Of a stretch of DNA of 36,759 bases, positions 1 through 36,759 are shown one piece after another. The DNA is taken from positions 1 through 36,759 of the IMG/VR virus record IMGVR_UViG_3300049207_000086. The stretch is one strand, 5' to 3'. How positions within the stretch are numbered: the first letter of the stretch is position 1; the number at the start of each line of letters is the position of its first letter. The notes under the pieces were generated by a model that was not told the DNA's origin, did no database searches, and worked only from the letters and a program-made list of their open reading frames with translations. The translations under genes were made by a program, and so were the position numbers. The stretch is from a virus (taxonomy: Duplodnaviria > Caudoviricetes).

Positions 1-2
1 GC

Positions 3-308
3 ACCACCTTGGGCCTGCTGGCCAAGCTGTCGATCCTGTCGCGGCAAAAGGTTGGTCTGCTGCCGACTGTCGTCACCACCCACAACGACATTACCCGTCT
101 TCTTCAATCGATGGGCTTCGACCAGGTGTTCAACATCGTTGGCGATCCGGTTCCGTGTCCGGAATGCCTGGATGACCTGCCTGATCAGGACCAGTCCGAA
201 GAGGAAGTGCGGATCAAGGTGCTTGAAGCCCACAAGATCCTCATGGGGCTGAACGATTCCAATCGTGAAGCGTTCCATGACTTGGTGAATGCGCTGGAGC
301 GGCCTTGA
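3..308 (+). CDS. rssC: STAS-domain anti-sigma factor antagonist (RssC-like), 5'-truncated by the window edge
   Basis: Open frame from the window start: TTLGLLAKLS...ITRLLQSMGFDQVFNIV is the STAS C-terminal half; ends VLEAHKILMGLNDSNREAFHDLV; rssC-tal-dusA is a familiar Pseudomonas neighbourhood. Confidence 0.75.
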   Translation, partial: TTLGLLAKLSILSRQKVGLLPTVVTTHNDITRLLQSMGFDQVFNIVGDPVPCPECLDDLPDQDQSEEEVRIKVLEAHKILMGLNDSNREAFHDLVNALERP

Positions 309-339
309 TTCTTGAGCGTGTGTAGACCGAACTGACGCT

Positions 340-431
340 TTCGCGAGCAGGCTCGCTCCCACAGTGTCCTGTGTTGGGCCGCACCATTTGGATCTGCCCC
401 CATCCTCAGTGGGAGCGAGCCTGCTCGCGAA
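340..431. repeat. REP doublet (REPIN): two inverted 23-bp REP sequences
   Basis: TTCGCGAGCAGGCTCGCTCCCAC (340-362) is the exact reverse complement of GTGGGAGCGAGCCTGCTCGCGAA (409-431); GTGGGAGCGAGC-type REPs are typical of the P. fluorescens complex. Confidence 0.9.
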
Positions 432-471
432 TGGCCTGTCCAGGCGCCAGATTTCTCAGACTGAGCCGCAT

Positions 472-505
472 AAAAAAGGGCGAACCCACCAAGGTTCGCC
501 CTTTT
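472..505. terminator. Bidirectional rho-independent terminator between convergent rssC and tal
   Basis: AAAAAAGGGCGAACC-loop-GGTTCGCCCTTTT stem with A and T tracts on both flanks. Confidence 0.85.
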
Positions 506-524
506 ACATGCCTTGCGAATCAGC

Positions 525-1451
525 TTAAAGCTTGGCTTGCAGCAATGCTTCCAGCTTTTCCTGGTCCCGGGCGAACTGACGAATGCCTTCAGCCAGCTTC
601 TCGGTCGCCATGGCGTCTTCGTTGGACAACCAGCGAAATTGCGCTTCGTTGAGGCTCAGGCGCGCTTCTCCAGCTTGCCCAGGCGCCAGTTTGCGTTCCA
701 GCTTGCCCTCGTCGGCGGCCAGTTTTTCCAGCAGCTCAGGGCTGACGGTCAAGCGGTCGCAACCGGCCAACTGCTCGATCTGATTGAGGTTGCGGAAGCT
801 TGCGCCCATGACCACGGTCTTGTAGTCATTGGACTTGTAGTAGTTGTAGATGCGCGTGACGGACTGCACACCCGGATCATCGGCGCCGGTGTAGTCGTTG
901 CCGTTGGCCTTCTTGTACCAGTCATAGATGCGGCCTACGAATGGCGAGATGAGAAACACCCCGGCGTCGGCACAGGCCGCGGCCTGGGCGAAGGAGAACA
1001 GCAGCGTCAGATTGCACTGGATGCCTTCGCGCTCCAGTTTTTCGGCGGCGCGGATGCCTTCCCAGGTCGAAGCGATCTTGATCAGGACGCGATCCCGGCC
1101 AATGCCGGCTTTTTCGTACAGGTCGACCAGACGATGCGCACGCTTCAACATGGCTCCGGTGTCGAACGACAGGCGCGCATCCACTTCGGTGGAAATGCGC
1201 CCTGGAATCACTTTCAGGATCTCTTGCCCCACCGCGACGCCAAAGCGGTCGCTGGCCAGGCCTACGTCGCCCTTGCAGTCCGCCACGCAGGCGTTCAACA
1301 ATTCGGCATAACCGTGCATTGCCGAAGCCTTGAGCAGCAGGGAAGGGTTGGTGGTGGCGTCGACGGGCTTGATGCGGGCGATGGCTTCGAAGTCGCCAGT
1401 GTCGGCCACGACGGTAGTGAACTGCTTGAGTTGTTCCAGCTTGGAAGTCAT
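525..1451 (-). CDS. tal: Transaldolase (308 aa)
   Basis: [48 protein letters not shown] (Schiff-base Lys), [11 protein letters not shown]; start trimmed to ATG 1451. Confidence 0.97.
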
Positions 1452-1629
1452 GAGCGTGCTCTGTCCTATGGGTCCGTTGACATTACCCGAGGGCCGGCAG
1501 CCACTCAAGGGCGTGAAGAGGTATCGATGGCCCCAGCGGCAACAACCTGGAAACGGCTGTTTGAATGGCCGGGGCAACTGTCGGTAGATACGATGCCAAA
1601 ACCGCGCGCAGGTTCAAAGCAAGTGACAG

Positions 1630-2640
<1,011 letters not shown>

Positions 2641-2698
2641 TTTCTTCAACGTGTTCTGGGCGTGATTTCGGGTGTTTTCAGGCGTTTTTGAGGGCTCG

Positions 2699-2740
2699 GT
2701 GGTACGATGTACCACTTCAAAACTGACGCGTACCACTTTT
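2699..2740. repeat. GTACCAC heptamer cluster upstream of the integrase (candidate arm-type or regulatory sites)
   Basis: GTGGTAC 2699-2705 is inverted relative to GTACCAC 2709-2715; second direct copy GTACCACTT at 2730, 21 bp after the first. Confidence 0.55.
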
Positions 2741-2743
2741 GAT

Positions 2744-3895
2744 ATGGCAACTATCAGGGCAAGAAAACTGGCGGATGGGTCTGTTAGCTACACGGCTCAG
2801 ATCCGCATCAAGCGCGACGGAGTGCAAGTCTATCAAGAGAGCCAGACCTTCGCCCGTAAACAGGCGGCGCAGGCCTGGGCACGCAAGCGTGAGTCCGAGC
2901 TTGATGAGCCTGGTGCGATTGAGCGGGCGAGCCGCAAAGGCGTCACGCTCAAAGACATGATCGATCGATATCTGATGGAGGTTGAGAAAGCCCGGCCGCT
3001 GGGCAAGACAAAACGAGCAACCCTTACAGCCGTCGGTCAGACGTACATGGGCAAGTTGGCCGACACCGATATCAACACCCAATGCCTGGTGGATTACGCG
3101 CTGTGGCGAATGAGCGCCGAGGGGGGAGGCGTCCAGGCGCAGACCGCCGGCAACGACCTGGCGCACCTCGGCGCCGTGCTTTCCATCGGCAAAGACGCCT
3201 GGGGTTATCAGCTCGATCCTATGGCGATGGGTGGCGCACGGCGCGTGCTGCGCAAGCTCGGCTACAACTTGAAGAGCCGCGAGCGTGACCGTCGCCCCAC
3301 GCTGGACGAGCTAGGTAAGCTCATGAAGCACTACCGGGATATGCAGGACCGGCGTCGCAGCATAATCAACATGATGAAAGTGGTGGGCTTTGCCCTGTTT
3401 TCGACGCGCCGTCTCGACGAAATCACCCGGATTCGCTGGGATGGCCTCGACGAGGCCGGCCAGCGGGTGTTGGTACGCGACATGAAGAACCCAGGCCAGA
3501 AGATTGGCAATGACGTCTGGTGCTACATCCCAGACGAGGCCTGGAAGATCCTCCAGACCATGCCCCGTGCCGGCGAGGATATTTTCCCGTACAGCCCCGA
3601 ATCAATCTCCACGTCATGGGCAAAGGCCTGCAAATTTCTGGAAATCCAGGATCTGCACTTCCATGACCTGCGGCACGAAGGTGTAAGTCGCCTGTTCGAA
3701 ATGGACTGGGACATTCCCCGGGTGGCAAGCGTTTCGGGGCATCGTGACTGGAATTCGCTGAGGCGCTACACCCACCTACGTGGCAAGGGCGATCGCTATG
3801 TGAAGTGGGAATGGTACGAAGAAATATTGAAGGCGCCCGTCCAACTGGGCGCCGCATCAATGAAGTGGCTCAAAAGGCGTGTTTTAACCCGTTGA
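2744..3895 (+). CDS. int: Tyrosine recombinase, DusA-associated integrase (383 aa)
   Basis: Catalytic motifs STRRLDEI (R), MKNP (K), FHDLRHEG (HxxR), SGHRDW (H), RRYTHL (Y); divergent from dusA. Confidence 0.93.
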   Translation: MATIRARKLADGSVSYTAQIRIKRDGVQVYQESQTFARKQAAQAWARKRESELDEPGAIERASRKGVTLKDMIDRYLMEVEKARPLGKTKRATLTAVGQTYMGKLADTDINTQCLVDYALWRMSAEGGGVQAQTAGNDLAHLGAVLSIGKDAWGYQLDPMAMGGARRVLRKLGYNLKSRERDRRPTLDELGKLMKHYRDMQDRRRSIINMMKVVGFALFSTRRLDEITRIRWDGLDEAGQRVLVRDMKNPGQKIGNDVWCYIPDEAWKILQTMPRAGEDIFPYSPESISTSWAKACKFLEIQDLHFHDLRHEGVSRLFEMDWDIPRVASVSGHRDWNSLRRYTHLRGKGDRYVKWEWYEEILKAPVQLGAASMKWLKRRVLTR

Positions 3896-4145
3896 GCTGG
3901 TTGTTCTCTTTAACCGCGGCTGCACGCTGTAGATCCAGATACGCAGCCAGGTCGGTGATATGGATCCCCTTGGCCGACTTCTGGCTGCGTTCCAGGCGGG
4001 TGATGGGGATCTTGATCTGCCCGCTCATCACCTTGCGCTGGAACATGTCAGGCGTCAGGTGCGTGAAGTAGTCCCGGCAGACCTGCTCCAGCGAGATAAT
4101 CGCCTGGCCGTCGTACTGGGCCATCAGGATAAAGGCTGTGTTCAT
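3870..4145 (-). CDS. Pyocin activator PrtN-family DNA-binding protein (possible excisionase/directionality factor)
   Basis: MNTAFILMAQYDG...VCRDYF...SQKSAKGIHITDLAAYLD is the PrtN-family pattern; convergent with int, 26-bp overlap. Confidence 0.8.
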   Translation of the reverse strand: MNTAFILMAQYDGQAIISLEQVCRDYFTHLTPDMFQRKVMSGQIKIPITRLERSQKSAKGIHITDLAAYLDLQRAAAVKENNQLNGLKHAF

Positions 4146-4153
4146 GATGTCCC

Positions 4154-4405
4154 TCACATCCGAAACGATTGATGAATGAACGTAGGCTGGGCGGTTCTTC
4201 CTGCCGGCTGTGCGCTGTCGGCCTGGATCTCGCAAACAAACCGATGCCGTTCCCGGTTCGGTGTGCTCAATGCCTGAATGAGCCCTGGTACCTCGCCGAG
4301 ACATTTCTCATAAGCGTTGGGCCCGTCCCAACGTTGAGCTGGTAGCACCTGGCAATCCGTTCGTGTCGCGTCTGCACATAGGTAGAACAGAAGGAAAACG
4401 GTCAT
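4154..4405 (-). CDS. Hypothetical phage protein (83 aa, Cys-containing)
   Basis: Co-oriented in the early operon; its ATG overlaps the stop of the upstream mini-ORF. Confidence 0.6.
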   Translation of the reverse strand: MTVFLLFYLCADATRTDCQVLPAQRWDGPNAYEKCLGEVPGLIQALSTPNRERHRFVCEIQADSAQPAGRTAQPTFIHQSFRM

Positions 4406-4479
4406 ACGGTGGCCTCGCCGACTTCCATAGTGTTCGTGCTAGTCTTCGCGGCGCTGCTGCTTGGGTTCTGTGCTTGCAT
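4402..4479 (-). CDS. 25-aa small ORF MQAQNPSSSAAKTSTNTMEVGEATV
   Basis: AAGGAG Shine-Dalgarno 7 nt before ATG 4479; stop overlaps the next start (ATGA); below the ORF-track cutoff. Confidence 0.45.
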   Translation of the reverse strand: MQAQNPSSSAAKTSTNTMEVGEATV

Positions 4480-4538
4480 GGTGCTGCTCCTTGGTAGTGG
4501 TAGGTGTCGGGGAGTTGCCGCTCCCCGGCACCGTCTTT

Positions 4539-4745
4539 TCAGGCCGTTCTGGCCTGGTCTTGCTTGATGATCGCTATGACTTCGTCCCGGTCCTTCGCGT
4601 ACGCGAAAGGCAGTTCGCCGCCTGGGCGAGTGATCGGGTACCGCGCTTCAGGCAACCGGCACTCGGCCACGGTGTAGCCGCTATCGGTAATCCAACAGTT
4701 CTGTTGCACCTGCCCGTCTCTATTGCGTTTCGGCGCCCATTTCAT
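4539..4745 (-). CDS. Hypothetical phage protein (68 aa)
   Basis: ATGA overlap with the upstream gene; early-operon orientation. Confidence 0.65.
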   Translation of the reverse strand: MKWAPKRNRDGQVQQNCWITDSGYTVAECRLPEARYPITRPGGELPFAYAKDRDEVIAIIKQDQARTA

Positions 4746-5080
4746 GCCCAGACCCTGCGCAGGTCCTGCCAGATCGCATCGCCGTCGGGGAAGTAGGTGT
4801 GAACCTCTTGCTCGGGGCTGTTATCCAGTCGCAGGACCGCAATGCAATCGTCGAACAGGCCAGCGTCGAGACGGCGCAACTCGGTCAGGTCAAACGGATG
4901 TGCAGGGCCGTTGTACAACCCGAGCAGAAAACGCCCGATGACCCCGCTTTGCCCGGTGTCGCGTTGCGCGACCGGCAGCAAGCGAACCAGCGCCTCGATG
5001 CCGGCTTTGCGGATGGCCGGACGCTCGGCCTGGTACTGGAACAACTCGTCAAAGGCATCTTTGAGCGTTTCGTTGTGCAT
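4742..5080 (-). CDS. Conserved-looking phage hypothetical protein (112 aa)
   Basis: Strong AAGGAG RBS; DTGQS..IGRFLLGLYNG..PFDLTELRRLD pattern familiar from prophage early genes. Confidence 0.75.
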   Translation of the reverse strand: MHNETLKDAFDELFQYQAERPAIRKAGIEALVRLLPVAQRDTGQSGVIGRFLLGLYNGPAHPFDLTELRRLDAGLFDDCIAVLRLDNSPEQEVHTYFPDGDAIWQDLRRVWA

Positions 5081-5138
5081 GGTGCTTCTCCTTGAGTGGC
5101 AGGCGTTGCCGCGCCTGGTGTGTGTTGCTGTCGATTGG

Positions 5139-7991
5139 TCAGGCCTGGAAGTGCCAGCACTTCACGATGGGCTGCTTGGTGATGACCGCGTTGCTGTGCT
5201 TGGCCTGGTGAGCCCGCACCGCGCTATCCGTCGCCTTGTTGATGTCGATCAGCTTTCGGGAGCGGGAGTCCTTCAGCCGCTCGCGCAGTTCGCTGACATC
5301 GGCAATTTTCTGGCGATGCTCGGCGGCGCACTTCACGAAGTCGTTGAGGTTGATGGCGATGATGTTTTCCTTCTTGCTGTGGTTGACCACGGGCCCATCG
5401 GCGTCGAGGCCTTCCAGGTACTCGTACACCTCCCAAAATTCGGCCACGACCGGATGATCGGAACTGATGGAGGCCTGGCGCTCTATCGCCATGCGGATAA
5501 TCTGGGTGCGTGTGTTGCTGATCTGCGCATCGGTGAGTGAAACCACCATCCGCAGGCAGTCGAGCAATGCGAGAAGTTGGGCGTGGTTCTTGTTGATCCG
5601 CTCGACACGGATGTAACCGCGTAGCTTGTTGCCGCAATGGGCGCAGTCGCTCTGCTCATCTTTGAAGGGGGTGTCGCAAGCGAAGCAGTGCGAGTGCAGG
5701 CAGCGCAGTTTCGCTTCGTAGCCGGGCAGGCGCTGTGCAAACAGATCCATGACTTCGGCTTCTTTGCGCACTGCCTGCAACACGAAGTTGCTCAGCGTCG
5801 CGCCTTCCAAAGCGTTGAGTAAGTCCGCAGCAGCGCGGCTCTCCGGGGTCACGTTCGGTCGTACGAAGTGCAGTTTGACGATCCGGGTCATGATCGCTTC
5901 GGAGGCCACTACCGGCGCGTTCTGGCTGATTGCGATGGTTCCCCGAAAGGGCGGCTCATACGTCTCGTTGCCGGCGGTTTTAACCCCTTTGGTTGCCAGC
6001 GTGCCGCCGCCGTAGTAATCCTTCAGCTCGTCCCATTCGAAAGTTTTCGCGTGTGCCTTGTCTTCGCCGCTTCGGTCCGATTCCAGCAACACGATAGGCA
6101 TGCCAGACACCTGGCCCATCAAGCGGCTGCGTCCGGCCTTGGTGGATTTGGAAGGGTCGAAGCCCTCATAGCCATCACGGCCGAGTAGCTTCCATAACAA
6201 CGTCAGCAAAGTCGTCTTGCCTGCACCGGCTTCACCAGTCGCCTCAAGGAAAGGGAACGACTGGTAGCGATGACGGATTTGCTCGGCGAACAGCGAGCCG
6301 AACCAAAACGTCAGGGCGACGATGCCCTGGGTACCGAAGCATTGCCACAGCAGATCCAGCCAGCGCGGGTCGTAGTTTTTCGCATCCTTGGTAAGTTGGA
6401 TCTTTACTCCCTTCTGCAAGCTCTTGAGTTTCAGTTTGCCCATCTCGAAAAACTCTTCTTCGTTGATTGTGATGAGTTGCCCTTCGCGAACGGCCACGTC
6501 GTTGAACACGTAGCAGGCGTACTCCCGGCTGTAGCCGACGTAGTCGATGGTCTGGACGGTTTTGATCCCGAACAGCTGGTCTTTCATGATTTTGTCCAGC
6601 TGCTGGCCGCTGCCGGTGAACACAGCCCCGGCCCCCATACCGAGAAGCCTTTTCTTGAACTCACTGGCAGCAGCGACTTGGCCGCCGGTGAAGGTGTTTT
6701 TCACTGAGCCGCCGTCGTGCGGGAAATCGACGCGGAAGAAATACCAGGACTCGTCGGTAATCTCGTTGCGCTGGAAATAGAGTGCCTTGGGGTAGCAATT
6801 CGCAATCTCGACCACGCAGCCAGACATACGCAGTGCCTTTTCGCGAATGGCCTTTTCGTTGAGTAGTTGGTCTTCTTTTTTGTCGCTGTCATCGAGCGCC
6901 TGTTTGGCGCTGTTGAACTTAGAAATATCCAGCTTCCACCAGTACAAGCGGGAGTCGAAACAAAAGTGAAACTCCTCCCGCTCCCGCCACTGGTACATGA
7001 GCAATGCTTTATCGGTGGCGCTCTCGGCGATCAGCAGCGCGCCTTGGTGCTTGGCTTCTTTGAGGTCTTTGTCGATCCGCTGGGCACGTGCCTCGTCACC
7101 GTCCAGAAACGCCCAGCGTTGATGCAGATCGTTCCAATCGACCTTTCGAGCATCTGGTTGCGGGATCTGCGCGGCCTCGCAAACGAAGCCCAGCTCGCGA
7201 GCCTGCCTGACCCACGACTTGGTGTACTTTTGCGCGCCAGGCTCGTTATCCAGGGCCCAGACCAACTTCGGCGGCTTCCCGCCACGGTCCGCTATCAAGG
7301 CCTTTAACGATTCCTCGGGAAAGGCGTTGGAGGACAACGCGGCGACTGCGGAAATACCGTTATGGATGAGCGCTATGGCGTCGAAGATGCCCTCGACGAT
7401 CCACAGCTCGTCAACCTGGAGTACATCGACACACGGTGGGCACCACCAGTAGCCCTTGTAGCTTTGCTTGGGCTGGAAGCGAGCCTTCTTCTTGCCGAAG
7501 CGTGAGGGATGGTCGATCAAGCGCTCCCAGTACCCGCCATGCTCCAGTGGAAATCGCACCGTGGCCGAGCCAATGTTCAGGTCACGGTCAAAATAACTTT
7601 CCTGGGTGTACCAGCCCTCAATCAGCTCAAGCCGAAAGCCGCGAGCAAAGGTGAGGTACGCCTTTGCGGTAGCGGTTGGCTCATCGTTGGTGGCGGGTGC
7701 TCGCTTGCTCCAGTCGTCAAACAGATCGGGGTAAAGTTCTTTGACTGGAGCCTGGTACCGACACTTTTCCTCGCGGCCGCAGCGAATAAACCATGGTTCA
7801 TCATGGCGAGAAAACAAGCGTTTCTGGTTGCACTGAGGGCAGGTGCCCTTGCGCATGTAATGCGTGCCGGCCATATGTTGCAGACCGTAATCAGACTCAA
7901 GGCGCTGAAGTACATCAGCGCGCAGCTTGTTTTCCATGGGCTTGCGTACAAAAGCCTTTGAGCCATGGGGGATGTCGAGTCGCTTATTCAT
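5139..7991 (-). CDS. Replication protein: zinc finger + TOPRIM primase + P-loop helicase
   Basis: CPQC...CGREEKC zinc finger, IVEGIFDA and WALDNE TOPRIM motifs, Walker A GEAGAGKTT; alternative start ATG 7937. Confidence 0.88.
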   Translation of the reverse strand: MNKRLDIPHGSKAFVRKPMENKLRADVLQRLESDYGLQHMAGTHYMRKGTCPQCNQKRLFSRHDEPWFIRCGREEKCRYQAPVKELYPDLFDDWSKRAPATNDEPTATAKAYLTFARGFRLELIEGWYTQESYFDRDLNIGSATVRFPLEHGGYWERLIDHPSRFGKKKARFQPKQSYKGYWWCPPCVDVLQVDELWIVEGIFDAIALIHNGISAVAALSSNAFPEESLKALIADRGGKPPKLVWALDNEPGAQKYTKSWVRQARELGFVCEAAQIPQPDARKVDWNDLHQRWAFLDGDEARAQRIDKDLKEAKHQGALLIAESATDKALLMYQWREREEFHFCFDSRLYWWKLDISKFNSAKQALDDSDKKEDQLLNEKAIREKALRMSGCVVEIANCYPKALYFQRNEITDESWYFFRVDFPHDGGSVKNTFTGGQVAAASEFKKRLLGMGAGAVFTGSGQQLDKIMKDQLFGIKTVQTIDYVGYSREYACYVFNDVAVREGQLITINEEEFFEMGKLKLKSLQKGVKIQLTKDAKNYDPRWLDLLWQCFGTQGIVALTFWFGSLFAEQIRHRYQSFPFLEATGEAGAGKTTLLTLLWKLLGRDGYEGFDPSKSTKAGRSRLMGQVSGMPIVLLESDRSGEDKAHAKTFEWDELKDYYGGGTLATKGVKTAGNETYEPPFRGTIAISQNAPVVASEAIMTRIVKLHFVRPNVTPESRAAADLLNALEGATLSNFVLQAVRKEAEVMDLFAQRLPGYEAKLRCLHSHCFACDTPFKDEQSDCAHCGNKLRGYIRVERINKNHAQLLALLDCLRMVVSLTDAQISNTRTQIIRMAIERQASISSDHPVVAEFWEVYEYLEGLDADGPVVNHSKKENIIAINLNDFVKCAAEHRQKIADVSELRERLKDSRSRKLIDINKATDSAVRAHQAKHSNAVITKQPIVKCWHFQA

Positions 7992-7997
7992 CGGGGC

Positions 7998-8231
7998 TTA
8001 CTTCACTTCGCCGAGACTGTGTTTAATGGCGCCAATCAGGCGTTTTTGCGCGGCCATCACCGGGAAGGCCGCGAGCAACGAGCCATGCCGCAACCCTTCG
8101 GGGATCATGCGAAAGCGGTCGTCGTACCAATGCTCGTTGAACTGCTGGGCGTACTGGCTTCGTAGCGCTTGGAGCAGTGCTTCGGCCTCTTCGCGTGGCA
8201 GTTTTGCGGTGATGGCGACGTCGATTTGCAT
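7998..8231 (-). CDS. Hypothetical phage protein (77 aa)
   Basis: GAGGTG RBS before ATG 8231; directly upstream of the primase gene. Confidence 0.7.
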   Translation of the reverse strand: MQIDVAITAKLPREEAEALLQALRSQYAQQFNEHWYDDRFRMIPEGLRHGSLLAAFPVMAAQKRLIGAIKHSLGEVK

Positions 8232-8306
8232 GGTCCACCTCGGATTTCGGGCAAAGCTCACCCAAACCCACGGGAAGCGGGGCAGGGCGGGTTGTTTAAA
8301 CGGGGA

Positions 8307-8678
8307 TTACTGAGGGTGTTGCTTCAGCGCGTCATCGCGCTGGGCGAGCAGGGTTTGCGGCAGCAGCCTTGCCGGAACCGGGTACCGAAGGTCGGCCCGG
8401 GTATCGATAAGGTGGACGACAGTGCTGCCTGGGCTGTTGCCCCAGTCCACGCCGATCCACTTGCGCTGGTTGATGACCTGCAATTCAGTCCAAGCGTTGT
8501 GCACCAGCTTTTGCGCCATGAACACCGGCACTTCCAATGCGGTGGTCATGTGCCGAACGCAGTTCTCGTACAGCAGGTCAGAGTCCACCAGGTGCTGCGC
8601 TTCGTGCCGTTGCAGGTAGGCGAACGCCACTCGTTGCATGCTGCTGCGGTAGTCGTGGTCAAGCTCTTCATGGTTCAT
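8307..8678 (-). CDS. Hypothetical phage protein (123 aa)
   Basis: ATG 8678 overlaps the ogr stop (ATGA). Confidence 0.7.
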   Translation of the reverse strand: MNHEELDHDYRSSMQRVAFAYLQRHEAQHLVDSDLLYENCVRHMTTALEVPVFMAQKLVHNAWTELQVINQRKWIGVDWGNSPGSTVVHLIDTRADLRYPVPARLLPQTLLAQRDDALKQHPQ

Positions 8679-8965
8679 TGCGCACACTCCATTTCCATTT
8701 GGTCGAGCAGGTCGGGTTGATCGTTGGCGGACTTCATCGCGGCACGGCGCAGGGCAATGTCGGCGATGGGCAACTTGACGGAGGGGTTAGCCATACCGCT
8801 GGGGCTCATTTCATGAGTCATTTCGAACTCAGCCCGCACCGACCAGCCGCAGGCCTCGTTGGTGCATTGCAGGTAGGCCACCCGCAGGAAGATGTGCGTG
8901 CCTTCGCTGGTGCGGATACGCATGCGGCCGAGGCAGTGAGGGCAGACAAGTTTGTAGGTGCTCAC
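8675..8965 (-). CDS. ogr: Ogr/Delta-family zinc-finger late-gene activator
   Basis: CPHC-x-RIRTS-x-YLQCTNEACG-x-MSPS pattern of P2 Ogr. Confidence 0.9.
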   Translation of the reverse strand: MSTYKLVCPHCLGRMRIRTSEGTHIFLRVAYLQCTNEACGWSVRAEFEMTHEMSPSGMANPSVKLPIADIALRRAAMKSANDQPDLLDQMEMECAQ

Positions 8966-9435
8966 CCAGCGAACCCCCGGCCGTGCAGTTGAATGGTCGC
9001 TAGCACTTCGGCGTAGCGGGCTGACATGTACTTCATCAGGGCTGACACAATGACTTCGGCTTCACCCTGCTCAATGACACCGTCGTCCAGCGCTTGGGCA
9101 ATGATCTGGTCAACCAACCCGCGCTTGGCGGCGGCTCTTACCGAGCGGTTGTACAGCTCGACGTTATCCAGCGTTCCAGGCACCGCGACGGGCACAAACA
9201 TGCCGCCATATATGCCGGTGATGTAATCCGCGAGATATGACGTACCCGCAACTTTCTCGAGGCGATGGATATGCTCGTCGCTCAGCGGTCGGCTGCCGGC
9301 GTTCTCATAGGCCTGGTTATCAAACTTCTTGAGCGGCATCCCAAGGTCAGCTGCGGCGTAATGCCGGCCCCCGGGATAAGCGGCAATGACGGCGCTGACT
9401 ACGTCTTTGCGGTTGGCTAGAACTGAGCGTTTCAT
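8962..9435 (-). CDS. YmfL/CII-like phage regulatory protein (157 aa)
   Basis: YPGGR..AAADLGM..FDNQAYE..LADYI..GGMFV and ALDDGVIE motifs; lies after the cox-like gene. Confidence 0.65.
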   Translation of the reverse strand: MKRSVLANRKDVVSAVIAAYPGGRHYAAADLGMPLKKFDNQAYENAGSRPLSDEHIHRLEKVAGTSYLADYITGIYGGMFVPVAVPGTLDNVELYNRSVRAAAKRGLVDQIIAQALDDGVIEQGEAEVIVSALMKYMSARYAEVLATIQLHGRGFAG

Positions 9436-9464
9436 CTTCTGGTTTCCTACCTGAGCCAACGGGC

Positions 9465-9677
9465 CTAATTTGTGACGACGCCGTCTTTGATACCGAGCAA
9501 AACCGCAGCGCGGTGGGACTCGCCCCGCAGACATTTCTTCTGTCCGTTCAACACGGCGTACACCGTTGACGGGGTCAAGTTGTGCTGATCGGCCCAGTCT
9601 TTGGCAGAGAGGCCTTGATGCGCGAGTCGCTCACGTGCCTTTCGGCAAGCTTGCTCCGTGGGGTATGCGTTCGGCAT
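9465..9677 (-). CDS. Cox/Ner-like HTH DNA-binding protein (BcepMu gp16-type)
   Basis: GLSAKDWA..TVYAVLNG.KKCLRGESHRAAVLLGIKDG; divergent from the repressor. Confidence 0.8.
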   Translation of the reverse strand: MPNAYPTEQACRKARERLAHQGLSAKDWADQHNLTPSTVYAVLNGQKKCLRGESHRAAVLLGIKDGVVTN

Positions 9678-9684
9678 AGTCTCG

Positions 9685-9769
9685 TTTCGTGTGATTTCGT
9701 GTGATGACAGGCGGAGTATTTCCCATGATTGTGGGAATGTCAAATCGTCGTGGAGACGTTTGTGGGAAT
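9685..9769. promoter_or_regulatory. Lysis/lysogeny switch region with candidate operators
   Basis: Tandem TTTCGTGTGA x2 (9685-9704); palindrome TTCCCA-N6-TGGGAA (9720-9737); TGTGGGAAT repeated at 9730 and 9761. Confidence 0.6.
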
Positions 9770-10082
9770 TGGTGATCGCCTAAAAGAAGAGCGCGAGCGC
9801 TTGGGCTTCAATCAGACCGAGTTTGCGGCGAAGGCTGGCGCCTCGAAAAACAGTCAGTACAACTATGAGAAGGGCGAGCGCAGCCCGGATGCCAGTTACC
9901 TGGCAGCCGTTGCTGAACAAGGAGTCGATGTTCTTTACGTGGTGACCGGCCAGCGCTCATCTGTGGGTGAAGATCAGCTGTCCGACGATGACTTAGAAAT
10001 CGTGATGCACGTGCGCAGCCTGGACGATGAGGATAAGGGCGCGGTGATGCGCCTTCTCAGGGCTTTTACATTGAAAAAATAG
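9762..10082 (+). CDS. XRE-family HTH immunity repressor (106 aa, no S24 peptidase domain)
   Basis: IGDRLKEERERLGFNQTEFA...SQYNYEKGERSPDASYL; GGAG RBS before GTG 9762. Confidence 0.88.
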   Translation: MGIGDRLKEERERLGFNQTEFAAKAGASKNSQYNYEKGERSPDASYLAAVAEQGVDVLYVVTGQRSSVGEDQLSDDDLEIVMHVRSLDDEDKGAVMRLLRAFTLKK

Positions 10083-10093
10083 GGAGTTGGGTC

Positions 10094-10438
10094 ATGAAAA
10101 GGATGACGTTATCGGTAGCAGTGCTGGTAATGCTCGCTTCGGGTGTGTGCGGTGCCAAGGAAAAGACCCAGAAGGTTTCGAGCAAGGACTATGGAGACGC
10201 TTGGCCGTTTACGGTCGATAGCGTTGACCTGTTGTGCTTCGGACCGTCGCCTAAGGCGTTGGCCCGGACGTCGGATGGGACCGTCTACGCATTGAGCGGG
10301 AGTGCACGGAGTCAGGCAAAAGATCGCGGTTGGTCGGACGGCCAGGACATCACCAAACCCAATCCAACGATGCCATCCATCAAGATGGACTACAGCGATA
10401 TCGTGCAACGTGCTCAAGCGCTCTGCGGCGGGGCGTAA
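10094..10438 (+). CDS. Secreted DUF2511/YebY-like protein
   Basis: N-terminal signal peptide; YGDAWPFTVDSVDLLC...DGTVYALSG pattern; terminal Cys; 11 bp after the repressor stop. Confidence 0.65.
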   Translation: MKRMTLSVAVLVMLASGVCGAKEKTQKVSSKDYGDAWPFTVDSVDLLCFGPSPKALARTSDGTVYALSGSARSQAKDRGWSDGQDITKPNPTMPSIKMDYSDIVQRAQALCGGA

Positions 10439-10566
10439 TTTGCAATAAATTTTTTTCCGTTTGGCTGGTGACACACCGAAACATGCTGAGAATGACGGAC
10501 TCCCGGGTGCTTTGGTTGGTGCCGATGTTGGTACCGGGCGCCCGTACGTGTTGAATGGAGTGACAC

Positions 10567-10725
10567 ATGTCGGTGATGCAAAAGGTAGATACCAATCAGT
10601 CAAAGGAAATTAAGATGGCTGAATTGAACGAGCGCGAACGGAGGGTTGTGCAGTTATTCAGGCTACTCGACGAGAATGCGCAAAAGGATATACTCAGATT
10701 TATTAATGTTCTTGTTCGTAGATAA
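10567..10725 (+). CDS. 52-aa protein resembling the repressor C-terminal domain
   Basis: GGAG RBS, ATG 10567, MSVMQKVDTNQSKEIKMAELNERERRVVQLFRLLDENAQKDILRFINVLVRR, stop directly before a terminator; absent from the ORF track. Confidence 0.7.
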   Translation: MSVMQKVDTNQSKEIKMAELNERERRVVQLFRLLDENAQKDILRFINVLVRR

Positions 10726-10726
10726 T

Positions 10727-10758
10727 AAAAGCCCGGCTTAGAGCCGGGCTTCTTTTTT
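10727..10758. terminator. Bidirectional rho-independent terminator
   Basis: AAAAGCCCGGCT-TAG-AGCCGGGCTTCTTTTTT between convergent genes. Confidence 0.85.
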
Positions 10759-10761
10759 ACA

Positions 10762-12111
10762 TTATTTTTTCGTCTGTACATCCACTTCTACTTCATCGTC
10801 GTTAACTGCTTCGGGGGTAGGCTCTGCTGGTGCTGATTTAGGCACCGGAACTGGTACATACTTAAAACCATCGCTGAGTTCTTTTGCCATGTGGCTTTTT
10901 AGCACTTCTATTTTGAGTGCTGTTTGCTCTTGAAATTTTTGGTGGTCAGTAATATTTAAGTTTTTTGCTGAGGAATGGACAGTTTCCCTTGCTACGACTA
11001 GAAGCTTGGCCAATATCAAGCGGTCGCCATGTATCTTGAATATTTTTTGAATCATTGCATTGGCGATTTTCCAGCTAGATATGATCGCGAGACCGAATAT
11101 AGCGGCAAACGGTATGCGCAACAGAAATGCGGCTATAACATCCGTTGCTGTTTGATATTCGCTTGTTATCAAATTGCTCGCCCCGACGTAGATCTGATAG
11201 ATAGAAAAAAATATGGCAGCTAGGGGAAGGGTTATCAGCGCGGCGTAAAGTTTTGCTTGGGCACTTCCTTCTTTTACATATGGGCCATATTCGTCGGATA
11301 TTAAATTTCTGTCGCTGGTTAGTTTTTGAAGTTGAGAGGTCAGGTCAGCAATGTCTTGGTTTAAATTTTTTGCTTGTTTTGATAGTTGCTCTGTGTTGTT
11401 TTTTGTTTCGAAGTTTATGTTGTCCAGATGTTTGTTTTTGTATTCTAAGTCCTTAATGGTGGTGGCTAGTTCTTCGATTGTGTTGGTTGCGGTATCGATT
11501 TCGTTTGTTAATAGGTAGTGTTGTGTATTGGCGTCAGTGATTCCTGATTCTAACTCGATCTTTATGTTTTTGACATCGATGATCTCATTTTTTAAATCGT
11601 TTAATGTAGTTTGGAGGTCATTTTTGTATTTGTTGAAATTTTGTTTCAGATTATGAAATTCTTCAATGTCGCTACAGTACTCGTTCAGCTCATTGAATGA
11701 AGCTCCGATAATTTCGATTTTCTGAAGCTTTGGCTTGAAGAGGGCTGAGCAAGATATTTCAAACCATTCGCAAAAGCCTTGGGCCCAACCATAGGCATAT
11801 GATTTCGAATGATCTAGTTTTATTTGCTTGGGTGTCTGGCCGATCAGTTTAACTGTCACAGTTACGTCAGTGGCAATGCTTCCTGGTTTTTCTCCATGAA
11901 GCCTGATGGTTCTAATGTAAGATAGCGAAGCAGTAGTGAAGCGCCGTGCGGTACCCGATGGTTTAATTCCTTCTGCAACACCATTCTCTGAAATTAAAGG
12001 TTGGAACTGATTAGTTGTTTTCCATAGTAAGTTCTGAATCGTGGCTATCGAAGGTATGTTTTCCAGGGCGTTTAACCCCTCATCGATCAGTTTCTGAGCT
12101 TCTTGGGTCAT
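10762..12111 (-). CDS. AT-rich accessory membrane protein (449 aa): beta-rich N-domain, long coiled coil, two TM helices
   Basis: AGGGAGG RBS before ATG 12111; heptad-rich middle region; hydrophobic LYAALITLPLAAIFFSIYQIYV and VIAAFLLRIPFAAIFGLAIISSW; visibly much lower GC than its flanks. Confidence 0.8.
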   Translation of the reverse strand: MTQEAQKLIDEGLNALENIPSIATIQNLLWKTTNQFQPLISENGVAEGIKPSGTARRFTTASLSYIRTIRLHGEKPGSIATDVTVTVKLIGQTPKQIKLDHSKSYAYGWAQGFCEWFEISCSALFKPKLQKIEIIGASFNELNEYCSDIEEFHNLKQNFNKYKNDLQTTLNDLKNEIIDVKNIKIELESGITDANTQHYLLTNEIDTATNTIEELATTIKDLEYKNKHLDNINFETKNNTEQLSKQAKNLNQDIADLTSQLQKLTSDRNLISDEYGPYVKEGSAQAKLYAALITLPLAAIFFSIYQIYVGASNLITSEYQTATDVIAAFLLRIPFAAIFGLAIISSWKIANAMIQKIFKIHGDRLILAKLLVVARETVHSSAKNLNITDHQKFQEQTALKIEVLKSHMAKELSDGFKYVPVPVPKSAPAEPTPEAVNDDEVEVDVQTKK

Positions 12112-12166
12112 GGCTACCTCCCTGTGCGGATATGAGCGCTTACGATAGCAGAATGGCCAATAGCCG

Positions 12167-13423
12167 CTATTGCATTCTTTTCCATTCGCGGTCGACGGCG
12201 CGTTTCGCAGTCCTTTCACTGGCATACAACCACCGCAACCGCTTCGGCTTGCTCTGATCCCCAGCCGTCGCAGTCTTCTCCTTCCCCGTTTTCTTATCGC
12301 GGTAATACGCGATGACACCTGTGTAATCCCCTTTATTTTCCTCCGCCAACCCCTCAACCGTATCCTCGGGCAGCTTACTCTCCAGTTCCAGGCTCACGGT
12401 GTATCCATTGTCGGGGCTGAGGGTGTGCTGCACGTTTCCGCCATACCAGATGATCTCGTCAATTTCCGGCTTCACGCCCTGGAGCGTGTAGGTCAGTTCG
12501 GGAATGAGGTCAGGCCGCCCCCGCGCCAGGGTATAGCTGAGCGTCGCGCTGCCACGTTGCAGGCGGTTGAATTCCGCCCGGGCAGCGCGCAGGGCGGACT
12601 GGCGGTCGCTGAAGGTGTGGCGTAGGTCTTTGAGGTTTTCACCACCGCCAGCGATGGCCTCCTGTTTCTTCGCGCTGTTTACGTCATAGAAATAGGCGCG
12701 CACACCGTCGTAACTGTCGCGATCGGCTTGCAGGTAGCGGTGCTGGTCTCCATCGGCGCGGGTGAGGGTGATATGCGGCAGCTCGGCGCCGGTGGCCGTC
12801 TTGCCGCCGCCCGCCGGCAGGCATAGCAGGCAGCCGGCCTTGACGGTGACCACCGCGTCGAACTCTTCCCCCATGCGGCTGATCAGGTTGGCGTCGGATT
12901 CGTTGGCCTGGTCCAACTGAAGGATGGGCAATCCGTCCAGGGCGCCGGCGATGGTGGCGGTGAGGCCGTTGCCCAAGGCGATATCGCCCAGGACGTCACC
13001 GAGGGTGGTGTTGCTCCAGCTACGCTCGCGTTTAGTCTTCAGGCCTTTGCGAAGGTCCGCCGAGCGGGCGCGGATGCTCAATACATCCGGCGCGCCGCAG
13101 TGTTCGGTTTCATCGACGGTGTAGGTGCCTTTGTCCACCAGGCCTGTATCGCTCCAACCCAGCCACAGTCGGATGGTCGCGCCTTTGGGCGGGATCGCCA
13201 GCAGCCCGTCGTGGTCGCTGAGGGTGATGCTGAGTTGGTCGGCCTCGATACCGCGATTGTCGGTCAGCTCCAGGCTCATCAGCCGTGGGCTGATCAACTG
13301 GGCGATGTCATTGCCATCGACGGTGATACGAAACGCCGGCACCGGGTAGGCCGCATCGCGGCGGTAGCGTTCGACCAGGTCTTCGACGTAGCCGGTCACC
13401 TTGGACAGGGCCGCATCAATCAC
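12167..13423 (-). CDS. P2 gpD-like baseplate hub/late control D protein
   Basis: RLMSLELTDNRGIEADQL, LWLGW..GLVDKGTY.VDE, DQANESD motifs; follows U. Confidence 0.9.
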   Translation of the reverse strand: MIDAALSKVTGYVEDLVERYRRDAAYPVPAFRITVDGNDIAQLISPRLMSLELTDNRGIEADQLSITLSDHDGLLAIPPKGATIRLWLGWSDTGLVDKGTYTVDETEHCGAPDVLSIRARSADLRKGLKTKRERSWSNTTLGDVLGDIALGNGLTATIAGALDGLPILQLDQANESDANLISRMGEEFDAVVTVKAGCLLCLPAGGGKTATGAELPHITLTRADGDQHRYLQADRDSYDGVRAYFYDVNSAKKQEAIAGGGENLKDLRHTFSDRQSALRAARAEFNRLQRGSATLSYTLARGRPDLIPELTYTLQGVKPEIDEIIWYGGNVQHTLSPDNGYTVSLELESKLPEDTVEGLAEENKGDYTGVIAYYRDKKTGKEKTATAGDQSKPKRLRWLYASERTAKRAVDREWKRMQ

Positions 13424-13860
13424 AGCAGTGCCCTCAAGATGTTGACGCCTGCGCTGGTACCGGCGCCGAGCAGATCGATCCGGTCGTCATCGATGCGCTT
13501 GAGGTTGACCGTGAATTCAATACGCCTAGGCGTGCCGTCACGAAAAAACAGCGTTTTGGTTTCGCTCAGGCCTTCGATAATCCACAAGCCGTAGATGCGG
13601 CCGCTGCCTTCGACCATCGGCCAGGCCTTGCCGGTGTTCGCCATCAGCCGCAGAGCGTCAAGGCTAAGGGCGCTGCCGGCCAGCTCCGGGAGGATGACGC
13701 CGGGTAGGGTGATGGTGTCGTCGCCGCGCCCGACAAACTGCCGAGCCGGAGCGGCGCCGACGCGGCTGTTGCTCGCATGGCGCCATTCGGTTTGGCGTTG
13801 CAGCTCCTGGTAAGCGGCGGTGGACAGGCTGAACACGAACATGCCCAAGGCAAGCATCAT
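13420..13860 (-). CDS. P2 gpU-like tail protein
   Basis: MMLALGMFVFSL.T.AYQELQR...QFVG.G.DTITLPG...PRRIEFTVNLKR. Confidence 0.92.
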   Translation of the reverse strand: MMLALGMFVFSLSTAAYQELQRQTEWRHASNSRVGAAPARQFVGRGDDTITLPGVILPELAGSALSLDALRLMANTGKAWPMVEGSGRIYGLWIIEGLSETKTLFFRDGTPRRIEFTVNLKRIDDDRIDLLGAGTSAGVNILRALL

Positions 13861-13865
13861 AGGGA

Positions 13866-16810
13866 TTACTCCAGATCTGACAGTTTGCTGCGCTGGCGGG
13901 CGGCCTTTTCGCTGGCGATGCGCGCCAGCTCGGCCCGTACGGCGCGGCTGATCGCCTGGGCGTCCATGCCTGGCGTGGTGTGGATGTTGATTTCGTAGGT
14001 GTCGTGGCTGTCATGAACCGCCGCCGGGGCAGGGCTGATGGGCGCCCGATCATCGATCGACAACGAAGAGGCAGCGGCAGCCCCGACCGGGAACTGCGGC
14101 AACGGCATGGCGGCCAGGGGCATGGCGGTTGCGCCGAGGGCCAGTGTGCCGGCTGCCGTGAGTTGTTTGCTCAGGCTGGTCATGGCGCTCAGCGGCCCGT
14201 TCTGGCTGCCCTCAAGCCCTGGGCAAGGCCTGCCATGGTGAAGCCGCCCAGCTCCGCGAACACACGCGAGGGGCTGTGGATGTCGAGCTTTTCCTTGAAC
14301 CAGCCAATCACCGCATCGCCTGCCCCGGTGATGGCCTCCTTGGCTACGGTCAGGCTGTTGGTGATGCCATTTGCCAGGCCTTGAATCATCTGCGTACCCA
14401 GTTCAGCGAACTGTGCAGGTAGGCCTAACAAGAGGCTGAGCATATTGCCAATGACGGCGCCGAAACGTTCGCCCATTGACTGAGCGGCGCCGCCGACGTC
14501 CTGGACGGGCGCAAGTAGCTGGCCGAACCAGGTGATCAGGCTGCTGACGCCATCTGATATCAGACTGAACAGGGGGCGTGCGATGCTGCCCAGAAGCTCC
14601 ATGGCCGCGCCGACACCTGGCAGCGTCATGACGGCCTGGCCCAGGTTCAGCAGCGATTGGCCGAGGCCGGTGAAACTATCGAGTACCGGTTGCAAGGCCC
14701 CGACCAGGCCTTGCCAGAAACCGAGGAAGAAGCCCTTGATGGGGTTCCAATACTTGTAGACCAGCACACCCGCAGCAACCAGGGCCGCAATGGCCGCCAG
14801 CAGCCAGCCGATGGGCGTCGCCATGATGGCGGTACCAACGGCACTGATCGCGCCACCGAGCATCGGCAGCACGCTGGCAGCAGCCAGCCGTGCGCTGCTG
14901 ACGAATGCGGGTAACGCACTGAGCAAACCGCCCGCCGAGCGCGTCACGACCAAAGACCGCCAGACTTTCCCAAGCCTGCCGATGTTGGCACCGGCGCCCG
15001 CTGCTGCGGTGCGCGTGCCGATCAACTGGGCTTTAACAATGCCCAGGCGAATGCCAAACATGCCCATGCCGTATCGCACCATGGCGAAAGGGCCAAGCAG
15101 GCTCGCCATCGTCAATGCCAGGCCACCAAACACGAAGGCCAAGCCGGCCACAGCCGCCACCACCTTGACCAGGCCGCCGGCCAAACGTGGGTTCTCCCGG
15201 GCCCAGGCGCCGATGCTGTTGGCAACCTCCCCGAGCGTGCTGATGATCTGTTTCAGTTCGGGCGCAACAGCGGCGCCAAATTCGGCCAGGGCGTTGGTCC
15301 AACTGCCTTGGGCGGCCTCCATGACGTTAGTGAGGGTGCTTAGTTGTTCGTTGACTCGTTTGCGCAGGTCGGCCTGGTTTTGCAGCTTCTGCTGTACTTC
15401 CTGATAGCCCGACAGCCCCTTGTTCATCATAGTGTTCAAGGTGGTCATGGTTTCGGAGTCATCGCCGAACAACGCTTTGATGGTGGCGGTGCGGTCCTCG
15501 TCGTTCAGCGTTTTAAGTTTCTCAACTTGGGCGAACAGGTTTTCCAAACCTGCAAAGTTGCCCTTGTCGTCAGTGAAGTTGAAGCGGATGTTTTGTCCGC
15601 CGCGCTCCATCATCTTGTTAGCGTCCTGGACTTTTCCTTTGTCTAGGCCGGCCTGGAAGATCTTTCGGTAGGCGTTACCCGCCGCGCCGCCTTCCATGCC
15701 AGCCTGGTCCATCATGATCAGCAGCGGTGCCAGCTCGGCGGCCGCGTCGATGCCCGATTTTTTGATGGTGTCCATGACCGGCGCGATCTTGCTGAAGCCC
15801 TGGAGCATGTTGGTCGGGTCTACACCCGAGTAGAACCCCCGCTGGATGATGTCCATCAGCGCCATCATGTCTTTTTCGGATGTTCGGGTGGCGTCCTGCA
15901 TCTTCGCGGCAAATTCAGCCGCGGCGGTTACGGGCATCTGCAACTGAACGCCCAGGTACGCGGCAGCTTCGCCGGTGCCGCCGAGAATGCTCTTGGCGCT
16001 GAGGCCTTGGCGCCGCAGCATGGTCATCATTTCTTGAAAGTCTGCCGTGGTACCAGGTAGACGGTCGCCCAGCTTGGTCGCCAGGTCGGTGATTTTCTGG
16101 AAGTCTTCAGACACCTTTCCGGTGTCGTCCATCATCGAAACCTTGAGTTGCGTGGCCGAGTCTTCGTTCGGCGCAAAGGCACCGATGGCTTTAGCCACCG
16201 GTCGACTCGCGGCATATCCCACACCCAGGCCGGCGGCGCCGTTCATAGCCATGTTACCGGCGAGGTTCTGGGTTTTCTCCAGCTTGGCGCGCTCGATGGC
16301 AAGGCGCTTTTGCTGAGCATTCAACGCGACCAGGCGTTTGCCCTGTTCGCTGATGCTGGCGTTGGTGGCGCTGATTTGCTCGCGCAGCTGACGTTCGTGA
16401 CTGCTGAGGTTTTTGGTGCTGATACCGGCGCCTTGCAGTTTGCCGCGCAGCACCTGGAGCTGTTCGCCCTGTTGTCGATGTTGTTCCTTGAGCTTCTGCG
16501 CTTCGCGAACGGCTGCCCGAAAGTCCTTGGTCATCGCCTTGGTCGGCGCACCGGTGGCAGCGAACTGCTGGGACAGCGCCCGTACTTTGTCACGGGCGGC
16601 GACGAGGGCTTGCTCGGTTTGCTCGGCGGCAGTGCGCTGGGTGCGCCAGGCGCTGACGTCCTTCTGTTGGGTGTTGAGTTCCTTGAGGCGGTCGCGAGCT
16701 TCCTTGAGGGCGCGGGCGGCACCGATGCTGCCGTTGTTGATGGCCTTCAGGGGGCCGCTCGCCTTGTCGATGGCGTTGAGCAATACCTGAAGTTTTAGAT
16801 CATTCGCCAT
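13866..16810 (-). pseudogene. Tail tape measure protein (gpT) with a 1-bp frameshift near 14217 (real lesion or sequencing error)
   Basis: ORF 14189-16810 ends shortly after HSPSRVFAELG; adding one base at CAGGGCTTGAG gives AQGLEGSQNGPLSAMTSLSKQ, continuous with ORF 13866-14183 that ends in the gpT-like SKLSDLE. Confidence 0.8.
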
Positions 16811-16919
16811 CGGTGGAACTCCGCACCCGGGCGCGCTCGCGCCACTCCATCAGTTCTTGCAGGCCCAACTGGTCCATGTCAGCCGGTGCCCAATGGAAAA
16901 CCACGGCCAGATCGGCCAT
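16800..16919 (-). CDS. gpE' extension (-1 frame part of E+E')
   Basis: MADLAVVFHWAPADMDQLGLQELMEWRERA, P2 GpE' pattern; frame is open back to the slippery site. Confidence 0.85.
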   Translation of the reverse strand: MADLAVVFHWAPADMDQLGLQELMEWRERARVRSSTDGE

Positions 16920-16927
16920 GGCGTCTT

Positions 16928-17257
16928 CTACGCAACGAGGGACGCGTCCGTCTTCACCGACTTCTGCAACAAAAAACCGGAGATCTTGCTGCCACAGGCG
17001 AGCAGGTCGGCCGGGTCCATGCTGGCGACTTCGGGCGCGGTGATGCCGGGGGCGCTGATGCGAGGCAGGATCTTGATGAGGGTGGCCACGTCCATATTCA
17101 GCAGGTCAACCAATTGCACACCGCGCAGCTCGCCGGACTGCGGTTTGCGTAGGGTGAGGCTGTCGATGACGGTCTTGCCCCGGATGATCGGGGTGTCCAG
17201 GGTGACAGTGTTGTCATCAATCGGTGGCAGTGCTTCTACGGTGTCTTCAGTTTTCAT
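16928..17257 (-). CDS. Tail assembly chaperone gpE
   Basis: VTLDTPIIRG...LRKPQSGELRG...LPRIS.P...MDPADL. Confidence 0.9.
   Translation of the reverse strand: MKTEDTVEALPPIDDNTVTLDTPIIRGKTVIDSLTLRKPQSGELRGVQLVDLLNMDVATLIKILPRISAPGITAPEVASMDPADLLACGSKISGFLLQKSVKTDASLVA
16970..16976 (-). other. Programmed -1 ribosomal frameshift site TTTTTTG
   Basis: GGT TTT TTG near the gpE end, the same T6G site as P2 E/E'; -1 frame reads into gpE'. Confidence 0.85.
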
Positions 17258-17306
17258 TCAGGGCTCCAGCTTGCGTGAGTGATTGCCCCTGATGGGGCGG
17301 CGTGGG

Positions 17307-17822
17307 TCAGATTCCGAGGGCTTGGCGCTGCTTTTCGAGCATGTCCACGCCGTTCACTTTCTCGACGAAATTGAGCAGGTCGATCTCGATGATTTCCTCG
17401 TTATCGACGATCAATTTGTAATAGGTGCAGGTGGTGGTGATGCTGTGTTCGGTGTCTTCGCCCGGCTGCGCATCACCCATTTCGATGGTCTCGTGTCGGC
17501 CGCGCATGACGACCTCAACGGCACTGACTTCTTCGGTGTCGTCCTGTTGGAATGAGCCGGTGAAACGCAACGCGACGCCCGAGGCGTTGACGGCGCCGAA
17601 CTGTTTGAGGGCGATCAGATCCAGGCCGCCGGTTTTCCATTCGAACTGGATGCCGTCGTCCGAGAAACCGAGGTCGGCCTTGACTGGGCCGTTCATGCCG
17701 CCGCCGCGATAGGCCTCCATCTTGCGGCCGAGCGGGGGCAGGGTGACCGACTTGACCACACCGAGGTAGCTGTTGGCGTCGTTGAACAGGTTGAGGTTTT
17801 TGAGTTTGCGGGGCATGGCCAT
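17307..17822 (-). CDS. Tail tube protein FII
   Basis: MAMPRKLKNLNLF...YRGGGMNGP...EIDLLN..EKVNGVD. Confidence 0.95.
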   Translation of the reverse strand: MAMPRKLKNLNLFNDANSYLGVVKSVTLPPLGRKMEAYRGGGMNGPVKADLGFSDDGIQFEWKTGGLDLIALKQFGAVNASGVALRFTGSFQQDDTEEVSAVEVVMRGRHETIEMGDAQPGEDTEHSITTTCTYYKLIVDNEEIIEIDLLNFVEKVNGVDMLEKQRQALGI

Positions 17823-17879
17823 GGCGGGGTTCTCCGTTGCTCAGGCACAGGGTCAGCTCCCCTTGCGGGGAGGCCCGGT

Positions 17880-19049
17880 TTAGCTGTTGATCTTGCTGGC
17901 GAAGTCGATCAGGTAGCGGTCGGTGATGCGTTGCCGCAACGTGAGGTCTTCCAGCGGTGGCACCGGCGTGTAGTCGTAATCCAGGAACAGCTTGCCGGCC
18001 TTGAGCGTGTCCTTGTCGTTGGCGTCCTCCGGGTACCAGCACTGGCCTCCGATCAGGTAGCCCGCCGCGACCATCTCGCGGAACTTGGCATTGACCCCTT
18101 CGATGATGTCGCGCACCAGGGAGGCATGCATGGGCTTGTCCACGGCCCACATGTGCGCCTCGGCCATGGTGTCGGCCAGGATCTGCGCGGTACGGGTGTA
18201 GTTCTCGAAGGCAAACAGCGGGTCTTCGCTGGTGGTGCGGCTGCCCCAGAAGCGGAAGCCGCCCTCATTGATGAGCGTGGTGACTTCGTTGCTGTTGAGG
18301 TAGTTGGCGTCTGTGGCTGGGTTTTGCAGATCCCAGAACACGTCGGCGCTGATACCCGTGACGCCATTGACCGCGACGTTGGACAGCGTCTTGTGCCAAC
18401 CCACTTCCTGATCGATCTTGGCGCGCAGGCCCAATGCCCGGGCTACAGCCGAGGCGGTGACGGTCGCATTGGTGTCAGTGCTCCAGTTCTGGAACTCCGG
18501 CCAGATGACCATGGCTTCGCGGGCGCCGAAGTTGTCACGGTAGGCGACCACCTCTTCCTTGGTTTTGCAGCCCCAGGCGCTGACGTAAGCGAAGCCGCGC
18601 AACTGCTGCGCGATGGTGACCAGGGCGGTGGCCACCGGCAGGCTGTCGAGGCCTGGCACACCCAGGATGCGCGGCACCATGCCAACGCGAGCCTTGGCGG
18701 CGAGCAGGGCTTTCATGCCGGTGTATTTGCCCTCGGCCGTGGTGGTGCCGATCAGGGCGCTGGTGGTTTCTGCCTCGGTGGCACCTTCCTTCACCCGCAC
18801 GACGATGGTGTAGGGCTTGGTCTGGTCGGCGATGGCCTGAAGACTCTTCGCCAGGGTGCCCGTGGTGCCGGCTTTGCCGATGGCGGTTTGGACGTTGGTC
18901 AGCAGTACTGGTGTGTCGAACGGGAAAGCGGTGGCATCAGCGTCGTCGGCCGTGCAGACCATGCCGATAACAGCGGTGGGGATGGTGCGAATGGGGCGGG
19001 TGCCGTCGTTGAGTTCGATGACCCGCACGCCGTGAAGATAATCGGCCAT
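17880..19049 (-). CDS. Contractile tail sheath protein FI
   Basis: MADYLHGVRVIE, PRILGVPG, GWHKTLSN, GFRFWGSRT, YDYTPVPPLE; start trimmed to 19049. Confidence 0.95.
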   Translation of the reverse strand: MADYLHGVRVIELNDGTRPIRTIPTAVIGMVCTADDADATAFPFDTPVLLTNVQTAIGKAGTTGTLAKSLQAIADQTKPYTIVVRVKEGATEAETTSALIGTTTAEGKYTGMKALLAAKARVGMVPRILGVPGLDSLPVATALVTIAQQLRGFAYVSAWGCKTKEEVVAYRDNFGAREAMVIWPEFQNWSTDTNATVTASAVARALGLRAKIDQEVGWHKTLSNVAVNGVTGISADVFWDLQNPATDANYLNSNEVTTLINEGGFRFWGSRTTSEDPLFAFENYTRTAQILADTMAEAHMWAVDKPMHASLVRDIIEGVNAKFREMVAAGYLIGGQCWYPEDANDKDTLKAGKLFLDYDYTPVPPLEDLTLRQRITDRYLIDFASKINS

Positions 19050-19090
19050 GGGTTTGCCTGCGCAGTGATTGGGATGACAGTGCACAGGCT

Positions 19091-19145
19091 GCCGCGCGCG
19101 CGCCGGTTGGGCGAGCGCGGGGGGTTGTAGGGGAGGAAACTACAA
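19091..19145 (-). promoter_or_regulatory. Ogr-dependent late promoter of the FI operon
   Basis: TTGTAG-N9-CTACAA (19125-19145) plus GCCGCGCGCGCG (19091-19102), the bipartite motif described for phiCTX late promoters. Confidence 0.8.
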
Positions 19146-19169
19146 GGCTTGAGCGATGGCGCTCAAGCC

Positions 19170-19598
19170 TCAACGGACGGATTCAGCCAGCCAGAGCGGT
19201 GCAACGGGTCGCGATTCTTCCAGCGGGAACTGACTCGTTTGCGGCCACTCCCGCAACAGACGCCGATACGTCTGCAACTCGGTGTACTGCTCAGCCGAGA
19301 GCGTTGTCGATCCGCCACCTTCCATTTCATCGCGATGGCGCGCCACCATCGGATCGGTAGCCGCTAATTCAGCGTCCCGCCATATACGCTCTTGGTCCGA
19401 TAGCTGAGCGACAGTGAGCGTCGGCGGATCGACCAATGTTGGAAACCCTTGCTTATCCGGCCTGATTTGCTTGCCCTGCTCTTGCCCCTTGAGCAATTCG
19501 AAATAAAGACTGTCGGAAATCTGCACGACATCTTCCGGCATCATGGCGCCGTGTATCGACGAATCATAAAAGCCGCCGTCTATCGCTCTGTAGAACAT
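19170..19598 (-). CDS. Tail fibre assembly chaperone (gpG-like)
   Basis: GGFYD..IHG..MPED.V.I...ERIWRDAEL...YRRLLREWP...P..P.WL; follows the fibre gene. Confidence 0.85.
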   Translation of the reverse strand: MFYRAIDGGFYDSSIHGAMMPEDVVQISDSLYFELLKGQEQGKQIRPDKQGFPTLVDPPTLTVAQLSDQERIWRDAELAATDPMVARHRDEMEGGGSTTLSAEQYTELQTYRRLLREWPQTSQFPLEESRPVAPLWLAESVR

Positions 19599-19607
19599 AC
19601 CTCCTCC

Positions 19608-21560
19608 TCAATAACCTCGTGCTGTCCAAAAATGCTGGGATCCTGCACCGGTGTTTGTGCCCGAATGTGAATAACTAAACCCTACCTTTGAATAACTGCC
19701 GACTTGAACTGGCGCGCCTCGCGAGGCTGGGAAATGTGTACCCGCATCCACAAAGGTCAGCTGCACGTTGACGCATGCTGTTGTGAACGCCACAGGAAAC
19801 GTAATCGGCGTGGAAACGTTCGGGGACGACCCGCCGGATAAGCCCCATTGTTCAATTTCCCCAGATGGAAGACGTCGCCAGCCAGTCAGGCCCAAGGAGG
19901 ATGCGGATATCGCCGAGTGCCGCAATGCAGCTGTACCCCCGACTAGGCGCCATTCGCCGGTTAGCCGAACCAACAGTGCAGTATCCCCTTGCCCTAAAAC
20001 TAGTGATATCGCGCTACCGGCCGCGTTCGTTATCTGCTCGCCATTCGAAGGCAGTAGCGTAACAACTCCCACTCCAGCACTTAGCACCATGACCATGGCT
20101 GCTGGCCCAACTGGAGCGGTGGGTGGCAGAGTAACGTTGATAGCCGTTGAAGAGGCCGCACTAACGATGCCGCCGACACTTCCATTACCCAGAACTGTAC
20201 TGGCACTAATCGCATTGAAGCTCGACCACTCGATACCCTTCTTTTTTACAAACTCGGTAGTGGCAAGCAACTTGCTGCTGTCAAATTGCGCCGGGGTAGA
20301 TCCAAAGACTTTTGAATATTGCAGCTGCGCGGAACCGCTAGCCCACCAAGCGCTATCGCCATTTCCAACCATTGTTAACGTGGCGCCTACCTGCAGCTCG
20401 ATACTCGCGATCTGACCAGCACCAGAGTTGATGGTGTCGGCTCCGGCACAGTTCACAGTAATTACGCCACTGCCGATATTTGCAAAATGGATCGCACTAC
20501 CCGATGGCAGGCTACTAACGGCTGGCATCGTGACGGCGAACGTCCCGATGGTGGTAACCAGCGAGCCGGCTGCCGCAGCCGTGAGCACCGTGGCAGCCGT
20601 CAGACTGGTAAAACCTCGATAGTTACCGCCAGCACGTTTAACGTATTCCGTCGTTGCGAGTGACTTGCTGTTGTCGAACAGCACAGGAGTCGGCGCGGTC
20701 GGGTTACCGGCGAAGCTTGGCGAGAGCAACCGGGCAAGCCCATCAGTGATGTCTTTGAACGTCAGCGCCGTAGTACCGACGATAATCGGGCCATCCGTCA
20801 CCAGTTGCCAGATCGTGTCGGCCTGCGTCGCGCCAGCCTCGACTGCTATCGTCAGATTCGGCGTCACCTTCGCATTGTTATCGGCGTCCTTGGCTCGTAT
20901 CCAGGCCCCAACGGCGACCTCATAAGGGCCGTTGTCCTTGGCGGCCGTCTGGTTCTTGACCAGCACCCGGTCACCGGCATTGAGCGATACACCGTCCACC
21001 ACCTGCAAGCCGACCAAGCTGATGTTGGTCGTGGTGGCGGCGCGCACTGACTGCTTGATGTCGAGCTTGCTCAGCTCCTCCAGGATCTTGGCATCAACAT
21101 ACTTGCGAGTTGCCAATACAACAGAAGGGTCGATTTTCAGATCAACGTTAGCCGTGTTGCTGACGATCAGATTCATCCGCACGACTTGCGTTCGGCCTGA
21201 ACCCTGAGTCATCAAGGGCTTGTAGCTTGGTGCACAGTTTGCGACAGCAACCAGGTCGCCATCGGCGTCATACAGGCCAACTTCACGAATCCACCAGCCA
21301 CCGATGTTCTCGGGGATGACCTGCTCGGCAATGATGATATTGGAGTTGGTAGGATCGACGCTGAGTTGATTCAGCGGGGCGCGCCTGCGCTCATTGATCA
21401 ACCGCGTTTGCTGCTCGTTGGGGATCGGATCGGTGTCGTTGGCGTCGCCGACGGCCATCTGCGCAAACGTCCATGGGATGCCCAGGGCGTCCGCATTGGC
21501 CTGCTTGGCCTTGCCGATAGCGGTGAGAATGGCGAAAAACTGGGTGTTCTGGTCTGTCAT
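19608..21560 (-). CDS. Tail fibre protein (gpH-like, 650 aa)
   Basis: P2 H N-terminus (QMAVGD..., AEQVIPENIGGWWIRE, GSGRTQ, KIDPSVVLATR), two repeated knob-like modules, C-terminal WRRLPSGEIEQWG domain. Confidence 0.92.
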   Translation of the reverse strand: MTDQNTQFFAILTAIGKAKQANADALGIPWTFAQMAVGDANDTDPIPNEQQTRLINERRRAPLNQLSVDPTNSNIIIAEQVIPENIGGWWIREVGLYDADGDLVAVANCAPSYKPLMTQGSGRTQVVRMNLIVSNTANVDLKIDPSVVLATRKYVDAKILEELSKLDIKQSVRAATTTNISLVGLQVVDGVSLNAGDRVLVKNQTAAKDNGPYEVAVGAWIRAKDADNNAKVTPNLTIAVEAGATQADTIWQLVTDGPIIVGTTALTFKDITDGLARLLSPSFAGNPTAPTPVLFDNSKSLATTEYVKRAGGNYRGFTSLTAATVLTAAAAGSLVTTIGTFAVTMPAVSSLPSGSAIHFANIGSGVITVNCAGADTINSGAGQIASIELQVGATLTMVGNGDSAWWASGSAQLQYSKVFGSTPAQFDSSKLLATTEFVKKKGIEWSSFNAISASTVLGNGSVGGIVSAASSTAINVTLPPTAPVGPAAMVMVLSAGVGVVTLLPSNGEQITNAAGSAISLVLGQGDTALLVRLTGEWRLVGGTAALRHSAISASSLGLTGWRRLPSGEIEQWGLSGGSSPNVSTPITFPVAFTTACVNVQLTFVDAGTHFPASRGAPVQVGSYSKVGFSYSHSGTNTGAGSQHFWTARGY

Positions 21561-22177
21561 GGGTAGATGTCCATGGTGTCTATCTGGTGCTCACGGCCGC
21601 CCTGGTGGATATAGCCCGTGACCTCGATGTCTCGCTGTGTAGGTGGGTAGATATCAATCTCGTCGCCCTCGGTAATGCAGGCGCCGATATGCACTGATCC
21701 TGTGGTTTCCAGGCTGATGGCGAGCCCGGTGAGGTGGCGTGTCAGTGGCTTGGCATCGTCGATCAGCCAGGTCAGTTCTTGGTACATCTCTTCAGTGATA
21801 CCAGTGTCGAGCACGCCGACCTTGAGCCTAAAGGTGGCGCGAGGGCCGACCGGAACGGTCTGCCACCATTCGATGATTTCGATCAGGTAGCCGAGCGGTT
21901 CAACGACACGGCGCAGTGACCCGATGGTGCCTTTGCGTGAATGGATGTAGTACGCGCTGCGGATGGCGGCGCGCTTGGCCGCTTCGGTCCACTTGCTGTC
22001 CCAGCGATCCACGGAGAAAGCCCATGCCAGGTAGGGCAAAAGGGGCAGTGGGCAAAGGTCGGGGTTGTACAGCGTGCGCAGCGGAATCGGCACACGCTGG
22101 ATCTGGGCCAGCGCCTTCGCGGCTTGACGCTCCAACGGCGTCGAATTGCTTGGAAGCAGGGGCGCGTCAGCCATCAT
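21557..22177 (-). CDS. Tail protein I
   Basis: LLPSNSTPLER, LLPYLAWAFSVDRWD, KGTIGSLRR, AKPLTRHL. Confidence 0.93.
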   Translation of the reverse strand: MMADAPLLPSNSTPLERQAAKALAQIQRVPIPLRTLYNPDLCPLPLLPYLAWAFSVDRWDSKWTEAAKRAAIRSAYYIHSRKGTIGSLRRVVEPLGYLIEIIEWWQTVPVGPRATFRLKVGVLDTGITEEMYQELTWLIDDAKPLTRHLTGLAISLETTGSVHIGACITEGDEIDIYPPTQRDIEVTGYIHQGGREHQIDTMDIYP

Positions 22178-23085
22178 TCAACCCCCAGCGCCAGATCGAT
22201 GGCCGTGCAGTACGGGGCCTGGTACTTCGTCGCAACGATGTCCGTCCAGTTCTCCAGCACGACCTTGCGCACACCCTCGACGTGCAGCGAGGCGTGGATA
22301 ATCGACTCCGAAACCTCCAAGCCCAGGCGCCGCCGTTGGTGCACGAAAGCCAGCAACTGCGCATTGGCCGCCGCGAGAATCAACTCGCTCTCAGGGCCGG
22401 ACGTCGAGAGAAACAGCTTTGCCTTGACCTGGTAGTTGATGACCTGGGCGCTTTGCACAGTGAGCCGATCCGCGACAGGGCGGCGGTCGTCGTCGCTGAG
22501 GTAGGCATTGACCTTTGCCAGCAGCGTGGGCGAGGCGGTGCCGTCACCCAGGATCGATTGCACAGTCACCACGGCCTCGGCCGGGGCGGGACTCTCGGCA
22601 GTGGCGTCGGCCACCTGGCCGTCAGCCGAGCGCGCATGAAAGATGTAGCTGTTACGCGGGCCGGCAGTGCTGAGGCCTTCCCACGCCATTTGAGCCCGCT
22701 CCCGCAGGCTGTCGTCGCTCTCCATCAGCAACGGGACCGGCGGCACGGCTGAGGGCTTAGCGGCCTGGATGACCAGGCGCTTTACGTTGAAGTTGCCGGC
22801 CAGGTTCTCCAGGTCGCTGCCCTTTGCCAGGGCTAGCATGTTGGCAACGGACGCCTCATTGACGCGCTGGCGCCATACCGTCTCGCGGTAGGCGTTCTCC
22901 TGGAGCAGTTTGGTCAGGGGCTCAGATTCCAGCTCAAGCCGTGCGGCGATCTCGGCTTGCTCCTCGACCGGCCAGAGGCTGATGGCGTAGGCCTTGCGCT
23001 CGGTGAGGATCTGCTCGTAATCAATCTGTTCAACAACTTCGGGCGCAGGGAGCTGGCTCAGGTCAATTGCGACGAAGGAATTCAT
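22174..23085 (-). CDS. Baseplate assembly protein J
   Basis: IDLSQLPAP.VVE, ESEPL.KLLQENAYRE, LSTAGP, RPVADRLTVQSA. Confidence 0.95.
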   Translation of the reverse strand: MNSFVAIDLSQLPAPEVVEQIDYEQILTERKAYAISLWPVEEQAEIAARLELESEPLTKLLQENAYRETVWRQRVNEASVANMLALAKGSDLENLAGNFNVKRLVIQAAKPSAVPPVPLLMESDDSLRERAQMAWEGLSTAGPRNSYIFHARSADGQVADATAESPAPAEAVVTVQSILGDGTASPTLLAKVNAYLSDDDRRPVADRLTVQSAQVINYQVKAKLFLSTSGPESELILAAANAQLLAFVHQRRRLGLEVSESIIHASLHVEGVRKVVLENWTDIVATKYQAPYCTAIDLALGVE

Positions 23086-23426
23086 GCGCTACCCCCCAAG
23101 TTCAGAGGCACGCTCAGACTCAGCGGCTCGTTGCTATCGACAACGCTGCCCTCGATATCCAACGAGGATTGACCTTGCAGCGTGGCGCCCTGGAACTGCA
23201 CCCGACTCAGGCTGATACGCGGTTCCCAGCGCATCAGCGCCATGACGGTGGCCGCGTACACCTGCAAACGGGTGATGTCGTTGAATGGGTGGTCCACCAG
23301 CTCGGGCAACAAACTGCCGTATTCGCGCCGCATGACCCGGGTACCAATGCGGGTGCTGAGGATGTCGCTCATGGATTGGGCGATGCTCTCCACGGTGGTG
23401 ATGGCGCCGCCGGTATGTCGATTCAT
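23082..23426 (-). CDS. Baseplate protein W (gp25-like)
   Basis: MNRHTG...QS..DIL.T.IGTRVMRREYGS...RWEPRI. Confidence 0.93.
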   Translation of the reverse strand: MNRHTGGAITTVESIAQSMSDILSTRIGTRVMRREYGSLLPELVDHPFNDITRLQVYAATVMALMRWEPRISLSRVQFQGATLQGQSSLDIEGSVVDSNEPLSLSVPLNLGGSA

Positions 23427-23995
23427 TCCGGTTTCCCCGTCTTGCTGCCACCAGGCATTACGTCGCCATGCAAGTGCTTCACCAGGCTGATACCGGCGGC
23501 CACTACGTCTACCGAGACGGCGACGTTACCGGTGACGTTCTGGTTGCCGGTCTGGGTGTAATCGCCCTGGTGAGTGATGTTGCCGACGATATTGATGCCG
23601 CCGGTGCTGATCAGGTTGGTGGTGCCGCAATCGGTGAGTGTGGCGTTGAGGTGGTGAGCGACGCTGTCGTACTCGATCACCGTGCCGTCGCGGTAGGTGA
23701 CGCGGTGTAGGCCCTCGCGGTCGCCGTTGGCGGGGATCTGGTCACTGAAAAGACCGGTCAAGGCGACGCCGTTGCCGAGTTGGCCCGAAGGGCTGAATAG
23801 TAAAACCTGTTCATTGATTGTCGGTGGGTTCCACTCCCGGTCAGCACCGGCCCGCAGGGTGATCCACGGCAGCCAGGCAGTGGTCAAGGTTCCGGTTTTG
23901 ACCTGCACACGCGGGGGTTGCATCTGGACGGCAGCGATGGTGCCGAAGCGGATGAGGTTTTCGATCAGGCGGGCGAGGGTGGCTAAGTCGTTCAT
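23423..23995 (-). CDS. Baseplate spike protein V
   Basis: NLIRFGTI, TAWLPW, RAG, EQV, C-terminal HxH metal motif (KHLHG). Confidence 0.93.
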   Translation of the reverse strand: MNDLATLARLIENLIRFGTIAAVQMQPPRVQVKTGTLTTAWLPWITLRAGADREWNPPTINEQVLLFSPSGQLGNGVALTGLFSDQIPANGDREGLHRVTYRDGTVIEYDSVAHHLNATLTDCGTTNLISTGGINIVGNITHQGDYTQTGNQNVTGNVAVSVDVVAAGISLVKHLHGDVMPGGSKTGKPE

Positions 23996-24010
23996 GGCGC
24001 CGATGTTGGC

Positions 24011-24066
24011 GCCACGCGTGCGGGAGTGCAGCCGTACAGACTTGTGGCGTATGGCTCTACAAGTCT
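24011..24066 (-). promoter_or_regulatory. Ogr-dependent late promoter of the V operon
   Basis: TTGTGG-N9-CTACAA (24042-24062) inside the longer palindrome AGACTTGT...ACAAGTCT, with GCCACGCGTGCG at 24011. Confidence 0.75.
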
Positions 24067-24125
24067 CGCTTGGCTACGAACTGTCTATGCGACAGTGGCT
24101 GTGAGCTGGTTACGCAAAGATAGGT

Positions 24126-24416
24126 TCACCAGTCTTCAGACCGCTCTGTACGCTGGTGGAGGATACGCAGGATCTGAATTTCGCCATGTATCAGGCGGTA
24201 TGGGGCAATAAACGGAAACCTGGACAGCACCAACTCTCGAATATCTGGTACCTGAGATGGTCTGCCCAAGCCCGTGAAGGTTTCCAATTGCTCAAGTGCT
24301 TCAATGATTTCAGCAATTACCGCGTCTGCGGAGCGAGTCCCAAGGCGTGACTCGTAATATTCGTGAATGGATTCTAGATCACTGTCAGCTTTTTCCGTCA
24401 GCGCGATTTTTACCAC
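24126..24416 (-). CDS. Type II toxin, RelE/ParE family
   Basis: IALTEKADSDLESIHEY, GRP..DIRELV...FPFI..YR..EIQILRILH..E.W. Confidence 0.85.
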   Translation of the reverse strand: MVKIALTEKADSDLESIHEYYESRLGTRSADAVIAEIIEALEQLETFTGLGRPSQVPDIRELVLSRFPFIAPYRLIHGEIQILRILHQRTERSEDW

Positions 24417-24645
24417 GATTCACCCACTTAGCCTTGATGGCTTTCAGATCTGTCAGGTTGCCTGCATCAGCATCTGCGACACCTTCAGCTATAGCATTGA
24501 GATGCCATGATTCAGATTCAACATAACGGGCCAAGGCACGTTTGAGGTGATACTGGCGATCCCGATCAGTGGCCTCGGACAACTGATCAAGTTTTTCTAC
24601 CAATACGTCTTCGACACGGAATGACAACACAGGCGAAGCCATCAT
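24385..24645 (-). CDS. CopG/ribbon-helix-helix antitoxin
   Basis: VLSFRV...LDQLSEATDR.R.Y...ALARYV...I.EG.ADADAG; upstream of and overlapping the toxin. Confidence 0.85.
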   Translation of the reverse strand: MMASPVLSFRVEDVLVEKLDQLSEATDRDRQYHLKRALARYVESESWHLNAIAEGVADADAGNLTDLKAIKAKWVNRGKNRADGKS

Positions 24646-24663
24646 AAAGCCCTCATAACAAAA

Positions 24664-24712
24664 TGTATACAGCGTATACGGGTATAGCAATCGTATACTC
24701 ATAAAGGAATAC
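24664..24712. promoter_or_regulatory. Candidate antitoxin operator array
   Basis: GTATAC at 24665, 24674, 24693, with variants GTATAG 24682 and GAATAC 24707, just upstream of the antitoxin start. Confidence 0.6.
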
Positions 24713-24870
24713 AGGACAGCCTTTTTTGCAGTTTTTGATTATCGTTGGCCCCTGTTTTTGCCTGTAAACATTGGCTATTTTGAGCTTGGAACGTCCGGAA
24801 CACGGGCGCGAAACTGTTTCGTATAGTGATGTTATACAAAAAAATCGCTTTTACCGTTCGTCGGATTTGC

Positions 24871-25338
24871 TCATTTTTCTCTTCGCAAAATCTCCTTAAG
24901 TAAGGAGTCCCGGATCAAATCCATATCATCTTCGGTGAAGCCCAACACCTGACGTTGATCGTACTTCACATCTGGCGCCCCTCTTTCGGCACGATCCTTC
25001 AACCCGTACTGGTGCACTCGGGCGATTCGCGCTATTCGACCGACAAATCCGACGCTTATCGCATTTCCGTCGCCCTGGATTTTCAAAAAGCTCGCCGTGC
25101 GCAGCTTCTGAAACATCTGCACTTTTCGTTTCACCCGTCCTTGTTTCCCCCGCAGGTTGCGCTGTTTCCGCGGCGCGTACTTGCTCCCATCCGGGTTGCG
25201 CTGGGTGATGATTCGCTGCTGCTGGCTGCGCCGCAGCGCCTGGCCGATGCTACGGGCCAGTTTGTTGCGCGATGCCGGTTCGAGCTGTCCCAACAGGCCG
25301 GCGGCCCAATCCTCCAGCGTTTCCAATCGATTGGTCAT
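24871..25338 (-). CDS. Tail completion protein S
   Basis: LRRSQQQRI..QRNPDGS.YAPRK...MF.KLR...RIARVHQYGL. Confidence 0.92.
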   Translation of the reverse strand: MTNRLETLEDWAAGLLGQLEPASRNKLARSIGQALRRSQQQRIITQRNPDGSKYAPRKQRNLRGKQGRVKRKVQMFQKLRTASFLKIQGDGNAISVGFVGRIARIARVHQYGLKDRAERGAPDVKYDQRQVLGFTEDDMDLIRDSLLKEILRREK

Positions 25339-25811
25339 TTAGGCACGACCCATTCGCTGCCGGTGCCTTGGGCGCCAGGTATCCACGCCGGATCGAGAAA
25401 CGCGGCTACATGCTGAGGTTCGCCGGGATGGTGGACGGTGGTATTGCCGTCGGCGTCTTTCCCCACTACCACACGCTCGGTCAGCGGCAGTGTCAGGCTC
25501 AGGTCCACCTTGCTGTTGTCCAGGATATCGGCCTCGAACAGGATGCCCTCTGCGGACTTGTTCAGGTTCTCCAGCAGCTCGGACTGGTTCACGCTCAGCC
25601 AGCCCAGCAACGGCAACATGACGCTGTCGGGGTGACCGGCGTAGTCGGTGAGGATGACCTGTAAATCAAAGCTGTATTCGAACGACAGCGAGGCAGCCGC
25701 GGTGCAGCGGATTTTGCCGTTGTCGATGAAGATCAGCAGCCGGTCGGGGTTGTGCTTGAGTTCGGCCACTGTGCTCAGCAGATGGGCCCGCAGGCTTTCG
25801 GGTTTGTTCAT
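25335..25811 (-). CDS. Tail completion protein R
   Basis: MNKPESLR..L...NPDRL.IFID.G...SLSFEY...LTERV; start trimmed to 25811. Confidence 0.92.
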   Translation of the reverse strand: MNKPESLRAHLLSTVAELKHNPDRLLIFIDNGKIRCTAAASLSFEYSFDLQVILTDYAGHPDSVMLPLLGWLSVNQSELLENLNKSAEGILFEADILDNSKVDLSLTLPLTERVVVGKDADGNTTVHHPGEPQHVAAFLDPAWIPGAQGTGSEWVVPK

Positions 25812-26065
25812 GGGGCCGCCTGTTGATGGTTGAAGACCATGTCTACCTGGCTGGCGCATTCGGCCCATGCGGCTTCGACGCGGTCCTGGTCGGTGAGCTG
25901 ATCGCCGTTATTGAGTGGGTTTGTCGCCGGTAGGGTGCAGGGCACCACGGCCGGACAGCCACTGACGATAAGCGTCGGCGCCGGTGAAGGCGGGGCGCTC
26001 GCGCAGCCGGCGAGCAAGCTCAGGCAAAGGCTGGTCAGCCCAGTCGCGAAGGTCTTCGTTTTCAC
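25808..26065 (-). CDS. lysC: o-spanin (LysC/Rz1-like lipoprotein)
   Basis: Lipobox LLAGC, Pro-rich segment, CP.V.PC.LP...NGD..AW..CA.QVD; overlaps lysB in another frame. Confidence 0.85.
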   Translation of the reverse strand: MKTKTFATGLTSLCLSLLAGCASAPPSPAPTLIVSGCPAVVPCTLPATNPLNNGDQLTDQDRVEAAWAECASQVDMVFNHQQAAP

Positions 26066-26351
26066 GTTTCAGCGCCTCGATGGTTTGCTCGCGCTTTGCC
26101 AGGCCCTGGCGCAGTTGATCCTGCTGGGTTCGCAGGGCAGCCTGGGCAATGCGCTCGTCGTTCAGGGTGTTTTGCAGGGTGCTGAGATTGGCGCGCAGCC
26201 TGTCAGCTTCTTCGCGGGCGATTTTGATGTCCTTTCCCGCCAGTTCGGTGTTCTTCTCGGCCACGGTGATGCGTTGTTCCTGGCCCCAGATGAGTAGTGC
26301 CAGGGTGCCCAGCAGGGCGATGCCGTACAGCGCCTGGCGCAGGGTACTCAT
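25908..26351 (-). CDS. lysB: i-spanin (LysB/Rz-like)
   Basis: N-terminal TM, coiled coil, LKRENEDLRDWADQPLP; start trimmed to 26351. Confidence 0.85.
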   Translation of the reverse strand: MSTLRQALYGIALLGTLALLIWGQEQRITVAEKNTELAGKDIKIAREEADRLRANLSTLQNTLNDERIAQAALRTQQDQLRQGLAKREQTIEALKRENEDLRDWADQPLPELARRLRERPAFTGADAYRQWLSGRGALHPTGDKPTQ

Positions 26352-26554
26352 GCGCGGTACCAGCCCAGTTTGTTCATGTCGCTGACATCCATCCGCTCCA
26401 CCGGACCTCGCAGGATGACGACCCGGCAACCAGGGGTCATGTAGGCCAGGGCTTCGCACAGCAGCTCCATATCGGCTTGCTCGGTATTCTCGGGCACCAC
26501 CAGCAAGCTGCCGTCCTGCACGTTCAACTGTTGCACGCGTTCAAGGTCGATCAC
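26348..26554 (-). CDS. Hypothetical 68-aa protein in the lysis cassette
   Basis: GTGA overlap with the upstream gene and ATGA overlap with lysB. Confidence 0.7.
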   Translation of the reverse strand: MIDLERVQQLNVQDGSLLVVPENTEQADMELLCEALAYMTPGCRVVILRGPVERMDVSDMNKLGWYRA

Positions 26555-27033
26555 TTTAGGAACTCTCCAAGGTAGAGCAGCCGAAATTCTTCCGGGCAGT
26601 GCGAAGCTCGGGCCTCTTCGAGAATGTCGGGCATATGGATCGGCCAGGTGTATCGGCAGAAGTGCCGGTTATTGGCTTCGATCAGGCGTAACAGCAGATC
26701 GTTTTCTGCGGTATGTACGCCCGCCGTTCGCTGGAATCTCGGTGTGGTTGCGTAAAAGGCGTCGGCCCGGATTCTGGTCGAGTTAAGCCAATCGAATTCG
26801 TCGTAAAACCAAACAGCGTCTTCAACGTCTTCACCGCATGGCACGTCTTCGCCATCTTCCAGAATCACCGCACCTGGCAAGCGGCGGCGCATGTCTTCGA
26901 CCAGCCCCTCCAAGGTAACGAAACAAACCTTCCTTCCCGCTTCAACGTAGGGTTTCGCACGTTGAACCAGTCGTTCGGTTTTCCCGGTTTGTCGCGGACT
27001 GATTTCAAGATGAGCAATTCGAAGGGGAATCAT
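26551..27033 (-). CDS. Stand-alone P-loop protein resembling a minimal terminase ATPase domain (160 aa)
   Basis: SPRQTGKT (Walker A), VWFYDEF (Walker B), YATTP (coupling motif), C-terminal PEEFRLLYLGEF; ATGA overlap with the endolysin stop. Confidence 0.75.
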   Translation of the reverse strand: MIPLRIAHLEISPRQTGKTERLVQRAKPYVEAGRKVCFVTLEGLVEDMRRRLPGAVILEDGEDVPCGEDVEDAVWFYDEFDWLNSTRIRADAFYATTPRFQRTAGVHTAENDLLLRLIEANNRHFCRYTWPIHMPDILEEARASHCPEEFRLLYLGEFLK

Positions 27034-27872
27034 GCCGCCACCGCCTGGCCGCAACCGCACTCAGCGTGCCGTTCGTAGGCCCGCTGGAGCTTGATGTCGT
27101 ACAGGTTCCGCTGGTAATCAGGGCCGTTGTAGAGCTTGGCGAATTCGGCCCATTTACGGCCTTTCAACGCCTTATGCAGCACAGGGTCGGTCTGGATGAA
27201 ACGCACGAAGGCGGCGAACTGTTGAGACTCGCCTGCGCTCATGTCCTCGACCAGCGCTTGCACGCTGGCATAGCCCAGACGCTGCCAGTGAAAGCCCATG
27301 ATCTGGAACGCGCCCCAGGAAGCGGATTCCAGCGCGGCGGTGTCGTCGATCAGGCGCGCATGGCCCAAGCGTTGATGCTCAGCAGTGCCGCCGGCATAGC
27401 CCCCGGACTTCGGATTGACGATGGCCGGATTGGCGACGGCCAGTTGGTCGGCGTGGCGCTTGAGTTCGTCGGGGTTGTCGCCTTCGTGGCGCCGCGTGGC
27501 GAGCTGGCGGTACATGATGTGCCGCTCGAACAGAATCACCGGCTTGCCATTCGTCAAGAAGCCCTTGCCCTTCGATTCAACCTCGTTGACGGCATAGACG
27601 CTTGCTAGTGGTACGTCGAGGATCTGCGCGGCCTGCACCAGGTCTTCGTTTCTCAACAGGAGCTGACAGTCACCGCCGGCCAGGCTGGCCTGGGTCTTTT
27701 CGCCGGCAACGCCATCGGCGACCAAGCCGACTTTCAACTGATACGCCCGCACGGCGGCCTCGGTGGAATCGCCATAGTCGCCATCCACCCCCAGCGCGGC
27801 GCCGTGTTCGTTCAGGTCTTTTTGCAGGATGCGCACCGCCTGGGAGCGGTCGCCGTGGCGAAGCGTCGTCAT
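27030..27872 (-). CDS. Modular endolysin: peptidoglycan-binding domain + DUF3380-type muramidase
   Basis: LRHGDRS..V..LQ..L...VDGDYG..T..AV..YQ...DGVAG; VNEVES, ILFERH, SWGAFQIMG, FAKLYNGP. Confidence 0.92.
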   Translation of the reverse strand: MTTLRHGDRSQAVRILQKDLNEHGAALGVDGDYGDSTEAAVRAYQLKVGLVADGVAGEKTQASLAGGDCQLLLRNEDLVQAAQILDVPLASVYAVNEVESKGKGFLTNGKPVILFERHIMYRQLATRRHEGDNPDELKRHADQLAVANPAIVNPKSGGYAGGTAEHQRLGHARLIDDTAALESASWGAFQIMGFHWQRLGYASVQALVEDMSAGESQQFAAFVRFIQTDPVLHKALKGRKWAEFAKLYNGPDYQRNLYDIKLQRAYERHAECGCGQAVAA

Positions 27873-28192
27873 AGCTGTTCTACCTTGCGAGTGAAAAACT
27901 TCTTGGCAGCGGCGCGAGTCCCCTCGACTCCAAGCAAACCGATTACCCCACCGAAGAAAGGTGCGGTTGAGGCGGGGATACCGAGCAGCGCCAAGCCATG
28001 ACTGGCGGCCAGTGCCAGGGCGCCGCAAAGGGGGGCCTCGACTGCCATCCGTCGCAAGGTGCCGCCGCCATACATGATCCGTAGAGCGGCGATGGTCAGA
28101 GCCAGAATCCCCGCATAAAGGGCTGGCCAGTTTTGCTCGAGCCAGGCGGCGAGCCAGGCCCAGGTGTCGGGACGTTCAGGCATGCGCTTCAT
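27869..28192 (-). CDS. Lambda-S-like holin
   Basis: Three hydrophobic segments, LRIMY.GG, EA.LCG.L, GG.IG.LGV, basic C-terminus; MKRM start. Confidence 0.85.
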   Translation of the reverse strand: MKRMPERPDTWAWLAAWLEQNWPALYAGILALTIAALRIMYGGGTLRRMAVEAPLCGALALAASHGLALLGIPASTAPFFGGVIGLLGVEGTRAAAKKFFTRKVEQL

Positions 28193-28237
28193 TCCGTAAT
28201 CCAGGGTTGGTGGGTTCGTGGGCTCGTTGCAGGTTGA

Positions 28238-28450
28238 TCAGTCCCATAGGTTCACCATCTGCCGCTGTGGCGCGGCCGTCTGGGCTTCTGGCATCTGCAC
28301 GGCCAGGCCTTGGGGCAGGATCGGCCCGTAGTCGGCCAGGCCGGGGTTGGCTTCGAGTACCGCTTCGGTCACGCCGGCGGTGCGGCCGTAGTGGCGCCAG
28401 CACAGGGCGTCAACGGTGTCGTTTTGAAAGGCACGGACGGTGACGGGCAT
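28238..28450 (-). CDS. Tail protein X (LysM-like)
   Basis: QNDTVDALCWRHYGRT.GVTE.VL.ANPGLA...VNLWD. Confidence 0.95.
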   Translation of the reverse strand: MPVTVRAFQNDTVDALCWRHYGRTAGVTEAVLEANPGLADYGPILPQGLAVQMPEAQTAAPQRQMVNLWD

Positions 28451-28911
28451 CAGATCAGCTCCACGGTGGTGCGGTTGATGCCAAGGAAGTCACGCACAGC
28501 CCAGCGCAAGTCCCGGCGGTAGTCGTCAATGTTTGGCGTGAGATCTTCGGCGTTCTGGTTGCCGCTGTTGGTGCTGTCGTAGGAGCGATAGCGCTCACAC
28601 ACCTCGGCACCGGTGGCGGCTTCGATGGCGCGGCGGTAGAGGTGCACCAGGACAGATACGTCGTTGATTTTTTCGCTGGGAACGGCTGCCAGTTCGGAAT
28701 GGCCTGCGGCCTGCTGGATGGCGCGCCATCCGCTCAGCTCACGGTTGACGCTGATGGCGGCGGCAACGGCGGCGGTTTCCAAACGTGGCGCGGTGACGCT
28801 GGCATCGATCCGCAGGGTGGCTCGCAGCTCGTCGAGATCAATCGAGGGCCAGAAGGCGTCGGTGTTGATATGGCCGCTGGCGACGGTGCCGCCGGCTACG
28901 AATCCACTCAT
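28450..28911 (-). CDS. Head completion/stabilisation protein L
   Basis: FWP.ID...RID..VT..RL...YRRA...ERYR.YD.T...RWA...G..R.TVELI. Confidence 0.92.
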   Translation of the reverse strand: MSGFVAGGTVASGHINTDAFWPSIDLDELRATLRIDASVTAPRLETAAVAAAISVNRELSGWRAIQQAAGHSELAAVPSEKINDVSVLVHLYRRAIEAATGAEVCERYRSYDSTNSGNQNAEDLTPNIDDYRRDLRWAVRDFLGINRTTVELI

Positions 28912-29015
28912 GGAACTGCACTCAAAAATAGGTCGCCGGTGGTCGGGGCTTCACGTTCAGGAGGAGCGGCCTGGCCGATCCGCCCCGAGCCGGCGGGGTG
29001 CGTGGGGACGCTCGG

Positions 29016-29714
29016 TTAGCCGGCAGGGCCGGCAAGTTTGTTAAGCAGGCGTTCGGCCCGCTCCAGATCTTTCTTGCCACCGCAGGCGTCGTGTAGGGCG
29101 ATAGCTTTTTTCAGTAGATCCACACCGGCCTGGACCTTGCCGGGTTGGCCGGGGGCCTCCTCGGTGATGCCTTCCAACGTGGCGCGGCCCATGGCGAGAA
29201 ACAGCTTGGCGCGGGCCTGGTCGGGCATGTCCTCGGCGTCGGTGAGTTCGGCGGTGCGGTGCAGGATTTCCAGGCCGAACGGTTCGCCAACCTTCTGAGC
29301 CTTGAAGGCTGCTGTCGCGACTTCCTCGGCGACCAGGCAACCCAAGGTGCGGGCGAAACGGTCGGGCATGACCATCTTGTGTTCCAGCACGTAGGTCGCG
29401 ATGTCGAGCCCACCAGTGAAATCGCCGGCATCGAAGCGCCAGACCATGACGGTGGTCAGCACCTCGTCCTGCGCACCCTGGCCGCCTTCCAGCACACCTT
29501 GCACGTAGGATTCATAGCTCGGCAGCAACTGGCGCTTGAGTTCGGCCTTGCCCTGGTTGGACTGGACCTGTTTCAGGCGCAAGCGGTCTTGCAGCAGTTG
29601 GTTGAGCTGGTGTTCGTAGGCTGTAGCGCCGGCCATGGTTTGGGTGGGTTCGGTCGCTGCCGCCTCAATGGCGGCAGTGACACGTTCAAAGTGGCGGCGG
29701 CAGGGGTTGGTCAT
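29016..29714 (-). CDS. Terminase small subunit M
   Basis: RLKQVQS...KAELKR.LLP.Y...QDEVL..VMVW..DAGD, DMPDQ.RAKL. Confidence 0.92.
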   Translation of the reverse strand: MTNPCRRHFERVTAAIEAAATEPTQTMAGATAYEHQLNQLLQDRLRLKQVQSNQGKAELKRQLLPSYESYVQGVLEGGQGAQDEVLTTVMVWRFDAGDFTGGLDIATYVLEHKMVMPDRFARTLGCLVAEEVATAAFKAQKVGEPFGLEILHRTAELTDAEDMPDQARAKLFLAMGRATLEGITEEAPGQPGKVQAGVDLLKKAIALHDACGGKKDLERAERLLNKLAGPAG

Positions 29715-29724
29715 GATGGCCGCC

Positions 29725-30732
29725 TCAGTTCAGGGTGATGTTTTCGGCCATGGCGGCGCAGCCCAGGTCTTCGATGACGTAGCTTTCGTTCACCGATTCG
29801 TAGTTCTCGATGCGGTCGCGCTTGGCGTTGTCTACAACGGTGCGGCGGCGGGTACCTTCCTGCCAGTACAGCGACAGGTTATCCAGGCGGGTCACCAGCA
29901 GGCCGTTGGCCGGGAAGTGCGGCACGCGAACCGCCGGCAGGTTGCCGAGCCGTTTTTGACTGGTGACGATGTCGGCCGCCAGCATTTCGGTCGGCGCCTG
30001 GACCTTGTTGATGATCGGGAAGTACTTGTCGGCCAGCAGTTGGCGACCGCAGATGACCACCAGTTCGGTGTCCTCCTGATACCAAGGCTCGATGAACTCG
30101 TTGACCATGCTGACGACCAGGGCGTCGATGTTTTCGAAGTCCTTGCCGGCGCCGATTTCGATTTTGCCGCTGCCGGCCACCACCTCATCCAGAACCCGGG
30201 CAGGGTTCTCCAGGCGCATCTTCTGAAGCCAGCCGATGTTGACGTCCTGCAACAGCGGGTTGGTGACCGGGTTGGATGTCGCGGCGCGGCTGATGCCGTT
30301 CCAGCCAATCATGATCCGGTTGAGGGCCTGGGCTTTGATGATGGCGTCGCGGATGCGTGCTTGGAAGTCCTTAAACTTGGCCCACTGGTCCAGCTTCTGA
30401 TAGCGCAGACCGGTATCGAAGTTGGTTTGGGTGCAGGTGTACCCACGGTCGTCCAGGCCGCTCGGGTCACGGGGCTCGCGATCTTTGACGGTGGTGTCGG
30501 TGGTGCTGGCAATGGTGCCGTCGATGCCGATGCCAATCTTTTCACCCGATTGTTCCTGGACGCCATAGACGTTGATGGCGCTGAGGAAGGTGCTGGATTC
30601 CTGAATGCGGGTTTCCAACGTCTGAGCGACGCTTGGGTTCGCGGTGAATTTAGTGGTGACGTCAGTCACCCCATGCAGTTGCGCCAGTTGTTGCAGGTAA
30701 GCGTTGAACAGTACTCGGGTGTCGTTACGCAT
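29725..30732 (-). CDS. Major capsid protein N (P2 family)
   Basis: MRNDTR..FNAYL, QESS.FL..IN, RIMIGWNG, LLQDVN.GWLQ, LDNLSLYWQ. Confidence 0.96.
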   Translation of the reverse strand: MRNDTRVLFNAYLQQLAQLHGVTDVTTKFTANPSVAQTLETRIQESSTFLSAINVYGVQEQSGEKIGIGIDGTIASTTDTTVKDREPRDPSGLDDRGYTCTQTNFDTGLRYQKLDQWAKFKDFQARIRDAIIKAQALNRIMIGWNGISRAATSNPVTNPLLQDVNIGWLQKMRLENPARVLDEVVAGSGKIEIGAGKDFENIDALVVSMVNEFIEPWYQEDTELVVICGRQLLADKYFPIINKVQAPTEMLAADIVTSQKRLGNLPAVRVPHFPANGLLVTRLDNLSLYWQEGTRRRTVVDNAKRDRIENYESVNESYVIEDLGCAAMAENITLN

Positions 30733-30774
30733 GTTGATCGTCCTTCATGATTCGGGCTGTGGTTGGGCTGACTG

Positions 30775-31605
30775 TCAGCAGTCGGTCACGACCAAGTCAT
30801 TGCCGCCGGTTACAGGCGGGCGCGTTTTCTGGCTGTGGTCCTGGGTGGTAGAGAGCTTGTTTTTCAGCTCCGTGAGTTCCGTGCTGACTTGGTCGAGCTG
30901 GGTTTTCAGCCCCGCCGAGAATTTCTTTTCGGCGGCCAGTTGGTCGGGTAGATCCTTGACGTGTTCGGCGATGGCTTCGACGGCTTCGCCGATCTGGGCG
31001 AACTCGGTGTCGTCCTTGGCCTGCTTGCCGGTCAGCAGCGCTTGCACCTTGTTGAACAACTGGGCGCCGATGCTGGGCTTCTCTTCGATTTCCTCGAATT
31101 TCAACTCGGTTTCCACCGCCTCGGTAAACATCGACGTTGCCGAGTAGTGGCGATCCTTGAAGGGGCTGGCGTCCGGTTTCTGGGCTGAGAACGCCAGGAC
31201 GTCGGTGCCCAGGCTGGCGGGCGAGTCAGTGACCGCCAGGCCGACGATGTAGGCTTCGCCGGTGTCGGCAAAGCTGTCGTCGATTTCGATGGAGGTGTAA
31301 ATCTTCTGTTTCGCCTTGTTCATGGCGATCAGCTCAGGGGTGGGCTCAACCTGGGCGAACAGGGCCAGTTTTTTCTGGCCGTTGATGTCCACCTCTTCGG
31401 TTTTCACTGCCAGGACATCGCCGTAGGCCTTGAACGGGCTATCGGGCAACAGGCTGCGGAAATGCTCCAGCCAAATACGGGCGCCGTAGGTGGACGGGTT
31501 GAAGTTCTTGGCGGCCTGTTCCAGCCAGCTGCGTTTGATGGTGCGCTTGTCCGAAGTAGCGCCCTCGACGGCGACGCGGAACCAGTTGCTGCGAAACTTC
31601 TTCAT
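30775..31605 (-). CDS. Capsid scaffolding protein O
   Basis: FRVAVEGATSD.R.I, YGARI.LEH, QKIYTSIE, GLAVTDSPASLGT; start trimmed to 31605. Confidence 0.93.
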   Translation of the reverse strand: MKKFRSNWFRVAVEGATSDKRTIKRSWLEQAAKNFNPSTYGARIWLEHFRSLLPDSPFKAYGDVLAVKTEEVDINGQKKLALFAQVEPTPELIAMNKAKQKIYTSIEIDDSFADTGEAYIVGLAVTDSPASLGTDVLAFSAQKPDASPFKDRHYSATSMFTEAVETELKFEEIEEKPSIGAQLFNKVQALLTGKQAKDDTEFAQIGEAVEAIAEHVKDLPDQLAAEKKFSAGLKTQLDQVSTELTELKNKLSTTQDHSQKTRPPVTGGNDLVVTDC

Positions 31606-31672
31606 GCCGGGAATCCTCAGTGCGTGGGGCGCCTGCTGGGTTGAGCAGTGCGTTGCAATGAGGGGCATGGTC

Positions 31673-31726
31673 GTCACGGGCGCGAGCGGCGGCAACGAGG
31701 CGGGACTGTAGGCGGGGAGGGTACAA
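31673..31726. promoter_or_regulatory. Ogr-binding late promoter between divergent O and P
   Basis: CTGTAG-N9-GTACAA at 31706-31726 with a GC-rich element at about 31673-31690. Confidence 0.7.
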
Positions 31727-31772
31727 GGGGCAGCGCTATTGAGTCGTCGCCATGGGCGGCAGCATCTCGGCC

Positions 31773-33533
31773 ATGACGACGACCTGCCTGCTGCCTATCG
31801 ATCCACGACGCCAATCCAAGTTCCTGTACTGGATGGGTTGGCGCATCTGCGAGATTGCCGAGGCTACGGGCGAAAAGGAAAAAACGCTACACAGCTGGAA
31901 GGCCCGCGACGAGTGGGACCGGGCCGACAATGTTGAACGCATCGGTGGCGCCCTGGAAGCGCGTTTGGTGCAGTTGATCCTCAAGGACAACAAGACCGGC
32001 GGCGATTTCAAAGAGATCGATCTGCTGCATCGTCAGCTTGAGCGCCAGGCCCGCATTCAGCGCTTCCAGGACGGTGGTACCGAAACCGACCTCAACCCGA
32101 ACCTCGCCAAGCGCAACGAGGGGCCGAAGAAAAAGTCACCGAAGAACGACATCAGCGAAGACCAGATCGAGCTGCTGCGCGAGGCGTTCATCGACGGCTG
32201 TTTCGACTACCAGAAAGACTGGTACCGGGCCGGTAACCAACGCACCCGCGTCATCCTCAAGAGTCGGCAGATCGGCGCCACGTACTACTTCGCCCGTGAG
32301 GCGTTTATCGACGCCCTGGACACCGGTCGCAACCAGATTTTCCTGTCGGCTTCGAAGAACCAGGCCTACCTGTTCCGTGGCTACATCCAGGCCTTCGCCC
32401 GGGAAGTCATCGGCGTCGAGCTGACGGGTGACCCGATTGTGCTGCCCAACGGCGCCGAGTTGTTTTTCCTCGGGACCAACGCCCGCACCGCCCAGGGTTA
32501 TCACGGCAATTTCTACTTCGACGAATTCTTCTGGACGTTCAAGTTCGAGGAGTTGAACAAGGTCGCCTCGGGCATGGCGATGCACAAGAAGTGGCGCAAA
32601 ACCTACTTCTCCACGCCGTCGAGCATGGCCCACGAGGCCTACACCTTCTGGACCGGCGAGCGCTTCAACAAGGGCAAACCGGCCGCGCAGCACACCAAAG
32701 TGGACGTGACCCACGGCGCGCTCCAGCAGGGCCGGTTTTGTGAGGACCGGCTGTGGCGACAGATCGTCACCATCCTCGACGCCGAGCGCGGCGGCTGCGA
32801 TCTGTTCGACATTGAGGAGCTGCGCCGAGAGTACAGCCCCGAGGCCTTCGCCAACCTGCTGATGTGCGAGTTCGTTGACGACGGCGCGAGCATCTTCCCG
32901 CTGTCGGTGTTGCAGTCCTGCATGGTCGATAGCTGGGTGGAGTGGGCCGAGGACTACAAACCTTTCGCCATGCGTCCGTTCGGCGACCGCCAGGTATGGG
33001 TCGGCTATGACCCGGCCGAGACGGGCGATTGTTCTGGCTTGGTGGTGGTTGCGCCGCCCCTGGTGCCGGGTGGCAAATTCCGCGTGCTCGAGCGCCACCA
33101 GTTTCGCGGCATGGACTTCGCCGCCCAGGCCGCCGCCATCAAGGGCGTGTGCGACCGATACTGGGTCACCTACATCGGTATCGACGTCACCGGCCTGGGT
33201 AGCGGCGTTGCCCAGCTGGTGCGCCAGTTCTTCCCGGCTGTGACCACCTTCAGCTACTCGCCCGAGGTGAAAACCCGCCTGGTGCTGAAGGCCTACGACG
33301 TGATCCACAAGGGCCGGCTGGAGTTCGACGCCGGCTGGACCGACATGGCCCAGTCGCTCATGGCGATTCGCAAAACCATCACCGCAGGCGGTCGCCAGTT
33401 CACTTACACCGCCGGCCGCAACGACAACACCGGCCATGCCGACCTGGCCTGGGCGCTCTTCCACGCATTGCAGAACGAACCGCTCGAAGGGCAGACCACT
33501 GCCAATACCGGGCGAATGGAGATTTTCACATGA
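31773..33533 (+). CDS. Terminase large (ATPase) subunit P
   Basis: LYWMGW HTH, LKSRQIGAT, FLSAS, FDEFFW, FSTPS, VGYDPA, HADLAWA; start could be 31752. Confidence 0.96.
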   Translation: MTTTCLLPIDPRRQSKFLYWMGWRICEIAEATGEKEKTLHSWKARDEWDRADNVERIGGALEARLVQLILKDNKTGGDFKEIDLLHRQLERQARIQRFQDGGTETDLNPNLAKRNEGPKKKSPKNDISEDQIELLREAFIDGCFDYQKDWYRAGNQRTRVILKSRQIGATYYFAREAFIDALDTGRNQIFLSASKNQAYLFRGYIQAFAREVIGVELTGDPIVLPNGAELFFLGTNARTAQGYHGNFYFDEFFWTFKFEELNKVASGMAMHKKWRKTYFSTPSSMAHEAYTFWTGERFNKGKPAAQHTKVDVTHGALQQGRFCEDRLWRQIVTILDAERGGCDLFDIEELRREYSPEAFANLLMCEFVDDGASIFPLSVLQSCMVDSWVEWAEDYKPFAMRPFGDRQVWVGYDPAETGDCSGLVVVAPPLVPGGKFRVLERHQFRGMDFAAQAAAIKGVCDRYWVTYIGIDVTGLGSGVAQLVRQFFPAVTTFSYSPEVKTRLVLKAYDVIHKGRLEFDAGWTDMAQSLMAIRKTITAGGRQFTYTAGRNDNTGHADLAWALFHALQNEPLEGQTTANTGRMEIFT

Positions 33534-34555
33534 CCGAACAACTCGCCAGCCAAGAGCTACTGCCGGCCACCATCGACGCCGCCAGTGCGGGTACCCAGGT
33601 GTTCAGCTTCGGTGACCCGACGCCGGTGTTGGGAGGGCGGGAGGTGTTCGATTATCTGGAGTGCTGGTTCAACGGGCGGTGGTATGAGCCGCCGTTGTCG
33701 CTTAACGGTCTGGCTCGGTCTGTGGGAGCGAGCGTGCATTTGCATTCGGGGTTGATGTTCAAGCGCAACCTGTTGAGCAAGACCTTTATCCCGCATCCGA
33801 TGTTGTCCCGGGCGGCTTTTGAGCAGTTCGCCCTGGACTTTCTGTGCTTGGGAAACGGGTATCTGGAAAAACGCCGTTCGGTGCTGGGCAGCACCAGGCA
33901 ACTGGTGCCGTCGTTGGCGAAGTACATGCGGGTGGGGCCGGAGGGGCAGTTCTACCAGGTGCAGGGGTGGAAGAACGAACACGCGTTTGAGCCAGGGAGC
34001 ATATTCCATTTGCGCGAGGCGGATTTGCACCAGGAGATTTATGGGCTGCCGGAGTGGATCAGTGCCTTGCAGTCAGCGCTTCTCAACGAGTCGGCGACGC
34101 TGTTCCGGCGCAAGTATTACGAGAACGGCAGTCACGCCGGTTTCATCCTGTACATGACCGACGCGGCCCAGACCGAAGCGGACATCGATGCATTGCGTAA
34201 GGCGTTGAAGGATTCGAAGGGGCCGGGGAATTTTCGAAACTTGTTTGTCTACTCGCCCACGGGCAAAAAGGATGGGATTCAGCTAATCCCTGTCAGCGAG
34301 GTAGCGGCCAAAGACGAATTCAACTCGATCAAGAATCAGACACGGGATGACGTGCTGGCGAGCCTGCGCATTCCACCGCAACTGATGGGCATCGTGCCGC
34401 AGAACGCGGGGGGGTTTGGGTCGATCAGGGAGGCGACTCAAATTTATGCAGCCAATGAGCTAGAGCCTATTCAGACGCGAATGATGCAGATAAATGATTG
34501 GCTTGGAGAGAACGTTGTGCGCTTCAAACCCTATGAAATTGTACCCATAAGTTGA
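33530..34555 (+). CDS. Portal protein Q
   Basis: FSFGDP.PVL, WYEPP, QEIYGLPE, ESATLFRRKYY.NGSHAG, GPGNFRNLF. Confidence 0.96.
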   Translation: MTEQLASQELLPATIDAASAGTQVFSFGDPTPVLGGREVFDYLECWFNGRWYEPPLSLNGLARSVGASVHLHSGLMFKRNLLSKTFIPHPMLSRAAFEQFALDFLCLGNGYLEKRRSVLGSTRQLVPSLAKYMRVGPEGQFYQVQGWKNEHAFEPGSIFHLREADLHQEIYGLPEWISALQSALLNESATLFRRKYYENGSHAGFILYMTDAAQTEADIDALRKALKDSKGPGNFRNLFVYSPTGKKDGIQLIPVSEVAAKDEFNSIKNQTRDDVLASLRIPPQLMGIVPQNAGGFGSIREATQIYAANELEPIQTRMMQINDWLGENVVRFKPYEIVPIS

Positions 34556-34621
34556 ATACTCCTCCCCTATGGCCGGGGCGGTAGCCCGGTATGACTTTAA
34601 TACGATACTGAGAGGGAAGGT

Positions 34622-35482
34622 ATGACTGTTACGCTGGTTTCCGGTGTTGATGCCAACAGAAAAATCTGGAGATACATGACTCTCGATAAGTTTATACACT
34701 TGCTTGATAGTGAGACGCTCTTTTTTAGCTCGCTGAACTCATTCAAAGAAACTGATCCTTTTGAAGGTATACCTCCTGTCGATATTATAAAAAAAATCAG
34801 GAAAATAGTTCCAATTTCTGCTGGTCTTAAATCTGCGCTAGCAAATATCGAAGAGAAAGCCGGCTCCCTTTCCGTAGCGGAGCTCAAGGCGCTATTTGCC
34901 CAGCTGCCTGAGCACATTAAATTAGAGCATCAGGGTTTTAGGGAGTTGATTATTGGTTTGTTTAAAGGCTACGTAGTTAACTGCTGGCACGCCAATGAGT
35001 ACGAGTCCGAGGCTATGTGGAAATTATATGGTGATAGTCACAGGGGAGTAGCGATTCAAACTACTGTTGGCAAATTACAGGAAGCATTGCAGAGTGACGA
35101 GAAGATAAAAATTGCTGAGGTCGTTTATTCGAGTTATGAAGCACCTTCGCAAGAAGTATTACGCCTGTTGGTTACCACTGGACTGGGGCCCGTTATGAAA
35201 CGTCAGTCTTACTCGCATGAGGCCGAGGTCCGTGCCTATTTCTTACCTTCTTCGCATAAGGTTGGTTCGGATGCGCCTGAGGCAAAGTCTCAAGTGGTTA
35301 AAGTCAGCGGCCTTAACTTCATAGATAACATAGTGATTTCTCCGTATGCGGGCGAGCCTTACACTTCTGCTGTCAAAGCAGTGGCGGCAAAGTATGATTT
35401 GAACTGTCCGGTAAAGCTTTCCAACTTGCTTCAGGGGTTTGATAGTCTTTTTAATCTTGGTGAGCATGAAAGCCTTTTTTGA
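34622..35482 (+). CDS. DUF2971-domain protein, low-GC cargo
   Basis: IWRYM..DKF..LL...LFF...F..DPFEG, CWH...ESEAMW.LY...GVAI, KR.SY.HE.E.R pattern; own RBS; AT-rich. Confidence 0.75.
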   Translation: MTVTLVSGVDANRKIWRYMTLDKFIHLLDSETLFFSSLNSFKETDPFEGIPPVDIIKKIRKIVPISAGLKSALANIEEKAGSLSVAELKALFAQLPEHIKLEHQGFRELIIGLFKGYVVNCWHANEYESEAMWKLYGDSHRGVAIQTTVGKLQEALQSDEKIKIAEVVYSSYEAPSQEVLRLLVTTGLGPVMKRQSYSHEAEVRAYFLPSSHKVGSDAPEAKSQVVKVSGLNFIDNIVISPYAGEPYTSAVKAVAAKYDLNCPVKLSNLLQGFDSLFNLGEHESLF

Positions 35483-35489
35483 AATAGAG

Positions 35490-35510
35490 GCTGCGCGACT
35501 GTAGCGCAGC
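35490..35510. terminator. Hairpin between convergent DUF2971 and SRAP genes (possible terminator)
   Basis: GCTGCGC-N7-GCGCAGC; U-tract is weak. Confidence 0.4.
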
Positions 35511-35560
35511 TAAAGAGTTATTGCGGATAAGGCAGTTTCAGAAGCTGAGAGTTAAGAGAA

Positions 35561-36253
35561 TCAAGGCTCGATTCTTTTTATAAGCTCTGGTCCTAGGTTT
35601 TTCACGTTTCCGACTGCTTTGCTAACCGGATACCATTCAAAGTCTTCGGCCGGCTGACAACCTTCCTTGGCAATTTCGCTAGCACGCCCTAGCTTCAAGT
35701 TAGGACTCAACCACTCGCGAGCCAGATCCGGCGCAAGTACCAGGGGCTTTCGATCATGAATATCCACCATGCCCTGTTCGCTGGCAGCGGTGATGATGAC
35801 GAAGCCGTCCCCTTCCTGGCCTTCAAGCCCTGGTTGGGCCTGAGCAAGGGCACCGAAAAACATAGGCTTCTGGGTTTTCAGGCGAATGAAGTAAGGCTGT
35901 TTCTTCTTCGGGTCGATTGGATCCCTGACCCACTCATACCACCCCTCGCTTGGAACCAGAGCACGTCCGTTCGGCCACAGCTGTTTGAAGAACTTCCCAG
36001 TTGTGACGGTTTCAACCCTCGCATTGATGGGATCGGGACGTTTTCCCTTTGCCCAGAATGGCGACCAGCCCCACCTGATAGGGGTGATGTGGAGGCCGGC
36101 GTCGCTGGTGTGCAGGATTTGCACGCGAGTCGTCGGGGCGATGTTGTACCGGTTGATCGGTATTGCATCGAAACCGCTGAACAGCGGGAGCTGCGGCCCC
36201 AGCTCCTCCATAAACACCGCCATCCCTTCGTACTGCACGAATCTCCCGCACAT
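35561..36253 (-). CDS. SOS response-associated peptidase (SRAP/YedK, abasic-site protein)
   Basis: MCGRF (catalytic Cys2), RYNIAPT, RWG, INARVET, GWYEW, KQPYFI, IHDR.P, VS..VGN. Confidence 0.93.
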   Translation of the reverse strand: MCGRFVQYEGMAVFMEELGPQLPLFSGFDAIPINRYNIAPTTRVQILHTSDAGLHITPIRWGWSPFWAKGKRPDPINARVETVTTGKFFKQLWPNGRALVPSEGWYEWVRDPIDPKKKQPYFIRLKTQKPMFFGALAQAQPGLEGQEGDGFVIITAASEQGMVDIHDRKPLVLAPDLAREWLSPNLKLGRASEIAKEGCQPAEDFEWYPVSKAVGNVKNLGPELIKRIEP

Positions 36254-36316
36254 GGGTTGTCCCGCCTGTCAGATTTTTCCTATACAAAATTGACCGCCAA
36301 CCTTGTACAAAGTTAA

Positions 36317-36332
36317 CTGTATGTTCGTACAG
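36317..36332. promoter_or_regulatory. LexA SOS box
   Basis: CTGT-ATGTTCGT-ACAG (CTGT-N8-ACAG) between divergent SRAP and umuD; TTGACC -35-like hexamer at 36290. Confidence 0.88.
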
Positions 36333-36350
36333 TATTTTGGAACGTGCGTC

Positions 36351-36759
36351 ATGAGCTTTTCAATTCTAGGCCCTATTGCCGAGGGTGGCCTGAAGCTGCC
36401 CTTGTGTTCGTTTCGAGTGCCCGCTGGGTTTCCATCTCCGGCGGCGGACCACATCGAAGCGCACATCTCATTGGATGAGGTTCTGAACATTCGCGCCCCG
36501 CATGTCTACTTGGTCTCAATCGCTGGGGAGAGCATGCAAGGCGCTGGTATTTTTGAAGGCGATCTCGCGGTGGTGGACCGCGCTTTGGAGCCTGCGCACG
36601 GTCACATCGTCGTAGCGCTGCTGAACAACGAGCCCGTATGCAAGCGGCTTTGCATTCGAGGCAGGGAGGTGATTCTCCTTTCGGAGAACCCAAAGTATCC
36701 ACCGAGGTACGTGCTTGAGGGCGACGAGCTGGTGATCTGGGGTGTCATTACATGCAGCG
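36351..36759 (+). CDS. umuD: UmuD/RulA-like S24 peptidase, 3'-truncated by the window edge
   Basis: MSFSILG...VPAGFPSPAADHIE..ISLD...GESMQGAGI..GD..VVDR...VCKRL...SENP.YP...IWGV; missing from the ORF track because there is no stop in the window. Confidence 0.9.
   Translation, partial: MSFSILGPIAEGGLKLPLCSFRVPAGFPSPAADHIEAHISLDEVLNIRAPHVYLVSIAGESMQGAGIFEGDLAVVDRALEPAHGHIVVALLNNEPVCKRLCIRGREVILLSENPKYPPRYVLEGDELVIWGVITCS

Follow-up and report, generated by a model that had tools for sequence, protein, structure and literature searches.

Why would a temperate phage that encodes a complete large terminase carry a second, much shorter terminase-like ATPase among its lysis genes? This question is raised by a 160-residue open reading frame in a P2-like prophage, which we analysed within a virus record of 36,759 bases (from here: the window) with a completeness rating of complete. 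An initial annotation had described the product as a stand-alone mini terminase ATPase (from here: mini-ATPase) and had proposed it as a possible decoy for terminase-sensing immunity.

Evading Avs sensors is considered hard, since the features of the terminase active site that they read are immutable. In the available part of the Avs2-trypsin preprint (10.64898/2026.08.25.746987), the terminase ATPase alone is enough for Avs2. Contacts are listed for the P-loop arginine and the glutamine that follows it, for the Walker A residues and for the catalytic glutamate, and in the sensor complex the Q-motif residues Q138, R140 and Q143 hold ATP. According to the accessible text of a further article (PMC13581612), Avs recognition appears to be directed at monomers. 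The available sections of Evans et al. (2026, PMC13601566) report that ATPase-only terminases triggered EcAvs2 in five of five and SeUpx in seven of seven cases, and SeAvs3 in two of five, with values of 3.35, at most 1 and 8.45 in three and of at least 1000 and 440 in two. The terminase table of these sections names 37 phages, and P2 is not one of them.

Stand-alone proteins of this kind were described as well. T4 vs.8 is presented in the same sections (PMC13601566) as an ATPase-like, so far uncharacterised homologue of the ATPase domain of terminases; it gave 499-fold toxicity with EcAvs2 and none with SeAvs3 or KpAvs2. The authors leave the role of stand-alone terminase-like proteins open and suggest anti-defence for vs.8 and Ksap1/2. 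Ksap2 of phage Bas60 triggers KpAvs2, as stated in the accessible part of Bechon et al. (PMC11564622). The available part of the EVADES preprint names two anti-Avs3 proteins, ORF55 and ORF83, neither of which is terminase-like. Stand-alone terminase-like ATPases are hence already published as a kind, but neither a terminase decoy nor the family investigated here was found described in those parts of open-licence PMC and bioRxiv papers that our search covered.

The mini-ATPase gene and its neighbourhood

The left part of the window contains the host genes for transaldolase and Dus. The P2-like prophage possesses an integrase, Ogr and P2-type head and tail genes, and its close relatives are located inside Pseudomonas genomes. 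The late operon runs in the order gpX, holin, endolysin, mini-ATPase, a gene for a 68-residue protein (from here: 68-aa gene), spanins and gpR, and the gpP gene lies in a divergent operon (Table 1). Both the start and the stop of the mini-ATPase gene overlap its neighbours by 4 nt. The placement between endolysin and spanins given in the initial annotation is correct on the endolysin side, which abuts the gene, while on the other side the 68-aa gene separates it from the spanins.

Table 1 Features of the mini-ATPase, its neighbours and the large terminase in the window
Feature	Position	Strand	Remark
Mini terminase-like ATPase, 160 aa	26551..27033	-	optional 479-bp insert
Walker A with P-loop arginine, residues 11-19, ISPRQTGKT	26977..27003	-	K18 147/147, R14 145/147
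Walker B and catalytic carboxylate, residues 75-82, WFYDEFDW	26788..26811	-	D78 142/147, E79 136/147
Motif III-like strand FYATTP (residues 93-98) and family-specific invariant R102	26728..26757	-	R102 147/147
C-terminal lid helices, residues 135-155, and GEF strand	26557..26631	-	aligns to terminase lids
68-aa gene, PHROG 10352	26348..26554	-	PHROG match
Inner and outer spanins, Rz/Rz1-like	25808..26351	-	
Endolysin, PG-binding domain and muramidase	27030..27872	-	upstream neighbour of the mini-ATPase
Holin, Phage_holin_3_1	27869..28192	-	
gpP, the phage's own large terminase (HTH, ATPase, RNase H nuclease)	31752..33533	+	

The codons for the conserved C-terminal Gly-Glu (26555-26575, minus strand) form at the same time the GGAG ribosome-binding word of the next gene. 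Such a word occurs in 44 of 60 loci and may ease insertion of the mini-ATPase gene into operons.

Several further genes of the window were recorded. A pair of an RHH antitoxin and a ParE-family toxin (24126-24702, minus strand) is inserted between gpS and gpV, in a slot whose length differs between relatives. A DUF2971 gene directly after the portal gene (34622-35482, plus strand) matched the PADLOC candidate defence model PDC-S31 (E 1.3e-20) and is followed by a SRAP peptidase gene (35561-36253). A 531-residue coiled-coil ORF after gpD (10762-12357, minus strand) had weak PADLOC matches that span the coiled coil only.

A predicted minimal terminase-type ATPase domain

The motifs ISPRQTGKT, WFYDEFDW, FYATTP and ILEEARASHCPEEFRLLYLGEF (residues 137-158) of the mini-ATPase had been read as parallels of LKSRQIGAT, FYFDEFFW, YFSTP and IEELRREYSPEAFANLLMCEF in gpP. 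The four motifs are indeed colinear in both proteins, but the similarity to gpP itself is weak or remote. BLASTP aligned only the last 22 residues (E 0.042). The family profile was colinear with gpP over 151 columns at a probability of 28% (E 6e-4), and a wider family profile scored 22.6 against the gpP ATPase alignment, whereas 60 shuffles of the columns reached no more than 19.6. When the family HMM was run on the 278 ORFs of the window, gpP scored no better than E 0.85. Judged from these profiles, the likeness exceeds chance, yet it is remote. The canonical Walker A lysine is present in the mini-ATPase (G-K-T) and replaced in gpP (G-A-T). As the initial annotation had held, the gene is not a recent copy of gpP; the BLASTP and profile comparisons rule out a recent gpP duplication as its origin.

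On the basis of its modelled structure, the mini-ATPase is predicted to be a stand-alone minimal terminase-type ATP-binding domain that includes the lid. The model matches the ASCE ATPase fold plus lid subdomain of the large terminases P74-26, D6E, HK97, Sf6, T4 gp17 and PhiV-1 gp19, with which it also shares the Walker A with its P-loop arginine, the Walker B aspartate, the catalytic glutamate and motif III. Unlike these, it has no Q-motif and no nuclease, a shorter middle segment and a position outside the packaging operon, in a phage that also has the complete gpP. The protein ends at residue 160 and lacks a C-terminal RNase H-like domain, as had been noted before. In a Foldseek search of the PDB no entry matched at E 0.001, and kinases, Rho and terminases came up side by side; TM-scores favoured terminases (0.53-0.61 vs. 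0.39-0.52).

The mini-ATPase of the window had no model match in Pfam, including Terminase_6N, in PHROGs, including the TerL PHROGs, in NCBIfam or in PADLOC, and no useful match among PDB sequences; a search of the ESM Atlas yielded only unnamed clusters above 0.9. Among 76 members of the family, one matched Terminase_6N (E 8.6e-5) and phrog_2 (1.4e-11), one matched phrog_38 and two gave weak matches to phrog_7579. The firm tie to terminases comes from the fold and from one relative rather than from the similarity to gpP. Two UniRef entries carry the label 'Zona occludens toxin N-terminal', which no Pfam match among the 76 members supports.

Thymidine kinases, which had been named as the main alternative, share the P-loop RecA-like core with the mini-ATPase and are marked by a zinc-binding lasso domain and a DExQF Walker B. 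Neither the two CxxC pairs of the lasso nor DExQF occurred in any of 147 aligned family members. The Pfam thymidine kinase model PF00265 reached 11.4 bits over residues 8-41 only, below its gathering threshold of 20.6, hhalign to the T4 thymidine kinase gave a probability of 2%, and the lid aligns to terminase lids but not to the human or Thermotoga enzymes. We therefore rejected an identity as thymidine kinase (TK1) and favour the terminase-type ATPase. A wider possibility is a small metabolic enzyme of the terminase/helicase clade, such as a nucleotide or small-molecule kinase or NTPase, serving for instance nucleotide supply or DNA modification. The missing lasso cysteines and DExQF, the TM-scores and the replacement of the catalytic glutamate by aspartate in 11 of the 147 members speak against it, and the late-operon position in P2-like phages would be too late for precursor supply. 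We regard such an enzyme as unlikely.

Family-specific conservation

Residue counts refer to 147 aligned members, from which fusions and N-terminally extended members were excluded. K18 and R102 are invariant, whereas R14, G17 (144), T19 (142), R21, D78, F80, D112 and L114 are kept in 141-146 members. Position 79 is glutamate in 136 and aspartate in 11, and in motif III T96 and T97 are kept in 137 and 133. Since the stretch before the Walker A lysine is no longer than 24 residues (median 15), none of these 147 members has a Q-motif upstream of Walker A. In gpP, by contrast, DYQ is found about 20 residues upstream. The spacing from Walker A to Walker B is also shorter, with a family median of 61 vs. 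81 in gpP. The mini-ATPase is acidic (pI 5.4), and no membrane or hydrophobic segment was found in it. It is probably an ATP-binding monomer that would be unable to run as a motor. The distant members P0140, P0261, P0190, P0209, P0215 and P0244 have N-terminal extensions of 50-70 residues, two of which look ribbon-helix-helix-like by eye.

In many terminases, the trans finger is located at an RG/KG position before Walker B. A finger-like RG/KG motif was present in only 15 of the 147 aligned members, which together with the shorter middle segment could let the protein cap a motor ring. Such a dominant-negative subunit might poison the packaging motor of satellites or competitor phages, or tune the phage's own motor. 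It would suit a terminase fold without nuclease and co-expression with packaging genes, as the gene position suggests. However, P4-type satellites use the gpP of their helper, so that the phage itself would be harmed, and a late gene would be silent in the lysogen. Moreover, the same family occurs in phages with unrelated motors, and the branches of the mini-ATPase tree are far longer than those of a quick gpP tree, with a topology that differs in places. A dominant-negative role is hence decidedly unlikely.

An optional gene under purifying selection

A single-sequence search yielded 65 relatives, nearly all of 150-174 residues. With a profile, 333 clusters (90% identity) were retrieved, and an exhaustive profile search retrieved 442 (50% identity), 226 of them at E 1e-10. 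The best 150 of these 442 were 81-282 residues long (144 of them 130-230), and no full terminase was among them.

Against the 11 closest loci, some of which are redundant, the dN/dS of the mini-ATPase was 0.16-0.28 (Nei-Gojobori), compared with 0.02 for gpP and 0.10-0.14 for the endolysin. These values indicate purifying selection, which agrees with the earlier view of a maintained gene, and rule out a pseudogene or neutral decay. The very strong purifying selection on gpP coexists with its non-canonical Walker A (SRQIGAT), which lacks the lysine. In L016-L018, the dS of the mini-ATPase was 0.54-0.56 vs. 0.11-0.18 for the endolysin and the 68-aa gene, a contrast that points to allele exchange. 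Its GC3 is 0.59, and that of eight other genes of the phage 0.67-0.84.

The presence of the gene varies between close relatives. Among 64 viral loci fetched via the 68-aa neighbour, a sample biased toward the window's 68-aa sequence and partly redundant, 12 had the mini-ATPase and 52 did not; in 50 of the latter, endolysin and 68-aa gene are direct neighbours, and the other two are truncated. It was also absent from 13 of 22 loci whose endolysin is 89-97% identical to that of the window. Compared with the empty sites, the gene is a 479-base insert between overlapping stop and start words and is acquired or lost in one piece. The small mini-ATPase gene is conserved but optional, and it is carried by many unrelated bacteriophages.

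Genomic contexts and the 68-aa neighbour

In 60 loci, the window included, the 68-aa gene preceded the mini-ATPase gene in 23 and followed it in 19. In another clade than that of the window, the mini-ATPase lies on the opposite side of the 68-aa gene. In eight loci it came directly after the endolysin with no separate 68-aa gene, and ten had other arrangements. A distant member in Aeromonas phage LPM4 is flanked by endolysin and spanin, and in L198 the gene lies beside an unrelated amidase endolysin. In L038 the lysis genes are far away, and the gene has head-completion genes on one side and tail-completion genes on the other.

Neighbours were annotated for 94 of about 136 flanking ORFs in 16 distant loci and in the 166-kb Pseudomonas phage Cygsa01. 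In the large phages they were mostly replication and DNA-modification genes. The Cygsa01 member lies upstream of the sliding clamp, and a 5-hmdU kinase as well as an amino acid:DNA transferase are encoded nearby. RecA together with polymerase B or a glycosyltransferase was found in L204, L210 and L213, and ribonucleotide reductase, thioredoxin or IMPDH in other distant loci. Mom or DruA-like genes lie beside the mini-ATPase in L208, L209, L211 and L219, and in L208 an Acb2/Tad1 domain is encoded two genes upstream. These four loci are large AT-rich phage contigs and possibly represent a counter-defence or DNA-modification cluster.

The 68-aa gene is a near-constant, conserved member of the lysis cassettes, mostly those lacking the mini-ATPase, and is duplicated in L006 and L041. 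Its product has a conserved MNxxGWY tail. The confident model (pLDDT 88) shows a small alpha/beta protein, for which there was no fold match (best E 0.2), no named Atlas cluster and no match among the annotated phages searched. The protein is fused to the mini-ATPase in P0063 (E 3e-6) and, by eye, in L039. The fused gene L039:9112-9951 is the end of the late operon; beyond it the match to the spanin and tail genes stops and a 911-residue primase-like ORF follows. Because each gene is found without the other, we rejected an obligate partnership.

A link between packaging and lysis timing through ATP sensing, as had been suggested, might involve this 68-residue protein, given the two fusions. 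It would also fit the 50 of 60 loci in which the gene directly follows either the endolysin or the 68-aa gene, the LPM4 arrangement and the unrelated endolysin beside the gene in L198. Nevertheless, most of the 64 cassettes manage without the mini-ATPase, the protein has no hydrophobic segment, and the junction is simply a permissive slot in the late operon. The head-tail context of L038 and the replication and DNA-modification contexts of the large phages argue that the mini-ATPase is no lysis component. We consider the timing link highly improbable and did not retain this part of the initial annotation.

Comparison with known systems

Among the closest published counterparts is T4 vs.8 (PHROG 1488), which is likewise a stand-alone, nuclease-less, terminase-like ATPase, with GRQSGKS vs. 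PRQTGKT at Walker A. The vs.8 profile weakly matched eight of 76 members (best E 1e-6), three among the listed matches covering the N-terminal half only, and did not match the mini-ATPase of the window at E 0.1. Direct comparison with hhalign aligned 33 columns, comprising the Walker A helix alone. The N-terminal part of vs.8 is long, and by eye the protein terminates shortly after motif III, whereas our family begins at strand 1 and retains the lid. The EcAvs2 trigger vs.8 comes from T4, as covered by the available sections of PMC13601566; the mini-ATPase family occurs in temperate P2-like phages. Ksap2 has a narrow taxonomic range in the accessible part of PMC11564622, and its description sets it apart from the family. 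The truncated large terminase CBB_274 of Rak2-like phages is similarly incomplete and lies beside a full one. In the available text of PMC5259590, it adjoins terL and matches the gp17 domain model, unlike the mini-ATPase, which lies away from terL and matches no library model. DSAD1 is a functional model only: according to the available part of PMC11087589, this phage protein competes with the trigger for a sensor, but the sensor is DSR2 and the trigger the tail tube, and we claim no homology.

A possible decoy for Avs3-type sensors

Our leading proposal, tentative and put forward with reservation, is that the mini-ATPase is a decoy: it would occupy the ATPase pocket of Avs3-type terminase sensors without activating them. 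It keeps the residues that the sensors read, drops the domain that Avs3 often needs and behaves like arms-race cargo. The proposal of a decoy had been made for Avs1-3 in general. Because ATPase-only terminases trigger EcAvs2 and Upx and mostly fail on SeAvs3, it is plausible for Avs3-type sensors only.

The mini-ATPase would be expressed from the late operon simultaneously with gpP, the presumed trigger of host sensors, and would bind ATP-Mg as a monomer that cannot enter the motor ring. With its active-site residues kept and nuclease and Q-motif dropped, it would display the P-loop arginine, the nucleotide and the Walker B glutamate, the features read by Avs sensors. Lacking the nuclease domain, it would leave Avs3 activation incomplete and compete with the few gpP molecules. 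The price would be that hosts with Avs2 or Upx detect the mini-ATPase, as EcAvs2 detects T4 vs.8, and this cost would account for its patchy presence.

Several points weigh against the decoy. All tested stand-alone look-alikes, such as vs.8 and Ksap2, trigger and do not inhibit. ATPase-only terminases, too, trigger EcAvs2 and SeUpx in every case and SeAvs3 in two of five. Avs2 is also found in Pseudomonas, with three near-full-length matches in 201. Counterparts of the ATP-holding residues Q138/R140/Q143 are absent. In large phages, genes for replication and DNA modification predominate around the mini-ATPase, and a known anti-defence domain was nearby in only one scanned locus, L208. The family's own invariant residues R21, R102 and D112 suggest a specific chemistry or partner that would go beyond mimicry.

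Avs3a-like genes were present in 16 of 301 Pseudomonas genomes, and L147 matches SeAvs3. The mini-ATPase occurred in five of the 301 and in none of the 16 Avs3a-matching genomes, and a gpP-like gene in three of 21 Avs-matching genomes, all of these being very small numbers. When the mini-ATPase was modelled in complex with ATP, Mg and the last 794 residues of a Pseudomonas Avs3, without folded controls, the scores were 0.23 and 0.31 against a mark of 0.32, which weighs neither for nor against the decoy.

Alternatively, the mini-ATPase could be a nucleotide-binding or -hydrolysing counter-defence protein directed at another host system, its terminase shape reflecting ancestry and Avs recognition being incidental. 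The complete catalytic set together with the family-specific invariant residues would suit such a protein, as would an optional and mobile gene, the Acb2/Tad1 domain in L208 and the Mom or DruA-like genes at four loci. The available sections of Evans et al. (PMC13601566) propose the same role for vs.8 and Ksap1/2. However, the genomic context points to no target, and the terminase lid is kept, whereas vs.8 appears to lack it. We judge this explanation somewhat doubtful, though worth weighing beside the decoy.

Should the decoy hold, a mimic that keeps exactly the active-site features read by Avs sensors would directly answer them. A further-reaching view, on which we are rather sceptical, is that terminase mimics built for this purpose are widespread, with more than 400 clusters (50% identity) from P2-like prophages to jumbo phages. 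They would retain nothing but the ATP-loaded face of the active site and thereby jam the Avs3-type NLR-like sensors that read it, with Avs2 and Upx, for which the ATPase domain alone is a sufficient trigger, as the counter-move of the host. The proteins are small and soluble, and the family therefore makes the role of stand-alone terminase-like proteins testable. Temperate Pseudomonas phages occur naturally with and without the mini-ATPase, and both Avs3 and Avs2 occur in that genus. Even a negative outcome would define the requirements for Avs3 activation.
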